A stretch of 64,000 bases of DNA from contig JBAYIY010000002.1 of the NCBI GenBank assembly GCA_041665365.1, forward strand, positions 66,178-130,177, read 5' to 3'. Made by a program: the position numbers and the translations under genes. This DNA is from Patescibacteria group bacterium. GTDB taxonomy: Bacteria; Patescibacteriota; Patescibacteriia; UBA9570. Below the pieces are notes generated by a model. The model was not told the origin of the DNA and did no database searches. It saw only the letters and a list, made by a program, of their open reading frames with translations. Below are positions 1 to 64,000 of the stretch, piece after piece; the first letter of the stretch is position 1, and every line of letters begins with the position of its first letter.

Positions 1-1516
1 AATCATAAGTGGAGCCGGTGAAGACAAAGATTTCTTTAGGTGGTTTAGCTGGTTTCGGTTGCTCGGTTAAATTGTGCGTTTGGGCATAGGTTTTAATGAC
101 CGTTAAAAAACTATCTCCAAATTGAGTCAGTTTTTTTGTACCGACACCAGTGATCTGCACAAAACTGGTCTGACTTTGTGGAAAATAGGTGGCCATTTCC
201 TGCAAGCTCGTGTTACCAAAAATAATATAAGGTGGCACGCCTAACTGCTCGGCTAGTTGTTTACGCAGGTTTTTTAATTCATTAAAAAGAGTTGCATCAT
301 AGGCAGGTTCCTCAACTGTTTCATCACTAGTTTGGTGAGTACAAACATCACAACTGGCACATTTACCTGATGGATAGGATTCACCAAAATAGTTTAATAA
401 AAACTGCCGTCGGCAACGCTGCAGTTCAGCATATTTAATGACACAGTTTAATTGCTGCCAAACTTTATCACGCTCAGCTTGATCGGCCATTTGCTCAATA
501 AACCAAGCATGTTTACGTTTATCCGCATAAGAAAAAAACAGCACACACTCCGCCGGTAAACCATCCCGCCCCGCCCGACCGGTTTCTTGATAATACCCTT
601 CCACGGATTTTGGTAAATCATAGTGCACCACCAAACGCACATCGGGTTTATCTATCCCCATACCAAACGCAATGGTAGCAATAATAATATTGATCTCATC
701 ACGAATAAATTTTTCTTGTGTCTGTTGCCGCACAGCGCTAGTTAAACCAGCATGATAGGGGGCAGCCGAAAATTTTAGGCTCCGCAGCCGTTCGGCTAAT
801 TCTTCTGTGCCCTTCCGCGAAAAACAATAGATGATAACACTCTCTCCTTGATAATGCCGTAATAATTTCACTAAGCGCCCAAAGGTATCTTGTTTAGGCT
901 GAACCGAGTAGGTTAAATTTGGCCGGTTAAAACTGGAAATAAAAACTTTCGGCTCATGTAAGTTTAATTGCTTTAAAATATCCGCACGAACTGTTTCAGT
1001 GGCGGTGGCCGTGAGAGCAATAATCGGCACATCAGCAAAATCACCACGGAGTTTTTTTAAATTACGATACTCCGGCCGAAAATCGTGTCCCCATTCTGAA
1101 ATACAATGTGCTTCATCAATGGCGATTAAGCTAATTGGTAAACTATGCAGAAATTCCTGAAAACCAGACGTGGCTAACCGTTCTGGTGCCACATATAATA
1201 GTTTAACATGCCCATGTAGGGTTTGTTCTTGAATATCCTCAATCTGATTGGCAGTGAGTGTACTATTTAAGAAAGCCGCCTCAATGCCATTGGAGCGCAA
1301 TTGATCTACTTGATCTTTCATTAAAGAAATCAATGGCGATATCACCACTGTCACCCCCTCAACAGCGACTGCCGGCATCTGAAAACACAATGACTTTCCC
1401 CCACCGGTTGGCATTAACACCAAACAATCCCGTTGCGCCATGACGTGGTTAATGATTTCTTCTTGCAATGGTCTAAATTCCTCAAAACCAAAATGTTTTT
1501 TCAGTAGTGTTCTCAT
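1..1516 (-). CDS. recQ: ATP-dependent DNA helicase RecQ; the N-terminal ~505 aa are present and the C-terminus runs off the left edge of the window
   Basis: Minus-strand translation from the ATG at 1516 gives MRTLLKKHFGFEEFRPLQEEIINHVMAQRDCLVLMPTGGGKSLCFQ..., with DEAH (IDEAHCISEWGHDFRPEY) and Zn-binding motifs. An AAGAGG ribosome-binding site lies 11 nt upstream. The ORF is open to position 1, which is why the supplied track omits it. Confidence 0.9.
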   Translation of the reverse strand, partial: MRTLLKKHFGFEEFRPLQEEIINHVMAQRDCLVLMPTGGGKSLCFQMPAVAVEGVTVVISPLISLMKDQVDQLRSNGIEAAFLNSTLTANQIEDIQEQTLHGHVKLLYVAPERLATSGFQEFLHSLPISLIAIDEAHCISEWGHDFRPEYRNLKKLRGDFADVPIIALTATATETVRADILKQLNLHEPKVFISSFNRPNLTYSVQPKQDTFGRLVKLLRHYQGESVIIYCFSRKGTEELAERLRSLKFSAAPYHAGLTSAVRQQTQEKFIRDEINIIIATIAFGMGIDKPDVRLVVHYDLPKSVEGYYQETGRAGRDGLPAECVLFFSYADKRKHAWFIEQMADQAERDKVWQQLNCVIKYAELQRCRRQFLLNYFGESYPSGKCASCDVCTHQTSDETVEEPAYDATLFNELKNLRKQLAEQLGVPPYIIFGNTSLQEMATYFPQSQTSFVQITGVGTKKLTQFGDSFLTVIKTYAQTHNLTEQPKPAKPPKEIFVFTGSTYD

Positions 1517-1612
1517 AAAAAATACGCCTCTTGGGGGCGCTTGTGAGTGATAATAGCAAACTCAAAGATCCTGTCAATAGCTATAACCTATATTTATTGT
1601 TATCATATCGCT

Positions 1613-2365
1613 ATGACTGAATATAAACATTTTCGAGACGCTTTTAGACAAGTACGGAAAAAAACTGATGAGCATAGAATGTATGAAACAGGTGGAGATT
1701 GGGGAATACAAGACTCTGCATTAATAGTTGATCCTTCTAAACGTGCATCAGGATTCGAGCATCCTTATGATAGTGAGTTTGATTTTAGAGGCATGTACCC
1801 GGAAGAGTTTACAGATTTAAAAACATACCTTGAGGCACGTTTAGCATCAAAACCAGTGATCGGTATTGAGCTTGGCGGCAGAGCATCAAGACTTTTTTCA
1901 CAATTTACTCCAGGTTTTATTGAAAGAAGTCTAGGAGTTCTACTAAGTGACAATAGAAGCGCGTCACATCCACAACAGGCACAAGACGCTTTACGTCATC
2001 ACGAAGTTATAACTGCGGATGTATTTTCAACAGAGGGAAAGCAAACTATAAACAAGTGGTTAAATGGCCAAAAGGCCGATCTTATCTTCGAAAGGATGGA
2101 AGGGGCAATCAGCGATGGTCCGTATACTGAACCTGGATTCATGACAGCAGTATTCACTCGTTGGTATCGCCTGCTTTCAGAACGGGGCATAATGCTGGTT
2201 CAGTCACCCTGGCTTGATGCGACAACTTTGACAGATATGGAAACGAGACTTGATACTTTAAAGGAGCAACACATAGACGTAGTATATAAACGCCGACCGC
2301 TTGGTGACAAAGCAAGGTTATATACTATTTTGGAAAAAAAAGCAGGGGCGCCTGAAAGTTTTTAG
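1613..2365 (+). CDS. Hypothetical protein, possibly a divergent Rossmann-fold (SAM-methyltransferase-like) protein. The track starts at a GTG at 1547; an ATG at 1613 is more likely.
   Basis: 272-aa ORF. VIGIELGGRASRL resembles methyltransferase motif I and KADLIFERM resembles motif II. No confident family assignment is possible from sequence alone. Confidence 0.5.
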   Translation: MTEYKHFRDAFRQVRKKTDEHRMYETGGDWGIQDSALIVDPSKRASGFEHPYDSEFDFRGMYPEEFTDLKTYLEARLASKPVIGIELGGRASRLFSQFTPGFIERSLGVLLSDNRSASHPQQAQDALRHHEVITADVFSTEGKQTINKWLNGQKADLIFERMEGAISDGPYTEPGFMTAVFTRWYRLLSERGIMLVQSPWLDATTLTDMETRLDTLKEQHIDVVYKRRPLGDKARLYTILEKKAGAPESF

Positions 2366-2395
2366 TAGACTATTGTCTTTACGGGCGTTAAGGGA

Positions 2396-3952
2396 TTAGT
2401 TGGGCTGTAGTGCTTGTAAAAAACTCCGCGCTGCTGGAGACGTTTCCGCTTTGCGTAATTGAGAGGTAATACGGGCCTTCGTTTTATGACCACTTCCTAG
2501 TAAGGTTCTGGCTTGTTGACCTAAGCCCGCAGCTAATTTTGCTTGAACCACCCAAGCTTCTTCTCGATAATAAGCTAAATTAATTGGCTCAAGGTTTGCC
2601 GTTTCCAATAGTTTCTCAGCCTTTTTCAGGTATACCTGAACATCGCGCACCAAAATGTCTGGATGTGAGTTACTACTAAAGGACAGCTCGGCTAACTGTT
2701 TAGCAGTCGCAAGCTCCAGTGCTATGATATCATCGGTTTGAAATGTTTTTGGGTTTGTCTGCATTATATGTTCAGCAGCATCTACCACTCCACCAAAATT
2801 TGGGTTGGCACCATGTTTAGCTAAACTATCACCTAATCGTATTAAAAAATTAACCTGTTTATAGGGATTGGCAACAGTTTCATGTATTAACTTTTTTACC
2901 CCTAGTGCGATCGGCTCTTTAAAATGAGCGACTAGCGCTGTTCGTTCGCTAGCTGAATGTGGGCGCTCAACATATTGTAATGCTACTTCTCCATTAATAT
3001 CATCCTGATCAGTCTGAAAGTTTACTTCATTGTAGCGTCGCCCTGCACCCACTGCTCGTACGATCTTTGTGCTTAGTAATTGCAACATGGCTTGCGTATT
3101 GGGAATATCTCCTAAACGCGCTGCGGCTAGACCAGCTGCCTTGATGAAATCTGGACTATCTTCTTCTGGCGATCCCGATAACAACTCAGTTGCTTCAGAT
3201 ATACGTCCAATTTTTACTAACCCTTCAATCAACGACTCACGATCTGAAAAATCGGTTTGATACTCGGCCATCACGATATCATCAACCACACAACCATGCT
3301 CACTTAGTAGTAAAGCACTAGACAATAATTTTTCACGATGTTTGCTAGGATCGGCGTAGTATTTGTTAATTAAACGTTCCACTGTGGCACGATCCCCTTG
3401 CCTGGCATAGTAATCAATGATTGAATTGGCTTTATCAATTCGACTAGATTCCGGTAACGTATCAATCATCGTTTCAGCCCGAGCGAGCAATGCCAGATCC
3501 GATTTCTTTTCAGCAACTCGACAGAGCATATCAATTTGAATAGTGGGATCAGTGATAACTTGTAATGTCTGCTCAGCCGAAACAGTATCACCAGCCAAAT
3601 ACTGCCAAGCACCAATATCCATCAACTCCCAATCTCGATCATTTGCCCTATCATGACGCTGTGGAATGGTAATGCGATCATCCGTAGTAACTCTCTGTTT
3701 AATTTCCGCCAGCAATTTGGATACAGCAATAGCAATACCACCTTTATGTAGCTGATACGCCAAACGAGCGAGCGCAGCAGTATCACCAGAAGTGTGTGCA
3801 CCTTCTTCAGCGTTAGACAAAAAAACAGCCGCTTGTTCCGCAAGTCTGGCAGCTTCAATAATTTCTTGATTTTCTCTATCCAAGATCTCTGCACGCGGTA
3901 TTTCACGCCTTGTCATGTTCAAAATTCTATCAAAAAAAATGACTTTTGTCAA
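2396..3952 (-). CDS. Hypothetical alpha-helical repeat protein. The track uses a TTG start at 3952; an ATG at 3916 is possible.
   Basis: 518-aa ORF, convergent with the previous gene. Helical-repeat composition, no recognisable catalytic motif. Confidence 0.5.
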   Translation of the reverse strand: MTKVIFFDRILNMTRREIPRAEILDRENQEIIEAARLAEQAAVFLSNAEEGAHTSGDTAALARLAYQLHKGGIAIAVSKLLAEIKQRVTTDDRITIPQRHDRANDRDWELMDIGAWQYLAGDTVSAEQTLQVITDPTIQIDMLCRVAEKKSDLALLARAETMIDTLPESSRIDKANSIIDYYARQGDRATVERLINKYYADPSKHREKLLSSALLLSEHGCVVDDIVMAEYQTDFSDRESLIEGLVKIGRISEATELLSGSPEEDSPDFIKAAGLAAARLGDIPNTQAMLQLLSTKIVRAVGAGRRYNEVNFQTDQDDINGEVALQYVERPHSASERTALVAHFKEPIALGVKKLIHETVANPYKQVNFLIRLGDSLAKHGANPNFGGVVDAAEHIMQTNPKTFQTDDIIALELATAKQLAELSFSSNSHPDILVRDVQVYLKKAEKLLETANLEPINLAYYREEAWVVQAKLAAGLGQQARTLLGSGHKTKARITSQLRKAETSPAARSFLQALQPN

Positions 3953-3983
3953 TCTAGAATGCAGTAGACTAAGTCTTAGGTTA

Positions 3984-4220
3984 TTAACTAATAAGTTTCA
4001 ATTTATCAGTCCGTCGTAATTGTTTAATTTGAATTTCGCGTCTTAACGCACTGCCTTTCGTGCGACACCGCTGCGTATACACAATCCGCTCGACCGGGTG
4101 GGATCGGGTATAGCGACTAGCCGTACCGGCCTGATGCCTGGCCCACCGTTTGGGTAAATCATTTGTGATACCGGTATACAAACTACCGTCTAAACAGCAA
4201 AGAATGTAGACAGTATACAT
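3984..4220 (-). CDS. Small GIY-YIG nuclease family protein (UPF0213/YhbQ-like)
   Basis: 78 aa: MYTVYILCCLDGSLYTGITNDLPKRWARHQAG...YTR... is the GIY-YIG motif set seen in E. coli YhbQ. Its ATG lies 4 nt after the tRNA-Glu 3' end, and there is no Shine-Dalgarno sequence. Confidence 0.75.
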   Translation of the reverse strand: MYTVYILCCLDGSLYTGITNDLPKRWARHQAGTASRYTRSHPVERIVYTQRCRTKGSALRREIQIKQLRRTDKLKLIS

Positions 4221-4224
4221 AAAG

Positions 4225-4296
4225 TAGCCCCACGGGGAATCGAACCCCGATTTGAGCGCTGAGAACGCTCCGTCCTAACCGTTAGACGATAAGGCC
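4225..4296 (-). tRNA. tRNA-Glu (anticodon CTC)
   Basis: Sense strand: GGCCTTATCGTCTAACGGTTAGGACGGAGCGTTCTCAGCGCTCAAATCGGGGTTCGATTCCCCGTGGGGCTA. The D-arm (TCGTCTA...AGGAC) matches the tRNA-Glu architecture. The anticodon stem is GAGCG/CGCTC, the loop is TTCTCAG, and the T-loop is TTCGATT. The acceptor stem has three G-U pairs. No CCA is encoded. Confidence 0.75.
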
Positions 4297-4348
4297 ATAC
4301 TGAACAAACGTTGGGCTATTGTATACAAAATCCAAGTAGTCGTAAAGA

Positions 4349-4391
4349 ATCCAAATTTAACATTGAATATTAAATTTGGATATGCTATACT
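4349..4391 (+). promoter_or_regulatory. Operator-like inverted repeat overlapping a sigma70-type promoter; the transcript looks leaderless
   Basis: ATCCAAATTTAA-n9-TTAAATTTGGAT is a perfect 12-nt-arm inverted repeat at 4349-4381. It is followed by TGCTATACT (extended -10 at 4386-4391). The ATG at 4398 is only 6 nt further on. Confidence 0.4.
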
Positions 4392-4397
4392 ATCACT

Positions 4398-5573
4398 ATG
4401 TATACACGAACCATAGAAAAACGCTTCTTGGCCAGCGTCAAAACCTTTCCCGTGGTTATTCTGACCGGTGCACGACAAACGGGTAAAAGCACCTTGTGCA
4501 AAACCCTGTTGCATGACACCCATCGCTATGTATCATTGGAAGATCCAGACATTCGTCGCCAGGCTATCGAAGACCCCCGGACATTTTTACAAAATTTTCC
4601 TGCTCCAGTGATTCTGGATGAAATTCAGTATGCTCCAGATCTGCCCAGTTATATTCAAGGCATTGTTGACGAACATCGTACCAAATATGGACAATACATT
4701 TTGACTGGTTCACAAAATTTCTTACTAATGGAACGTGTCGCCCAATCCTTAGCCGGACGTGCAGCTCTCTTAACGCTTTATCCTTGTGCTGTCCAAGAAG
4801 TAGATGGCTCAACTGCTAAACCACGCTCATCAACTACGGCTGTAGCGGATTGGATATTGCGTGGTGGATATCCAGAACTGCGCAATCGCCCAGAACTAGA
4901 TCGGGCCACTTGGTGTTCAAGTTATATTAGACTCTATCTTGAACGTGATGTGCGCCAGTTGATTAATGTCACTGATTTAACGACCTTCGAAAGATTCGTC
5001 CATCATGTGGCGATTCGCACTGGGCAGATCTTAAATACCAGTGATCTAGCGCGTGATGTTGATGTCAGCGTACCAACGATTACGCGGTGGTTATCGGTGT
5101 TACAAGCCAGCTACCAAGTGTTTTTATTGGAACCCTATCACGCGAGTATTTCTAAACGCTTAGTTAAGGCTCCGAAAATCTATTTTGGCGACACTGCTTT
5201 AGCCTCATATTTGATGGGAATTCATGATCCTGAAGTTTTACTACAAGGGCCATTTCTTGGACATTTATTTGAAACCGCTGTTGTGCTAGAACATCTTAAA
5301 TGGGCTAGCATGAACGGTTTAAATTCAACCTTCTCCTACTTTCGCACCAAAGATGGAATTGAAGTTGATCTATTCATTGAACAAGGTGTAGAGATCATGG
5401 CTCGCGAAATAAAATCTTCCCGCACCCGCACCACTTTTACTACAAAAAATTTAATCCTAGCCGAAGAATTACTACAGCGCCCACTACACAAATCCATTCT
5501 AGCCCCCGTGTCGGAACCATCGATCATGAAGAGTGGCGTCACTGTGAAACCCTGGCATCAGGTAGAGTGGTAA
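4398..5573 (+). CDS. AAA+ ATPase of the DUF4143 family (COG1373-like)
   Basis: 391 aa with a Walker A motif (ILTGARQTGKSTL). The C-terminal DUF4143-like region resembles the widespread predicted-ATPase family. Confidence 0.7.
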   Translation: MYTRTIEKRFLASVKTFPVVILTGARQTGKSTLCKTLLHDTHRYVSLEDPDIRRQAIEDPRTFLQNFPAPVILDEIQYAPDLPSYIQGIVDEHRTKYGQYILTGSQNFLLMERVAQSLAGRAALLTLYPCAVQEVDGSTAKPRSSTTAVADWILRGGYPELRNRPELDRATWCSSYIRLYLERDVRQLINVTDLTTFERFVHHVAIRTGQILNTSDLARDVDVSVPTITRWLSVLQASYQVFLLEPYHASISKRLVKAPKIYFGDTALASYLMGIHDPEVLLQGPFLGHLFETAVVLEHLKWASMNGLNSTFSYFRTKDGIEVDLFIEQGVEIMAREIKSSRTRTTFTTKNLILAEELLQRPLHKSILAPVSEPSIMKSGVTVKPWHQVEW

Positions 5574-5578
5574 AATCT

Positions 5579-6589
5579 TTACAATTTTTTCCCTGCGGCT
5601 ATGGCCATATCGACCAAACGATTGGCGTAACCGAACTCGTTATCGTACCAACTGACTACTTTAACGAGGCTGCCACCTACCACCATGGTGAGAGCTAAAT
5701 CAACAATCGAAGATTCACTGCGACCAACTATATCAGATGACACGATCGGCTCATTAGTCACAGCTAAGATACCTTTAAAATCTTGTTTTTGGGAAGCCTC
5801 TGTTAAAGCCTGATTCACCTCTTCAACTGTGACATCTTTTTTTAATAACAGAGTGATGTCTGATAATGATCCAGCGGGAGTTGGCACGCGCACAGCGAAA
5901 CCATCAAACTTGCCTTGATACACAGGCATGGTCTTACCTACTGCTCGAGCGGCTCCGGTGGAAGTTGGAATGATATTCAAGGCTGCCCCTCGAGCGCGAC
6001 GTAGGTCACTCTTGTGTGTCCCATCTACTAAATTTTGATCAGCGGTGTAAGAATGAATGGTTGTCATCATCGCCTTCTCAACACCAAAAGATTCCATCAT
6101 CACTTTCATCACTGGAGCGATACAATTTGTGGTGCAAGAGGCATTGGACGAGATGGTATCTTTACCGATATCAGCTTGGTTAACAGACATCACATAAGTA
6201 CCAATGTCTTTATCTTTAGCTGGCGCAGACATTATGACGTGCTTGGCACCGGCGGTTAAGTGCTGACTGGCTAACTCCCGGGTTAAAAATACTCCGGTAC
6301 ATTCGAGTACAATATCAGCACCCACTTTACCCCAAGGAATTTGCTTCGGATCCTTTTCCGAAAAACGGCGATATTTCTTGCCATCAACCACTAAATAATC
6401 TTCTCCGTCGGTGGTGACAGTTTTATCATATGGGCCATAGACACTGTCATATTTTAATAAATGGGCGGCCATGGTAAGACTACCTAGGCCATTTATAGCG
6501 ACGACTTCGAGGTCTGGGCGGGTAAGGGCGATGCGGAAGGCCGCAGCACCGATTCGACCAAAACCATTGATTGCAATACGTGTTTTCAT
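5579..6589 (-). CDS. gap: Glyceraldehyde-3-phosphate dehydrogenase
   Basis: MKTRIAINGFGRIGAAAFR...SCTTNCIAPV... contains the NAD-binding and catalytic Cys motifs. Confidence 0.9.
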   Translation of the reverse strand: MKTRIAINGFGRIGAAAFRIALTRPDLEVVAINGLGSLTMAAHLLKYDSVYGPYDKTVTTDGEDYLVVDGKKYRRFSEKDPKQIPWGKVGADIVLECTGVFLTRELASQHLTAGAKHVIMSAPAKDKDIGTYVMSVNQADIGKDTISSNASCTTNCIAPVMKVMMESFGVEKAMMTTIHSYTADQNLVDGTHKSDLRRARGAALNIIPTSTGAARAVGKTMPVYQGKFDGFAVRVPTPAGSLSDITLLLKKDVTVEEVNQALTEASQKQDFKGILAVTNEPIVSSDIVGRSESSIVDLALTMVVGGSLVKVVSWYDNEFGYANRLVDMAIAAGKKL

Positions 6590-6626
6590 AGGGATTAATG
6601 TATCACATTATGATTAAATATGCCAA

Positions 6627-7376
6627 CTAGTTTTGTGTACCAAAACGAGTATTATTATTGGCCGCTTGTGTATTTATAGTATGTTGAGAATCTGCATTAG
6701 TATCTTCATCAGGAGTAGTATCATCTTTTATCTCTTCTAATGTTTTTGGGCTCCCATCTTGGTTTAATCTTTCCTGATAAATAAACATGACGCGAAAACC
6801 GACCTGTTTATTCTCGAGCACAAACCCATAATTATTTTCATGGACCACATCAAAGGCACCGTTTTGTTGCTTCATCGAACTGAGTAGTTCTTTACCCTTA
6901 CCAGCGGCGACAACAAAATTAGCATCACCTTTTTGATCTAAACGGCTGACGGTTTTACCGCCAATGGTTTCTGGTTTAATTGCAGCAATCGTGTCGCGAC
7001 AATTTTCTAACGCATCATAAATATCTTCGGCCAGTTTATGAATTAGTCGTTTTAATTCAGTATCTGGGGCGGCCTCATCTGGAGTTGTTTCATTAGCAAC
7101 AGTTACTTCAACCCCTAATGATTTTTGTAATTCACCTAACGCTTGCTCTCGGCCTGCCGAATCTTTATTCTTAAAATTACGTTCTATCACTTTATAAATA
7201 TCCCATACACTATTAAATCTCACCGGATCTATTTCAACTTGTTCACCAGTTGAAACTTCAGCTACATGAGCAGTTTCTCCTAATGATATAGCTCCTTTAC
7301 CTTCTTGTCTTTGTTTTAATCTTTTCTCAAATTCTGTTTCCGCTCCTTTAGTTGGAAATTGAACAACTTTTCCCAT
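6627..7376 (-). CDS. Hypothetical protein
   Basis: 249-aa ORF with no recognisable motif. The C-terminus is acidic and Thr-rich. Confidence 0.5.
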   Translation of the reverse strand: MGKVVQFPTKGAETEFEKRLKQRQEGKGAISLGETAHVAEVSTGEQVEIDPVRFNSVWDIYKVIERNFKNKDSAGREQALGELQKSLGVEVTVANETTPDEAAPDTELKRLIHKLAEDIYDALENCRDTIAAIKPETIGGKTVSRLDQKGDANFVVAAGKGKELLSSMKQQNGAFDVVHENNYGFVLENKQVGFRVMFIYQERLNQDGSPKTLEEIKDDTTPDEDTNADSQHTINTQAANNNTRFGTQN

Positions 7377-7406
7377 AAAATTTTTTAAAATTAATTAATG
7401 ATTATT

Positions 7407-8243
7407 TTAAGGCCAATTGTAATGATCAAATGTCCAGTTGACTAGCTGCTCGGTTTCATTAAACCGGGCGGTTTCGTCAGTAGCCCCTAATAGAATAACA
7501 ATGATCTGATTACCGGCATCGTTCTCGGCTAACGTGGCTAAACACCCACCGGCTTCATAGGTAAAGCCAGTCTTACCGGCCACCATATGAGGCGCATGAT
7601 TGAGTAAAAACTGATTAGTACTTTTTACAATGACTTCATGATTATTTACCACCATGCGATGCTCAGATTGAGTCATGGGTTGTAGTAAAAACTGGTCATG
7701 AATAATAGTCCGAAATAACAAACTCAACTCGCGGCTGGTGGAAACAGATTGCTCAGACAAACCGGTTGGATCTTGATAGTGAGTGTTGACCATGCCTAAC
7801 ACTTTGGCTTGATCATTCATTGTTGTAATAAACTCATCCTCAGATAAATTCGTACTCTGGGATAATTGCACCGCAGCATCATTTATCGAACCAATCAGAG
7901 CAGATTTTAAAAGATCCGCTTGGTTGGTTGTCCAATCATCGATCTGCTGTTGAGCCACATAGGCGGTCATTAATTTTGTCAGACTCGCCATGGGTAAAAC
8001 TTCATCAGGTTCTTTTTGCCACAAAACCATCCCTGAGGTCACATCTAACACAATGGCGGATTTGGCTTGCAAAATTGGTCCGAGCTCATTATCCACCGGA
8101 CGCGGCACTGTGCGCCACACAGTCACCGGCAAACGTTGCGTATTAGCCGGTTCGTCAAGATGATGTGTTGGCACCATCACCCACTCGGTGGGCACAAAGA
8201 CTACTCCCCAAACCAAGATTGACCATAACACTTGCTGTAACAT
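7407..8243 (-). CDS. D-alanyl-D-alanine carboxypeptidase (PBP5/6-like, peptidase S11)
   Basis: Contains SxxK (ASLTKLMT), SxN (GSIND) and KTG (KTGFT) motifs and an N-terminal signal/TM segment. Confidence 0.75.
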   Translation of the reverse strand: MLQQVLWSILVWGVVFVPTEWVMVPTHHLDEPANTQRLPVTVWRTVPRPVDNELGPILQAKSAIVLDVTSGMVLWQKEPDEVLPMASLTKLMTAYVAQQQIDDWTTNQADLLKSALIGSINDAAVQLSQSTNLSEDEFITTMNDQAKVLGMVNTHYQDPTGLSEQSVSTSRELSLLFRTIIHDQFLLQPMTQSEHRMVVNNHEVIVKSTNQFLLNHAPHMVAGKTGFTYEAGGCLATLAENDAGNQIIVILLGATDETARFNETEQLVNWTFDHYNWP

Positions 8244-8246
8244 AAA

Positions 8247-8945
8247 CTAAATAATAGCGGCGCGCTGAATTACTTTCCATTTACCTAACGGCAAATTATC
8301 CAACACCATCTGACCAAGTCTGATGCGCTCTAATTCTAAGACTCGATTTTGCCGCAATTCCACCATCCGCCGAATTTGTCTATTCCAGCCTTGCCGTAAG
8401 ACAATTCTGAAACGATTATCATCTAATTGCTCAACTGAAGCATTTGGCCCAGTAAAACCCTCTTCTAAGTGCACTCCTCGTCGCCACGCGGTAATATCAT
8501 CTGGTTTTAATGGATACTTCACCGTCACAATATATTCTTTATCATGTTCATAACGCGGATGGGTGAACTGATTAATTATTTCACCATCATTGGTTAACAA
8601 TAATAATCCGGTACTATGTTTATCTAAACGACCGACTGGACGCAGATGTTGCAAACTACTGGGCAGCAATGTCATCACACTCCGTTCGGTCAAAAAATGA
8701 GCCCGTGTTACTACACAACCTTTCGGTTTATTTAACAACACATAGGTCATGGTTTGATCATGTTCTATAATGGATTTGCCATTTAATTTTATAACCGGTA
8801 AATGATCCGGATCAATTTTCATCCCCACGGTCGCTACCGTACCGGCCACGGTGATTTTGCCTTTAGCCAACAGCTCATCCACCGCCCGGCGGCTGTATTG
8901 ACTATGCGCCGCAATAAATTTATTCAGTCGGAGTGTCTGAGCCAT
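8247..8945 (-). CDS. Pseudouridine synthase, RsuA/RluB family
   Basis: Contains an S4 domain (LNKFIAAHSQYSRRAVDELLAKGKITV) and the catalytic motif VGRLDKHSTGLLLLTNDG. Confidence 0.85.
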   Translation of the reverse strand: MAQTLRLNKFIAAHSQYSRRAVDELLAKGKITVAGTVATVGMKIDPDHLPVIKLNGKSIIEHDQTMTYVLLNKPKGCVVTRAHFLTERSVMTLLPSSLQHLRPVGRLDKHSTGLLLLTNDGEIINQFTHPRYEHDKEYIVTVKYPLKPDDITAWRRGVHLEEGFTGPNASVEQLDDNRFRIVLRQGWNRQIRRMVELRQNRVLELERIRLGQMVLDNLPLGKWKVIQRAAII

Positions 8946-9513
8946 CGTTGGTAATATTATTTGTAAAAAAATCTCCCGGTTTGTCTAAAAAGGCTAGCCG
9001 CTCCCCTAATTGAATATCGCGATGTAACCGTTCATACTCCGGTAAATCCTGCACAGTTTGCACACCTAATAATTGTAAATATTCCGGAGTGATATCGTAC
9101 ACTTCAATCCCCTTGAGTTTATCAAAGGTTTCTGTGACTAAACCGCGAATCAATAAATTTCTAATAATTAAACTGCAATTCACACCGCGAATGGCCTCCA
9201 ATTCGGTTTTGGCAATGGGGCTACGATAAGCAATAATCGACAGAGTTTCTAGAGATGGTTTGGTCAAATCACCGGTGCGTTCATCTTTCACCACCTGGCT
9301 AACAATATCATGTACCGCCGGTGCGGTAGTTAATTGGGCTTCACTATTAGTTAAAGTTATATTTATCCCCCGTTCCCCAGTCATGGCAGCATACTGTTTT
9401 AATGACTCCTCAACTTCTGGAATACTAGTATTAGTCCATTTAGCGAGTTTACTAAAACTAACTGGTTTAGCGAGCACAAATAAAATAGCTTCCAACTGTG
9501 GCATTAATTGCAT
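8920..9513 (-). CDS. scpB: Segregation and condensation protein B
   Basis: The N-terminus LEAILFVLAKPVSFSKLAKW is typical of ScpB. It lies adjacent to scpA. Confidence 0.8.
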   Translation of the reverse strand: MQLMPQLEAILFVLAKPVSFSKLAKWTNTSIPEVEESLKQYAAMTGERGINITLTNSEAQLTTAPAVHDIVSQVVKDERTGDLTKPSLETLSIIAYRSPIAKTELEAIRGVNCSLIIRNLLIRGLVTETFDKLKGIEVYDITPEYLQLLGVQTVQDLPEYERLHRDIQLGERLAFLDKPGDFFTNNITNDGSDTPTE

Positions 9514-10205
9514 ACGATTAGTATATCACTATATTGCTTAGGTTGTTGCACGGTGACATTATTTTGTTTCATTAGTTCCAAAATAGCCAAAAAAGTTATA
9601 ACAACATTCATGCGATCTTTATTATCTTGAATCAGATCGGAAAACTGAAGTTGCTTGTGTTGTTGCAAAACTGAGTAAAGCGTAGCAATTTTTTCTTTTA
9701 AGGTGATCGCTTTCCGGATGGCCGCTTGGGGTATTTTGATGACAGTATCTAAGCGCGCTAACACACCTTCATAAAGTTCATATAAATGATGAGTGGCAAT
9801 GCCAGCTGGCGGATTAAATTCTACAGTATCCAACCGCGCTAAACTAACCGGCCGCACACAGGCATATTGACCGTGCGCTAAACGATCTTCCAACACGCTA
9901 CTGGCATCCCGAAACTCTTTATACATTTTTAGATGTTCCGCCAAATTGGTGGCCGGTTCATCATCTTCAGTAATTAAATAGGGTAACAACTCACGAGATT
10001 TTAAATACAATAATCTGGTAGCGATTACTAAAAAATCCGCCAACTCTTCGGGAAATAATTCCTCGACCGTATCAAGATAAACTATAAAAGAATCGGTAAT
10101 CTGCGCTAAGGCAATGTCAGTAATCGATAACTGCTCCTGTTCAATAAATTGTAACAAGACATCAAGTGGGCCTTGATATTGTGCAAGCTTAATCTCGTAT
10201 GACAT
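9504..10205 (-). CDS. scpA: Segregation and condensation protein A
   Basis: YQGPLDVLLQFIEQEQLSITDIALAQITDSF is the ScpA N-terminal signature. Confidence 0.8.
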   Translation of the reverse strand: MSYEIKLAQYQGPLDVLLQFIEQEQLSITDIALAQITDSFIVYLDTVEELFPEELADFLVIATRLLYLKSRELLPYLITEDDEPATNLAEHLKMYKEFRDASSVLEDRLAHGQYACVRPVSLARLDTVEFNPPAGIATHHLYELYEGVLARLDTVIKIPQAAIRKAITLKEKIATLYSVLQQHKQLQFSDLIQDNKDRMNVVITFLAILELMKQNNVTVQQPKQYSDILIVCN

Positions 10206-11580
10206 TGAGATGTAACTCTTTTAATTGTTCTTCCGATATGGGGGCAGGAGCCGACATCACAGCTGTTTGACCATGAGTAGTCATAGGAAAGGCCTGTACT
10301 TCTCTAAGATAATCTTCCCCGGTTAGATTCATCAACATGCGCTCTACTCCTAAACCGATGCCACCATGGGGTGGAAAACCATATTTAAAAGCCTCTAACA
10401 TGTGGCCAATACTCGCTTCAATTTCGGCATCAGTGTAGCCCATTACTTTATAAGTGGCGCGTAAAATTTCCGGTTGATGGGCGCGAATACTACCACCACC
10501 GGCTTCATAGCCATTACAAACTAAATCATATTGCTGAGTAATAATCTGCTCAATGTTTTTACCCTGTAATAGCCACTCTAAATGTTCTGGTTTCGGCATG
10601 GAGAAAGGATTATGCGTGAACGTCCATTTACCATCGTCGGTCTTTTCAAAGAATGGGAATTCGATCACCCAAGCAAAGGCTAATACACCATTGGCTTTAT
10701 CTTCCGCATCGCGCAAATCAAACTTGTCGGCCCCATACTTGGCCATCGATTCTTGATAAGTCACCCGTGGAAATGGTTTTTGTTTGATCGTAAAACCAAG
10801 CGCCTCAACGGCTGAAGTTACCATACCTTCCACTAAATCCAACACATCATTATATTCCACAAAGGCCATTTCAAGATCTAATTGAGTATGTTCATAACCA
10901 CGATCGGCGCGCAAATCTTCATCACGAATACAGCGCGCTAATTGAAAGTATCTTTCAAACCCACTTCCGACTAACAATTGTTTATATTGTTGCGGTGATT
11001 GCGGCAAAGCATAAAACGAACCGGGGTGTTGGCGGGATGGTACCAAAAAATCCCGTGAGCCTTCCGGGGTGGATTTCGTTAATAAAGGCGTTTCAATTTC
11101 TATAAAACCACTGGCATACAGATACTCACGTGCTTTTTGTACATACTGGCTGCGCAAAGTTATATTGCGATGCATGCGCTCACTGCGTAAATCAAGATAA
11201 CGATGCTTTAAGCGTAAATCCTCCCCCACTTCACTGGTATTTTTATTCACTTCAAACGGTGGCAGTGTGGCGGCACTAATGATGTCTAATTCTAACGCTT
11301 CGATTTCAAAACTGCCACACGGTTGGTCAGCCTTCACTTGTTTAGCTGGCCGTGCGTTAACTTTACCAACAATGGTAACAACATCTTCATGATTCAAATT
11401 ACCCGCTACAGTTAGGGCTTCGACATGATTGGTTAAAAACACTACCTGACAAATACCGGTTTGATCGCGTAAATCAATAAACACCATCTTACCCATGTTG
11501 CGCCGCCGGTGCACCCACCCCTGCAGGCGTACTTCCTCCCCAATTTTTTTGGCCGCCTCAATAATCCAGGTTCGTTGCAT
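10189..11580 (-). CDS. aspS: Aspartyl-tRNA synthetase, bacterial type but short (463 aa) and apparently lacking the GAD insertion domain
   Basis: Class IIb motifs are present. FQLARCIRDEDLRADRG matches bacterial AspRS motif 2, and GGGSIR is present. Confidence 0.75.
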   Translation of the reverse strand: MQRTWIIEAAKKIGEEVRLQGWVHRRRNMGKMVFIDLRDQTGICQVVFLTNHVEALTVAGNLNHEDVVTIVGKVNARPAKQVKADQPCGSFEIEALELDIISAATLPPFEVNKNTSEVGEDLRLKHRYLDLRSERMHRNITLRSQYVQKAREYLYASGFIEIETPLLTKSTPEGSRDFLVPSRQHPGSFYALPQSPQQYKQLLVGSGFERYFQLARCIRDEDLRADRGYEHTQLDLEMAFVEYNDVLDLVEGMVTSAVEALGFTIKQKPFPRVTYQESMAKYGADKFDLRDAEDKANGVLAFAWVIEFPFFEKTDDGKWTFTHNPFSMPKPEHLEWLLQGKNIEQIITQQYDLVCNGYEAGGGSIRAHQPEILRATYKVMGYTDAEIEASIGHMLEAFKYGFPPHGGIGLGVERMLMNLTGEDYLREVQAFPMTTHGQTAVMSAPAPISEEQLKELHLNVIRD

Positions 11581-11584
11581 GATC

Positions 11585-12880
11585 TTATGGATAAATCCGA
11601 TTAATCATTCTTGGGAATGGAATGGTTTCGCGAATGTGTTTGGTGCCAGAGAGCCAGCCGGTGATGCGCTCTAAACCGTAACCAAAACCGGAATGTGGGA
11701 CAGAGCCATAGCGACGTAAATCTAGATACCACTCATACTCTGCACGGGGTAATTTATATTCATCTAATTTTTTGGAGAGTAAATCATAATCATGAATGCG
11801 TTGTGAACCACCGATAATTTCACCATAACCTTCTGGAGCTAATAAATCCGAACACAACACATGGGCTGCATCAGTTGGATCGGGTTGCATATAGAAGGCT
11901 TTTACTTTGGCTGGGTACTTCATCACAAACACTGGTGCATCGTGTTGACTGGTAATCATGGTTTCATCATCGGCCCCCATATCATCGTCTTCTTTGATAT
12001 CACTACCCAGTTTGCGTAATTCTTTGACAGCATCACTGTGGGTGATTCTAACAAACGGTTTCTCTAATACAGTTTGTAGAGGTTTAATATCTCGTTCTAA
12101 CACGGTTAGTTCATACTGATTATGTTCTAACACATATTTCACAATGGCTTTAATCAACTTTTCTTGAATATCCATGTTGCCGATATAATCTACAAAAGCC
12201 ATTTCGGCATCCATCATCCAGAACTCAGTCAGATGGCGTCTGGTTTTGGATTTCTCAGCGCGAAACACTGGGCCAAAATCGAACACGCGACCATGGGAAA
12301 AAATTGCCGCTTCAATGTAAAGTTGACCAGATTGCGTTAAATAAGCTTTACCCAGATCAAAATAGTCCATTTGAAACAATTCAGTCACACTCTCACACGA
12401 ATTTGGTGTTAAAATTGGTGAGTCTATTTTTATAAAGTTTTCATTATTGAGATGCTGGTAAGTAGCATTGATAACTGAATTACGAATGCGCTGAATCGCC
12501 CACTGCTTCGGTGACCGCAACCATAAGTGCCGGTGTTCTAACAAAAAATCCGGACCGTGTTCTTTATTGCCAATGGGGTACTCTGCAATTGGGTTTTGAA
12601 TGACCGCAACTGTACTAACCTGTAATTCATACTCCTCTTTTTTCGGATGTTTAGAAACCTTACCAATGAGTGTAACTGAAGATTCAACATTTAAACTATT
12701 CGCCGCTGCCCATACTTCAGCCGACACAGTGGCTTGATTAACAATGGCTTGCGTAAACCCACTGCCATCGCGCATCTGTAAAAACATGATTTTTCCAGAC
12801 GACCGTAAATTATATACCCAACCTTGCATTGTCACCTCGGCATCAACCTGGGTGGCAAAATCTTTAATAAGTGTAGTCAT
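11585..12880 (-). CDS. asnS: Asparaginyl-tRNA synthetase (class IIb); an archaeal-type AspRS is less likely
   Basis: FRAEKSKTRRHLTEFWMMDAEMAF together with the C-terminal IPFPR match AsnRS more closely than AspRS. Confidence 0.65.
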   Translation of the reverse strand: MTTLIKDFATQVDAEVTMQGWVYNLRSSGKIMFLQMRDGSGFTQAIVNQATVSAEVWAAANSLNVESSVTLIGKVSKHPKKEEYELQVSTVAVIQNPIAEYPIGNKEHGPDFLLEHRHLWLRSPKQWAIQRIRNSVINATYQHLNNENFIKIDSPILTPNSCESVTELFQMDYFDLGKAYLTQSGQLYIEAAIFSHGRVFDFGPVFRAEKSKTRRHLTEFWMMDAEMAFVDYIGNMDIQEKLIKAIVKYVLEHNQYELTVLERDIKPLQTVLEKPFVRITHSDAVKELRKLGSDIKEDDDMGADDETMITSQHDAPVFVMKYPAKVKAFYMQPDPTDAAHVLCSDLLAPEGYGEIIGGSQRIHDYDLLSKKLDEYKLPRAEYEWYLDLRRYGSVPHSGFGYGLERITGWLSGTKHIRETIPFPRMINRIYP

Positions 12881-12901
12881 AGTGGCCAGTAGTATAGCAA
12901 A

Positions 12902-15562
12902 CTATACCGTTTTGGCTACTCGCAGAAAACAGTACTTACTGACCTCAATAATAACCAATTCCACCACAATTAGAGCCATAACAATCCCCCAAGCCTGATA
13001 ATCCAGAGCTTTAGTGCCAAAATAGACCTGTAGAACCGGCACATAGATCGGCAAAGCTTGAGCTATCACTCCCACACAAAACGATACAATTAACCATGGA
13101 TTGCGCAGCAGATTGGTTTGATAAATCATGTGTCGCAGTGAGCGCAAACTGAACATAAATAATAAAGAATCTATCCCCATCGATAAGAAAATAACCGTAC
13201 GCGCATAAGCTAGATCATTGGTTAGATGATACATATAAGCAAACAAAGCCACATTAAATAATCCGGTGATCAAACTAACCACTACGATTAATGTTTTAAC
13301 TTCGGTATCAAGAATGGTATTGTGATGCCCACGTGGTTGCTCTAACATGTTTTGCGGTTCTTTTGGTTCCTGTGTCATGGCTAAACTCGGAAAAGAATCA
13401 TTTACAATATTGATCCATAAAATCATCGCGGCCGTCACTGGCACGGGCAGACCAATTAACAAAGTAACTACCAACAACAACACCTCCGTAAAACTGTCTG
13501 ATAATAAATACAAGACGGTTATTTTAATGTTATCAAAAATACCTCTACCCTCTTCGACAGCCGCTACGATGCTACTAAAGTCATCATCTAAAATAACCAT
13601 ATCAGCGGTTTCTTTAGCCACATCAGAACCAGACCCAAGGGCGACTCCAATATCGGCGGCTTTAATGGCTGGAGCATCATTAATGCCATCTCCCGTCATG
13701 GCTACCACCATGTCATGGCTCTGCCAGGCTTGCACGATGCGCAATTTGTGTTGTGGTGTGACCCGGGCATACACATTAACATTGGTGACACGTTGTTTTA
13801 ATTCATACTGTGATAAGGCATCTAACTCCTTACCTTCCATTATATTTTCCGGCTGGCTAACAGCGATGCCTAATTCTTCCGCGACGGCTTTGGCGGTTAA
13901 TTTATGATCACCGGTAATCATCACTAGTTTTATTCCGGCTTGTTTACATTCGGCCACAGTTTGTTTCGCCGTTGGGCGCAGCGGATCTTTAATACCAATA
14001 TAACCCACAAACACCAATTCACTCATCATGTCTGGTGTGATGCTTTTAGCATGACTAGCACAGGGTTTGTAAGCTAAGGCGATAATTCTAAGACCACGCA
14101 CCGATAAGCTTCGAAATTTTGCATCAAATTGCTTCTTTTTTTCTTCAGAGAAATGCATAATCTTTCCGCCATCTAATACTTGTGTACAATTTGCCTCAAT
14201 CACTTCTGGAGCTCCTTTCACATATAACATTCTCCCCTGCGCTTCTCTGTGTAGTGAGGCCATGTATTTAATACTGGAATCAAATGGTATTGTATCAACT
14301 CTTGGCGCCATTTTTTGCAGTTGTTGATAATGTAAACCCGCTTGTGTACCGGCCAATAATAAAGCCCGCTCGGTTAAGTTGCCAGATATCACCCACTCCT
14401 CCACCATATCATCCGGGTTATTTACCATCGCGTCATTACAGAGTACACCCAGGCGCAAAGCAAACATGGTGTCTTTATCAGAATCTGAGGTGAGAATATC
14501 GGTTACTTGCATTTTACCTTCGGTGAGTGTGCCAGTTTTATCCGTACAAATAACATTAGTGGAGCCTAACGTTTCTGCCGCTACTAGTTTTCTAACTAAG
14601 GCTTTACGTTTTAAAATGCGTTGCATCCCGGCCGCTAGAATAATTGTTACCGCAATCGCCAAACCTTCCGGAATCGCCGAGACCGCCACCGCTACAGCCA
14701 CCGTAAACATCTCCACTACACTGTGTAAAACAAAATAACCAAACAAAAATATACCCACAGCGATTAATACCACCATAATGCTCATTTTTTTGGCAAAACC
14801 AGCTAGTTGTAATTGTAATGGTGTCGCATTTTCGTCAGTCTCTTTAATCAATCTGGCTACACCACCCATTTCTGTGTCTAAGCCAGTGTGTACTACCACA
14901 CCACGCGCCGACCCTTTAGTTACAACCGTGCCAGAAAACGCCATGTTCAGACGATCCCCTACAGTAGCATCAGCTTCTAAAATGGCAGTGTGATCTTTTT
15001 TTATTGGTTCGGCTTCACCGGTTAAGGCCGCTTCATTTATTTCAATATCGTCGTGTTCTAATAACCGTACATCGGCTGGCACTTTGTCTCCGGCTGTTAG
15101 TAACACAATATCGCCTGGTACTAATTCCTGTGCGGCCATAACTTGTTCATGACCATCGCGCCACACACGCGCGGATAAAGCAATGACCTGTTGTAAAGCT
15201 TGCAGGCTTGTCTGGGCTTTATATTCCTGAATAAAACCCACGATCACCTGAATGGCTACCGCCGCCGCAATTACCACCGCATCAACTTGTTCGTTTAATA
15301 ACAAGCTAATCAAAGATGCTCCCAACAAAACAAATACCAACGGGCTCTTAAACTGCTCACCTAACACCTCCCACCAATGTTTTAATTTAGCCATTGGTAG
15401 AGTATTAGCTCCAGCCTGGCTGAGACGCAGATTAGCTTGCTTGGTGGTTAAACCAGCCTGGCTCGCCTCAACTGCGGCCAGGGCTTGTTTGACGGTTAAA
15501 GTATAAAATAATTTAGAACCAGCCATGAATGACTCCCACCACAAATAATATAATGCCGCCAA
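12902..15562 (-). CDS. Cation-transporting P-type ATPase (type IIA, Ca2+/Mg2+ family)
   Basis: Contains CTDKTGTLTEGKM (the DKTGT phosphorylation site), TGDGINDAPAIKAADIG and a PEGL motif, with about 10 TM segments. The track start MAALYY may really be MAGSKL at 15526. Confidence 0.9.
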   Translation of the reverse strand: MAALYYLWWESFMAGSKLFYTLTVKQALAAVEASQAGLTTKQANLRLSQAGANTLPMAKLKHWWEVLGEQFKSPLVFVLLGASLISLLLNEQVDAVVIAAAVAIQVIVGFIQEYKAQTSLQALQQVIALSARVWRDGHEQVMAAQELVPGDIVLLTAGDKVPADVRLLEHDDIEINEAALTGEAEPIKKDHTAILEADATVGDRLNMAFSGTVVTKGSARGVVVHTGLDTEMGGVARLIKETDENATPLQLQLAGFAKKMSIMVVLIAVGIFLFGYFVLHSVVEMFTVAVAVAVSAIPEGLAIAVTIILAAGMQRILKRKALVRKLVAAETLGSTNVICTDKTGTLTEGKMQVTDILTSDSDKDTMFALRLGVLCNDAMVNNPDDMVEEWVISGNLTERALLLAGTQAGLHYQQLQKMAPRVDTIPFDSSIKYMASLHREAQGRMLYVKGAPEVIEANCTQVLDGGKIMHFSEEKKKQFDAKFRSLSVRGLRIIALAYKPCASHAKSITPDMMSELVFVGYIGIKDPLRPTAKQTVAECKQAGIKLVMITGDHKLTAKAVAEELGIAVSQPENIMEGKELDALSQYELKQRVTNVNVYARVTPQHKLRIVQAWQSHDMVVAMTGDGINDAPAIKAADIGVALGSGSDVAKETADMVILDDDFSSIVAAVEEGRGIFDNIKITVLYLLSDSFTEVLLLVVTLLIGLPVPVTAAMILWINIVNDSFPSLAMTQEPKEPQNMLEQPRGHHNTILDTEVKTLIVVVSLITGLFNVALFAYMYHLTNDLAYARTVIFLSMGIDSLLFMFSLRSLRHMIYQTNLLRNPWLIVSFCVGVIAQALPIYVPVLQVYFGTKALDYQAWGIVMALIVVELVIIEVSKYCFLRVAKTV

Positions 15563-15716
15563 AGGCTAAGACAAAACAACCCACTATACAGGCTAACCAA
15601 ATATAATAAGCCTGTCCGACTTTAGCTAAATACAAACTTGGCGTTTCCACTAATGGATTATGCGCAAACGGCCGCTTTAACCACTTAATAATAGTTGTTT
15701 TCAAGAAACTAAGCAT
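15513..15716 (-). CDS. Small two-TM membrane protein of unknown function, overlapping the P-type ATPase start
   Basis: 67-aa ORF with two hydrophobic helices. Its 3' end overlaps the 5' end of the ATPase gene. Confidence 0.4.
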   Translation of the reverse strand: MLSFLKTTIIKWLKRPFAHNPLVETPSLYLAKVGQAYYIWLACIVGCFVLAFGGIILFVVGVIHGWF

Positions 15717-15768
15717 GAAGACAGTATAGCATTTTTTTTATAAGGCTACACTTTTGACTTCGGGTGAT

Positions 15769-16908
15769 TTATTTTTTGCCCTGAAAGCGCTCTGTGTTGC
15801 TTTGTCTAATTTTATCAATACGCTGCTTAATAAATGGATATTGCTCATAACGAACCATAACAATATTAAGACTAGCATCCAATATCTCTGGGCTCAGAGG
15901 AGGGTTAATAGAATCCACCGCTACCTCCAATGCCGTTAAATGTTTTTCCAAACTTGGCTCAAGCGGATTGAATTCATTGATTTTATCACTAATGTTCATC
16001 ATATCTGTCATTATTTTGGCCGACAAATATCGCACGTTACTATTTTTTTGTTCATTGGCCAAGTCTAATCGACCAGTTTCCTCAAAATATTTCACTGCGA
16101 TCGAACCGTTGTCTTCCGTGTGAACAGTGCCAAAACTAGTTTCAAAAGAATCACCAATTGAAGCTTCACCTTTATAATATTTTCCTAAAGCAACACCTAA
16201 TACTTCTGTTTGCTTGGAGAAAAAAACACGTTCCTTATTATCACTAACTACTTCATACATCCAACCACTTAAATGATATAAATTTATAATCGTTAATAAA
16301 CGTGACTGTGACAAATCGTCACCATGAACTGATTTTGGCCGACCACTGTATATATAATCCAATATTTGCTCTGGGGTTTTTTCAGCGAACCTTTGCTTAT
16401 GCAGAAAGTCATTCAACGCTACCATCATGTCACTGTCACCTGTCATACTTGTCAACCAGGACTTATCGACTATGTCTTTACATAAAGCATCAAAATCCTG
16501 TTCAATAAAATTTACTCCACCATCAAACGTTCCTATCAAATGGGTTATATATCGTTCCGCTTTTTCTCTAGGCCATTCTTTTGTCTTCTGTACATCCAAA
16601 ATTTGTATTATTTTCAACCATAAGGAAAATTCCTTATATTTATCTTCATTGTTAAAAGCCACCGCACTATAATATAGAAGATCACCTTGCCCATCTTTCA
16701 TAAAAACTTTTTGCAAACGTTCAGAATCTTCTTTATCAAAAATTTGCTCTAAGTAGTGGTTAATAACTTCTTGTCTTTGTGCTTCTATTCTCTGCACTTC
16801 TTCTCTTGTGACTGGAACTGCATGTATTGGTACCGGATCTACTGCTAACGCATCTGGTTCACCAGCTAAAGCTATACCTATAAGCCCTTTTTTGAATAAT
16901 TCACGCAT
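15769..16908 (-). CDS. Hypothetical protein
   Basis: 379-aa ORF with no recognisable motif. Confidence 0.5.
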   Translation of the reverse strand: MRELFKKGLIGIALAGEPDALAVDPVPIHAVPVTREEVQRIEAQRQEVINHYLEQIFDKEDSERLQKVFMKDGQGDLLYYSAVAFNNEDKYKEFSLWLKIIQILDVQKTKEWPREKAERYITHLIGTFDGGVNFIEQDFDALCKDIVDKSWLTSMTGDSDMMVALNDFLHKQRFAEKTPEQILDYIYSGRPKSVHGDDLSQSRLLTIINLYHLSGWMYEVVSDNKERVFFSKQTEVLGVALGKYYKGEASIGDSFETSFGTVHTEDNGSIAVKYFEETGRLDLANEQKNSNVRYLSAKIMTDMMNISDKINEFNPLEPSLEKHLTALEVAVDSINPPLSPEILDASLNIVMVRYEQYPFIKQRIDKIRQSNTERFQGKK

Positions 16909-16944
16909 ATTGGATACACATTAATCGATAGCTTAATATTAGTC

Positions 16945-17053
16945 TAGTGGGCTTGCCCACCGCAGTCCACCGTCGCCGAAGGCTGTGGCGGACGAAGGTG
17001 GGACGTGCTGGACCATCCTCCGCTACACTGCGGTTGGTAAATTTGAACCAGCG
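16945..17053 (-). repeat. Partial duplicate of the tRNA-Lys 3' portion plus its 52-nt hairpin trailer (distal copy B), carrying a 28-nt insertion in the T-loop
   Basis: 16945-17012 matches 17326-17393 at 67 of 68 positions. After a 28-nt insert (17013-17040), 17041-17053 (ATTTGAACCAGCG) matches the tRNA-Lys T-arm (17393-17405). Confidence 0.8.
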
Positions 17054-17292
17054 CCATGAACCTTGGTTTGTATAAAACGTTTTCCAGAACCTGTTTTAAG
17101 GTATTTTTCAAACTCAGCCGCTTCTAACCGAGTACGAAATGCAGCATAAAATATTAACTCGAATGGTCGACGATATTTTGTGGCTAATTCATAACCTTGA
17201 TTATGCCGTTGTAAACGTTCTTCAATATTATTGGTCATGCCCGTATATAGCATATGATCTTTTAGACTACGCAATACGTAAGTATAATGCAT
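17023..17292 (-). CDS. Small GIY-YIG nuclease family protein (UPF0213-like), paralog of 3984..4220
   Basis: 89 aa: MHYTYVLRSLKDHMLYTGMTNNIEERLQRHNQG contains the GIY-YIG motifs. Its C-terminal codons run into the partial tRNA copy. Confidence 0.75.
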   Translation of the reverse strand: MHYTYVLRSLKDHMLYTGMTNNIEERLQRHNQGYELATKYRRPFELIFYAAFRTRLEAAEFEKYLKTGSGKRFIQTKVHGAGSNLPTAV

Positions 17293-17325
17293 AACAATTT
17301 TTATTCTTAAAAATTCATTGCACTG

Positions 17326-17393
17326 TAGTGGGCTTGCCCACCGCAGTCCACCGTCGCCGAAGGCTGTGGTGGACGAAGGTGGGACGTGCTGGA
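17326..17393 (-). repeat. Proximal copy A: tRNA-Lys 3' acceptor/T-stem plus the 52-nt structured trailer
   Basis: Direct repeat of 16945-17012. The trailer has a 7-bp stem GTCCACC/GGTGGAC enclosing a TTCG tetraloop hairpin, followed by GTGGG-CAAG-CCCAC. Confidence 0.8.
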
Positions 17394-17451
17394 TTTGAAC
17401 CAGCGACCATTTGCTTAAAAGGCAATTGCTCTACCCCTGAGCTAACGTCCC
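17380..17451 (-). tRNA. tRNA-Lys (anticodon TTT)
   Basis: Sense strand GGGACGTTAGCTCAGGGGTAGAGCAATTGCCTTTTAAGCAAATGGTCGCTGGTTCAAATCCAGCACGTCCCA is near-identical in architecture to E. coli tRNA-Lys(UUU). The anticodon loop is CTTTTAA. Confidence 0.85.
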
Positions 17452-17469
17452 GAAAACGTGGCTATTCTA

Positions 17470-18138
17470 TCAACTGGCCTGATCACTGTCAACGCGTTGT
17501 GCCGATGCTTTACTTTGACGATGCATCAGAAAAAATTTTACTCCAGCTGGCAACAGAGAAATAATAATAATGCCAATAACCATTATACTAAAATTTTTCT
17601 GCACAATGGGTATATTTCCAAAAAAGAATCCCCCACCCACCGCGGCTAGAATCCATAAGCCAGAACCAGCTAGCGAATATGCTAAAAATCTATCATAGGA
17701 AAATTTTCCAATCCCAGCTACAAACGGAGCAAAGGTGCGGACAATGGGAATAAATCTGGCAATAATCACCGTTTTTCCACCGTGTCTGCGGTAGAATTCT
17801 TGGGTTTCATGTAAGTGTTTTTCGTTAATCCAACGAATTTTTTTTCCGGAAAACAGACTAGGGCTCAATCTTCGTCCAATCCAATAATTAACATTATCTC
17901 CTAAAAACACCGCCACAAACAATAAGCCAGCTACTAGCCAAATATTTAAATCCCCCCGGGCGGACAGCGCTCCTAAGGTGAATAATAAAGAATCTCCCGG
18001 TAAGAAAGGAGTGACAACTAACCCAGTTTCACAGAACACAACCACAAACACCAAGGCGTAGGTCCAAGCCCCATAATGAGCAATAATAACACTTAATTGT
18101 TCATCAATATGTAAGAAAAATTCAACTATTGTTAACAT
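17470..18138 (-). CDS. DedA/SNARE-associated family membrane protein
   Basis: ETGLVVTPFLPGDSLLF, RFIPIVRTFAP and multiple TM helices are typical of DedA. Confidence 0.8.
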   Translation of the reverse strand: MLTIVEFFLHIDEQLSVIIAHYGAWTYALVFVVVFCETGLVVTPFLPGDSLLFTLGALSARGDLNIWLVAGLLFVAVFLGDNVNYWIGRRLSPSLFSGKKIRWINEKHLHETQEFYRRHGGKTVIIARFIPIVRTFAPFVAGIGKFSYDRFLAYSLAGSGLWILAAVGGGFFFGNIPIVQKNFSIMVIGIIIISLLPAGVKFFLMHRQSKASAQRVDSDQAS

Positions 18139-18201
18139 AGCCTGTCAATTGTACAGCAGAATTGACTTCCGTCAAAACGTGCGTATACTATATCTCCACC
18201 T

Positions 18202-19545
18202 ATGGAGCAACTCCCCCCACATAATCTAGAAGCCGAACAAGCCTGTTTAGGCTCATTAATGATCGATAAAGATGCCATTATTAAGGTGGCTGATATTGTG
18301 GCACCAGACGATTTTTATAGTGATAAACACCGGCTTATCTATCAGGCCATGCAAGATATTTATTCCCAGCATGATCCGATGGATATTGTTAGTATTACCA
18401 ATCGCCTCACTGAAATGGGGAGTATTGAAGTGGTTGGTGGTAGAAGCTATTTAGTGTCTCTCACGGCGATGGTGCCATCGGCCGCTAATATTGTCAGTTA
18501 TGCTAACATCGTTCAGCGCAAAGCCACCTTGCGGCGATTGATTAAAGCCGCCCATCAGATTTTACAAACCGCTTATGATGATTCCACCGATGATGTGAGT
18601 AGCCAATTAGATAATTCTGAACAGGCGTTGTTTGCGGTATCACAAAAACATCTGCGGCAAAACTTCACCCCCATCAGTAGTATCTTAGCCGATGCTTTTG
18701 ATCGGATAGATGAAATCCATAAAGATTCAGGCAAGCTCCGGGGTATTCCCAGTGGCTATATCGATTTAGATAACAAGCTGGGTGGTTTACAAAAATCCGA
18801 TTTGATTATTTTAGCCGCTCGCCCATCGATGGGTAAAACCTCATTGGCGTTAGACATCGCTCGCCATGTGGCTGTTAATGAAAGAATCCCAGTGGGTATT
18901 TTTAGTTTGGAAATGAGTCGCGATCAATTAGTGGATCGGCTACTTTGTGCTCAAGCCGGTGTAGATTTATGGAAAATGCGCACCGGTAAACTATCCGATG
19001 CCCCCGGCCATGATGATTTTCCCAGAATCGGACAAGCGATGGGTGTCTTATCTGAAGCACCAATTTATATTGATGATAGTCCAATGAGTAATATTATGGA
19101 GATTCGCACCAAAGCCAGACGTCTACAAATGGAACATGGTTTAGGCTTGATTGTATTGGATTATTTGCAGTTAATGGAAGGGCGCTCATCCAATAGCGAT
19201 AATCGTGTGCAAGAAATTGCTGAAATCTCCCGCTCACTGAAAGGTTTAGCACGTGAGTTAGGGGTGCCGGTTTTGGCTTTATCTCAGTTATCTCGGGCGG
19301 TAGAAAACCAAACTGTTCCAATTCCAAAACTGGCTCATTTACGTGAATCTGGCTCTATCGAACAAGATGCCGATGTGGTAATATTTATTTACCGGGAAGA
19401 ATATTATAAGCAAGATACTGACCGTAAACACATTGCCGATGTGATTATAGCCAAACATCGTAATGGTCCCACCGGCAAAGTCGAATTATTCTTCGACATT
19501 GAAAAAGCCAGCTTTAAAAATTTAGAAAAAACATTTAACGACTAA
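18202..19545 (+). CDS. dnaB: Replicative DNA helicase DnaB
   Basis: The N-terminus HNLEAEQACLGSLM, a Walker A motif (ARPSMGKTSLAL) and RecA-like motifs are present. Confidence 0.9.
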   Translation: MEQLPPHNLEAEQACLGSLMIDKDAIIKVADIVAPDDFYSDKHRLIYQAMQDIYSQHDPMDIVSITNRLTEMGSIEVVGGRSYLVSLTAMVPSAANIVSYANIVQRKATLRRLIKAAHQILQTAYDDSTDDVSSQLDNSEQALFAVSQKHLRQNFTPISSILADAFDRIDEIHKDSGKLRGIPSGYIDLDNKLGGLQKSDLIILAARPSMGKTSLALDIARHVAVNERIPVGIFSLEMSRDQLVDRLLCAQAGVDLWKMRTGKLSDAPGHDDFPRIGQAMGVLSEAPIYIDDSPMSNIMEIRTKARRLQMEHGLGLIVLDYLQLMEGRSSNSDNRVQEIAEISRSLKGLARELGVPVLALSQLSRAVENQTVPIPKLAHLRESGSIEQDADVVIFIYREEYYKQDTDRKHIADVIIAKHRNGPTGKVELFFDIEKASFKNLEKTFND

Positions 19546-19559
19546 TATTTGCCACCACT

Positions 19560-19871
19560 ATGTCCATGCTCTCAAAGTTAAAACAATTTAAAGATCTGCG
19601 CAGCCAGGCTAAAACTATGCAACAAGCTTTAGCTCAAGAAACGGCTCATGGGAGTGGCGCTGGTGGTAAAGTAAATGTTGTCATGGATGGTACCCAAAAA
19701 ATCTTATCACTCGATATTGATTCAAGCTTACTCACCGTCACGGAGAAAAAGAAACTGGAACAAGGTGTGATTGATGCCATTAGTGGTGCCAGTAAAGATC
19801 TCCAAAAGTCTATGGCCAAAAAAATCCAGAGTGGTGAAATGACGATGCCGGATTTATCCAGCCTGAAGTAA
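19560..19871 (+). CDS. ybaB: Nucleoid-associated protein YbaB/EbfC
   Basis: 103 aa with the YbaB-type profile; sits in the conserved position between dnaB and recR. Confidence 0.8.
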   Translation: MSMLSKLKQFKDLRSQAKTMQQALAQETAHGSGAGGKVNVVMDGTQKILSLDIDSSLLTVTEKKKLEQGVIDAISGASKDLQKSMAKKIQSGEMTMPDLSSLK

Positions 19872-20476
19872 TGTCCAAATATCCCGCTACGATTGAGCAA
19901 TTAATTACAGCCTTTACTACTCTACCGGGAGTGGGACGAAAAACGGCTGAGCGCTACGTGGTATATTTACTAAAACAGCCACCGGCAGTGATTGGGCAAC
20001 TCTTGGCTAATCTGCAGGCAGCGAGCCGGTCGATTCGTTTATGTGAACGTTGTTTTAATTTTTCCAATCTTGCCCTGTGTGATATCTGTAAAAACCCACA
20101 ACGCAATCAAACTGTCGTATGTGTTGTGTCTGACGGGACATCAATTCAAGCCTTAGAACAGACTGGCGTCTATCATGGCACTTACCATATTTTAGGTGGT
20201 ACGGTTAATCAGTTAGAAGGCATTGGGCCAGATCAACTGCATGTGGCTGAACTAGTCGCTCGCATTCACACGCACGGTATCACTGAGGTGATTATTGCTT
20301 TAAATCCGGACATGACTGGTGAAGCCACTACCTTATATATCATTGATGCTCTCAAAGATAGCCCGGTCTCAATCAGCCGTTTAGCGCGAGGTTTAGCGAC
20401 TGGCAGCGACATTGAATACGCCGATGATGTCACACTGACGGCCGCACTGGTGGATCGGAAAATGATCCAACAATAA
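19871..20476 (+). CDS. recR: Recombination protein RecR
   Basis: Has an HhH (LPGVGRKTAERY), a C4 Zn finger (CERCFNFSNLALCDIC) and a Toprim domain. Confidence 0.9.
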   Translation: MSKYPATIEQLITAFTTLPGVGRKTAERYVVYLLKQPPAVIGQLLANLQAASRSIRLCERCFNFSNLALCDICKNPQRNQTVVCVVSDGTSIQALEQTGVYHGTYHILGGTVNQLEGIGPDQLHVAELVARIHTHGITEVIIALNPDMTGEATTLYIIDALKDSPVSISRLARGLATGSDIEYADDVTLTAALVDRKMIQQ

Positions 20477-20484
20477 AACAAAAT

Positions 20485-20528
20485 AACAAGAAGTGGACGA
20501 ATAATATTCGTCCACTTCTTGTTATTTT
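20485..20528. terminator. Bidirectional rho-independent terminator between recR (+) and rplU (-)
   Basis: Perfect 17-bp stem AACAAGAAGTGGACGAATA/TATTCGTCCACTTCTTGTT flanked by T-runs on both strands. Confidence 0.75.
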
Positions 20529-20541
20529 GTATAAATGTGTC

Positions 20542-20853
20542 TTATTTAATCTCCCCAATGGTGACCTGGGTTTGGTGTTGCCGGTGACCTTGATTGCGGC
20601 GATAGTGCACTTTCTGTTTGAACTTCACAATGCGAATTTTCTTCGCCCGATACTGTTTGGTAATGGTACCAGTCACTTTAGTGGTTAAGTTTGGTTTACC
20701 GATCTGGATGTTTTGACCATCCGTGTCTGCTACCAGCAACACCTGATCAAACACTACAGTGGAGCCAACCTCACCTGGAATCTTCTCTATTGTGATTACC
20801 TCTGCTGGGGAAACAACGAGTTGTTTACCACCGGTTTTAATAACTGCGATCAT
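20542..20853 (-). CDS. rplU: 50S ribosomal protein L21
   Basis: MIAVIKTGGKQLVVSPAEV... is the L21 signature. Confidence 0.9.
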   Translation of the reverse strand: MIAVIKTGGKQLVVSPAEVITIEKIPGEVGSTVVFDQVLLVADTDGQNIQIGKPNLTTKVTGTITKQYRAKKIRIVKFKQKVHYRRNQGHRQHQTQVTIGEIK

Positions 20854-20876
20854 AGGGCTGTATAGTACGTAACTGA

Positions 20877-21290
20877 TTAAGATTCGTCAAGGGCTACCTT
20901 ATCCCCTATTTTAATGCCATCCCGCGCCACTGTTCCGGCCGGTACTTCTAACACCATATTTACCAGATCTGGGGATTTAAACCGTAAGGTTATATCCGGC
21001 TGAGCCGTGACACTACCTATCACCTTACCATCATTTATCCAGATAATATCGATGGGGTATGCAACATCTTTCATCCAAAATACCTGCTCAGTTTCCTGTG
21101 GAAAAATAAAGATCATACCCTGATCAGGTTCTAAATGTGCTATATCCCCCAAACCTGTAGCTTGTTCAAACAGTGAGTCGGCTACCCAAACAGAGTAAAC
21201 ATGATTACTCACTTTTACATGTGTTTTTGATTGAACACAGCCAGATAATACTAAACTAACGCTGAGACTGAGTAGTATGTAACGAAGCAT
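20877..21290 (-). CDS. DUF192 domain secreted protein
   Basis: Signal peptide plus the DUF192-type core (IDIIWINDGKVIG...). Confidence 0.6.
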   Translation of the reverse strand: MLRYILLSLSVSLVLSGCVQSKTHVKVSNHVYSVWVADSLFEQATGLGDIAHLEPDQGMIFIFPQETEQVFWMKDVAYPIDIIWINDGKVIGSVTAQPDITLRFKSPDLVNMVLEVPAGTVARDGIKIGDKVALDES

Positions 21291-22332
21291 ACAGCACTAA
21301 ACTTAGTCCTAACACCAATAAGATTCCTAACATGATTATTTTTATCACACCACCAAATATCAGTGTACTTAAACCAAAAGCTAGTGTGATCGCATAATAA
21401 ACCAAGATAATCTGACCGGTTTTCCAGCCACGTTGCTGTAGTTGAAAGTGTAAATGAGATAAATCACCCTTGAACGGTGATTTATGTTCAATAACTACTC
21501 GTCTAATTATAACAGCTAGTAAATCAAGGAGTGGTAAACCTAAAATCAGTAAAGCCGTGGCTATTTTCCCACCTGATAATATCGCTAGAATACCCAGCAT
21601 GAAACCAATAAATAAAGCTCCGCCTTCACCTAAATAAAGTCGCGCCGGTGCTAGATTCCAAACCAAGAAACCCAAACAGGCACCGGCAAAAATGAAGGCC
21701 AAACTGGCAGTTTCGGGTTGCTGTACAGTAGTGCTTAAACAGAGCAAGCCAATTATAATACCGCCAATCGCCCCAATACCACTAACTAATCCATCCACCC
21801 CATCTAGCAACTTAGTGGTATACATCGTTAACATCAACCAAACTACAGTAAAAATATCTGCCCACACAGTGATTTGGTAAGGCAAACCATGATCAGTAAA
21901 TAATACCCATTGTATTTGCGTCAGAGATATAGTATTACCAAAGGGATTTGAAATATAGGCCACACCGATACCGCTACCAATTATCACCAAACAAGCCACC
22001 AACGGGAAAATTAATTGTTTCAGTGGTGATAAATTAAACACATCATCTAAACCTCCACCAATAATAATAATGCCACCGGCCAGCCAGATACCAGCTAAAT
22101 GTTTAGGCAATAAATAGCCTGAGGTTAAATCAATTAATTGTAATGCGGTGATAATAAAAAAAACTAACCAGATCGCCGTACCGCCTAATAGTGGCACACG
22201 TTTCTTAATATCTTTACGCTGCGGAGACAAATCTGGTCGATCGACAATTTTATAGTGTAAGGCAATTTTGCGTATCAAAAAACTCACCCCAGTTGCCGCA
22301 GCCACTGCCAGCAAACTAGACCAAACCATCAT
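21256..22332 (-). CDS. Glycosyltransferase family 4, MraY/WecA-like polyprenyl-phosphate sugar-1-phosphate transferase
   Basis: About 10 TM helices, with DRPDLSPQRKDIKKRVPLLGG and DDVFNLSP motifs characteristic of the MraY/WecA family. Confidence 0.7.
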   Translation of the reverse strand: MMVWSSLLAVAAATGVSFLIRKIALHYKIVDRPDLSPQRKDIKKRVPLLGGTAIWLVFFIITALQLIDLTSGYLLPKHLAGIWLAGGIIIIGGGLDDVFNLSPLKQLIFPLVACLVIIGSGIGVAYISNPFGNTISLTQIQWVLFTDHGLPYQITVWADIFTVVWLMLTMYTTKLLDGVDGLVSGIGAIGGIIIGLLCLSTTVQQPETASLAFIFAGACLGFLVWNLAPARLYLGEGGALFIGFMLGILAILSGGKIATALLILGLPLLDLLAVIIRRVVIEHKSPFKGDLSHLHFQLQQRGWKTGQIILVYYAITLAFGLSTLIFGGVIKIIMLGILLVLGLSLVLYASLHTTQSQR

Positions 22333-22730
22333 ACTACCAAAGAATCTAAGTAATTTTGTAAAATGATCTGAGCCGCCACTTCATCTTGTTTGCCCGGTGG
22401 CACGGTTTGACCTGCCAGTAAGCGATCGGCCATAGCGGATGTATAACGCTCATCAAAAGTCTGCACCGGTACGCTGATATGATTACGTAATTTTTCTATA
22501 AACCGTTGTACTTCAATGGTCATCTCAGTCGCCTCGCCATGTAAATTTACCGGTAAGCCAACAATCACCCGATCAATATGATCCAAATTGACAATGGCTT
22601 TAATTTTCTCAATCACTTTATTTTGACTGAGACTTTTCAACACACCTTTGCCCACGGCCACTTTTGTGTCACTGTCACCCAGCGCCAAACCGACACGGGC
22701 TTTGCCATAATCTAAGGCTAAACATTTCAT
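22329..22730 (-). CDS. ruvX: Putative pre-16S rRNA nuclease / Holliday junction resolvase-like YqgF
   Basis: MKCLALDYGKARVGLALGD is the RuvX/YqgF N-terminus. Confidence 0.85.
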   Translation of the reverse strand: MKCLALDYGKARVGLALGDSDTKVAVGKGVLKSLSQNKVIEKIKAIVNLDHIDRVIVGLPVNLHGEATEMTIEVQRFIEKLRNHISVPVQTFDERYTSAMADRLLAGQTVPPGKQDEVAAQIILQNYLDSLVV

Positions 22731-22742
22731 AATTAGGTGAAA

Positions 22743-23492
22743 TTAAAACTTGGTTAGCACTTCACACCCAGTATCCGTTACCAAAAAAGTGTGCTCAAAG
22801 TGTGCACTTAGTGTACCATCTGTGGTCACCACACGCCAGCCATCGTCTTCAAAGATGACGTCTTCCTTACCAACGTTAACCATTGGTTCAACGGCAATGG
22901 CCATGCCCGGTTTTAAGATGGCACCTATATGCGCTTCACCATAGTTTGGTATGGCCGGATCCTCATGGAGATGCCGACCAATGCCATGGCCGACTAACTG
23001 TTTCACTACACTAAAGCCATGCTGCTCTACATAAGTTTGAATGGCATGACCAATATCCCCTATTTTATTACCCGGCTTTATTTGCGCCACGCCGATTTCA
23101 TATAAGGATGTTCGTGTCACGTCAATTAATTTTTGGGCTGTAGCAGAAATTTTACCAACCGGAATCGTCACCGCCGCATCGGAGTACATACCATGAACTA
23201 TCACACCAGCATCAATTGATAAAATATCTCCATCTAATAAGACACGGCCAGTTGGCGGACAATGCACCACCTCTTCATTGACGGACGTACATAAAATATT
23301 TTTATAACCATGATAACCCAAAAAAGCCGGTTTGGCTTTTTCTTTTTGAATTAAACGCTGGGCTAATTGTTCTATTTGCAGTAGGGTTACGCCCGGTTTA
23401 GTGAAAGCCACTAATTGCCGAAGAATATCCCCCAGTAATTTACCACTGGCGCGTAAATTAGTTTGCTCACCGGGCGTATGAATATGGATCAT
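22743..23492 (-). CDS. map: Methionine aminopeptidase type I. The start is probably the internal Met at 23492; the track gives 23519.
   Basis: Metal-binding residues are present, with HGIGRHLHEDPAIPNY. Confidence 0.85.
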   Translation of the reverse strand: MIHIHTPGEQTNLRASGKLLGDILRQLVAFTKPGVTLLQIEQLAQRLIQKEKAKPAFLGYHGYKNILCTSVNEEVVHCPPTGRVLLDGDILSIDAGVIVHGMYSDAAVTIPVGKISATAQKLIDVTRTSLYEIGVAQIKPGNKIGDIGHAIQTYVEQHGFSVVKQLVGHGIGRHLHEDPAIPNYGEAHIGAILKPGMAIAVEPMVNVGKEDVIFEDDGWRVVTTDGTLSAHFEHTFLVTDTGCEVLTKF

Positions 23493-24121
23493 GCAAAAAT
23501 GGCTTTGACTTCTTCCCAAACTGTTATTATCGTCTCTTCACCATGAACAGTATGGACAACACCCTGTGTCTGATAATGCTCCAACACCGGTTCAGTGTCT
23601 TGATGGTAAATTTCTAAACGCTTTTGTAAGGCCGCTTCTGTATCATCATCACGTTGTAACAAAGCTGACCCATCTTGATCACACAGTCCCATTTGTTTGG
23701 GTGGATTATGTTTAATGTGATAAACATGGCCAGCTGCTACACACGTGCGGCGTCCGGCGATTCGATCAATGGCGGAAGCATCAGATAAAGCAATATAGAT
23801 CAAATGTGTCACTGTGGTTATTTTATCCAAAGCCTCCGCTTGTATTAAGTTTCTCGGATAGCCATCTAAAATAAAACCAGCTTGGCAATCAGGTTTTTGT
23901 AAACGATCATTAATCACAGCCTTAGTGACATGATCAGGCACTAGTTTACCAGCCTTGATAAAGCTCTTAATCTCTTGCCCAATGACTGTATTATTTTTGA
24001 TATGTTCTCTAAATATATTGCCAGTCACAATAAACGGTAATCCCAAATGAACACTGAGGCGTTCACCTTGTGTCCCTTTACCAGAACCTTGTGGACCGAA
24101 CAATAAGATATTGCGCGCCAT
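23489..24121 (-). CDS. adk: Adenylate kinase. Start taken at MARNILLFGP; the track ORF extends to 24208.
   Basis: P-loop LLFGPQGSGKGTQ and a Zn-lid with Cys residues are present. Confidence 0.85.
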   Translation of the reverse strand: MARNILLFGPQGSGKGTQGERLSVHLGLPFIVTGNIFREHIKNNTVIGQEIKSFIKAGKLVPDHVTKAVINDRLQKPDCQAGFILDGYPRNLIQAEALDKITTVTHLIYIALSDASAIDRIAGRRTCVAAGHVYHIKHNPPKQMGLCDQDGSALLQRDDDTEAALQKRLEIYHQDTEPVLEHYQTQGVVHTVHGEETIITVWEEVKAIFA

Positions 24122-24131
24122 GGTTACACCC

Positions 24132-25406
24132 TTAAAAATATTCGTACTCACGAACTTTAATTTGCGCTTGCACTTGCTGCACTGTTTCCAGAGCGACCGA
24201 TACCACAATCAATAACGATGTGCCTCCAATTACGACGCTACTGGTTGAGCTGGAAGAAAAAGACTGCAACACCGTTGGCAAAACCGCAATCAGACCTAAA
24301 AATAAAGCACCAAATAAGACAATGCGATTTGAAATAAACTGTAAATACTCGGCGGTTGGTTTACCCGGACGCACACCTGGTATAAACGACCCTCGTTTTT
24401 GCAAATTTTCCGCAATTTGTTCCGGTTTGAACACTACGGCCGTATAAAAATAAGTAAAAATAAAGACAAAGGTGAAATATAGCACCGCATAAACGGTTTT
24501 ATTGTTAAAGGCATCAATTAAGAAATGACCAAAGGTCGCCACCCATGGAATTGATATAGTCACCAGATATTGCCCGATAATCGGTGGAATAAATACTAGA
24601 GAAACGGCAAAGATAATTGGAATTACACCAGCCTGATTCACGCGGAGTGGCAAATGCGTTTCTCGACCAGCTAAGCTTTGTCCATGCATTTGGCGCGCTG
24701 TTGCAATGGGAATATTACGCTGCCCTTGAGTCACAAACACAACCCCAAAGATAACTAACAAGGCGATGACAACGTATAAAATAATGCTGGGTAATTGCGC
24801 ACTGTCATAGGTGGCTAACAATTGTTGTATGGCCACGGGCAATTGCGCCACGATACCGGCAAAAATCATTATTGAAATACCATTACCAATATTCTTTTCG
24901 GTAATTAACTCCCCTAACCACATAGTAAAGATACTACCACCACAGATCAACACTACGGCCGTAACCATTTGCCAGGTAGATAACTGACCGATAATACCAC
25001 CGCCGGTACGTTGTAATAAACTAATGGTGCCATAACCTTGAATGATGGCCATGGGTACAGCTAAATAACGTGTCCATTGTTGAATTTGCCTTTGCCCATC
25101 AGTTTCTTTTTGCATCTCCTCAAACTTGGGCACAATCATGCCCAACAGTTGAAAAACAATCGAAGCAGAAATGAAAGGGCCGACCCCAAGCATTACCAGA
25201 GAAAAATTTTCAAGCGCACCACCAGAAAATACATTTAACAAACCAAGATACGCATTGCTACTAAAAAACGCCTTTAAGTTTGTAACGTCCACCCCAGGAA
25301 TTGGCACATGAGCGGCCAAACGAAAAATAACTAACAACCCTAACACATAGGCAATTTTTTTGCGCAAATCAGCATTACCGACAATTTTATTTACTGCTTG
25401 CCACAT
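24132..25406 (-). CDS. secY: Preprotein translocase subunit SecY
   Basis: 10 TM helices with a SecY-type profile; sits in the conserved position after L15. Confidence 0.9.
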
Positions 25407-25804
25407 GGAATTGCTTTACCACCAGCCGCTTCTATTTTAGCTTTGGCAGACGCAGAAAAAGCACTGGCTTTAACAAGTAATGGTTTGGTAATTTCTCCAC
25501 TACCCAAAACTTTATTACCGCGCAATTCAATCGTCGTATTCGCGGAACATTTGCGCTCTAAATAGGCCAAGGTTACAGTCGTGAGACGTTCAGCATGGAA
25601 GCGTCGCGCTCCTCCACGTACTTTTGGAATAGCCTTCATTAAACTTCTTAAGCCACGCAATTTTAAACCACCTCTACTACCACTGCGTGATCTTTGTCCT
25701 TTCATGCCTCGGCCGGAAAATGTACCACGGCCAGAACCATTGCCACGGCCAATGCGCCGTTTGTGTTTTCTAGATTTAGGTTGAAGTGATGTAAGTGTCA
25801 ACAT
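25391..25804 (-). CDS. rplO: 50S ribosomal protein L15
   Basis: [21 protein letters not shown] is the L15 signature. Confidence 0.9.
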
Positions 25805-25808
25805 AACA

Positions 25809-26297
25809 TTATTTAATACGCTCAGCTCGAAGAGTTTTCAACGCTTCGATCACGGCATAAACATTATTAATTTTATTGCGCGAACCCATCATTTTACTAA
25901 CTACATTTGGTACACCAGCTGCTTCCAATACTACTCGCACTGCCCCGCCGGCAATCAAACCGCGCCCTTTTTGAGCTGGTTTTAATAACACCTTAGCGCT
26001 GGCAAATTTCATGAATACTGGATGTGGTATAGATTCATTGACAATTGGCACACGAATTAGGTGTTTACGTGCTTTCAGACCAGCTTTTTGCACTGCTCCT
26101 GTCACATCCTGACCTTTGGCTAAGCCCACTCCGACGACACCTTTTTTATTTCCTACCACGACACAAGCCCGAAAACGCATCCGTTTACCTCCGGCCATGA
26201 CGCGTGTTACCCGCGCCAAATCCACAGTGTATTGATCGTACTCATCTTTGGGTTGTTGACGTTTTGAATTGCGGTTTCCTTGTTTTGACATAGACAT
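25809..26297 (-). CDS. rpsE: 30S ribosomal protein S5
   Basis: S5-type dsRBD and C-terminal domain. It is immediately adjacent to rplO, so there is no L30 gene. Confidence 0.9.
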
Positions 26298-26650
26298 TAA
26301 AATTGTAATCCGGCTGCACGGGCAGCATCGGCTAAAGCTTTAACTCGACCATGATAAAGATAACTGGATCGGTCAAATACCACCTGATTGATACCTTGTT
26401 TTTTAGCTAATTCAGCTATTGTCGTACCAACCGCTGTCGCTCGTTCCGTTTTGGTGCCGGTTAATTTCTGATCTGATGTGGCCGCAATGGTTTTGCCAAT
26501 AATATCATTCACCAACTGACAACTGATATGCTGTAACGACCGACGCACTGATAAACGTGGTCGTTCGGCTGTACCGACAAGCTTAGCCCGAACCCGGTGT
26601 TGCCGACGTTGCCGGCGCGCTTGTTTAGATAAGAGAAGTTTTTTGTTCAT
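26297..26650 (-). CDS. rplR: 50S ribosomal protein L18
   Basis: L18 profile; conserved order. Confidence 0.85.
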
Positions 26651-26665
26651 ATAATGATTCTATAA

Positions 26666-27208
26666 TTACGCACTCGCGGCTTGTTTACCTTGCTTACGAA
26701 TAATAACTTCATCTGCATATTTTATACCTTTACCCTTATATGGTTCTGGTTTACGGACTTTACGCACCTCGGCGGCAAATTGCCCCAATAATTGTTTATC
26801 GTGTGAACTCAAGGTAATCAAATTTCTTTCCTGTTTAATGGCTACTCCTTCAGGAATATCCATCAAAACCACATGGGAATAACCAGCCTTGATTTGCAAT
26901 TGCTTACCCTTTACTTCAAAGCCGTAACCAACGCCATTTATTTCAAGTTGTTTAGCATAGTGAGTAACAACACCAACTATCATATTACTGATCAAGGCTC
27001 CGGTTGTACCCCACAGCGAACGCTGAAATTTCTCATCCGGCTGCTGCACAGAAACGTGCACGCCATCAGTTTCAACAGTCACTGTGACTAGTGGATGAAT
27101 TTTTTGCTGCAATTCACCTTTTGGCCCTTTAACTGTGACCAGGTGATCTACGACAGTGACGGTGACACCGGTAGGAATTGAAATGGGTTTATTGGCTTTA
27201 CGAGACAT
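26666..27208 (-). CDS. rplF: 50S ribosomal protein L6
   Basis: L6 profile; conserved order. Confidence 0.9.
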   Translation of the reverse strand: MSRKANKPISIPTGVTVTVVDHLVTVKGPKGELQQKIHPLVTVTVETDGVHVSVQQPDEKFQRSLWGTTGALISNMIVGVVTHYAKQLEINGVGYGFEVKGKQLQIKAGYSHVVLMDIPEGVAIKQERNLITLSSHDKQLLGQFAAEVRKVRKPEPYKGKGIKYADEVIIRKQGKQAASA

Positions 27209-27213
27209 AGGTG

Positions 27214-27606
27214 TTAATAAATTTCACAAATCACTTCTCCGCCCAAATTCTTTTGGCGCGCTTGTTTATTAGTCATCAAACCCTGTGAGGTAGAAATTAT
27301 GGCCAGACCGAAATTATTCTGAACATAAGGCAAAACTTTCTTTTGGGCATAAACCCGTCGACCCGGTTTACTAATCCGATTAACCGCCTGAATCGCAGAT
27401 TGACCATCCGGTAAATAACGCAAAGTCAACTCCAAATTAGGTCTTCCAGCCACCTGGATTGTAGCTAAATTCTCAATGTAATGCTCTTTTTTGAGAATTA
27501 AAGCTAACTTATTTTTTAGTTTAGAAAACGGTATCACAACAGTCGGTTTACGAACCGCGGCGGCGTTCCGAATTCTTGTAAGCATGTCAGCAATTGGGTC
27601 GGTCAT
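27214..27606 (-). CDS. rpsH: 30S ribosomal protein S8
   Basis: MTDPIADMLTRIRNA is the S8 N-terminus. Confidence 0.9.
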   Translation of the reverse strand: MTDPIADMLTRIRNAAAVRKPTVVIPFSKLKNKLALILKKEHYIENLATIQVAGRPNLELTLRYLPDGQSAIQAVNRISKPGRRVYAQKKVLPYVQNNFGLAIISTSQGLMTNKQARQKNLGGEVICEIY

Positions 27607-27630
27607 GGATGTGTATTACTTAATAAGTCT

Positions 27631-27816
27631 TTACCAGCTAGCGCGTTTAACTCCTGGAATTGCGCCTTGTTCAGCCAATTCCCGGAAGCAGATCCGGCAC
27701 AGTTTAAAATCTCTCATAAAACCATGGCGCCGTCCACATCGCCAACAACGATTCACTCGACGGGTGGAAAATTTTGGCTTGCGCCGTGCGCTGACTTCTT
27801 GTGAGGTTTTTGCCAT
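27631..27816 (-). CDS. rpsZ: 30S ribosomal protein S14, Zn-binding type Z
   Basis: 61 aa with CWRCGRRHG...CRIC. Confidence 0.9.
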
Positions 27817-27820
27817 AGGA

Positions 27821-28360
27821 TTATTTCTTGAATGGTATACCTAATAATTCAAATAACTTCATACCTTGCTTCTGATTATCGGCTGTGGTCGTAATGGCCA
27901 CTTCTAGCCCATGCACATGCTCAACCCCATCAGATTTAATTTCCGGAAACACCAAATGTTCTTTTAAGCCAATATTCAAATTACCATCCTGATCAACCGC
28001 CGTACGTTTAATGCCTTGAAAGTCACGTACCCGGGGTAAACTAACATTAATTAACTTATCGACAAATTCGTACATCCGATCCTTGCGCAGAGTGACCATG
28101 GCACCAATCACCATACCTTGGCGCAATTTGAAGTTTGAAATTGATTTTTTGGCTTTAGTCAAAATCGGTTTCTGTCCGGAAATACGTGTCAGAGTATGAC
28201 TAACGGCATCAATTATTTTTTTGTCACCATTGGCCTTTCCAAAGCCAACATTAATAGTTACTTTGGTCAGTTTTGGTACGGCATTTTTATTCTTCAAATC
28301 GAAGCTAGCCATGAGGCTGGGAATTATTTGATCTTTATAGCGTTGTTCTAGTCGTGTCAT
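27821..28360 (-). CDS. rplE: 50S ribosomal protein L5
   Basis: L5 profile. Confidence 0.9.
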
Positions 28361-28368
28361 ATATATAT

Positions 28369-28680
28369 TTACAATACCTCTTTACATTTACTACAAATGC
28401 GTTGTTTTTTACCATCAGTTAATACTTTCATGCCCACTCTGGTGACTTTATTACATTTACTACACACCAGCTGCACATTAGCCAGTTGCATTGGCGCAGA
28501 AAATTCAATCCGTTGCCCCTTCTCTCCCCGCTTGGTTGGCTTCATGTGTTTTTTCAATATGTGCAAACCTTCCACCACCACTTTATGGTCTTGCAATAAT
28601 ACCTGAACCACTTTACCGGTTTTACCGGAATCTTTGCCCTTCATTACTTTAACCATGTCTCCTTGTTTAATTTTCATCAT
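28369..28680 (-). CDS. rplX: 50S ribosomal protein L24 with a C-terminal CxxC...CxxC zinc ribbon
   Basis: KOW motif ([22 protein letters not shown]) plus CSKCNKV...CSKCKEV. Confidence 0.9.
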
Positions 28681-29048
28681 AAAACTTCTGGTGCCAATGA
28701 GGCTATTTTGGTAAATCCTTTAAGCTTGATTTCGCGCGGTATCGGTCCAAAAATACGAGTACCAATCGGTTCTTTTGATTTCTTATCAATCATCACACAG
28801 GAATTATCATCAAATCTGATATAGCTGCCATCTTTACGCCGAATTTCTTTTCTGGTGCGCACGATCACAGCATGACCAATCGTTCCCTTTTTCATCTGGG
28901 TATGTGGATGGGCTTCTTTAATAGATACAGTGATAATGTCGCCAATGTGCCCATAACGTTTTTGATAACCGCCGTGTACCATAATACAACTGACTACCTT
29001 GGCTCCACTATTATCGGCAACTGATAAATAACTACGTAATTGAATCAT
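28677..29048 (-). CDS. rplN: 50S ribosomal protein L14
   Basis: [17 protein letters not shown] is the L14 signature. Confidence 0.9.
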
Positions 29049-29293
29049 ATATTTTTCTTATACACTACCCGCCACTTTTTGGTCTTACTAATCGGACGGC
29101 ACTCAACAAATTCAACTGTGTCTCCAACTTCATATTGTTCACGCTCATCATGGACATGAAATTTACTACTCATCGTAAATCGTTTTTTGTAAATGGGATG
29201 AAACCGTAAGCGATCAACTTTAACCACGACAGTTTTCGACTGTTTATTAGACACCACCACTCCTTGAAAATGCCGATGGACTGTTTGTTTCAT
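29045..29293 (-). CDS. rpsQ: 30S ribosomal protein S17
   Basis: S17 profile. It overlaps the rplP stop by 4 nt, so there is no L29 gene between them. Confidence 0.9.
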
Positions 29294-29697
29294 ACGCGAG
29301 TTAATAATTTAGTTCTCACTGGTAATTTATGGGCAGCTAAACGTAGAGCTTCTTTGGCGTCTTTTTCTATTACTCCGCCGATCTCGAATAATACAGTACC
29401 AGGCTTAACTTCGGCAATGAAGTGATCGACCGCTCCCTTACCACCACCCATCCGGATTTCTCCACCTTTCAGCGTCACTGGGCTATGCGGAAAGATACGG
29501 ATCCAGATTTTTCCACCGCGCTGGACAAAACGTGTCATGGCGCGACGCGATGATTCAATTTGGCGAGCCGTAATCCAGGCACCTTCTAATGCTTTTAAAC
29601 CGTAATCGCCAAAATTAAGGACAGTTTTCTGGGTAGCTTGCCCGCGCACCTGCGCGCGATGCCATTTACGATGTTTTATCTTGCGTGGAGTTAACAT
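29290..29697 (-). CDS. rplP: 50S ribosomal protein L16
   Basis: L16 profile. Confidence 0.9.
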
Positions 29698-29701
29698 AAT
29701 A

Positions 29702-30475
29702 TTATTGTTTCTTCTTTGACTTTACCACTGTTCGTTTAGCTTTGCCGGCTACAGATTTGCCACGGTCACGTTCCGGTTGACGTCCACGATGTGCCTGTTT
29801 TGGTTGCTCAATCACTGGAATCTTTGGTTGTTCATTAGCGAATACCTCACCACGATAAACCCAAACTTTTACTCCAATGGCTCCGTAGATCGTGCGCGCC
29901 GCACCCCGAGCATAATCGATATCGGCTCGTAATGTATGAGTTGGCACAGACCCTTGATTCAAGGTTTCAACCCGAGCAATTTCAGAACCATTCAACCGTC
30001 CGGAAACAATAATCTTTACCCCTTTACCACCAGCACCCATCACTTGTTCAATGCCACGTTTCATTGCCCGCCGAAATGGAATCCGTTTTTCTAACTGATA
30101 GATAATCCCCTGCATAACTAATTCAGCATCGAGATCTGGTTGACGCACTTCCTCAATTTCAATGTGAATGTTAATCTTTTCTGATCCAAAATATTTCTTC
30201 TTAATCTGTTTCTTTAAATCTTCTATACCAACCCCACTCCGACCAATAATCATACCTGGTTTTGATGTTCTAATGTGCAGCGTTAATTGATCATTAGCAC
30301 GGCGCATTTCTACTCGTGAAATACCACCATCACGTAAACGTGTCCGAATAAATTTACGCATCTGTACATCTTGTTGCAGGAGTTTGGCAAATTCACGTTT
30401 CGGCGCAAACCACTTCGACAAGTGTGTCGTTGTCGTATTCAGCCGGATAATCTTTGGATTAACTTTCTTGCCCAT
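29702..30475 (-). CDS. rpsC: 30S ribosomal protein S3 with a basic C-terminal tail
   Basis: KH domain and the S3 C-terminal domain. Confidence 0.9.
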   Translation of the reverse strand: MGKKVNPKIIRLNTTTTHLSKWFAPKREFAKLLQQDVQMRKFIRTRLRDGGISRVEMRRANDQLTLHIRTSKPGMIIGRSGVGIEDLKKQIKKKYFGSEKINIHIEIEEVRQPDLDAELVMQGIIYQLEKRIPFRRAMKRGIEQVMGAGGKGVKIIVSGRLNGSEIARVETLNQGSVPTHTLRADIDYARGAARTIYGAIGVKVWVYRGEVFANEQPKIPVIEQPKQAHRGRQPERDRGKSVAGKAKRTVVKSKKKQ

Positions 30476-30478
30476 AAA

Positions 30479-30826
30479 TTATTTCTTCTTATCAGGTTTA
30501 TCAGTTAACACCAGTATAACATGTGACGCGCGTTTACGAATTGGCGTCGCTCGTCCCATCGCGCGCGGTTGCCAACGCTTTAAAGTAGTACCGTCACCGA
30601 CCGAGATAGACTTCAAATACAGTTGATCTTTGGTTACTTTATGTAAGGAAGCCGCATTGGCGACACCTGACAATAATAACTTCAAGATCGGATTAGCGGC
30701 CGCCTTATTGGCAAAGCGTAATTGTTGCTCAGCCTGCACTACTGACAAACCACGCACCAAGCTGGCCACTAAGCGAACTTTGCGTGGAGCGATGCGGAGT
30801 TGACGTAAGTGTACTTTAACTTCCAT
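30479..30826 (-). CDS. rplV: 50S ribosomal protein L22
   Basis: L22 profile. Confidence 0.9.
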   Translation of the reverse strand: MEVKVHLRQLRIAPRKVRLVASLVRGLSVVQAEQQLRFANKAAANPILKLLLSGVANAASLHKVTKDQLYLKSISVGDGTTLKRWQPRAMGRATPIRKRASHVILVLTDKPDKKK

Positions 30827-30829
30827 ATA

Positions 30830-31162
30830 TTATTTTTTTGGCGCTGGAGCAGCCGCTTTAGCTTTTTCAGCATCAGAGGCAGCTTTTTCTTGTTCTTTCT
30901 GCATTTTTCCACCATGGCGGACAAATTTGCGGGTGGGAGAAAATTCGCCCAAGCGATGACCGACCATGTTTTCTGTGACAAACACATCAATGAACTGTTT
31001 ACCATTATGGACACTGAAATGCAACCCAACCATTTCTGGAGTAATTGTGGAAGACCGTGACCAAGTTTTGATCGCCGCTTTGCTTTTTCCAGCCACTGCT
31101 TGTTGGACTTTCTTAATCAAGCTCGGGTGAATATATATACCTTTTTTTAAACTTCGTCCCAT
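30830..31162 (-). CDS. rpsS: 30S ribosomal protein S19 with a Lys/Ala-rich C-terminal extension. Start taken at MGRSLKKG.
   Basis: GRSLKKG...HNGK is the S19 core; the tail ends KAAAPAPKK. Confidence 0.9.
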
Positions 31163-31166
31163 ACAA

Positions 31167-32003
31167 TTACCCACGTCGGCGTTTAATAATAAAACGGTTT
31201 GAAGCCTTCTTTGGTTTCCGTGTCTTCACACCTAAGGCTGGTTTACCCTGTGGCGTCTTCGGATGCTTCATACCAATTGGTTGATTGCCTTCACCACCAC
31301 CATGTGGATGATCGACCGGATTCATCGCCTTACCACGCACGGTTGGTCTGATCCCACGATGACGTTGTCGACCGGCACGCCCCCAGCGAATGGTGCGATG
31401 TTCGGCATTACTAACCTGACCAATGGTGGCTAAACAATTTTTATCAAACATCCGAATTTCACCAGATGGTAATTTCGCTTGAACAAATTGCCCCTCCATC
31501 GACATCACAGTAACACCATTACCGGCGGCGCGCGCTAATAATCCTTGCTTGCCCGGTTCTAATTCAACACAATGAACCATCATACCGGCTGGCACAAATT
31601 CCAATGGCATTCTGTTTCCGGCATTAACATCTTGTTTTTGCAATGATGTCACGATTTTATGACCAACCGCTAACCCATCTGGAGCGATAATATAACTTTT
31701 TTTATCACCAGCATAGGCAATTAAAGCAATCCGCGCATTTCTGTTTGGATCGAATTCAATCGTTTCCACTGTAGCTATCTGATCGAGAAAATCACGTCGG
31801 GAAAAATCTACCAAACGATAACGTTGTTTGGCACCACCGCCCTGATGACGCACGGTTATCTTACCTTGACTGTTACGTCCGGCATGCTTCTTCAAGTGCA
31901 ACGTTAAAGGTTTGTATGGTTTATCAGCGGTGACATCACTAAAATCATCTACGCTGGAATTGCGTCGACCTGGTGAAGTTGGTTTGTACAGTTTAATTCC
32001 CAT
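31167..32003 (-). CDS. rplB: 50S ribosomal protein L2
   Basis: L2 profile ([16 protein letters not shown]...). Confidence 0.9.
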
Positions 32004-32006
32004 ATA

Positions 32007-32381
32007 TTATTTTTGATTGATCTCAACGGTTTCCCCTTTTACTAAATAAACAATGGCTTTTTTCCAATTCTGACGCTTGCCCACAATTCTACCACGAATT
32101 TTAGTTTTTCCCATGACATTAACAATATTCACTTTTCTTGGTTCCTTACCATATTGTTTCTTAAACGCTTTTCTAATCTCATTTTTAGTTGTTGCATTGT
32201 TTACTTTAAAAACATAAGTGCCATTTTTGGTAGACTTTTCTGTAATAACTGGTTGAACTAAAACACTGACCGTTACAGTTGGCTTTGTTTCAGTTACCAC
32301 CGGTTCGACAGATGGTGTTTTGTCAGTTTTTTTACTAAATATTCCCATAAGTTTTTTCAATTTGTTCAATCCCAGCGGCAT
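32007..32381 (-). CDS. rplW: 50S ribosomal protein L23 with an N-terminal extension; the start is uncertain
   Basis: L23 core (YVFKVNNATTKNEIRKAFKKQYG). Confidence 0.85.
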   Translation of the reverse strand: MPLGLNKLKKLMGIFSKKTDKTPSVEPVVTETKPTVTVSVLVQPVITEKSTKNGTYVFKVNNATTKNEIRKAFKKQYGKEPRKVNIVNVMGKTKIRGRIVGKRQNWKKAIVYLVKGETVEINQK

Positions 32382-32970
32382 CTACCACAAAATAATCATA
32401 CTTGAGTAGATCAACAATATTCAAACTATTGGCGGCACATAAACCGACTTTGGTTAAATTTTTACTGGCTCGAATCACATTGCTATCAATGGCACCTAAA
32501 CTGATTAAACTCTTTTGTCCGGCACAAGGTAAAGCCTGCAAAACTTCTCTTAATTGTTTACTCTTCGAAGCTGTTAGCATAAATTGATCAACTACAATTA
32601 ACTTATCACTCACCACTTTATCAGACAACACCATCGCCAAAGCCGTTTTTTTCATCGCTTTATTCACCTTCAAACTGAAGTTACGATCACTGCGCGGACC
32701 AAACACTACACCACCGCCACGCCACTGTGGATTACGCGTTGAGCCTTGCCGCGCTCGACCAGTGCCCTTTTGTTTCCATGGTTTACGACCGCCACCACGC
32801 ACTTCCCCTTTGGTCAGTGTATGAGCAATGGCAACACGACTATTGGCTTGTTGTGCCACCACTACTTGATGGACAACTTGCATTTTAGCTGGTACAGCAA
32901 ACAAACCATCAGACAACTTCTGTTCCCCAATTACTTTTCCTGATACATTATATAATTTTACAGTGGCCAT
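32335..32970 (-). CDS. rplD: 50S ribosomal protein L4
   Basis: L4 profile. Confidence 0.9.
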   Translation of the reverse strand: MATVKLYNVSGKVIGEQKLSDGLFAVPAKMQVVHQVVVAQQANSRVAIAHTLTKGEVRGGGRKPWKQKGTGRARQGSTRNPQWRGGGVVFGPRSDRNFSLKVNKAMKKTALAMVLSDKVVSDKLIVVDQFMLTASKSKQLREVLQALPCAGQKSLISLGAIDSNVIRASKNLTKVGLCAANSLNIVDLLKYDYFVVDAAGIEQIEKTYGNI

Positions 32971-32973
32971 AAA

Positions 32974-33600
32974 TTATTGATAAATCCAAACTAAACCATT
33001 CCTGGCACCTGGCACAGCTCCTTTTAAATAAACTTCATTCTGAGCAGCATCAACTTTCACAACTTTCAAATTTGAAATAGATACTTTGGCATTGCCCATG
33101 CGACCAGGCATACGCAACCCCTTAAAAGTACGCTGCACACCACCGGCTCCAATCGAACCAGAGGCACGCAACTGATCCTTATGACCATGACTGGCAGGTT
33201 GTCCATGGAAACCATGACGTTTAACAACACCTTGAAAACCGCGACCTTTGCTGTAACCAATAACTTTTACATTATCTCCTACAGCAAATTTCTCGACTGT
33301 TATGACATCGCCCACTTTATAACCAGACACATCTTCAACCCGAAACTCTGAAAAATTGCGAAATACTTTATTTAATCCTTTGGTATGTCCCACTAAACTT
33401 TTTGAAGTTGTCTTAGCCCGACGTTCCTCACAACCAACTTGAACAGCCACATAGCCATCTGACTCAACAGTTTTTAATTGCGTTACCATATTTGGGCTGA
33501 CAGCTAAAATAGTCACGGGCACAACATTACCGTTATCATCAAACAGTTGTGACATGTGAAGTTTTTTAGCTAGGAGAAATTTGGTAGTGGGTTTTTTCAT
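32974..33600 (-). CDS. rplC: 50S ribosomal protein L3. Start taken at MKKPTTK; the track extends to 33654.
   Basis: L3 profile (HMSQLFDDNGNVVPVTIL...). Confidence 0.9.
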   Translation of the reverse strand: MKKPTTKFLLAKKLHMSQLFDDNGNVVPVTILAVSPNMVTQLKTVESDGYVAVQVGCEERRAKTTSKSLVGHTKGLNKVFRNFSEFRVEDVSGYKVGDVITVEKFAVGDNVKVIGYSKGRGFQGVVKRHGFHGQPASHGHKDQLRASGSIGAGGVQRTFKGLRMPGRMGNAKVSISNLKVVKVDAAQNEVYLKGAVPGARNGLVWIYQ

Positions 33601-33695
33601 AAAAAAATCTGCAGTGCTTGGTCTGACGATATCCCTTGTCTTGCTCGGGATCACTTCAGCGCAAACGGCAGTGGCTTATAAATGGTGCAATTTTG

Positions 33696-34040
33696 TTACA
33701 TTTTTATTTCGACATCGACTCCGGCTGGTAAGTTCAAGTGCGACAGTTCATCAATAGTTTTGGCAGTGGGCTTATATATATCGATCAATCTTTTGTGTGT
33801 ACTGATCTCATATTGATCACGGGCGTTCTTATGGATGAAAGTTGACCGTTGCACTGTATAACGAGTGCGTTCAGTTGGCAATGGGATGGGCCCTTGCACA
33901 CGTGCCCCAGTGCGTTGCGCCGTTTCAATAATCGTTCGACAAGATTGATCAATAATCTTACTATCGTACGCGCGGATTTTCACCCGGATACGTTGTTCGA
34001 TCTCATCTTCAGATTGTACAAGAGCTTTCTTTACAGGCAC
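33696..34040 (-). CDS. rpsJ: 30S ribosomal protein S10
   Basis: [17 protein letters not shown] is the S10 signature. Confidence 0.9.
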
Positions 34041-34050
34041 AGATTATTGT

Positions 34051-35241
34051 TTATTTCACTATTTTGGTTACTACGCCTGCACCAACCGTATGGCCACCTT
34101 CGCGAATCGAGAAACTTTGCTTCTCGGTTAACGCTACCGGCACAATTAACTTAATAACCATTTTTAAAGTATCACCCGGCATGGCCATTTCTGTTCCTTG
34201 AGGTAAAACAACTTCACCAGTCACATCAGTAGTACGCATATAAAATTGAGGTTTGTAACCACTCATAAATGGTTTGTGACGACCACCTTCTTCTTTCGAT
34301 AAGATATATACCTCAGCTTCAAACTCTGAATGAGGTGTAATAGTACCTGGCTTAGCCAATACTTGACCACGTTCAACATCTTCTTTTTTCGTACCACGGA
34401 GCAATATACCGGCGTTATCACCAGCTCGACCCTCATCTAAAGTTTTATTGAACATTTCAATACCTGTGACAGTGGTTTTGGAAGTATCGCGTACACCGAC
34501 GATTTCAACTTCATCACCTAATTTAACGATACCAGTTTCAATCCGACCAGTTACTACAGTACCGCGACCCTCAATCGACATAACGTCTTCAATGGCCATT
34601 AAGAATGGCTTATCAACTGGACGTTTTGGTTCAGGAATAAAAGTATCTAGAGCATTCAAAAGATCAATGATTGGTTTAATGGCGGCTTCATCAGTTGGAT
34701 TTTGTAACGCTTTTAAGGCTGATCCACGAATAATTGGTATATTATCGCCATCAAATTTGTATTTCTTCAATAAATCACGAATTTCTTCTTCAACTAACAT
34801 TAATAACTCTTCATCCTCAACTTGATCAACTTTATTCAAAAACACGACAAAAGTAGGTACACCAACTTGACGAGCTAACAAAATATGTTCACGGGTTTGC
34901 GGCATTGGACCATCGGCGGCTGATACCACCAAAATAGCTCCATCCATCTGTGCAGCCCCAGTAATCATGTTCTTGATATAGTCAGCATGGCCTGGACAAT
35001 CGATATGAGCGTAGTGGCGTTTTTCGGTTTCGTATTCAACATGAGCAGTATTAATCGTAATACCACGTTCCTTTTCTTCAGGAGCGTTATCAATCTGATC
35101 AACTGATCGCTTCATTGCTTTACCACCCTTAGCATTTAACACTGTCAAAATAGCAGCGGTGGTAGTTGTTTTACCGTGGTCAACATGTCCTAATGTGCCA
35201 ACGTTTAAGTGCGGCTTGGAACGATCAAATACATCTGCCAT
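34051..35241 (-). CDS. tuf: Elongation factor Tu
   Basis: [17 protein letters not shown] and NKVD GTPase motifs. Confidence 0.95.
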
Positions 35242-35303
35242 ATGGATTTATTGAATTTATTGATTGATTACTAAATATTTTAACTCTTTTTTATAGCCGG
35301 GTT

Positions 35304-35341
35304 ATTATACCAGGCTTTTTTTTCCTGTAAAGATAAGGGGT
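35304..35341 (-). promoter_or_regulatory. Sigma70-type promoter upstream of tuf
   Basis: On the minus strand: TTTACA, a 16-nt spacer, then TGGTATAAT (extended -10), about 60 nt upstream of the tuf ATG. Confidence 0.5.
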
Positions 35342-35365
35342 TGCCAACCGTGTGGATAAGTTGTT

Positions 35366-35406
35366 AATTACGTAGAGACGTGCCGCCGGCACGTCTCTAC
35401 GTAATT
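35366..35406. repeat. Palindromic element P1 of the GTAGAGACGT family, between the fusA stop and the tuf promoter
   Basis: AATTACGTAGAGACGTGCCG-c-CGGCACGTCTCTACGTAATT, 20-bp perfect arms. It is not followed by a U-run. Confidence 0.8.
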
Positions 35407-35409
35407 GTA

Positions 35410-37575
35410 TTATTTACTGCGTTTCTCGATTAATTCCAACTGTACATGGCGCGGAACCTCACTATATTGCTTGAATTCCATAGAAGAAGACGCTCGACCT
35501 TGTGTCATAGATCGTAAAGAGGTGGCATAACCGAACATTTCTGATAACGGTACCAAAGCTGTAATGATTTTGGCTTGTCCACGATCGGTCATTTCCAAAA
35601 TTTGGCCTCGCTTGGAGTTTAAATCGCCAATCACATCACCCATGAAATTTTCTGGTGTGGTGACAACTATCGACATAATCGGCTCGAGAATAACTGGATC
35701 GGCTTTTTTACAGGCATCTTGGAAGGCAATAGATCCGGCCATTTTAAAGGCTAATTCAGATGAATCGACTTCATGATAGCTACCATCGGTCACCGTGGCC
35801 TTGATATTTAACATAGTATATCCAGCTACTACTCCCCTAGTCAGGGCTTCTTTAATACCCTTTTCGATCGGACTGATGTATTCACGAGGAATACGACCAC
35901 CTTTAACCGCATCAACAAACATAAAGGTAATGTCTTTACCAACATTTTTCCCTTTGTCTTTATCCTTATCTTTGCTTTTTTCTTCACGATCAGCATCGGT
36001 CAGCGGTTCAACAGTTAGAAAACAATGACCATATTGCCCACGACCACCGGTTTGCTTAATATATTTTCCCTCCGCCTCAGCGCGTTTACGAATCGTTTCT
36101 TTATATGATACTTGAGGTGCACCCACATTGGCTTCCACACCAAATTCTCGTTTCATACGATCAACTAAAACATCGAGATGTAATTCACCCATACCGGCAA
36201 TAATGGTTTGACCGGTTTCTTCGTTACTTTCCACACGGAAAGTAGGGTCTTCTTCACTCAATTTCTGTAAAGCCACACCCATTTTTTCTTGATCAACCTT
36301 AGTTTTTGGCTCAATCGCCATTGAAATTACCGGCTGAGCAAAAGTAATCTTTTCAAGAATCAATGGATGATCTGGGTCACATAAAGTATCAGCTGTTATG
36401 GTATCTTTCAAACCAATCACAGCAGCAATATCTCCCGCTTGTACCTCATTAATTTCTTCACGTTTATTAGCATGCAACCGCACAATTCGAGAAATACGCT
36501 CTTTGCTGCCACTGGTGGCGTTAAAGACGTATGAACCTGAGGTTAATTTACCCGAATAAACCCGAATAAATATCAATCGACCAACAAACGGATCGGTGGC
36601 CACTTTAAACGCCAAAGCAGCTAATGGAGCTGATTTATCCGGACGTAATTCAATTTCCTTCTCATTATCGTCATAATCATGTGCCATCAGGGGTGGTTTA
36701 TCTAATGGTGATGGTAAATAACTAGCTACTGCATCCAGTAATAACTGAACACCCTTATTTTTCAACGCACTGCCGCACAACACCGGAATCAGCTGATTTT
36801 TAATAACCGCTTGACGTAAAGTTTTTTTAATACTATCAATGTCCGGTTCTTTACCGTCTAAATAAGCATTCATTAATGTTTCATCTTGTTCGACCACTGC
36901 TTCGACTAATTTAGCTCGATATTCAGCTGCTTTGGCCTTTAAATCATCAGGAATGTCAATAATTTGAACATCTTTACCTAAATCATCATTATAAATAACG
37001 GCATGATTTTCAATTAAATCGATGACACCTTTAAAATTATCTTCCACACCAATTGGCAATTGAATTGGCACAGCCAGTTTACTGAGGCGTTCGTGAATGG
37101 AGGCTAAATCTTTATAGAAATCAGCTCCGGTACGATCTAATTTATTGATAAAGCACATGCGCGGCACACTATATTTTTCCGCTTGGTGCCACACTGTTTC
37201 TGATTGTGGTTCAACGCCAGCGACACCATCAAATACCACTACCCCACCGTCTAACACACGTAATGATCTTTCCACTTCAACAGTAAAATCAACGTGACCT
37301 GGTGTATCAATTAAATTGATCCAAGTTTGGCCGGTGCCTAAAAATTTAGGATACGGCCAAAATACGGTAGTAGCAGCAGCTGTAATAGTAATACCACGTT
37401 CTCGTTCTTGCTCCATCCAGTCCATTTCGGCTAATCCTTCATGAACTTCACCGATTTTATGTTTCTTACCAGCATAAAATAGTACTCGCTCTGAGACGGT
37501 TGTTTTACCTGCATCAATATGAGCAATGATGCCAATGTTACGCACCTGATCTAATTTGAACTCTGAGGTATCCAT
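35410..37575 (-). CDS. fusA: Elongation factor G, with a Lys/Asp-rich insertion
   Basis: GTPase motifs (AHIDAGKTT) plus EF-G domains II-V. The insert is [14 protein letters not shown]. Confidence 0.95.
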
Positions 37576-37666
37576 GTGAAAATAATTTTATCTAATAATT
37601 TACAGAGTCATACCTTACCAAATGCTTATTAAAATGTAAAGATATTACATAAAACTGTCAAAACAT

Positions 37667-37708
37667 AAAACAAGTAGAGACATGCCATGGCATGTCTCTA
37701 CTTGTTTT
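37667..37708. terminator. Palindromic element P2, which acts as the terminator of the DYNY-repeat gene. A further half-copy lies at 37713-37724.
   Basis: AAAACAAGTAGAGACATGCC-ATGG-CATGTCTCTACTTGTTTT, with T-runs on both strands. Confidence 0.75.
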
Positions 37709-37744
37709 TAATGCGTCTCTACAGTTGTATTAATGCAAAAAAAA

Positions 37745-38191
37745 TTATTTCTGTACTACTCCGGCTGGTTTACCACCAATATTCTTGCGTTTGATAACGA
37801 AGAAATAGATGATCGCGGCAATTGGACCAAAGCCAAAGAAAAAACCAGCAATCAATATCACCATCCACAATGTCTTGTTGTCAAAAGTGCGTTTGGCACA
37901 ATCTATCACCATCCAGATTTCAAAAACAAATAGCAGTAATCCGATTAAACCACCGATCATTGCGATGATAATAAACACAATGCCTAATCCAGCAGCGGCT
38001 ACGCCAGCTGAAGAATCACTGTTGTAATCATAATTGTAGTCTGTGTTGTAGTCATAATTATAATCTGTATTATAATCGTAGTTATAATCACTGTTGTAAT
38101 CATAACTGACTGCCTGACCAGCATGAGCAAACGCTAACACTGGCAACACCAAGCCTAAACTCAGTGCGAAATTGCGAAATAATTTGAGCAT
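37745..38191 (-). CDS. Membrane protein with a signal peptide, a (DYNY)n repeat and a PLDc_N-like two-helix domain. It is inserted between rpsG and fusA.
   Basis: 148 aa: SYDYNSDYNYDYNTDYNYDYNTDYNYDYNSD, then WMVIDCAKRTFDNKTLWMVILIAGFFFGFGPIAAIIYFF. Confidence 0.65.
   Translation of the reverse strand: MLKLFRNFALSLGLVLPVLAFAHAGQAVSYDYNSDYNYDYNTDYNYDYNTDYNYDYNSDSSAGVAAAGLGIVFIIIAMIGGLIGLLLFVFEIWMVIDCAKRTFDNKTLWMVILIAGFFFGFGPIAAIIYFFVIKRKNIGGKPAGVVQK
38018..38105. repeat. Tandem 12/24-nt nucleotide repeat encoding the DYNY repeats
   Basis: ACTGTTGTAATC ATAATTGTAGTC TGTGTTGTAGTC ATAATTATAATC ...; about 3.5 copies of a 24-nt unit. Confidence 0.8.
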
Positions 38192-38230
38192 AAAAACGCT
38201 TTTTGTGCGTTAAAAATTAAATAGACTGTA

Positions 38231-38236
38231 ATTATA
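38231..38236 (-). promoter_or_regulatory. Extended -10 element (TGGTATAAT) upstream of the DYNY-repeat gene
   Basis: Minus-strand CTGGTATAATTACAG lies about 35 nt upstream of the ATG. Confidence 0.4.
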
Positions 38237-38242
38237 CCAGTT

Positions 38243-38707
38243 CTAGGCAAAATGAGCAAATGCACGATTGGCTTCGGCCATGCGGTGCACATCCATTTTC
38301 TTCTTAATGGCTTCACCTTGTTCACTAGCGGCATCCATTAACTCTAAAGCTAATTTTTCAGCCATTGGTTTACCTTTTCTACTTCTGGCAGCACCAATAA
38401 TCCAACGTGAAGCCAGATTAAAACGACGCTCACCTCTTACTTCGATAGGCACTTGATAATTAGCACCCCCAATGCGGCGAGCCTTTACTTCAACTAACGG
38501 TGAGACATTTTTAATGGCTTTATCGAATACATCTAAGCCTTTTTCACCCATTTTCTTCTCGATTGCTGCCATGGCACCATAAAACAAACTCTGCGCCACA
38601 GACTTCTTACCGTTCTGCATTAAATAATTGATAAACTTAGCCACGACAGTGCTGTTATACACTGGATCAGATAATATTTCACGACGGACAGCTGGTTTTC
38701 CACGCAT
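38243..38707 (-). CDS. rpsG: 30S ribosomal protein S7
   Basis: S7 profile. Confidence 0.9.
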   Translation of the reverse strand: MRGKPAVRREILSDPVYNSTVVAKFINYLMQNGKKSVAQSLFYGAMAAIEKKMGEKGLDVFDKAIKNVSPLVEVKARRIGGANYQVPIEVRGERRFNLASRWIIGAARSRKGKPMAEKLALELMDAASEQGEAIKKKMDVHRMAEANRAFAHFA

Positions 38708-38710
38708 AAA

Positions 38711-39130
38711 TTATTTTTTAGGTCGTTTCGTACCGTATAAAGACCGACTGCGGTTACGCTTCTCTACTCCGGCAGTATCATAGACACCGCGCACAATATG
38801 ATAACGTACACCCGGCAGATCATGTACCCGACCACCACGAATTAAAACAATGGAGTGTTCTTGTAAGTTGTGCCCTTCACCTGGAATATAAGCAGTTACT
38901 TCCATGCCATTTGATAAACGCACCCGAGCAATCTTACGCAAAGCTGAGTTCGGCTTCTTTGGTGTAGTAGTGGTTACTTTAGTGCAAACACCACGTTTAA
39001 ACGCGCTCCCTTTCGGTAAATCCTTCCGCCGACGTTGGATGACATTAAACGTACTCAACAAAGCTGGCACTTTAGATTTGTGCTTTGTCTTCTTGCGGCC
39101 TTTTCTGGCTAACTGATTAATTGTTGGCAT
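38711..39130 (-). CDS. rpsL: 30S ribosomal protein S12
   Basis: [13 protein letters not shown]...[10 protein letters not shown] is the S12 signature. Confidence 0.95.
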
Positions 39131-39166
39131 AGCGCGCGTTACTGTACCAGATAGTACTTTTAACTG

Positions 39167-39805
39167 TCAAATCAACCCGAATAAACTATAAACACTAACA
39201 AAGGCAAATTGCATAAGCCAACCTAAAATACCCTGACCAAAAAACACCACGATTAGCAATAACCACGGACCCTGCGTTTCCAAAAACAATATTGTAGTTT
39301 GGTGGCTTGGACCCAACAAACTAAACAGCACTTTTGAGCCATCTAATGGCGGAATTGGAATGAGATTAAACACAAATAACATGAGGTTTAATTCTGCCAT
39401 AAAAAGTAAGAAAACCTCTAATAAATTGCCAGTTTCTGACCAATCTAGGGCTGCAAAACCAAGTAAGCGATACAGTAATAAGGCTATCACCACCATAATA
39501 ATATTAGATAACGGACCGGCTATGGCCACGATGGCACTACCCCACTTTCTAAATTTGAGATTATAGGGATTAAACGGGGTTGGTTTTCCCCAGCCAAAAC
39601 CTACTAACAGCAACAAAATAAAACCCATCCAATCAATGTGGGCGAGTGGGTTTAAAGTTAGTCGACCAGAGCGTTGGGCAGTGTCATCACCTTGCCAGTA
39701 ACCGGCCAAGGCATGAGCAAACTCATGCCAACCGATCGCTAACAACACAGCCAGAATCCATGGCACTATAAAAAGTGGCTTCTCAGTTAATAACTGAAAA
39801 AACAT
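39167..39805 (-). CDS. Site-2 protease family (peptidase M50) membrane zinc metalloprotease
   Basis: HEFAHAL (HExxH) within a TM helix; multiple TM segments. Confidence 0.75.
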   Translation of the reverse strand: MFFQLLTEKPLFIVPWILAVLLAIGWHEFAHALAGYWQGDDTAQRSGRLTLNPLAHIDWMGFILLLLVGFGWGKPTPFNPYNLKFRKWGSAIVAIAGPLSNIIMVVIALLLYRLLGFAALDWSETGNLLEVFLLFMAELNLMLFVFNLIPIPPLDGSKVLFSLLGPSHQTTILFLETQGPWLLLIVVFFGQGILGWLMQFAFVSVYSLFGLI

Positions 39806-39807
39806 AA

Positions 39808-40089
39808 TTAATCCAAATCGAAGGTTACATCACCGTCTTTGAGGTGGCACTGGCAGGCTAAGCGTTGCTCTGGATAAGCATTCAACACCTCTAGTGTATC
39901 TTTTTCTTGATCGGTTTTATCAGTTAAATTTTCCGCGCCTTTTTTAATTGATATTAAACAGGTACCACATAAACCATTCTCACATCCAAATGGTAAAGTT
40001 AACCCATTATGTTGGCAAACTTCACGTAGTAATTCTCCCGCTTGAGCTTCGACTGTTTTATTATCTGTAATGAATGTTACTTTAGGCAT
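39808..40089 (-). CDS. 2Fe-2S ferredoxin
   Basis: CENGLCGTC...CQC gives a plant-type Cys pattern; 93 aa. Confidence 0.75.
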   Translation of the reverse strand: MPKVTFITDNKTVEAQAGELLREVCQHNGLTLPFGCENGLCGTCLISIKKGAENLTDKTDQEKDTLEVLNAYPEQRLACQCHLKDGDVTFDLD

Positions 40090-40091
40090 GG

Positions 40092-41277
40092 TTAAATGAT
40101 CTTATATTTCTTACCTAATTTGGTAAAAGCAGCCACGAGTGTATCAATTTGCTCAGTGGTGTGCAAGGCTGAAATTTGCACACGGATTCTGGCCTTGCCC
40201 ATGGGTACTACTGGATAACTAAAACCAACGACATAGATACCTTCCGCTAACATGTCTTTCGCCATATCACCGGCCGCTTTACCATCACCTATCATCACTG
40301 GCACAATTGGATGTTCTGAAACAGGTACAGTAAAACCAGCTTGCTGCATTAAATTTCTAAAGTGCAGCGTATTTTTCCATAATGTCTCACGCAGTTCGGG
40401 ATGTTGATCGATATAATCCAACACAAACATGGTCACAGTGGCAATCATCGGTGATAGTGAATTAGTAAACAAAGTAGTGCGTGCGCGTTGGTGATATAAA
40501 TCAATCATAGCTTTACTGCCAACCAAGGCGCCGCCATTAGACCCACCTAGAGCCTTACCAAACGTGGTGGTGATCAAATCGACTCTATCCAGCACACCGG
40601 CTTGTTCAATGCTGCCTCGGCCAGTTTGACCCATAAAACCTGAGGCATGGGAATCGTCTACTACTACATAAGCATCATACTTTTCAGCCAGATCGCAGAT
40701 ACCCTGCAGTGGCGCCACATCACCATCCATGCTGAACACACCATCGGTAACAACACAGCGCAATCTTTTACTCTGCGTATCTTTTAAATGTTGCTCAAGA
40801 TCAGCTAAATTCATGTGTTTAAAAATATGCCGCTCGGCTTTACACAGACGTATCCCATCAATCAAACTGGCATGATTCAATTCATCGGTAATCACGGCGT
40901 CCTGATCGGTCAATATAGTAGCAAACGCTGCTTCGTTGGCATCCCAACATGACGTAAAAGTGATCGCCGCTTCTTTATGAAACCACTGTGCCAGTTTGAC
41001 TTCTAGCTCTTGATGAATGGTCTGTGTACCGCAAATAAACCGCACACTGGATAGTCCAAAACCGTACTTTTCCAAAGCCTGTTTGCCCACTTCGACTAAC
41101 TCTTGCTTACCCGATAAACCTAAATAATTATTGGCACAAAAATTCAAATATTCTTTTCCGTCAACCACTACTTTTGTCCCCTGCCGTGAACTAATCACGC
41201 GTTGAGTTTTGGTTAAACCAGCCTGGTTTATTTCTGATAGAACTTGATTACAAACTTCGTTGAGACGTTGATTCATA
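40092..41277 (-). CDS. kbl: 2-amino-3-ketobutyrate CoA ligase (glycine C-acetyltransferase). ATG start taken at 41277; the track uses TTG at 41309.
   Basis: PLP-dependent alpha-oxoamine synthase fold (TFGKALGG with the PLP-binding Lys). It is paired with the upstream tdh. Confidence 0.8.
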
Positions 41278-41300
41278 TGGTTATTATAATAATCTTTCTT

Positions 41301-41382
41301 TACCCCCAACCCCCTTGCAGGGGGCTAAGAGAAGATTTTTTTTATTCTATCTTTTCCCCCTGCAAGGGGGACTAAGGGGGTA
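41301..41382. promoter_or_regulatory. G/C-rich tandem hairpin element in the tdh-kbl intergenic region
   Basis: TACCCCC...[CCCCCTTGCAGGGGG]CTAAG...T8...[CCCCCTGCAAGGGGG]ACTAA GGGGGTA. There are two 5-bp G/C hairpins, each followed by CTAAG, enclosed by the outer pair TACCCCC/GGGGGTA. Confidence 0.4.
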
Positions 41383-41414
41383 AATATTAGTTGGTAGATA
41401 AGATACGGTTCGTG

Positions 41415-42548
41415 TCAATTTTGCACATCAAAAATTAATTTTGGATAATCGCGCATGCGTTGTTCCATGAGTTCGGGTGTATATTCAGAAAATTTAATGA
41501 CCGTATCTTTACCACCATTGAGAATTATATTCCAAATTTTATCTTGGACACCGTTAGACTTGTCAGATAACACACTATCAATCGTTTGCCAGGTTTTGAA
41601 AATCTGTCGACCAATCACACAATGCAACGTTAAACCCTTCATGATCATGCCGGAAAATTTGTTGATCGTAAAATCGCCGTCTTTGATACCGAATAAAATC
41701 ACCTCTCCGCCAAACCGGGTAGTGGCGATGCAATTATTCACCGATGAGTTAAAACCAGCCATTTCCATAGTGATATCAGCCCCTCGACCAGCGGTGAGTT
41801 TCAACACCTCAGCACAAGCCTGACTATCCCCTTTTGGCTGAATTAACACTGTCTGGTGAGCGCCTAATTGTTTAGCAATATCCAGATTATGTTGGTTGGT
41901 ATCAACTCCAATTACTTGGCTAGCTCCAAACTGACGCGCCAATAAAATGGCAAACATACCAATTTGCCCACAGCCATAAATGACCACCTGTTTACCGCGC
42001 ACATCTACCTTACTTAAACTGTGTACGGCATTACCAAATGGATCACAAATCGCAGCAATTTCCGGACGTAATTTTGTCAGATCAATCGGCCACAGATTTT
42101 TGGCAGGTAAGTTTACTTGTTCGGCAAAAATACCATCGGTGCTGATACCTAAAATGGCTTGATCCTGACATACTTCCGCTTCACCTAACTTGCACTGATA
42201 ACAGTTTCCACAGGTAACATGTGAATCACCTGACACTGTATCTCCAACCTTAATACCATATAATTTTTCTACTTGCTCGCCCGCTGCTGTGACCTCACCG
42301 ACAAACTCGTGTCCTAAAATACGCAACGTTTTATGCTGTTTGTCTAGTGAATTGGCAAATACTTCAGAAAAAGCGACGCGATTCCAAATGCCACGATCTG
42401 ACCCACAGACACCGGCATATTTAACTTTTACCAGCACATGGGTAGCTTCGGTTAATGTCGGCACCGCAATTGGCCGTTTGATGAAGCCTTTTGATGTACT
42501 CCAACCGTCTTGTTTAAGATCTAATGTGAGAGCTTGAATATTAGTCAT
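41415..42548 (-). CDS. tdh: L-threonine 3-dehydrogenase (Zn-dependent MDR family)
   Basis: GHEFVGEV, GDSHVTCGNCYQCKLG and the Rossmann motif GCGQIG. It is in an operon-like pair with kbl. Confidence 0.8.
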   Translation of the reverse strand: MTNIQALTLDLKQDGWSTSKGFIKRPIAVPTLTEATHVLVKVKYAGVCGSDRGIWNRVAFSEVFANSLDKQHKTLRILGHEFVGEVTAAGEQVEKLYGIKVGDTVSGDSHVTCGNCYQCKLGEAEVCQDQAILGISTDGIFAEQVNLPAKNLWPIDLTKLRPEIAAICDPFGNAVHSLSKVDVRGKQVVIYGCGQIGMFAILLARQFGASQVIGVDTNQHNLDIAKQLGAHQTVLIQPKGDSQACAEVLKLTAGRGADITMEMAGFNSSVNNCIATTRFGGEVILFGIKDGDFTINKFSGMIMKGLTLHCVIGRQIFKTWQTIDSVLSDKSNGVQDKIWNIILNGGKDTVIKFSEYTPELMEQRMRDYPKLIFDVQN

Positions 42549-43623
42549 GCACCAGAGTATACAACAACTCTACATTTTTCGCGAGATCAGATATTTTGAT
42601 ATATTCATCTACGGTATGTAAATTACAGCCGCCTGTACCAATATTTACAGCTTTAATCCCATGTTTAATAAACGTATTGGCATCCGTTGAACCAACACAA
42701 GCCACTAAATTTGGTACAATATTCAAATCGGTCATGACACTCATGACATGTTTGAGTAATAGATCAGATTTTTTTAACTTATACCCATCCACCGCCACAT
42801 TACTGCATAATTCCAGTAATCCACCATATGTTTCACAAGCATCTTGCAAGGTTTTACTCATGTGCTCAATTTGATCTTCTATTTTCCGTTTGGAAAAACT
42901 GCGCGCCTCACCATGCAGAAAAACTTCAGCTGGAATAGAATTACGAATACTACCACCAGTAATGATACCAATATTAGCTGTAGTTGTTTGATCAATTCGT
43001 CCTAGTTTCATATGGTGAATGGCTGTAGCCGCAATTTTAATCGCACTGATGCCCTTTTCCGGATCAACCCCTGAATGAGCCGCTTTACCACGAATGTTGA
43101 CCCGAATATCGGCTAAATATGCCGAATGGTAATCTAGCTCACCAACGCCGCCTCCATCTATCACATAAGCGACCGGTGCATGAATCTGACTAAAATCCAA
43201 CGCCGCCGCTCCTTCAGAAAAAGTTTCTTCACTGGTGGTAAAAATAATCTCCAAGGGTGGATGTTTTACACCACGTTCTTTTAAAAGCGTGATGGCTTCA
43301 ATAATTTCAGCAATCCCCGCTTTATCATCAGCGCCCAATACGGAGGTACCATCGGTTTGAATCACATCACCCCGCACGACCGGCCGGATGCGCTGGCATG
43401 GCTGAACAGTATCCATATGCGCATTTAACAACAACGGCACCCCTTTACCCGGCAGATATCCAATTAGGTTTCCGGCTTTATCCACTTTGGTTTTTACACC
43501 CAGGGCGGTTAAATCTTTTTTGATCACCCGACTCAAAGCCGCCTCGTGGTGTGATGGGCTAGATATTTTGACATATTTTAAAAATGTTTTTACGAGACGG
43601 GTCATGTTGGTATGATAACACAA
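42541..43623 (-). CDS. Peptidase M20 family, peptidase T-like (tripeptidase)
   Basis: LNAHMDTV and the metal-ligand pattern of M20/PepT. The start may be MTRLVKT at 43605. Confidence 0.7.
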   Translation of the reverse strand: MCYHTNMTRLVKTFLKYVKISSPSHHEAALSRVIKKDLTALGVKTKVDKAGNLIGYLPGKGVPLLLNAHMDTVQPCQRIRPVVRGDVIQTDGTSVLGADDKAGIAEIIEAITLLKERGVKHPPLEIIFTTSEETFSEGAAALDFSQIHAPVAYVIDGGGVGELDYHSAYLADIRVNIRGKAAHSGVDPEKGISAIKIAATAIHHMKLGRIDQTTTANIGIITGGSIRNSIPAEVFLHGEARSFSKRKIEDQIEHMSKTLQDACETYGGLLELCSNVAVDGYKLKKSDLLLKHVMSVMTDLNIVPNLVACVGSTDANTFIKHGIKAVNIGTGGCNLHTVDEYIKISDLAKNVELLYTLVHD

Positions 43624-43658
43624 AATTTATATTGATGATTTTATTGTTTAATAATTTC

Positions 43659-43683
43659 AAAAAAAATAACCCCTCTCATGGGG
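43659..43683 (-). terminator. Rho-independent terminator for the high-GC minus-strand cassette
   Basis: Minus strand CCCCATGAGAGGGG followed by TTATTTTTTTTG. It is preceded by an 8-bp-stem hairpin at 43692-43730. Confidence 0.5.
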
Positions 43684-43737
43684 TAGGTTGGCCAGGGAGG
43701 AGTGCGTCGTGCTGCACTTCAACTCCCTGGCTTGGGA

Positions 43738-44052
43738 TCAGCAACCCATGCTGGGCTGCTGACTTCCCCGCTTCGGCGGTGGCGGGGGTGGCGACCCGAT
43801 GTCGAAATCATCGACCTCGGCGTCGTCGTATCCATCAGTGTCGTCATCGACGGGGTTGCCGTCGATGTCGGTGTCGTCATCACCGTCCATTGGATGGGAC
43901 GGTCGACGCGGCGGAGCAGTGAACTCCACCGCATCATCGTCCACCCGTGGGGGCGGCAGCCGGGGAGGCGACTCCTCCGGCTTTTTCGGTTCTGTTTTTT
44001 TGGGAGCTTCGGGGAGAACGTCCCCGATCTCCCACGAGCCGTTGTAGCACAT
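43738..44052 (-). CDS. Small acidic Pro/Asp-rich protein of unknown function, in the high-GC islet
   Basis: 104 aa: ...PPRVDDDAVEFTAPPRRPSHPMDGDDDTDIDGNPVDDDTDGYDDAEVDDFDIGSPPPPPPKRG. Codons are GC3-rich. Its ATG is 3 nt after the upstream ORF stop. Confidence 0.45.
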   Translation of the reverse strand: MCYNGSWEIGDVLPEAPKKTEPKKPEESPPRLPPPRVDDDAVEFTAPPRRPSHPMDGDDDTDIDGNPVDDDTDGYDDAEVDDFDIGSPPPPPPKRGSQQPSMGC

Positions 44053-44055
44053 CGG

Positions 44056-44232
44056 TCACCTCTCCTTTTCTTCGAATTTTTCGTTCATCTTCCGGAACGT
44101 TTCGGCATGTACCGGGTGATAGCCCGACACGTACTGACCGTTCGCGGTTTTGAAGTAGAAGGGCACGTTCGTACCCTTTTCACACAGGGCCGTAACCCCG
44201 TTTTTGGTTACTTGTTCCAACATTTCGTCCAC
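44056..44232 (-). CDS. Small ORF (55-58 aa) of unknown function in the high-GC islet; below the 60-aa track threshold
   Basis: (V)DEMLEQVTKNGVTALCEKGTNVPFYFKTANGQYVSGYHPVHAETFRKMNEKFEEKER. GGAGA lies 9 nt before the GTG at 44232; there is an ATG at 44223. Confidence 0.4.
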   Translation of the reverse strand: MDEMLEQVTKNGVTALCEKGTNVPFYFKTANGQYVSGYHPVHAETFRKMNEKFEEKER

Positions 44233-44379
44233 GATGTTGTCTCCAGAACACAGGAATCTGAATGACCCCTCTCCTTGATGTCACAAATCTTGTGGTAGCA
44301 AGGAAAAAAGTCAGTAGAAATGGTTGGTCGGCGGAGCGTATCACGTGCTCAACACCGACCAGTTTTTTTTGGGGGCGAC

Positions 44380-44553
44380 TCAGTCACCCCCGTAACCCGT
44401 GCCGATCCAGCGCGGATCGGTGTCGACCGGCTCGGTGGCCGGTTTCGGCGGGGAACGACGACGCTGCGGCGGCTGGGGTGGCGGGTTCCACCCTCCGTCG
44501 TGAGAATTATCAGGGATCGGGCGACGACGAGGTTCACGTTCTTCGGTCGGCAT
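44380..44553 (-). CDS. Small Pro/Arg-rich ORF (57 aa) in the high-GC islet; below the track threshold
   Basis: MPTEEREPRRRPIPDNSHDGGWNPPPQPPQRRRSPPKPATEPVDTDPRWIGTGYGGD. A GGAGAG ribosome-binding site lies just upstream. Codons are GC3-rich. Confidence 0.4.
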   Translation of the reverse strand: MPTEEREPRRRPIPDNSHDGGWNPPPQPPQRRRSPPKPATEPVDTDPRWIGTGYGGD

Positions 44554-44599
44554 GGTCTCTCCTGGGACACAGAGATCTCCATGATCTCTTTCCCTGACA

Positions 44600-45235
44600 A
44601 CACAACAAAATTATTGATTGGTGTGTTTTCAGTGAAAGAGGTTGGATGAGAGTTTTTTAAAGAAACCCTCTAAAACTTTGCCCCTTTTGGGGGCGCTCTC
44701 GCGTCACGGGACACCTCCTGGGATCAGATGATCCCGGTTGTCCAAACCGCAGGCTAGCGGCAGGAGCTGGCTACTGACTTTTATTCACATCTCCGGTTAC
44801 ACCTCCCTAGCCCTCCTATTGTAGGAGGGAATAAGAACAACCTATCTTACTCCCTTCCTAGAATAGGAAGGGTTGGGGAAGGTGTACACAGAAATGATTT
44901 AAGTTCAGCACTCAGCTCCCGGCTAATACAGCGGCCGGAACATATCTACGTTATCCTTTACTGATTGTCAATGAACCATTGAAATATCTACTAAAAATCC
45001 CGCTGGGTAAGCGGGTTAGACATTTCTGGATTCAACCTAGATTTCCTCTGCATCTAGTTGTATGTCTGTACCCGCTGACTTGGTGTAATAGTAGAACGAC
45101 GCACAATGAGTGTGAGAGATTTTACTGTTAATTTCCAAGTTTGCGTGTACAGCATACTTGGCGACCAGACTACACAATGATTAAAATTTTGTAAAGTATT
45201 ATTGTACGTAGTTATCCACAGACGGTGAAATTAAA
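44600..45235. other. About 640 bp of non-coding sequence of intermediate GC content, with several stable hairpins. It may be a structured RNA or the leader of the high-GC cassette.
   Basis: No ORF of 60 aa or more. Hairpins include CCCTCCTAttgTAGGAGGG, CCCTTCCTAgaaTAGGAAGGG (both enclosed by ACACCTCC/GGAAGGTGT), GGGATCAGATGATCCCGG and CCCGCTGGGTAAGCGGG. Confidence 0.35.
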
Positions 45236-45278
45236 CCGGTAGAGACGTGCCGGCGGCACGTCTCTACCGGTTTAATTT
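45228..45278. repeat. Palindromic element P3 (GTAGAGACGT family), overlapping the trpG-like stop. It is terminator-like.
   Basis: AAATTAAACCGGTAGAGACGTGCCGGCGGCACGTCTCTACCGGTTTAATTT followed by TTTTTT. It is the reverse-orientation twin of P1. Confidence 0.8.
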
Positions 45279-45844
45279 TTTTGTTCAAGAACATTACGTA
45301 TCATTTTTAGACCGTAATGCGGGTTAGTTAATATAGATTCAGGATGAAACTGTACACCTGTGATGGATAAACTTTTATGGCTAATACCCATCACAATATT
45401 ATCTTTAGTTTTAGCGGTGACAACAAAACAATCTGGTACATAATCAGCGGCTAAAGAATGATAGCGACCGACCAATAATGTTTTTGGTAAACCCTGAAAT
45501 ATACCTGAACCATCATGGGTAATAACAGAACCTCGCCCATGCACTGGCTTGGGTAACACTTGTAAGCTGCCACCAAAAGCTTCAAGCATGGCTTGCATGC
45601 CTAAACACACACCAAATTGCGGAATGACTCCGGAAAACTTTTTTATGTAAGTTAGTAGCTTCCCCGCTTGAGCTGGGTTACCCGGGCCAGGTGAATAGAC
45701 TAATAAATCTGGTTTTAGTTTTTTAATAACACTGACCGGAGTAGTATTATTTTTCACAATCACTTTTGCTCGACATTGGCGCAAATAGGCTACCAAGTTA
45801 TACGTAAAAGAATCGTGATTATCAATCAACCCGATGGTTTTCAT
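45272..45844 (-). CDS. Glutamine amidotransferase class I (anthranilate / aminodeoxychorismate synthase component II-like)
   Basis: GVCLGMQAM (catalytic Cys) plus the His/Glu region (QFHPES). Confidence 0.75.
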   Translation of the reverse strand: MKTIGLIDNHDSFTYNLVAYLRQCRAKVIVKNNTTPVSVIKKLKPDLLVYSPGPGNPAQAGKLLTYIKKFSGVIPQFGVCLGMQAMLEAFGGSLQVLPKPVHGRGSVITHDGSGIFQGLPKTLLVGRYHSLAADYVPDCFVVTAKTKDNIVMGISHKSLSITGVQFHPESILTNPHYGLKMIRNVLEQKN

Positions 45845-45864
45845 AAATATTCCAATATACTAGA

Positions 45865-46329
45865 TTATCGCTCGTCGCCGCCGTAGATCCAGTTGTAATC
45901 CATTTTTTCGTAGGCGAACAACTCGGTATCACTAAAGAAACGGCTCACTTCAGCCTTGGCTGATTCAGCTGAATCCGACGCATGGATAATATTATATTGC
46001 ACACTCATGGCAAAATCACCGCGGATACTACCGGCATCGGCGGCACGACCTTTAGTAGGACCAACAATTAAACGAATGGCATCAATCGCTTCATACCCTT
46101 CTAACACCATCATTACCACTGGAGCCGATTGCATAAACCGTTTCAAATCAGCAAAAAAAGGCTTATCGGCATGATGTGAGTAATGCTCAACTATTTTGGT
46201 ATCATCAATACGTATCATTTTTAAACCAACTACCTTTAAACCTTTCCGTTCAAAACGATGGATAATTTCACCAAGCAAATTACGTTGCAAAGCATCTGGC
46301 TTTACAATAATGAGTGAGCGTTGATTCAT
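45865..46329 (-). CDS. ndk: Nucleoside diphosphate kinase
   Basis: LIIVKPDALQRNLLGEIIHRFERKGLKVVGLK with the NIIHASD active-site His. Confidence 0.9.
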   Translation of the reverse strand: MNQRSLIIVKPDALQRNLLGEIIHRFERKGLKVVGLKMIRIDDTKIVEHYSHHADKPFFADLKRFMQSAPVVMMVLEGYEAIDAIRLIVGPTKGRAADAGSIRGDFAMSVQYNIIHASDSAESAKAEVSRFFSDTELFAYEKMDYNWIYGGDER

Positions 46330-46694
46330 TTGTGCAAAAGAGATTTAACCTTATCCACCACTTCTTGCGGTGTATGATTGGCTTTAATAAAATAATCCAC
46401 CGCACCTAACTCACGACCTTTGCGCACATCCTCCTCTTGGCCCAAATTGGTGAGTAAAATTACTGGGATCTTGGCTGTGGTTGGATCCTTTTTAAGTTTT
46501 TTTAAAGCCACAAAACCATCCATTTTTGGCATGATAACATCCAACAGTATCACGTCTGGATGTTCACTGGTGGCTAACTGCATACCATCGGCACCATTAT
46601 AGGCCGACAATATTTCGAACCCTTGGGTTTTAAACTTCCGGGTATACATCCCATGAAGCATTTCGTCGTCTTCGACTAATAGTACTTTATACAT
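46326..46694 (-). CDS. Single-domain response regulator receiver (CheY-like)
   Basis: VLLVEDDEMLHGMY...ILLDVIMPKMDGF gives the D-D-K receiver pattern. There is no output domain and no kinase nearby. Confidence 0.8.
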   Translation of the reverse strand: MYKVLLVEDDEMLHGMYTRKFKTQGFEILSAYNGADGMQLATSEHPDVILLDVIMPKMDGFVALKKLKKDPTTAKIPVILLTNLGQEEDVRKGRELGAVDYFIKANHTPQEVVDKVKSLLHK

Positions 46695-46699
46695 ATCTT

Positions 46700-48109
46700 T
46701 CAGTATATCACCTGCTCTACCATTCGTCCAACCCGCAACAACTTACTTTCACTCCACTGTGGCCCAATAATCTGCACACCCACCGGTAAATTATCAACAC
46801 TTCCCGCTGGCACTACTAAAGCTGGTACCCCGGCTAAAGATGGTGGAATAGTATAAACATCTTCCAAATACATTTGTAAAGGATCTTGGCTGTTCGCACC
46901 AATCACAAAGGCCGTACCCGGACACGGTGGTGTCATTAACACATCTACCTTTTTAAACGCTTCTGTAAAATCTTGCCGCACCAAACTGCGCACTTTCATC
47001 GCTTTGAGATAATAGGCATCATAATAACCAGACGATAAGGCATAAGTACCTAACATGATGCGCCGTTTCGCCTCGGCGCCAAACCCCTCTCCCCGACTGT
47101 TCATATAAACACTTAGTAAATCGGTGGTGTTATTACTCCGAAAACCATATCTAATACCATCAAAGCGCGCTAAATTTGAACTAACTTCTGATGGCACTAA
47201 TATATAATAACTGGGCATGGCATAGGACGTATGTGGCATGTCTACCTCTATTACCTCAGCACCTTGTTTACTTAACTGATTCACTAAGTCATGCACTATT
47301 TTCTTCACGGCCGGATTTAAACCGTCAATTTCTAAATATTGTTTGGCTAGACCTATTTTTAGTTGGCTTATGGGTTGTTCAAGATTTTCAGTGTAATTAA
47401 CCACTAAGTTTTCTGGCACGTTACTATCATGTTGATCTGGCCCGGCGATGGTTTCCATAATCATGGCTAAATCCTCGACTGATTCAGTTAAAGGGCCAAC
47501 TGTATCAAATGATGACGCCATGGGAATAACTCCATAACGTGGTACCAAACCATACGTTGGGCGCATACCCACGACACCACAAAATGAAGCTGGCTGACGA
47601 ATTGAACCTCCTGTATCACTACCAAAAGCAAAAGGTGCTAATGAAGCCGCCACGGCCGCCGCCGAACCACCAGACGAACCACCAGCCACGCGAGTAATAT
47701 CAGCTGGATTTTTAGTTACCCCGAAACATGAGTTTTCAGTAGATGAACCCATGGCAAATTCATCGGCATTAGTTTTGCCCAACAACACTGCACCGGTTAA
47801 CCGATTTATAACTGTAGCAGTATAGGGTGGTTTGTAGCCACGTAAAATATTTGAACAAGCTGTGGTCTCAATATCTTTTACACAATAAATATCTTTGGCA
47901 GCATAAGGAATTCCGGTAAATAAAGATTGTTTACCGGCTTGAATAAGTTTATCGGCTGCAGTGGCTTGCTGTAAGGCTAGTTCTTCTGTTACTAAAACAT
48001 AAGCGTTCAACGCAGGATTTTTTTCTTTAATCTGTGTTAAATATTCGGTCGTTAACTTGGTGGCAGTAGTTTGACCACTATCTAATTGTTCACGCAGTTG
48101 TTTTAACAT
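46700..48109 (-). CDS. gatA: Glutamyl/aspartyl-tRNA amidotransferase subunit A
   Basis: Amidase signature (GGSSGGSAAAVAA) and the Ser-cisSer-Lys triad region. Confidence 0.9.
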   Translation of the reverse strand: MLKQLREQLDSGQTTATKLTTEYLTQIKEKNPALNAYVLVTEELALQQATAADKLIQAGKQSLFTGIPYAAKDIYCVKDIETTACSNILRGYKPPYTATVINRLTGAVLLGKTNADEFAMGSSTENSCFGVTKNPADITRVAGGSSGGSAAAVAASLAPFAFGSDTGGSIRQPASFCGVVGMRPTYGLVPRYGVIPMASSFDTVGPLTESVEDLAMIMETIAGPDQHDSNVPENLVVNYTENLEQPISQLKIGLAKQYLEIDGLNPAVKKIVHDLVNQLSKQGAEVIEVDMPHTSYAMPSYYILVPSEVSSNLARFDGIRYGFRSNNTTDLLSVYMNSRGEGFGAEAKRRIMLGTYALSSGYYDAYYLKAMKVRSLVRQDFTEAFKKVDVLMTPPCPGTAFVIGANSQDPLQMYLEDVYTIPPSLAGVPALVVPAGSVDNLPVGVQIIGPQWSESKLLRVGRMVEQVIY

Positions 48110-48389
48110 GGATACTTTTTACTTTAATGTGTCCCTCGGCTGTTTCAATGGCACTGGCTAACATCTGGTCACGGGTAAATTCATCGGTTATGTCATCTGG
48201 CCGAAGTCTATTCGATAAACCGGTGACACTGGCCGTTGGTACTACCCCAGTTGTGTCTAACTGATTGAGTTGATCAACATAATCTAAAATCCGCGATAGT
48301 TCTACCTGAAACTGTTTTACTTCAGTCTCAGTTAAAGAGATGCGCGCTAAATGGCTGATTCTGATTACTTCGTCATGAGATAAAGCCAT
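48090..48389 (-). CDS. gatC: Glutamyl/aspartyl-tRNA amidotransferase subunit C
   Basis: 99 aa with the GatC profile (ISHLARISLTETEV...); directly upstream of gatA. Confidence 0.8.
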   Translation of the reverse strand: MALSHDEVIRISHLARISLTETEVKQFQVELSRILDYVDQLNQLDTTGVVPTASVTGLSNRLRPDDITDEFTRDQMLASAIETAEGHIKVKSIHVKTTA

Positions 48390-48394
48390 GGCGA

Positions 48395-51181
<2,787 letters not shown>

Positions 51182-51192
<11 letters not shown>

Positions 51193-51760
51193 ACTGTCTG
51201 GTGGTTAAAAATGTCTGTAATTTATATATTTGGCTCGCATCTTTGACACTATGTCCGGTGATTAATATCATGACACTTGGCTGATAATTAATATTCAAGG
51301 TTGGATCAGTTGGATTAGTCTGGGGGTAAATATAGAAAGACAAAGCATCGATCACTACATCGTTATGCACGGAAGTTGTGATCGGTGTGTCTATATCAGT
51401 CGCCACATTTTTTCTGATCACCTGGCCACCCATTAAAAAATAGCGATATGTTACCACCCCACCGGTGTCTGACACAGCTAAGTACAGATCATTCACCGGA
51501 TTCACCAGTGGTATAATTGTATAACTAGAATAGGATATTTCAGCGCTAGTCATTTGACTGGCTAAAGTTTCTAGAAAAAAATTCATCTCTTCTTGCACAT
51601 GTTGAGTATCAATCCCAGTGAGTGGTTTACGTAATGCTAAAATAAATAAATTAACCGTGACAGCCATCACCGTAGCAAACAGCGCCGCCGCAACGAGTAA
51701 TTCAACCAAGGTAAACCCTTTACGATTGTGCATATTTCCAATCATATAACTGTTCTTCAA
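51182..51760 (-). CDS. Type IV minor pilin (prepilin-type N-terminal cleavage/methylation domain)
   Basis: KGFTLVELLVAAALFATV is the prepilin motif. Confidence 0.7.
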
Positions 51761-52370
51761 TCACCCGACTGTGGGTACTACCATGACTCTCCCATTGTAC
51801 TTCGGCTTTTACTTGTATGCCAATCTGCTGCGATAACGAACCACAATTTTGCTCGTCAGCCGATAATAAAACTTGTGTCACACCACCATCGGTTGAACAG
51901 ATCGGATAAAGGGTGACAAACCGACGATACGGTGTGGTTGTCCAACCACTTCCGGGCGGAGCCAAAAATTGACGATAGAGCCCCGCTCCATTTTGATAAA
52001 TAGTCGCTTGTGTCGCTGTAATACTATCTGATGTAAAATCTAAACTCAGAGCCGTTCCAGGATCACTTAAAGTTTGTTTCCATAAATAGATACCAGTATA
52101 ATCATCTGTTTCAGTGCCACTATGCAGCCCATCATCATACACAACCGTTAGACCATTGTCTCGCTTTAGCCAATTACTATCTCGAATAAACCGTACCGCT
52201 TCCACATTTTCACGCGCCAAATATAAAGCTACGACATCTTGTACCGTAGTATTTGAAGAGGCTTGCGCATTAACTAAAGTGGTGATTAATGTCACCAAAC
52301 CGGTGATAATAATAGTAATCGATAATAACACTTCAATTAATGTTTGACCAACTGAGAGAGAACGATGCAT
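51720..52370 (-). CDS. Type IV minor pilin (PilV-like)
   Basis: GQTLIEVLLSITIIITGL is a prepilin-like N-terminus. Confidence 0.65.
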   Translation of the reverse strand: MHRSLSVGQTLIEVLLSITIIITGLVTLITTLVNAQASSNTTVQDVVALYLARENVEAVRFIRDSNWLKRDNGLTVVYDDGLHSGTETDDYTGIYLWKQTLSDPGTALSLDFTSDSITATQATIYQNGAGLYRQFLAPPGSGWTTTPYRRFVTLYPICSTDGGVTQVLLSADEQNCGSLSQQIGIQVKAEVQWESHGSTHSRVIEEQLYDWKYAQS

Positions 52371-52374
52371 AACT

Positions 52375-52899
52375 TTATTCTATCACAGCCACCGCTGGAT
52401 ATACTTTAATTGTAGAAACAGTCATAGATTTTGGTTCACGGACAGTGAGGATAATGGTATTCGGGTCTAATCCACCGTTATACAATACACTATGGTCTGA
52501 ACTGGTATTAAATTTTATTATACAATCACCTGTTGTACTGACATCGCCATTTTGCTCACACGATAAAACAATGACATTATCCTGTAAAATGGTAGTACTG
52601 AGTGTAGTTGTATCGGCTATTTGTTGTACGGTGCTGCTACCTAATGTAATAGATATACCATAAGCGGTGGGCATAATACCACCACAACAGCTTTGCCCGG
52701 TAAAGGCTTTGGTTCTGGCTAAAATCAATTCGGCACGCACTACATCACTACCATTTTCCAAAGCTTGGGAGGGAGATAAACGCCTCACCTGCATAACAAC
52801 GCCCAATGTTATCACAATTAAAATCGCCAGTGTGACAACTAACTCAACTATAGTGAACCCACTGGGTTGATGTTTAGATTGGCAATTTAAGAAATGCAT
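52375..52899 (-). CDS. Type IV minor pilin / pseudopilin
   Basis: SGFTIVELVVTLAILIVITL is the prepilin motif. Confidence 0.7.
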   Translation of the reverse strand: MHFLNCQSKHQPSGFTIVELVVTLAILIVITLGVVMQVRRLSPSQALENGSDVVRAELILARTKAFTGQSCCGGIMPTAYGISITLGSSTVQQIADTTTLSTTILQDNVIVLSCEQNGDVSTTGDCIIKFNTSSDHSVLYNGGLDPNTIILTVREPKSMTVSTIKVYPAVAVIE

Positions 52900-53647
52900 A
52901 CAAATACCAGTGAACTATTTGATTACCCCATAAAAGTGCTACAACACCGGCTCCGGTTAAAAATGTGCCGAATGGTAATGCATCACCCATTTTTTTTGAT
53001 TTTATTAATAATAATGGTAAGGCTACCAACGCTCCAGCGACGTACGCTAAAAACAAACAGACCACAATGTTTGGCCAGGCTAACATCACACCCAACATCA
53101 CTCCTAAACGAATATCCCCACTCCCCACCCACCGACCTTTTGATAACACATATTGTGCCAAAAATATTCCACCACCTAAAGCCACACCCACACCAATATC
53201 AAACATAGACCCACCCAACAACACCTGACCAATTAGAGCAATAACCATACCAGATAGAGAAAAAACATCTGGTATGGTACTAAACAGATAATCCGATAAA
53301 AATATAGCTAGACAAATTGATACTAAAATCAAGTAAATAGTTAGACGGACGGGGTCGGTATAAAAAAATATCCCTAATAAAATAAATAATCCGGCTGTTA
53401 CCGCTTCAACTAATGGATACTGTACGGAAATTGATTGCTGACAAAATAAACATCTCCCGCGTAATCCAATGTATGATAATAACGGTATTAAGGTATACCA
53501 ATATAAAGTGTGATGGCAATGTGGACACTGTGATCGACCCTGTAATGATTGGGATTGATTGATCCGTAATACTGTTGCATTTACAAAACTGCCAATGGCC
53601 AAACCGGTTAGAGCCAAAAAAACGATGACAAAAATGGTTATATCCAT
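52874..53647 (-). CDS. pilD: Prepilin peptidase (A24 family). The start is probably MDITIF at 53647. The track start at 53701 falls inside palindrome P5.
   Basis: GSFVNATVLRI, a C4 Zn motif (CPHCHH...CLFC), and catalytic Asp-containing TM segments. Confidence 0.8.
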   Translation of the reverse strand: MDITIFVIVFLALTGLAIGSFVNATVLRINQSQSLQGRSQCPHCHHTLYWYTLIPLLSYIGLRGRCLFCQQSISVQYPLVEAVTAGLFILLGIFFYTDPVRLTIYLILVSICLAIFLSDYLFSTIPDVFSLSGMVIALIGQVLLGGSMFDIGVGVALGGGIFLAQYVLSKGRWVGSGDIRLGVMLGVMLAWPNIVVCLFLAYVAGALVALPLLLIKSKKMGDALPFGTFLTGAGVVALLWGNQIVHWYLYAFLKLPI

Positions 53648-53684
53648 GAGGAGATTATACCACATAAAATCATTAGGGAGGCGA

Positions 53685-53726
53685 AAAACCAGTAGAGACA
53701 TGCCATGGCATGTCTCTACTGGTTTT
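53685..53726. terminator. Palindromic element P5, acting as the terminator after major pilin gene pilA-1
   Basis: AAAACCAGTAGAGACATGCC-ATGG-CATGTCTCTACTGGTTTT with T-runs on both sides. It is almost identical to P2. Confidence 0.75.
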
Positions 53727-53743
53727 ATTAATATTTGGATTTC

Positions 53744-54271
53744 TTAATCCGACAAACAATACATTGGATCGACACAATCTAATGCGACGGCACTGTTACC
53801 ATCAGATGATATAAAACTGACTGGGGCTTCCCAACCAGCATCAGCAACGGCATAGGCGTTATCATCATCACCATTTAAGGCATTATGATCAGTTTGTTCT
53901 AATTCTACCGCGACAAAATACTCGATTCCGGCTGCATTAGTGCCATAAGTGTATACATATGGGCTAGTATTAGTCGGATCGATTGGTAAAGCGGTTGTGT
54001 AAGGATCGAGTGATGTGCCAAATTCAGTCCAGGTGGTGTTATTAACATCATCGGTTAATGGGTAAGTGTTGTTTTCTCTATAATATATCTCTACCGCATT
54101 CTGAATTTGTTTCACATCAGCTAACCGTTTGGTATCCCGCGCTTTACGTTGCGCCGTAGTTAATGAAACTATAGCTAAAGTGGCTAATAAACCAATAATC
54201 GCGATCACGATTAAAAGTTCGATCAAGGTAAAACCTTGAGTTTGGTCAGTTTGTGTCCTCTTAAAGGTCAT
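53744..54271 (-). CDS. pilA: Type IV pilin (major pilin, PilA-like), copy 1
   Basis: TQGFTLIELLIVIAIIGLLATLAIVS is the class III signal peptide. Confidence 0.85.
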   Translation of the reverse strand: MTFKRTQTDQTQGFTLIELLIVIAIIGLLATLAIVSLTTAQRKARDTKRLADVKQIQNAVEIYYRENNTYPLTDDVNNTTWTEFGTSLDPYTTALPIDPTNTSPYVYTYGTNAAGIEYFVAVELEQTDHNALNGDDDNAYAVADAGWEAPVSFISSDGNSAVALDCVDPMYCLSD

Positions 54272-54300
54272 AACAGATTTGTTATTGATTAATTGCTGTG

Positions 54301-54327
54301 ATTATAGCATAAATGTGAAAAAGACAA
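54301..54327 (-). promoter_or_regulatory. Sigma70-type promoter for pilA-1
   Basis: Minus strand: TTGTCT, a 15-nt spacer, then TGCTATAAT (perfect -10 with TG), about 30 nt upstream of the ATG. Confidence 0.5.
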
Positions 54328-54434
54328 AAGGATCGCTGAAAAGATGAAGGGTCTGAAAACGCTGAAGAAGATTTATTTATATTACATTCTTTTTCAGCGT
54401 TTTCATGTCTTATTCATCTATTCAGCGATCCTTT
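54327..54434. repeat. Long imperfect inverted repeat (arms of about 45 nt, loop of 18 nt) between the two pilin paralogs
   Basis: AAAGGATCGCTGAAAAGATGAAGGGTCTGAAAACGCTGAAGAAG ... CTTTTTCAGCGTTTTCATGTCTTATTCATCTATTCAGCGATCCTTT. Confidence 0.7.
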
Positions 54435-54447
54435 CCCACAAAAACCA

Positions 54448-54476
54448 ACAGAGACGCCCCACCGGGACGTCTCTGT
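54448..54476. terminator. Palindromic element P6 (GAGACG variant), the terminator after pilA-2
   Basis: ACAGAGACGCCCCACCGGGACGTCTCTGT followed on the minus strand by GTTGGTTTTTG. Confidence 0.7.
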
Positions 54477-54503
54477 ACACTTGATGACATTATTTATTAA
54501 ACA

Positions 54504-55046
54504 TCACTCAGAAGCACAATAGATTGGATCGGCACAACTAAATGTGTTCAAGTCAGTAGCGCCAGTATCATTAGATGATACATAATCAACACCGGCAAGC
54601 CAGCCTGCAGTAGTGCCGACTATATAACTACCATCATCATCTCCACTTAAAGCAGTGTGACTGGTATCTTCTAACTTAGCACCGATAAAATACTCTGTAC
54701 CGACTGAGTTAGCACCATACGTATATATTGATGTACCACTATTTGTTGGATCAACCGGTATATTAGTAATGTAATTACCAATGCCAGTTGTAGACCCGAA
54801 TTCAGTCCATGTTTCGTTAGTAGTATCTGTGCTTAATGGATAAGCTGAACTTTCACTATAAAACAACTCCACAGCATTCTGTAGTTGTTTCACATCAGCT
54901 AAACGTTTGGTGTCACGGGCTTTACGTTGCGCCGTGGTTAACGACACGATGGCTAAGGTGGCTAATAAACCGATAATCGCGATAACGATTAAAAGTTCGA
55001 TCAAGGTAAAACCTTGTTCATTTGTTTGTGTACGACTTATTGTCAT
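54504..55046 (-). CDS. pilA: Type IV pilin (PilA-like), copy 2
   Basis: The N-terminal 60 aa are nearly identical to copy 1 (EQGFTLIELLIVIAIIGLLATLAIVSLTTAQRKARDTKRLADVKQ). The C-terminal half is divergent. Confidence 0.85.
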   Translation of the reverse strand: MTISRTQTNEQGFTLIELLIVIAIIGLLATLAIVSLTTAQRKARDTKRLADVKQLQNAVELFYSESSAYPLSTDTTNETWTEFGSTTGIGNYITNIPVDPTNSGTSIYTYGANSVGTEYFIGAKLEDTSHTALSGDDDGSYIVGTTAGWLAGVDYVSSNDTGATDLNTFSCADPIYCASE

Positions 55047-55085
55047 AGCAAATTTATTAAGGATTTGATTAGTTAATATATCGAT

Positions 55086-55114
55086 AGTATACCATACCGC
55101 TTAAACCTAAGCAA
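55086..55114 (-). promoter_or_regulatory. Sigma70-type promoter for pilA-2
   Basis: Minus strand: TTGCTT, a 17-nt spacer, then TATACT. Confidence 0.45.
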
Positions 55115-55123
55115 TAGTCCGCC

Positions 55124-56335
55124 TTAGGAAATGGTATTGGTGGCACCATAAATTGGCGCTAAAATCCCATAGACCATAATGAATGCCCCTACCCCAAGAG
55201 TGATAATAATAATCGGTTCGATTAAACTGGTGATATTACTCAAACTAGTATCAACCTCTTGCACATAAAAATTGCCTAACTTCATTAAGATAGCATCAAG
55301 CTTGCCGGTTTCTTCACCGACACTCATCATCTGTGCCACCATGGGCGGAATGACGGTGCTCTTTAAAAAAGACGCCGAGATAGCGTTACCGGCTTCAACT
55401 TCCTTGATAGTATGAATTATTAAATCTTTATACACAGAATTACTGACAATATCAGCCACAATATTAAGAGCCGTTGGTAAGGGCACACCACTGCTGAGTA
55501 AATTGGATAAACTGATGGCAAACCGACCGAGCACAATACGCTGATAAATCGGTCCAATAATAGGCGCTTTGATTTTGAAATAATCAACCGAATAACGACC
55601 GCTCTCGGTACTGATAAAAAATCTGAAACCCACCACCGTACCCACGACAAGTATTAATATTAACCACCAAAAATGTTGTAAAGCATAACTCGCTCCAATC
55701 ATAATCTGGGTTGGTAAAGGTATTTTGGCACCGCTTTGGGTAATAATTTCTGTAATGGGCGGAACAACATAAATTAACATGATAACGCCCACCGCCAACA
55801 TCACACTAATAATAAACGCCGGATAAATCATGGCCCCGCGCACCCGACTCATGAGAGCGTAATCTTTTTCTTTTTGCGTAGCTAAATACTCAAAGACCTC
55901 ATCCAACCGGCCAGTGGTTTCACCGGCGCGAATCATGTGGGTAAAAAATTGATCAAACACTTTTGGATACTTCCCCATCGCGGTGGATAACTTAGCACCC
56001 CCATCCACTTCAGAGGCGACATCAGCGATAATCTTTTTTAAGAAATTATTTTCCGTTTGGCGAGTTAATATTTTTAGAGCGCGCACTACTGGCACAGTAG
56101 CATTAATTAAAACTGATAATTGTCTGGCAAAAAAAGTGATATCCCGCACGGAAATGCGGTGCGAAAACTGTTCCCATCGTTCCGCTAGTGTGATTGTGGA
56201 ACGTTCAGCTAATTCGATAACAATCAGTTGCCGTTCACGTAATTCTTCGTTAGCCACATCTAAACTTGGTGCTTCAATCACCCCTTTGGTTAATTGACCT
56301 TGAGCCGAGCGCGCTTTATAAACAAACAGTGCCAT
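55124..56335 (-). CDS. pilC: Type IV pilus platform protein PilC (GspF family)
   Basis: Two GspF repeats with 3 TM helices; conserved position. Confidence 0.85.
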   Translation of the reverse strand: MALFVYKARSAQGQLTKGVIEAPSLDVANEELRERQLIVIELAERSTITLAERWEQFSHRISVRDITFFARQLSVLINATVPVVRALKILTRQTENNFLKKIIADVASEVDGGAKLSTAMGKYPKVFDQFFTHMIRAGETTGRLDEVFEYLATQKEKDYALMSRVRGAMIYPAFIISVMLAVGVIMLIYVVPPITEIITQSGAKIPLPTQIMIGASYALQHFWWLILILVVGTVVGFRFFISTESGRYSVDYFKIKAPIIGPIYQRIVLGRFAISLSNLLSSGVPLPTALNIVADIVSNSVYKDLIIHTIKEVEAGNAISASFLKSTVIPPMVAQMMSVGEETGKLDAILMKLGNFYVQEVDTSLSNITSLIEPIIIITLGVGAFIMVYGILAPIYGATNTIS

Positions 56336-56341
56336 ATTATG

Positions 56342-57337
56342 TTAAGTCAATGATTGATCAAAGGTTATCATACCATCATTCCGGCCACTTTCAATCAACA
56401 TACCGATTTTATCAAATGAATCTTTTTTAATAACTGTTATCGTAGCGGCATTTTTGCGCAGTACTTCACAGGCGATGGTCACTTGTCCCCCGACATTGGT
56501 TTGTTTTAGCGCTATCACCGCTTCTAATTGATTACTTAAAACTTCCCGAATACTGGCTTGTTCATCCATCCGGAAACAATTTACAATGCTTGATAAAGCA
56601 GAGGCAACATTTGGTGACAATACTTCTAAGATAACTAATTTACCTGATTGCACGATCTGTAGAACTGTCCGCACAACACTGGCATCAATCGGTACATTAA
56701 CTGTCACGATATCTATATCTTCTTGATATAATCTGGATAAAGCACTCGGCATATCTGACACATCTGTGCCCACTTCCACTTGCTCAATGATTGATTTATT
56801 GTCGGTAAAACGATATTCAATCGGCTGTTCGAAGGTCATAATGTGTGCCGCTAATGTCTGGTTGTATTCTTCAACCATACCAGATACCAGGGTGCTTTTA
56901 CCCGTGCCGTATGTTCCGGCTACAACAATCAAACCTTGTTTTATGGAGACACATTGTTTTACGGCATCATGAATTGTCCAACGTGTTAAGGGTTGCACCA
57001 CAGCCGGTATTAAACGAAAACTGGCACTGATATTCCCCTGCTGGGCATAGGCGTGAAATTTATACCGTGTCTTACCTTTAAAGGTTAATGTTACTAAAAT
57101 ATCTTTCTTTAACTGAAATTGTTCCCACTGTTGATCGGATAGTAGGGCTTGCACCACAGTAATAATAAAATCATTCGTTAATAATGGTTCACTGGTTAAA
57201 GGTTGGATACGTCCGGCAATACGCAGACTAGGTGGATTAGCGACGGTTAAATGCAAATCAGAGGCTTTGTATTCAGCTACACTAGCTAGCAATTTGGTCA
57301 GACGTAATTCAGTTGTGGTATCAAGTAAACCTGGCAT
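56342..57337 (-). CDS. pilT: Type IV pilus retraction ATPase PilT-like
   Basis: Walker A (GTYGTGKSTL), a PilT-size protein (331 aa) and AHIMTFEQPIEY. Confidence 0.8.
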   Translation of the reverse strand: MPGLLDTTTELRLTKLLASVAEYKASDLHLTVANPPSLRIAGRIQPLTSEPLLTNDFIITVVQALLSDQQWEQFQLKKDILVTLTFKGKTRYKFHAYAQQGNISASFRLIPAVVQPLTRWTIHDAVKQCVSIKQGLIVVAGTYGTGKSTLVSGMVEEYNQTLAAHIMTFEQPIEYRFTDNKSIIEQVEVGTDVSDMPSALSRLYQEDIDIVTVNVPIDASVVRTVLQIVQSGKLVILEVLSPNVASALSSIVNCFRMDEQASIREVLSNQLEAVIALKQTNVGGQVTIACEVLRKNAATITVIKKDSFDKIGMLIESGRNDGMITFDQSLT

Positions 57338-57345
57338 ATTATGTG

Positions 57346-59064
57346 TTATATTTTAGTAGCATTCCAAACTTCCTCCAGCGTGGTCAACCCACGCAGCGCT
57401 TTAATTAAACCATCTTGGCGAATTGTGAACATACCCTGAGCCTTTTGCTCGGCACTAATCTGATCGGCATCGTTGACACCACCATCACTAATTAATTTAC
57501 GTAATGAGGGTGTGTTTTCTAAAACTTCACAAATCGCAATCCGACCATGATACCCACTATCCTCACAGAAACTACAGCCTTTACCTTGATACAGTTTAAA
57601 CGGCGGCAATAATGTTACATCTCTCGGTAAGTAACTGATGGGCATGGTTTTTATTTCGGCCATCATTTCCGTTGCGCGATTTTTATCGACCGTAATGGGT
57701 TGTTTGCAATGTTCACAAATTTTTCGCACCAACCGTTGCGCTACAATCAAGCTGAGGGCACTAGCCACCAAGAAAGGTTCTACGGCCATATCAACCAAAC
57801 GTGGAATCGCGCCAAAGGCATCATTAGTGTGCAAAGTGGATAAAACTTTATGGCCGGTTAGAGCCGCGTGAATGGCTAACTCGGCGGTTTCGTTATCACG
57901 AATTTCTCCCACCATAATCACGTCTGGATCCTGCCGCAACACGGAGCGTAAACCATTGGCAAAGGTTAAACCAATTTCCGGACGCATCTGTGATTGCGCA
58001 ATACCAGGTAGATTATACTCCACCGGGTCTTCTAAAGTAATGATATTCACCCCCTCTTGGTTTAACATCACCAACATGGAATACAGTGAGGTACTTTTAC
58101 CAGACCCGGTTGGGCCGGTGACTAAAATTAAACCGTGTGGATCAAGTAAATGTTTATTGATGCGATCTAAACTATGATCGGTAAAACCAAGATTCTGTAA
58201 AGTCACCACACTGGCTGAAGTATCCAAAATACGCATCACCACTTTCTCATTATCCAGTAATGGTAAAGTCGAGACCCGAAATTCGATATCGCGTCCATCA
58301 AAGCGCATTTTGAAACGCCCATCTTGCGGTAAACGGGTTTCATCTAATTTCATATTAGATAATACTTTAATACGCGCAATTAATGATTTATGTACTTTTA
58401 AGGGCAACACCAATGAGGTATGCAGCACCCCATCCATGCGGTAACGCACGCGTGATTCTTTACCGACTGGTTCAATGTGTACATCCGAGGCTTTCCCTTC
58501 AATGGCATGTTTTAGAATCACTTGAACCATTTTAGTCACCGGTGCTGTGTGCATCACTTCACCCGCTGCCACTTCAGTTTCACTCGTTAAATCCACATCA
58601 TCAGTCGTGGTATTGGCAATGGCTTGCTGCACAGAACTATCCATATTGCCATATTGATGTAATACCTGTCGCACCGATTCTGTCGTGGCACTGAAATATT
58701 GAAACCGCAGTCGCTCTTGCCGACCAATAAAATCTAACACCTCCACTGCGCGAAAATCTTCCGGATTAACACACGCCACACTAACTATTCCACCCTCTAG
58801 TTTAAACGGCACCAACTGATAATTTTCCGCAATCTCCGGTGGAATAACGTGTAAGACATCGGTTGGTACCTGCTGCCCTTCTAAATTGACATATTGGATA
58901 CTCAAAACAGCCGCTTTGGCTTGAGCCACTTGTTCAGCTGTCGCTAAATGATTCGTCTCTAGTTTAGCTAAAATTTCAGCTTGATCCGTACCGGTCGGTA
59001 TGGCCGTAATAATATGTTGCGCCAACAGGTACTGTAAAACTGAAGTGATGAAATTATTCGGCAT
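57346..59064 (-). CDS. pilB: Type IV pilus assembly ATPase PilB (GspE family)
   Basis: N-terminal GSPII_E_N domain, Walker A (GPTGSGKST) and a tetra-Cys motif (CEHC...CSFCEDSG). Confidence 0.9.
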   Translation of the reverse strand: MPNNFITSVLQYLLAQHIITAIPTGTDQAEILAKLETNHLATAEQVAQAKAAVLSIQYVNLEGQQVPTDVLHVIPPEIAENYQLVPFKLEGGIVSVACVNPEDFRAVEVLDFIGRQERLRFQYFSATTESVRQVLHQYGNMDSSVQQAIANTTTDDVDLTSETEVAAGEVMHTAPVTKMVQVILKHAIEGKASDVHIEPVGKESRVRYRMDGVLHTSLVLPLKVHKSLIARIKVLSNMKLDETRLPQDGRFKMRFDGRDIEFRVSTLPLLDNEKVVMRILDTSASVVTLQNLGFTDHSLDRINKHLLDPHGLILVTGPTGSGKSTSLYSMLVMLNQEGVNIITLEDPVEYNLPGIAQSQMRPEIGLTFANGLRSVLRQDPDVIMVGEIRDNETAELAIHAALTGHKVLSTLHTNDAFGAIPRLVDMAVEPFLVASALSLIVAQRLVRKICEHCKQPITVDKNRATEMMAEIKTMPISYLPRDVTLLPPFKLYQGKGCSFCEDSGYHGRIAICEVLENTPSLRKLISDGGVNDADQISAEQKAQGMFTIRQDGLIKALRGLTTLEEVWNATKI

Positions 59065-59953
59065 TGGGTGTTTTCTCTGGCGTCAAAAATGGTGCGGCGT
59101 GCCCTGGTTGAGTAGTCATAATACTTTTAGTCGATTCGTTCTTGGCCTGATCTAAGGCTGTAACGGTGTAATAATATGATACCCCGGGTGTGACATTGGT
59201 ATCACGGGCTGACCAAACATCAATTGTGGTTTCCACTAACATTTGGCCTAATTGGCCGGCGGTGGTTGACCGATATAAGCGATAAGCCGTGACATCACTG
59301 CTTTGGCTGGCTTGCCAAGTGATCAATAAGGCTGTGTCTGTAGTATCAGATACAACTGATACTACTAATGGTGCCGCCGGTGGTGTGACATCAGTTGGAA
59401 TAACTGTCACTGGACTACTCCACTCAGAGTAAACTTTTGTACTAGTGGCATCCAGATTATAAGATCTTAATGTATAAGAATATTTAGTATTATTTATAAT
59501 TGTAGTATCAAAATAACTACCTTGTTTGCCCAAACCATCGGTGACAATAACTTGTTCATCACGCTTTATTTCGATGCCAGTATAATCTTGCCCTAATGGT
59601 ACCGACCATTGAATTAGCACGCGGTTGCCCAATTTTGTATCCAGGGCTGAAATTTGGGTTGGCGGCAAAGGCACTCCAATCTTATTGGCAATACCAGACA
59701 TTTGTTTAGCAAAATCCGGTGAATAATTTCCTTGATGATCAAACCACTGTCCGGATAAAACATTGGCCACCGGTAAATTGCTGACAACTTGAGCTTGCGT
59801 GGCCGTGGGCGCTGTTTGCTGAATAACATTAAACTGATCGGCTCGGCGCAACAAATACAGTTGCACCCCACCAATCCCTGCCGCTAACAAGCTCACGGTC
59901 ATGAGTAGAATCACGCTCCAGCGTAAAAAATGAACGCGGCGTTGGACACTCAT
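59054..59953 (-). CDS. Membrane-anchored protein with a fibronectin-III-like domain, of unknown function, within the pilus locus
   Basis: N-terminal TM segment, then YRLYRSTTAGQLG...YYYTVTALDQAKNES (FN3-like). Confidence 0.5.
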   Translation of the reverse strand: MSVQRRVHFLRWSVILLMTVSLLAAGIGGVQLYLLRRADQFNVIQQTAPTATQAQVVSNLPVANVLSGQWFDHQGNYSPDFAKQMSGIANKIGVPLPPTQISALDTKLGNRVLIQWSVPLGQDYTGIEIKRDEQVIVTDGLGKQGSYFDTTIINNTKYSYTLRSYNLDATSTKVYSEWSSPVTVIPTDVTPPAAPLVVSVVSDTTDTALLITWQASQSSDVTAYRLYRSTTAGQLGQMLVETTIDVWSARDTNVTPGVSYYYTVTALDQAKNESTKSIMTTQPGHAAPFLTPEKTPNAE

Positions 59954-60528
59954 AAGGTGGGTGTGCGTTGATAAGTTTTTAACACAAATGTAAAGCTCGT
60001 TGTGCCCGGGCTGTAAGCCAAACTATCCAGTGTCATCAAATGTGGATATTGTTCCAAGTGACGAACGAGGGCTTTAAAATCTTCATATGTTACCTCTTCA
60101 GACGTCGCCGTCACATTAAGACTAAGAGTGACCGGCTCATAGATAGTTGGTGGTTCATTAGGTGTGGCTGAAACGTTGACACTATCAACCACAAACTGAG
60201 TACCCGATAATAATTGTTCCATTTCAGCATAAACTAACCCTTCGCTGTACTGCGCTGGTAATATCACATCCACCACCCTAAAAACTCTCCGATCAAGTTG
60301 CTCATAATTAGTTTGCATGGCGTCTAATTGCTTCACATACAACTGATGCTGACTAATAATATCGATAATATTGCTATAGGTCACACTGCCGGCCGTTTGC
60401 ATGCGTTGATATTGTGGCCACAGTAAACCATAGCCTAACCCACCCACAATAATAATAATAAATACTAACGCGACATAACTATAATAGCGCTGTAACCATA
60501 AATTAAATTGTTCACTGCGACTGTTCAT
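59950..60528 (-). CDS. pilO: Type IV pilus assembly protein PilO-like
   Basis: N-terminal TM segment plus a PilO-like periplasmic domain; positioned between pilN and the FN3 protein. Confidence 0.6.
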   Translation of the reverse strand: MNSRSEQFNLWLQRYYSYVALVFIIIIVGGLGYGLLWPQYQRMQTAGSVTYSNIIDIISQHQLYVKQLDAMQTNYEQLDRRVFRVVDVILPAQYSEGLVYAEMEQLLSGTQFVVDSVNVSATPNEPPTIYEPVTLSLNVTATSEEVTYEDFKALVRHLEQYPHLMTLDSLAYSPGTTSFTFVLKTYQRTPTL

Positions 60529-61492
60529 AGGCTCCGTTGGGTTGGAATTTTAAGACGGCTGGATCAACCTGCAAACTTAAATTAAACTGCACTCCACTAT
60601 CCGATCGTGACACATTGGTCACACTAACTTCTGTTACCGCTGGATTATTCCGCCACACGGCCAACTGTTGTGTAATGGTAGTAAAATCTGGTGCCACAGC
60701 TTGTAAAGTCATAACGCCACTAGCATTACCAGAAAATCCGGAATAGCCCACACTCGGTAAAGTAGTTTGTTCTAACATTTGCAACCATTGTGTCCAATAC
60801 ATTTGCTGATCCAATAAACCTTGTACCGCCACTAAAGTGTCATTAGTGGCGTTCACTTCATTTTGTAATGTTGTGTAGGTTAATATTTTTTGATCAACCA
60901 CATTCAATTCTTCAATCGCCGCTTGCGCTTTAAATAGAAACCACGCTTGATACCCCACCATACCTAAATACACTAAGGTGACTAACAAAACCGTGACCGT
61001 ACTCAGCCGCAATAACCGATATAAACTAGCCTGCTGTTGGAGTGGCTGTTGAATGGAATTGGGGAGTAAATTTACACCGATCGCTCCCGGTACCAGTGCA
61101 GCCGGCTGCGTCATGGCACCACGCATATGGCTAACATTTTGCGCTACAACTTCACCCACATTGGTGGCATGACGTGATGATGCCGCCATTGGTGTAGGCG
61201 CTGGTATAGGTGTAGGCGCCGGAGCCGCCGGTGGAGTTGGTTTCACTACTGGTTTTACTGGAACTAGTGGAACAGGTGGAGTCGGTAAAACCAGTGCCAC
61301 CGGTTTTGGTTGAACCGGTGCCACTGGTAAAGCTACTGGTGCCGGAACAGGCGGCGGTGGAGCCGGTGGTAATTGCTGTGGTTTAACTGGTGTCACAGGT
61401 TGAGTACTACCTGGTGCGGTATATTCAACCTCATACGCACCAGGCTTGGTTGACGACCGTTTGTTGCTTGTGCTAATAAAATCCACTGCCAT
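60512..61492 (-). CDS. pilN: Type IV pilus assembly protein PilN-like with a Pro-rich N-terminal region
   Basis: The PAPPPPVPAPVALPVAPVQPK... stretch is followed by a TM segment and a PilN-like domain. Confidence 0.6.
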   Translation of the reverse strand: MAVDFISTSNKRSSTKPGAYEVEYTAPGSTQPVTPVKPQQLPPAPPPPVPAPVALPVAPVQPKPVALVLPTPPVPLVPVKPVVKPTPPAAPAPTPIPAPTPMAASSRHATNVGEVVAQNVSHMRGAMTQPAALVPGAIGVNLLPNSIQQPLQQQASLYRLLRLSTVTVLLVTLVYLGMVGYQAWFLFKAQAAIEELNVVDQKILTYTTLQNEVNATNDTLVAVQGLLDQQMYWTQWLQMLEQTTLPSVGYSGFSGNASGVMTLQAVAPDFTTITQQLAVWRNNPAVTEVSVTNVSRSDSGVQFNLSLQVDPAVLKFQPNGAYEQSQ

Positions 61493-61497
61493 AGCAG

Positions 61498-62610
61498 TTA
61501 AACAATTTCGCGCATGGCTAAACCAACCGCAATCGACATGCGTGGGCCAATTTCGGCTAACACCGGTTTAAGCTCTACTGGATACATCACCCGCGCCCAA
61601 GGATCACCAATTAACACTTTAACGTTCAATACTTGGGCTAAGTAGTTTGGTAAATTTGGTAGCCAGGCCGAACCACCAGTGAGAATAATTTTCTCAATCC
61701 GCGCCGAACTTTGATTGTGATACAAATTCAATACATAATTAATTTCAGTAACCACTGAAGACACCATGAATTCAATCCGTTTCGGAATTTGGTTAGTGCT
61801 GGAACCAGTGGCAATCAAACCAAAATCACGTTTAAATTGTTCAGCCCGTTCCACATCAACATTCAAACTACTGGCAATGGTCTTAGTAATAGTTTGCCCA
61901 CCTAAATCGATACTGCGATTCACCACCGGTACACTCGCTACTACTACACTAATACTGGTGGTGGTGGCACCGATATCAACAATCATAATGGGTGCCCGAT
62001 CGTGCCCCACCAAGGCTCTTTCTAGAGCAAAGGCTTCAGTTTCCAGTTTCACTAAATTCAAACCGGCCATTTTGAACAACTCAACATAATTATTCACCAA
62101 ATCGGCTGGCGCGGCGGTTAACAAAATCTTTTTATATTTTTTTGGAGTAGACTTTAAGGTACTGGCACTATCTTTCGTTTGAGTATTTGGTTGAGTGTTT
62201 TGTGATGGAATATGTTCGTGATCGTCATAGTTAGTCAATTCATCATAAGACAACACCATTTTTTCCAGCGGCATGGGCACAATCTTTTTGGCTTCCCAAT
62301 GCACCGCCGCATCAAGCTCTTTGGCTTTCATGTCCGGCAAAGTAATCACCGATGAAAACACGGTATAACTCGGTAAAGCCGCTACCACTTGGTTAGTGCT
62401 CACTTTAGCTTTATCCAACACTTTTTTCAGTGTTTCAACAATTTTTTGTTTCGCCTCAGTACTTTCAATTTTTAAAACTGGGGTAGGTTTTTCAATGTAA
62501 CCATACGTTTGTAGTTTGGGACGGCCTTTTTCGTTCTTTAATTCAACAATTTTCAGAGATGCCCCACCAATGTCGATACCAATATAGGTTTGTGATCCAC
62601 GAAATGCCAT
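61498..62610 (-). CDS. pilM: Type IV pilus assembly ATPase-fold protein PilM
   Basis: Actin-like fold: IGIDIGGASLKIVEL...; conserved position upstream of pilN. Confidence 0.8.
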   Translation of the reverse strand: MAFRGSQTYIGIDIGGASLKIVELKNEKGRPKLQTYGYIEKPTPVLKIESTEAKQKIVETLKKVLDKAKVSTNQVVAALPSYTVFSSVITLPDMKAKELDAAVHWEAKKIVPMPLEKMVLSYDELTNYDDHEHIPSQNTQPNTQTKDSASTLKSTPKKYKKILLTAAPADLVNNYVELFKMAGLNLVKLETEAFALERALVGHDRAPIMIVDIGATTTSISVVVASVPVVNRSIDLGGQTITKTIASSLNVDVERAEQFKRDFGLIATGSSTNQIPKRIEFMVSSVVTEINYVLNLYHNQSSARIEKIILTGGSAWLPNLPNYLAQVLNVKVLIGDPWARVMYPVELKPVLAEIGPRMSIAVGLAMREIV

Positions 62611-62638
62611 AGTGAAAAAATTATACCATTTTTTTATA

Positions 62639-64000
62639 TTACTGTATAGTGCGCTCCGGCAACGTGGCGGTCAGATCAGATAATCCCGGTGGAGTGTTAG
62701 CCACCACTCGACCATCGTAATGAATATCTTCACTGGGTTGTGGAGATGATGTACTACCTAGAGCCTTGCGTTGCAAAGCAAAACTACGCGCCATCACTAA
62801 ACCATCGAGCCGCAAAGGTAAGGTACTGTCGCCGGTGGAGAAATCCGACGCGGTATCCCCTAACACAATGTAGGCACCAACTAAATGCGTTACAAGTGGA
62901 TTTACAGTCACACCGCCTTGCACTACAAAGGCAACCGACGCTAAATTAGCAATAGATGTATCGATCGCGTTGTTATAATAATTTAAATTATCATTGAGTA
63001 TTAAATTACCGCCCACTACAAATGTGGCACTGCCATCGGCTGTGCCGGTACCATTATAAAATGTTAGGTTTGAATTTATCGTGAGATTACCAGAACAATA
63101 ATAAACGGCTCCACCTAACGGATTTGTCCCACCGGTAATAATAGTTTCCGTACAATCACCCGGCAGCGCTGCTGTACCCTCATCTTGAGCTTGTTTAATT
63201 AATTCATTCACATGCAATGATCCTAAATCACCCCGATACACCCCTCTGGTATTGTTTGTTGGTACACCACCTAAATCTGTTAAATCTGTTTCTTCACTTT
63301 TAGTATAACCAGGTTGATTAGAAAAGTTAGTAATTGATCCATTGGCTAATATCTGATAGGTGGCATTATATTCGCCACTCGGTGCTGCCGTGGTGGCATT
63401 GAATCCTTGTAAACTATACACGTCACCCTGCATGGTTCTTAACCAGGCTTTAGTGGCCAATATTCCTGACGTACTTAGATCAAATTTAATCCAACCAAAC
63501 CCGCTATCCGGATCACCGTTCCAAGCCCAGCCGGATAAAGCCAAAGTATCCGCGTCAAACTTTACACCATATTCTGCCCCAGCGGATGATATATCCCCTT
63601 GCAACTTAACCCAACCCCAAGCATCTTCGGTTCGACCCAAACTGGTCTCATAATCTCGTAACATGCGAATGCGCGCCCAGCCATACAACTCACCGGTTTC
63701 TTCATTCCAATGTGCTCCCTCAATCGGATCCCCCGCCGGATTACCTGTCATGGTTGGGCTAAAATCTATCCAGCCCATCTCATCACTCAGCCAGGCTTGG
63801 CCAGATACCGCACAATCTGTCCCACACCCACCATGCTCTAACCGTACCCCATAATTGGTTCCAGAAAAACTAATCACAGCTGTACCATTACTATCATCAA
63901 CTGAATTCCCAATCCAACCTAAACCACTTGCGCGATACGGTGTGGGAAAATTTATCACCTGCCAGTATTTTGTATTAGCATCAGTTGATCCGGCGGCTTC
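62639..64000 (-). CDS. Large secreted/surface protein, Gly/Asn/Thr-rich and beta-helix-like. The ORF remains open to the right edge, so it is N-terminally incomplete.
   Basis: More than 450 aa open to the right window edge. Repetitive GxN/T-rich segments (NLTINSNLTFYNGTGTADGSATFVVGGNLILNDNLNYYNNAID). Confidence 0.5.
   Translation of the reverse strand, partial: EAAGSTDANTKYWQVINFPTPYRASGLGWIGNSVDDSNGTAVISFSGTNYGVRLEHGGCGTDCAVSGQAWLSDEMGWIDFSPTMTGNPAGDPIEGAHWNEETGELYGWARIRMLRDYETSLGRTEDAWGWVKLQGDISSAGAEYGVKFDADTLALSGWAWNGDPDSGFGWIKFDLSTSGILATKAWLRTMQGDVYSLQGFNATTAAPSGEYNATYQILANGSITNFSNQPGYTKSEETDLTDLGGVPTNNTRGVYRGDLGSLHVNELIKQAQDEGTAALPGDCTETIITGGTNPLGGAVYYCSGNLTINSNLTFYNGTGTADGSATFVVGGNLILNDNLNYYNNAIDTSIANLASVAFVVQGGVTVNPLVTHLVGAYIVLGDTASDFSTGDSTLPLRLDGLVMARSFALQRKALGSTSSPQPSEDIHYDGRVVANTPPGLSDLTATLPERTIQ

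Follow-up and report, generated by a model that had tools for sequence, protein, structure and literature searches.

The interval between trpG and the small-protein cassette

The window analysed here, a 64-kb stretch (64,000 nucleotides) from a Patescibacteria metagenome-assembled genome related to Kerfeldbacteria, has its largest gene-free gap at 44600-45235, between the trpG stop codon (45272-45274) and the ATG (44553) of o57, the first gene of a minus-strand cassette that also includes o58 and o104 (Table 1). No ORF longer than 50 aa lies between these two codons on either strand, and none of the nine short ORF fragments of the stretch has a Pfam match at E<=1. The GC content of the stretch is 0.39-0.57 in 100-nt windows, compared with 0.65-0.74 in the adjoining islet. 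The preliminary description of this DNA had pointed to an ORF-free stretch, rare in so compact a genome, of intermediate GC content and placed between the trpG stop codon and a GC-rich minus-strand cassette, and it had seen no resemblance to tmRNA, RNase P, SRP or T-box RNAs; these observations were all borne out. A scan of the whole window at Rfam gathering thresholds returned only two tRNAs, both outside the stretch, and the loci of five relatives gave no Rfam hits; the Infernal hit to a known family that had been named beforehand as a refuting outcome did not occur. Scans at E<=10 of 44200-45400, of 44940-45230 and of one relative (L163:2130-2420) yielded only microRNA-type noise and Trp_leader at 16-18 bits, the latter a match to a terminator hairpin only and far from the 41-bit gathering threshold. 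A 6S-like or SRP-like RNA was rejected, since the 5' and 3' ends are unpaired and no model matches.

The stretch is strongly predisposed to fold. Against dinucleotide shuffles, z-scores are -14.7 and -15.3 for 44600-45275, to which a 25-bp palindrome at the trpG stop codon contributes part; -10.35 for the minus strand of 44551-44992; and -5.9 (minus) and -9.05 (plus) for 44795-44890. The palindrome belongs to a family, GTAGAGACRTGCC..GGCAYGTCTCTAC, that recurs through the window. Judged from the sequence, the functional signals of the stretch are all on the minus strand, and we favour a minus-strand promoter followed by a long, highly folded leader of the small-protein gene cassette. Of the two options raised previously, a candidate noncoding RNA or a long leader, it is thus the long leader that is preferred, and a conserved RNA element forms a discrete part of it.

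Table 1. Coordinates of features from the trpG stop codon to the end of the small-protein cassette
Feature	Position in window	Strand	Details
Perfect palindrome, 25-bp arms	45228..45278	-	Starts at trpG stop codon; trpG terminator and upper limit of leader region
DnaA-type box TGTGGATAA	45212..45220	-	Equals DnaA-box consensus TTATCCACA on the other strand
Putative promoter	45167..45195	-	-35 TTTACA (45195-45190), 17-nt spacer, -10 TAGTCT (45172-45167)
Structured leader RNA, ~165 nt	44993..45160	-	P1-P4; from blastn, shared MFE folds and CM R1
33-codon ORF MLYTQTWKLTVKSLTLIVRRSTITPSQRVQTYN, candidate leader peptide	45054..45155	-	Invariant AUG inside P1 to invariant stop in CAACUAG
Antiterminator alternative	45011..45076	-	AGCGGGUAC + AGACAU (45076-45060) pairs AUGUCUAACCCGC (45023-45011), enclosing P3
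Intrinsic terminator	44993..45015	-	CCCGCU-UACCC-AGCGGG, then AUUUUU
Post-terminator modules	44919..44956	-	GGAUAACGUA (44956-44947); hairpin CCGGCC..GCCGG (44938-44919)
Long imperfect stem	44763..44920	-	GGGAGCUGAGUGCUGAAC (44920-44903) pairs GUCAGUAGCCAGCUCC (44778-44763); apex 44799-44885
Three local 5'UTR hairpins	44680..44761	-	GCCGC..GCGGU (44761-44746), GGGAUC..GAUCCC (44735-44720), GCCCCC..GGGGC (44694-44680)
Hairpin CUCUUUC.CUG...CAGGGAAAGAG	44586..44640	-	Directly upstream of o57; z = -4.8
AGGAGA Shine-Dalgarno and o57	44380..44563	-	57 aa, ends ...DPRWIGTGYGGD; first gene behind leader
Rest of cassette	43669..44232	-	o58 (44056-44232; NGVT..HP..F family), o104 (43738-44052), terminator 43684-43669

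A conserved core with putative promoter, hairpins and predicted terminator

The minus strand of 45228-44988 matches the region upstream of the same cassette in three relatives (L163, L164 and L165; blastn E 2e-19 to 2e-16), is matched also in L171, and is found in L175 by nhmmer (1e-19). The gene upstream of the leader is trpG in the window and prephenate dehydrogenase/chorismate mutase in the relatives; therefore, the leader travels with the downstream cassette. Comparisons below are based on five independent sequences from one narrow clade (the window, L163, L164, L171 and L175); contigs reached via P0045, P0047 and P0202 are too short upstream and lie outside the relative set. With trpG as a probe, genome and metagenome contigs gave nothing closer than 50% identity, and ndk-trpG synteny seen in a Parachlamydiaceae MAG proved misleading as to taxonomy, protein-cluster membership placing the window in a Patescibacteria MAG.

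Conservation is concentrated in an AT-rich core (45195-44993) that contains a putative promoter, two hairpins, of which P1/P2 is long and P3 variable, and an intrinsic terminator (P4). The promoter geometry is the same in all five sequences, with 16-17-nt spacing and a -10 element of TATTGT, TAGTCT, TATTCT or TATCTT; in the window the -10 element ends 11 nt ahead of an invariant AUG, and the tuf promoter of the same window reads TTTACA-17-TATAAT. A DnaA-type box stands just upstream of the promoter in all five. P1 is formed by GUAUGCUGUAC (45157-45147) and GUACAGACAUAC (45071-45060); P2 is a long variable stem; and P3 (45057-45037) follows an invariant CAACUA linker, which together with a CUCA motif in the apical loop of P2 makes up the only conserved unpaired nucleotides of the leader. 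The terminator, CCCGCY..RGCGGG with its U-run, is kept in five of five sequences, and one pair of its stem covaries (U-A in the window and L171; C-G in L163, L164 and L175).

Folded independently, the five sequences adopt one common P1-P4 architecture as their minimum free energy (MFE) structure. The covariance model R1 finds the window element at 45177-44985 with 152 bits, finds exactly one copy per locus, and recovers L175, a sequence from outside the seed, at 46.5 bits (E=3e-8). In the R1 alignment, 85.9% of cells are paired, compared with 27-46% when the partners are slid. The check for covariation by comparative alignment that had been proposed for this stretch gave a positive outcome: ten pairs are changed on both sides, compared with 4.9+-1.5 in shuffled alignments, and none of 500 shuffles reaches ten. 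P1, the terminator and the antiterminator helices carry little covariation because they are nearly invariant. Counts of G-U versus A-C do not fix the strand of the RNA, which is assigned from the promoter, the U-run and the orientation of the genes. On this comparative evidence the core is a ~165-nt RNA common to related genomes and absent from Rfam, with a predicted layout like that of a classical attenuator.

Predicted attenuation and alternative functions of the core

The 3' strand of P2/P1 (AGCGGGUAC + AGACAU) has a second potential partner in AUGUCUAACCCGC, whose sequence extends into the terminator's 5' arm. In the full-length MFE structure, segment 1 pairs with segment 2 and segment 3 with segment 4; once the 5' half is withheld, the 2:3 antiterminator becomes the MFE structure in five of five sequences, and in L164, L171 and L175 it persists with the 3' arm of the terminator present. 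A mutually exclusive 1:2 / 2:3 / 3:4 attenuator topology is thus predicted to be conserved in the five sequences, and the invariance of GCGGGUACAGGCAUAC would follow from its dual pairing duty.

In each of the five sequences the candidate leader-peptide ORF is uninterrupted over 32-33 codons; a column shuffle preserving relatedness gives this a chance probability of ~0.002. Its dN/dS of ~1 is what a leader peptide would be expected to show. In the sensing half (codons 2-17), ACN triplets, encoding threonine, number 20, 9 and 3 in frames 0, 1 and 2, so that threonine accounts for 20 of 80 codons over the five sequences. Threonine is represented there by a single codon in L164 and L165, and a tandem run of one codon (TTT) occurs only in L175. 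The ORF has no Shine-Dalgarno (SD) sequence, and its predicted start leaves a 5'UTR of 4-5 nt before the AUG. An SD core precedes only 4 of 70 genes in the window and 0-2 of 10-22 genes per locus in the relatives; lack of an SD is normal in these genomes, and short or missing 5' leaders look common.

Sequence comparison leads us to propose, with a probability of about one half, that the minus strand of 45195-44553 is the control region of one transcription unit, consisting of an attenuator that acts in cis and, after it, a structured 5'UTR of 440 nt for o57. The promoter would start the RNA a few nucleotides ahead of the invariant AUG, and the first ~165 nt would adopt either of two mutually exclusive folds. 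In the first, segments 1 and 2 would form P1/P2, leaving segments 3 and 4 free to terminate transcription at ~44993; in the second, with segment 1 masked, segment 2 (GCGGGUAC-AGRCAU) would pair with segment 3 (AUGUCU-ACCCGC) and block the terminator, so that polymerase would read through the hairpin-rich 5'UTR into o57 and possibly o58 and o104. Masking would most likely be the work of a ribosome translating, and pausing on, the 33-codon ORF, which ends just past segment 2. In this scheme we infer where transcription starts and stops, that the ORF is translated, which signal is sensed and that polymerase reads through into o57; threonine is the best candidate for the amino acid sensed, and a physiological link to threonine is speculative.

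Leader-peptide attenuators are familiar from the thr, trp, his, leu and ilv leaders of Proteobacteria (Rfam RF00506 Thr_leader, RF00513 Trp_leader). The element described here resembles them in having a promoter-proximal short ORF, four segments predicted to pair 1:2, 2:3 and 3:4, an intrinsic terminator with a U-run ahead of the putatively regulated genes, and a peptide unconstrained save for codon content, with a sensing half rich in Thr, Leu, Val and Ile. It differs in having no similarity to them in sequence or by covariance model (best score 18 bits against the 41-bit gathering score); in its longer ORF, which covers segments 1 and 2; in the near-leaderless, SD-less start of that ORF; in lacking a tandem run of one codon in four of five sequences; and in that the genes directly downstream encode small orphan proteins rather than an amino-acid biosynthetic operon. 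We know of no leader-peptide attenuator described in this Patescibacteria lineage.

An attenuator governed by something other than a ribosome, such as a metabolite (as in a riboswitch), an RNA-binding protein or an RNA acting on P1/P2, would account for the three conserved, mutually exclusive helices and would make the 33-codon ORF incidental. The scarcity of tandem regulatory codons, the lack of amino-acid conservation in the peptide, and the retention of the CUCA loop motif and the CAACUA linker are all compatible with such an effector. As in riboswitches of the terminator/antiterminator type, the 3' strand of the 5' domain can swap to the 5' arm of the terminator, and the position upstream of the putatively regulated genes is conserved in cis. 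However, no aptamer or Rfam family is recognisable; the would-be sensor domain takes the form of an extended and largely regular rod that contains a conserved ORF and few unpaired nucleotides that are conserved, which sets it apart from typical aptamers; and the openness of that ORF in every sequence, the location of both its AUG and its stop codon in invariant blocks, and the frame specificity of its threonine codons all speak against such an effector. We consider a non-ribosomal effector conceivable but rather unlikely.

A different function for the same 165 nt would be that of a stand-alone small RNA that has a promoter and a terminator to itself and either acts in trans or binds a protein, the 440 nt downstream being an unrelated UTR or spacer. 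The conserved predicted promoter and terminator and the single copy per locus fit this possibility, and CAACUA, which is invariant and single-stranded, might act as a seed. The whole-leader MFE of -50 to -61 kcal/mol fits it as well: P1/P2 is so stable that termination would be the expected default, with the terminator forming every time unless some agent actively intervenes. On the other hand, the element stays strictly linked in cis to the small-ORF cassette, and in the same orientation, despite the changed upstream gene, sequence conservation runs beyond the terminator, the 2:3 alternative overlapping the terminator is conserved, and a consensus scan, which misses the leader promoter too, found no promoter-like site between the terminator and o57. 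Together these points make a free-standing small RNA improbable.

Beyond the terminator: 5'UTR hairpins and the GC-rich cassette

Following the attenuator reading downstream, the modules of 44985-44553 are collinear with the 5'UTRs of the relatives, in the order GGUAACGUA box, GGCC hairpin, variable stem, small hairpin, CUCUUUC hairpin and SD. In the window the first of these is represented by GGAUAACGUA, a degenerate copy of the GGUAACGUA box for which no 3' partner was found in the window; the GGCC hairpin has compensatory variants in the relatives; and a CUCUUUC-type hairpin is likewise found ahead of small ORFs in L164, L171 and L172. The variable stem keeps its position in the relatives and varies in length and sequence.

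The preliminary description had placed its emphasis on the apex of this stem, 44799-44885, where it reported stable hairpins within a multibranch fold. The hairpins were all located: CCCTCCTAttgTAGGAGGG at 44811-44829, CCCTTCCTAgaaTAGGAAGGG at 44852-44872, and the closing helix formed by 44799-44807 and 44875-44885. For CCCTCCTAttgTAGGAGGG, 0.00 chance matches with <=3 mismatches are expected in the window. The multibranch fold is compatible with the sequence, but in the MFE structure of the region the two palindromes pair together into a single long hairpin instead of forming a three-way junction. The emphasis itself has to be shifted, as the conserved, covarying element is the AT-rich one at 45177-44985; no sequence counterpart of the apical hairpins was found in the relatives, nor did blastn match any part of segment 44640-44918 in them. 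Comparison of the sequences indicates that the apical hairpins are a lineage-specific expansion of a variable 5'UTR stem, and they probably serve as a stability or spacer structure rather than as a conserved functional core. With their CCCTCCTA..TAGGAGGG arms, these apical hairpins are of a polypyrimidine/polypurine class of which the related genomes have many, frequently where genes end (13 in ~125 kb of relative loci, L163-L172, versus 2 in 1.85 Mb of controls). Their abundance as a class recalls REP-like or terminator palindromes, from which they differ in having no U-run behind them and no other copies in the 64-kb window and in being nested within a larger 5'UTR stem. An origin as a mobile element (MITE or REP) was set aside, the hairpins being single-copy within the 64-kb window and blastn giving no match in phages or plasmids.

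It is at this point that synteny with the relatives breaks: in the relatives the locus includes a 505-aa ATP-grasp half that is absent from the window. When ATP-grasp-PepT fusions of 863-884 aa were compared with the window by tblastn, only the M20 gene was matched, starting exactly at 43608, and nothing in 43609-45271. The pseudogene remnant that had been named beforehand as a refuting outcome was thus found neither by tblastn nor among the ORF fragments by Pfam, and a pseudogene of the ATP-grasp half was rejected. The breakpoint, the unmatched segment 44640-44918, the scatter of the hairpin class in the relatives, and folding z-scores equally strong for either strand, as DNA palindromes would give, could all reflect non-functional DNA, chiefly at 44600-44985: the scar of a rearrangement, or small palindromic elements that piled up where the ATP-grasp half of the ancestral fusion gene was lost. 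We regard this as very doubtful, given the collinearity of 44985-44553 with the relatives' 5'UTRs, the clear selection on the core at 45195-44993 and the lack of any ATP-grasp coding remnant. Phages and plasmids gave no blastn match, and viral contigs do not contain the leader pattern; a phage, plasmid or viral origin was set aside.

Hardly to be expected is that the 33-codon ORF encodes a functional micro-protein, for example a substrate or precursor for a neighbouring ATP-grasp ligase or PepT-like enzyme, with the RNA structure secondary: the ORF and its C-terminus, R(V/N)Q(A/T)Y(N/Q), are conserved and the relatives' locus holds an amino-acid/peptide ligase fused to a peptidase, but protein-coding selection is not seen (dN/dS ~1, no codon periodicity, equal variation at the three codon positions), the codons of the conserved C-terminus do not vary at synonymous sites either, a sign of constraint at the RNA level, the peptide has no Pfam or NCBIfam hit, and the ATP-grasp half is wholly missing from the window genome.

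Returning to the attenuator and the genes that it would control, the C-terminal WIGTGYGGD of o57 matches the L163 ORF MDWVGTGYGGD, and six of nine codons, stop included, differ at synonymous third positions only. As a search probe, o58 matched only itself. The cassette was left empty by standard annotation (PGAP). The module has 65-74% GC in genomes of 42-48% GC, and its small ORFs are led by GGAGG, although Shine-Dalgarno sequences are otherwise hardly ever used in these genomes. That the islet arrived by recent horizontal transfer was rejected, as the relatives all have GC-rich islets with homologous small ORFs in the same position; on these sequence comparisons the islet, rather than being horizontally acquired junk, is to be re-read as an ancestral small-protein cassette.

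How candidate-phyla-radiation bacteria regulate their genes has, to our knowledge, hardly been explored, and the cis-regulatory RNAs known from them are few. We suggest, tentatively and at less than even odds, that the leader may be the founding member of an undescribed class of cis-regulatory RNA in Kerfeldbacteria-like Patescibacteria, gating a conserved but compositionally aberrant module, and that the 1.5-1.7-kb unit of attenuator, structured mRNA and three small-protein families may be a system complete in itself, for regulation or for peptide production, that is linked to an amino-acid/peptide ligase-peptidase and has no described counterpart. A conserved attenuator whose leader ORF is SD-less and near-leaderless would imply translation-coupled control of transcription in tiny, SD-poor genomes, and the 165-nt element would offer an experimentally tractable handle with clear mutational predictions.

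Further downstream lie a PepT-like gene (296 bits, above the 274 cutoff), with an apparent -10 element of its own 6 nt ahead of its ATG, and, beyond it, a Tdh-like gene (257 bits, below the 380 cutoff) and Kbl (545 bits, above the 460 cutoff). In the relatives, the small-ORF module is enclosed by a covarying long-range RNA helix of 12-13 bp.

Conservation and folding of the leader core

The gap at 44600-45235, between trpG and a cassette of GC-rich small ORFs, is a real and biologically meaningful feature. It is best read, on the minus strand, as a transcription attenuator acting in cis, with a long structured 5' untranslated region (UTR) behind it. The preliminary description had placed an ORF-free region of intermediate GC content between the trpG stop and the GC-rich stretch, and this holds: both strands lack an ORF of more than 50 amino acids, Pfam gives zero matches for the short ORF fragments, and GC content is 0.39-0.57 versus 0.65-0.74 in the adjoining stretch. 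The two related palindromic hairpins and closing helix that it singled out are present, and the fold is much stronger than that of dinucleotide shuffles (z = -14.7 and -15.3 for 44600-45275, owed partly to the 25-bp perfect palindrome after trpG; -10.35 for 44551-44992, minus strand; -5.9 and -9.05 for 44795-44890). Rfam yields no family at the gathering threshold and no credible match at E<=10. The palindrome after trpG belongs to a family, GTAGAGAC(G/A)TGCC..GGCA(C/T)GTCTCTAC, whose long, perfect copies lie at six gene ends in the window and recur in the related genome L175; they resemble REP elements that double as bidirectional terminators.

The minus strand at 45228-44988 aligns with the start of the gap in the related loci L163, L164 and L165 (65-68% identity, E 2e-19 to 2e-16), and also with L171 and L175 (the latter by nhmmer, 1e-19). 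In order, the alignment comprises a conserved TGTGGATAA box; a putative promoter (-35 TTTACA, 16-17 nt, -10 TAnTnT); an invariant CAAGUAUG and a variable middle; an invariant GCGGGUACAGGCAUACAACUA and a variable hairpin; and a terminator, ACCCGCY..RGCGGG with a U-run. The box fits the DnaA-box consensus (TGTGGATAA / TTATCCACA) and is kept ahead of the leader promoter in each of the five lineages compared (window, L163, L164, L171, L175); the window has copies at 45212-45220 (minus) and 35351-35359 (plus), the latter adjoining a palindrome and the tuf promoter (TTTACA-17-TATAAT), and two copies in 64 kb are within chance (22 of 100 shuffles reach that count).

Folded separately, the five sequences give a single architecture (z = -2.3 to -5.1): a long hairpin P1/P2 (segments 1:2), a hairpin P3 and the terminator P4 (3:4). 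A covariance model built from four lineages finds exactly one match per locus and recovers L175, which was outside the seed, at 46.5 bits (E = 3e-8). In its alignment 85.9% of cells are paired, versus 27-46% with partners slid by 1-3 columns, and the covariation check proposed in the preliminary description came out positive, with ten pairs changed on both sides versus 4.9+-1.5 in shuffles (0/500 reach ten). P3 is lineage-specific (CUAGAU/AUCUAG, AGUUACA/UGUAACU, GUUAC/GUAAC, GUGUG/CACAC), and in L175 it is replaced by a copy of that genome's GTAGAGAC palindrome. Counts of G-U versus A-C do not decide the strand of the leader, which is taken as minus from the promoter, from the U-run and from the way the element always faces the cassette.

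Predicted alternative pairing and the leader reading frame

With the 5' half withheld, as under a ribosome, the minimum free energy fold in 5/5 sequences pairs GCGGGU + CAGRCAU, the 3' strand of P2/P1, with (A)UGUCUG + ACCCGC, which lies just before, and includes, the 5' arm of the terminator. This predicted pairing encloses P3 and persists in three sequences even when the 3' arm of the terminator is added. As modelled, the pairings follow the 1:2 / 2:3 / 3:4 scheme known from classical attenuators; this would also account for the lack of any change, synonymous sites included, in the 16-nt block GCGGGUACAGGCAUAC.

All five lineages share an ORF of 32-33 codons from an invariant AUG (45155) to an invariant stop (45054-45056); in a column shuffle that preserves relatedness and composition, all five frames are open in about 0.2% of trials. 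Threonine is the commonest residue in codons 2-17, the 5' half (20/80), and ACN triplets are frame-specific (20, 9 and 3 across the three frames); L164, with a single Thr codon in this half, is the exception. The Shine-Dalgarno (SD) core is found in 4/70 genes of the window and in 0/22 (L163), 2/12 (L175), 0/11 (L171) and 0/10 (L164) genes of relatives. Like the leader ORF, several genes that come first in their operons start 6-11 nt after a -10-like hexamer.

In silico the element shows a short ORF near the promoter, a terminator and three mutually exclusive pairings, and in its proposed working it would resemble the thr, trp and his leader-peptide attenuators. It differs from known attenuators in its unusual patescibacterial host, in a leader ORF that starts without a Shine-Dalgarno sequence and extends over the two arms of the first hairpin, and in the unusual type of the genes proposed to be regulated; nor is it a member of the Rfam leader families, where only the terminator scores, with 18 bits at best (threshold 41 bits). 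The mechanism itself, as distinct from the conservation and the predicted pairing, we infer: the attenuator and UTR would serve o57 and possibly o58 and o104 (small ORFs of the cassette), a ribosome translating the 33-codon leader ORF would probably be the sensor, and the signal sensed would possibly be threonine supply. Downstream there is a Tdh-like gene, and Kbl scores above its NCBIfam cutoff; we do not rest the argument on this link because the PepT-like gene between the cassette and Tdh-like/Kbl seems to have its own leaderless promoter.

That the same switch is worked by a ligand or protein is unlikely, the frame-specific ACN triplets speaking against it. Somewhat less likely still is a free-standing sRNA, a reading that could draw on the putative promoter and the terminator; sequence conservation extends beyond that terminator. 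A functional micro-protein, despite the shared frame, is very improbable: the peptide is not conserved (pairwise dN/dS about 0.5-1.5) and the three codon positions have similar numbers of variable columns (24, 20 and 22 of 32).

The proposed 5' UTR and the GC-rich cassette

Past the terminator, the UTR of the attenuator reading (44985-44553; see table) is 440 nt long in the window versus 150-240 nt in relatives, mainly because the variable stem grew. The hairpins first highlighted are the apex of this stem; of the original proposal of a candidate ncRNA or long leader, the long leader stands, whereas those hairpins are not its functional core, which lies beside them. A very improbable rival view of these stable, non-conserved hairpins is that they are structurally tolerated junk. 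Hairpins of the CCCTCTCC..GGAGAGGG type, often at gene ends, are common in the related genomes: the loci of relatives L163-L172, about 125 kb in total, contain 13, versus 2 in 1.85 Mb of unrelated loci.

In relatives, a GGUAACGUAAGC box and a GCUUACGUUACC strand beyond the first small ORF form a predicted 12-13-bp long-range helix that encloses that ORF and has three compensatory variants (AAGC/GCUU, AUGG/CCAU, AAGG/CCUU). In the window the GCUUACGUUACC-type partner is lost and the 5' strand survives only in degenerate form (44947-44956); a perfect complementarity of 12 nt between two other segments, 44771-44782 and 44306-44317, likewise brackets o57. Some relatives carry a second AT-rich unit with a strong terminator at its end (CCCUACC..GGUAGGGUUUUUU) and, ahead of a family-B small ORF, a conserved element roughly 110 nt long (AAUCAGCUCAAGGAGC...GCUGAUU.UAGUGAGCUCGCGUUUCA); both are absent from Rfam and from the window.

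Every relative has a 0.85-1.76-kb "gene-poor" gap upstream of its M20 or fusion gene. GC-rich islets lie in these gaps (0.62-0.74, against 45-48% for the genomes); their small ORFs have strong ribosome-binding sites of the GGAGG type and form three families shared with o57, o58 and o104 of the window. The "high-GC islet" is therefore a small-protein cassette of ancestral origin; a recent foreign insert is ruled out by islets at the same place in every relative. Phages, plasmids and viral contigs gave no match to the cassette. The o57 tail WIGTGYGGD* recurs in L163 as WVGTGYGGD*, with six synonymous third-position differences read directly from the sequences, a coding signature. The cassette is anomalous in composition and in translation signals: o57, o58, o104 and their homologues all have strong GGAGG-type sites, and native genes almost never have an SD core. 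An imperfect 24-nt direct repeat (ATCAATA..TTTTGTGTTRTCA, minus strand) at 43613-43636 and 44595-44618, just upstream of the M20 start and of the o57 hairpin, brackets the cassette; it may stem from the duplication of a promoter segment or mark an old junction.

Positions of features in the window and in related loci
Feature	Window	Related loci	Remarks
trpG	45272-45844, minus		GATase
25-bp perfect palindrome	45228-45278		starts at trpG stop codon
Palindrome copies	35366-35406, 37665-37709, 45228-45278, 48756-48797, 53684-53728, 54448-54476	L175 about 5695-5730, about 6345-6375	
GGUAACGUA box	44956-44947		degenerate in window
CCGGC..GCCGG hairpin	44938-44919		compensatory variants
Variable-length stem	44920-44763		about 160 nt in window
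Two related hairpins	44811-44829, 44852-44872		
Closing helix	44799-44807 / 44875-44885		
Small hairpin	between variable stem and CUCUUUC hairpin		
CUCUUUC..GAAAGAG hairpin	44640-44586		type found before small ORFs in relatives
AGGAGA site and o57 ATG	end of 44985-44553		
GC-rich stretch	43650-44600		other flank of 44600-45235
GGUAACGUAAGC / GCUUACGUUACC helix		L163 about 2415 + 2945; L164 about 891 + 1476; L171 about 4508 + 5057; L172 67 + 555; L175 about 5878 + 6300	
AT-rich unit and ~110-nt element		L171 about 5170-5295, 5620-5730; L172 about 1100-1275, 1290-1400; L175 about 6380-6515, 6520-6625	relatives only
M20-proximal -10 sites	43606-43625	L163 about 3040-3060; L164 about 2265-2285; L171 about 5980-6000; L172 about 1655-1677; L175 about 6980-7000	
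M20 / fusion gene	42541-43605	L163:2995-5649; L164:2285-4876; L171:6001-8484; L172:1678-4254; L176:808-4001	

Synteny of the locus and the M20 gene

The locus is not an assembly chimera, because two independent assemblies carry it (Logan SRR6484324, 100% identity; JGI 3300037810, 99.7%). PGAP annotated no protein between the M20 peptidase and trpG, as their consecutive NCBI protein accessions show. In two large scans trpG found no match closer than 50% identity; the 90% identity cluster of ribosomal protein S12 includes Candidatus Kerfeldbacteria, and S12 and M20 homologues led to syntenic loci from five further lineages (L163; L164 and the nearly identical L165; L171 and the nearly identical L167; L172; L175).

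In L163, L164, L171 and L172 the M20 homologue makes up the C-terminal half of a protein of 827-884 aa, fused to a PGM1/BesA-like ATP-grasp ligase; such ATP-grasp-M20 (PepT-like) fusions are rare (few clusters among 1.84 billion representatives). The window gene aligns only with fusion residues about 506-860 (66% identity, from exactly 43608), 43609-45271 holds no trace of the ATP-grasp half, and L175 also has an M20-only gene. In L176, another related locus, an asparagine-synthase-like gene precedes the PepT-like M20 instead. Upstream, the window has gatCA-response regulator-ndk-trpG versus aroC-PDT-PDH/CM in relatives; 44600-45235 therefore lies at a synteny breakpoint. In all lineages the ATG of the M20 or ATP-grasp-M20 gene is preceded, at a distance of exactly 6 nt, by a -10-like TATACT (TATCAT in the window), a spacing that would imply a leaderless mRNA with its own promoter.

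Elsewhere in the window, a GC-rich 68-nt direct repeat (99% identity) occurs at 16945-17012 and 17326-17393, the second copy overlapping the 3' end of a tRNA gene (17380-17451, minus strand); the repeats resemble att sites that an integration left behind, or a duplicated tRNA end.
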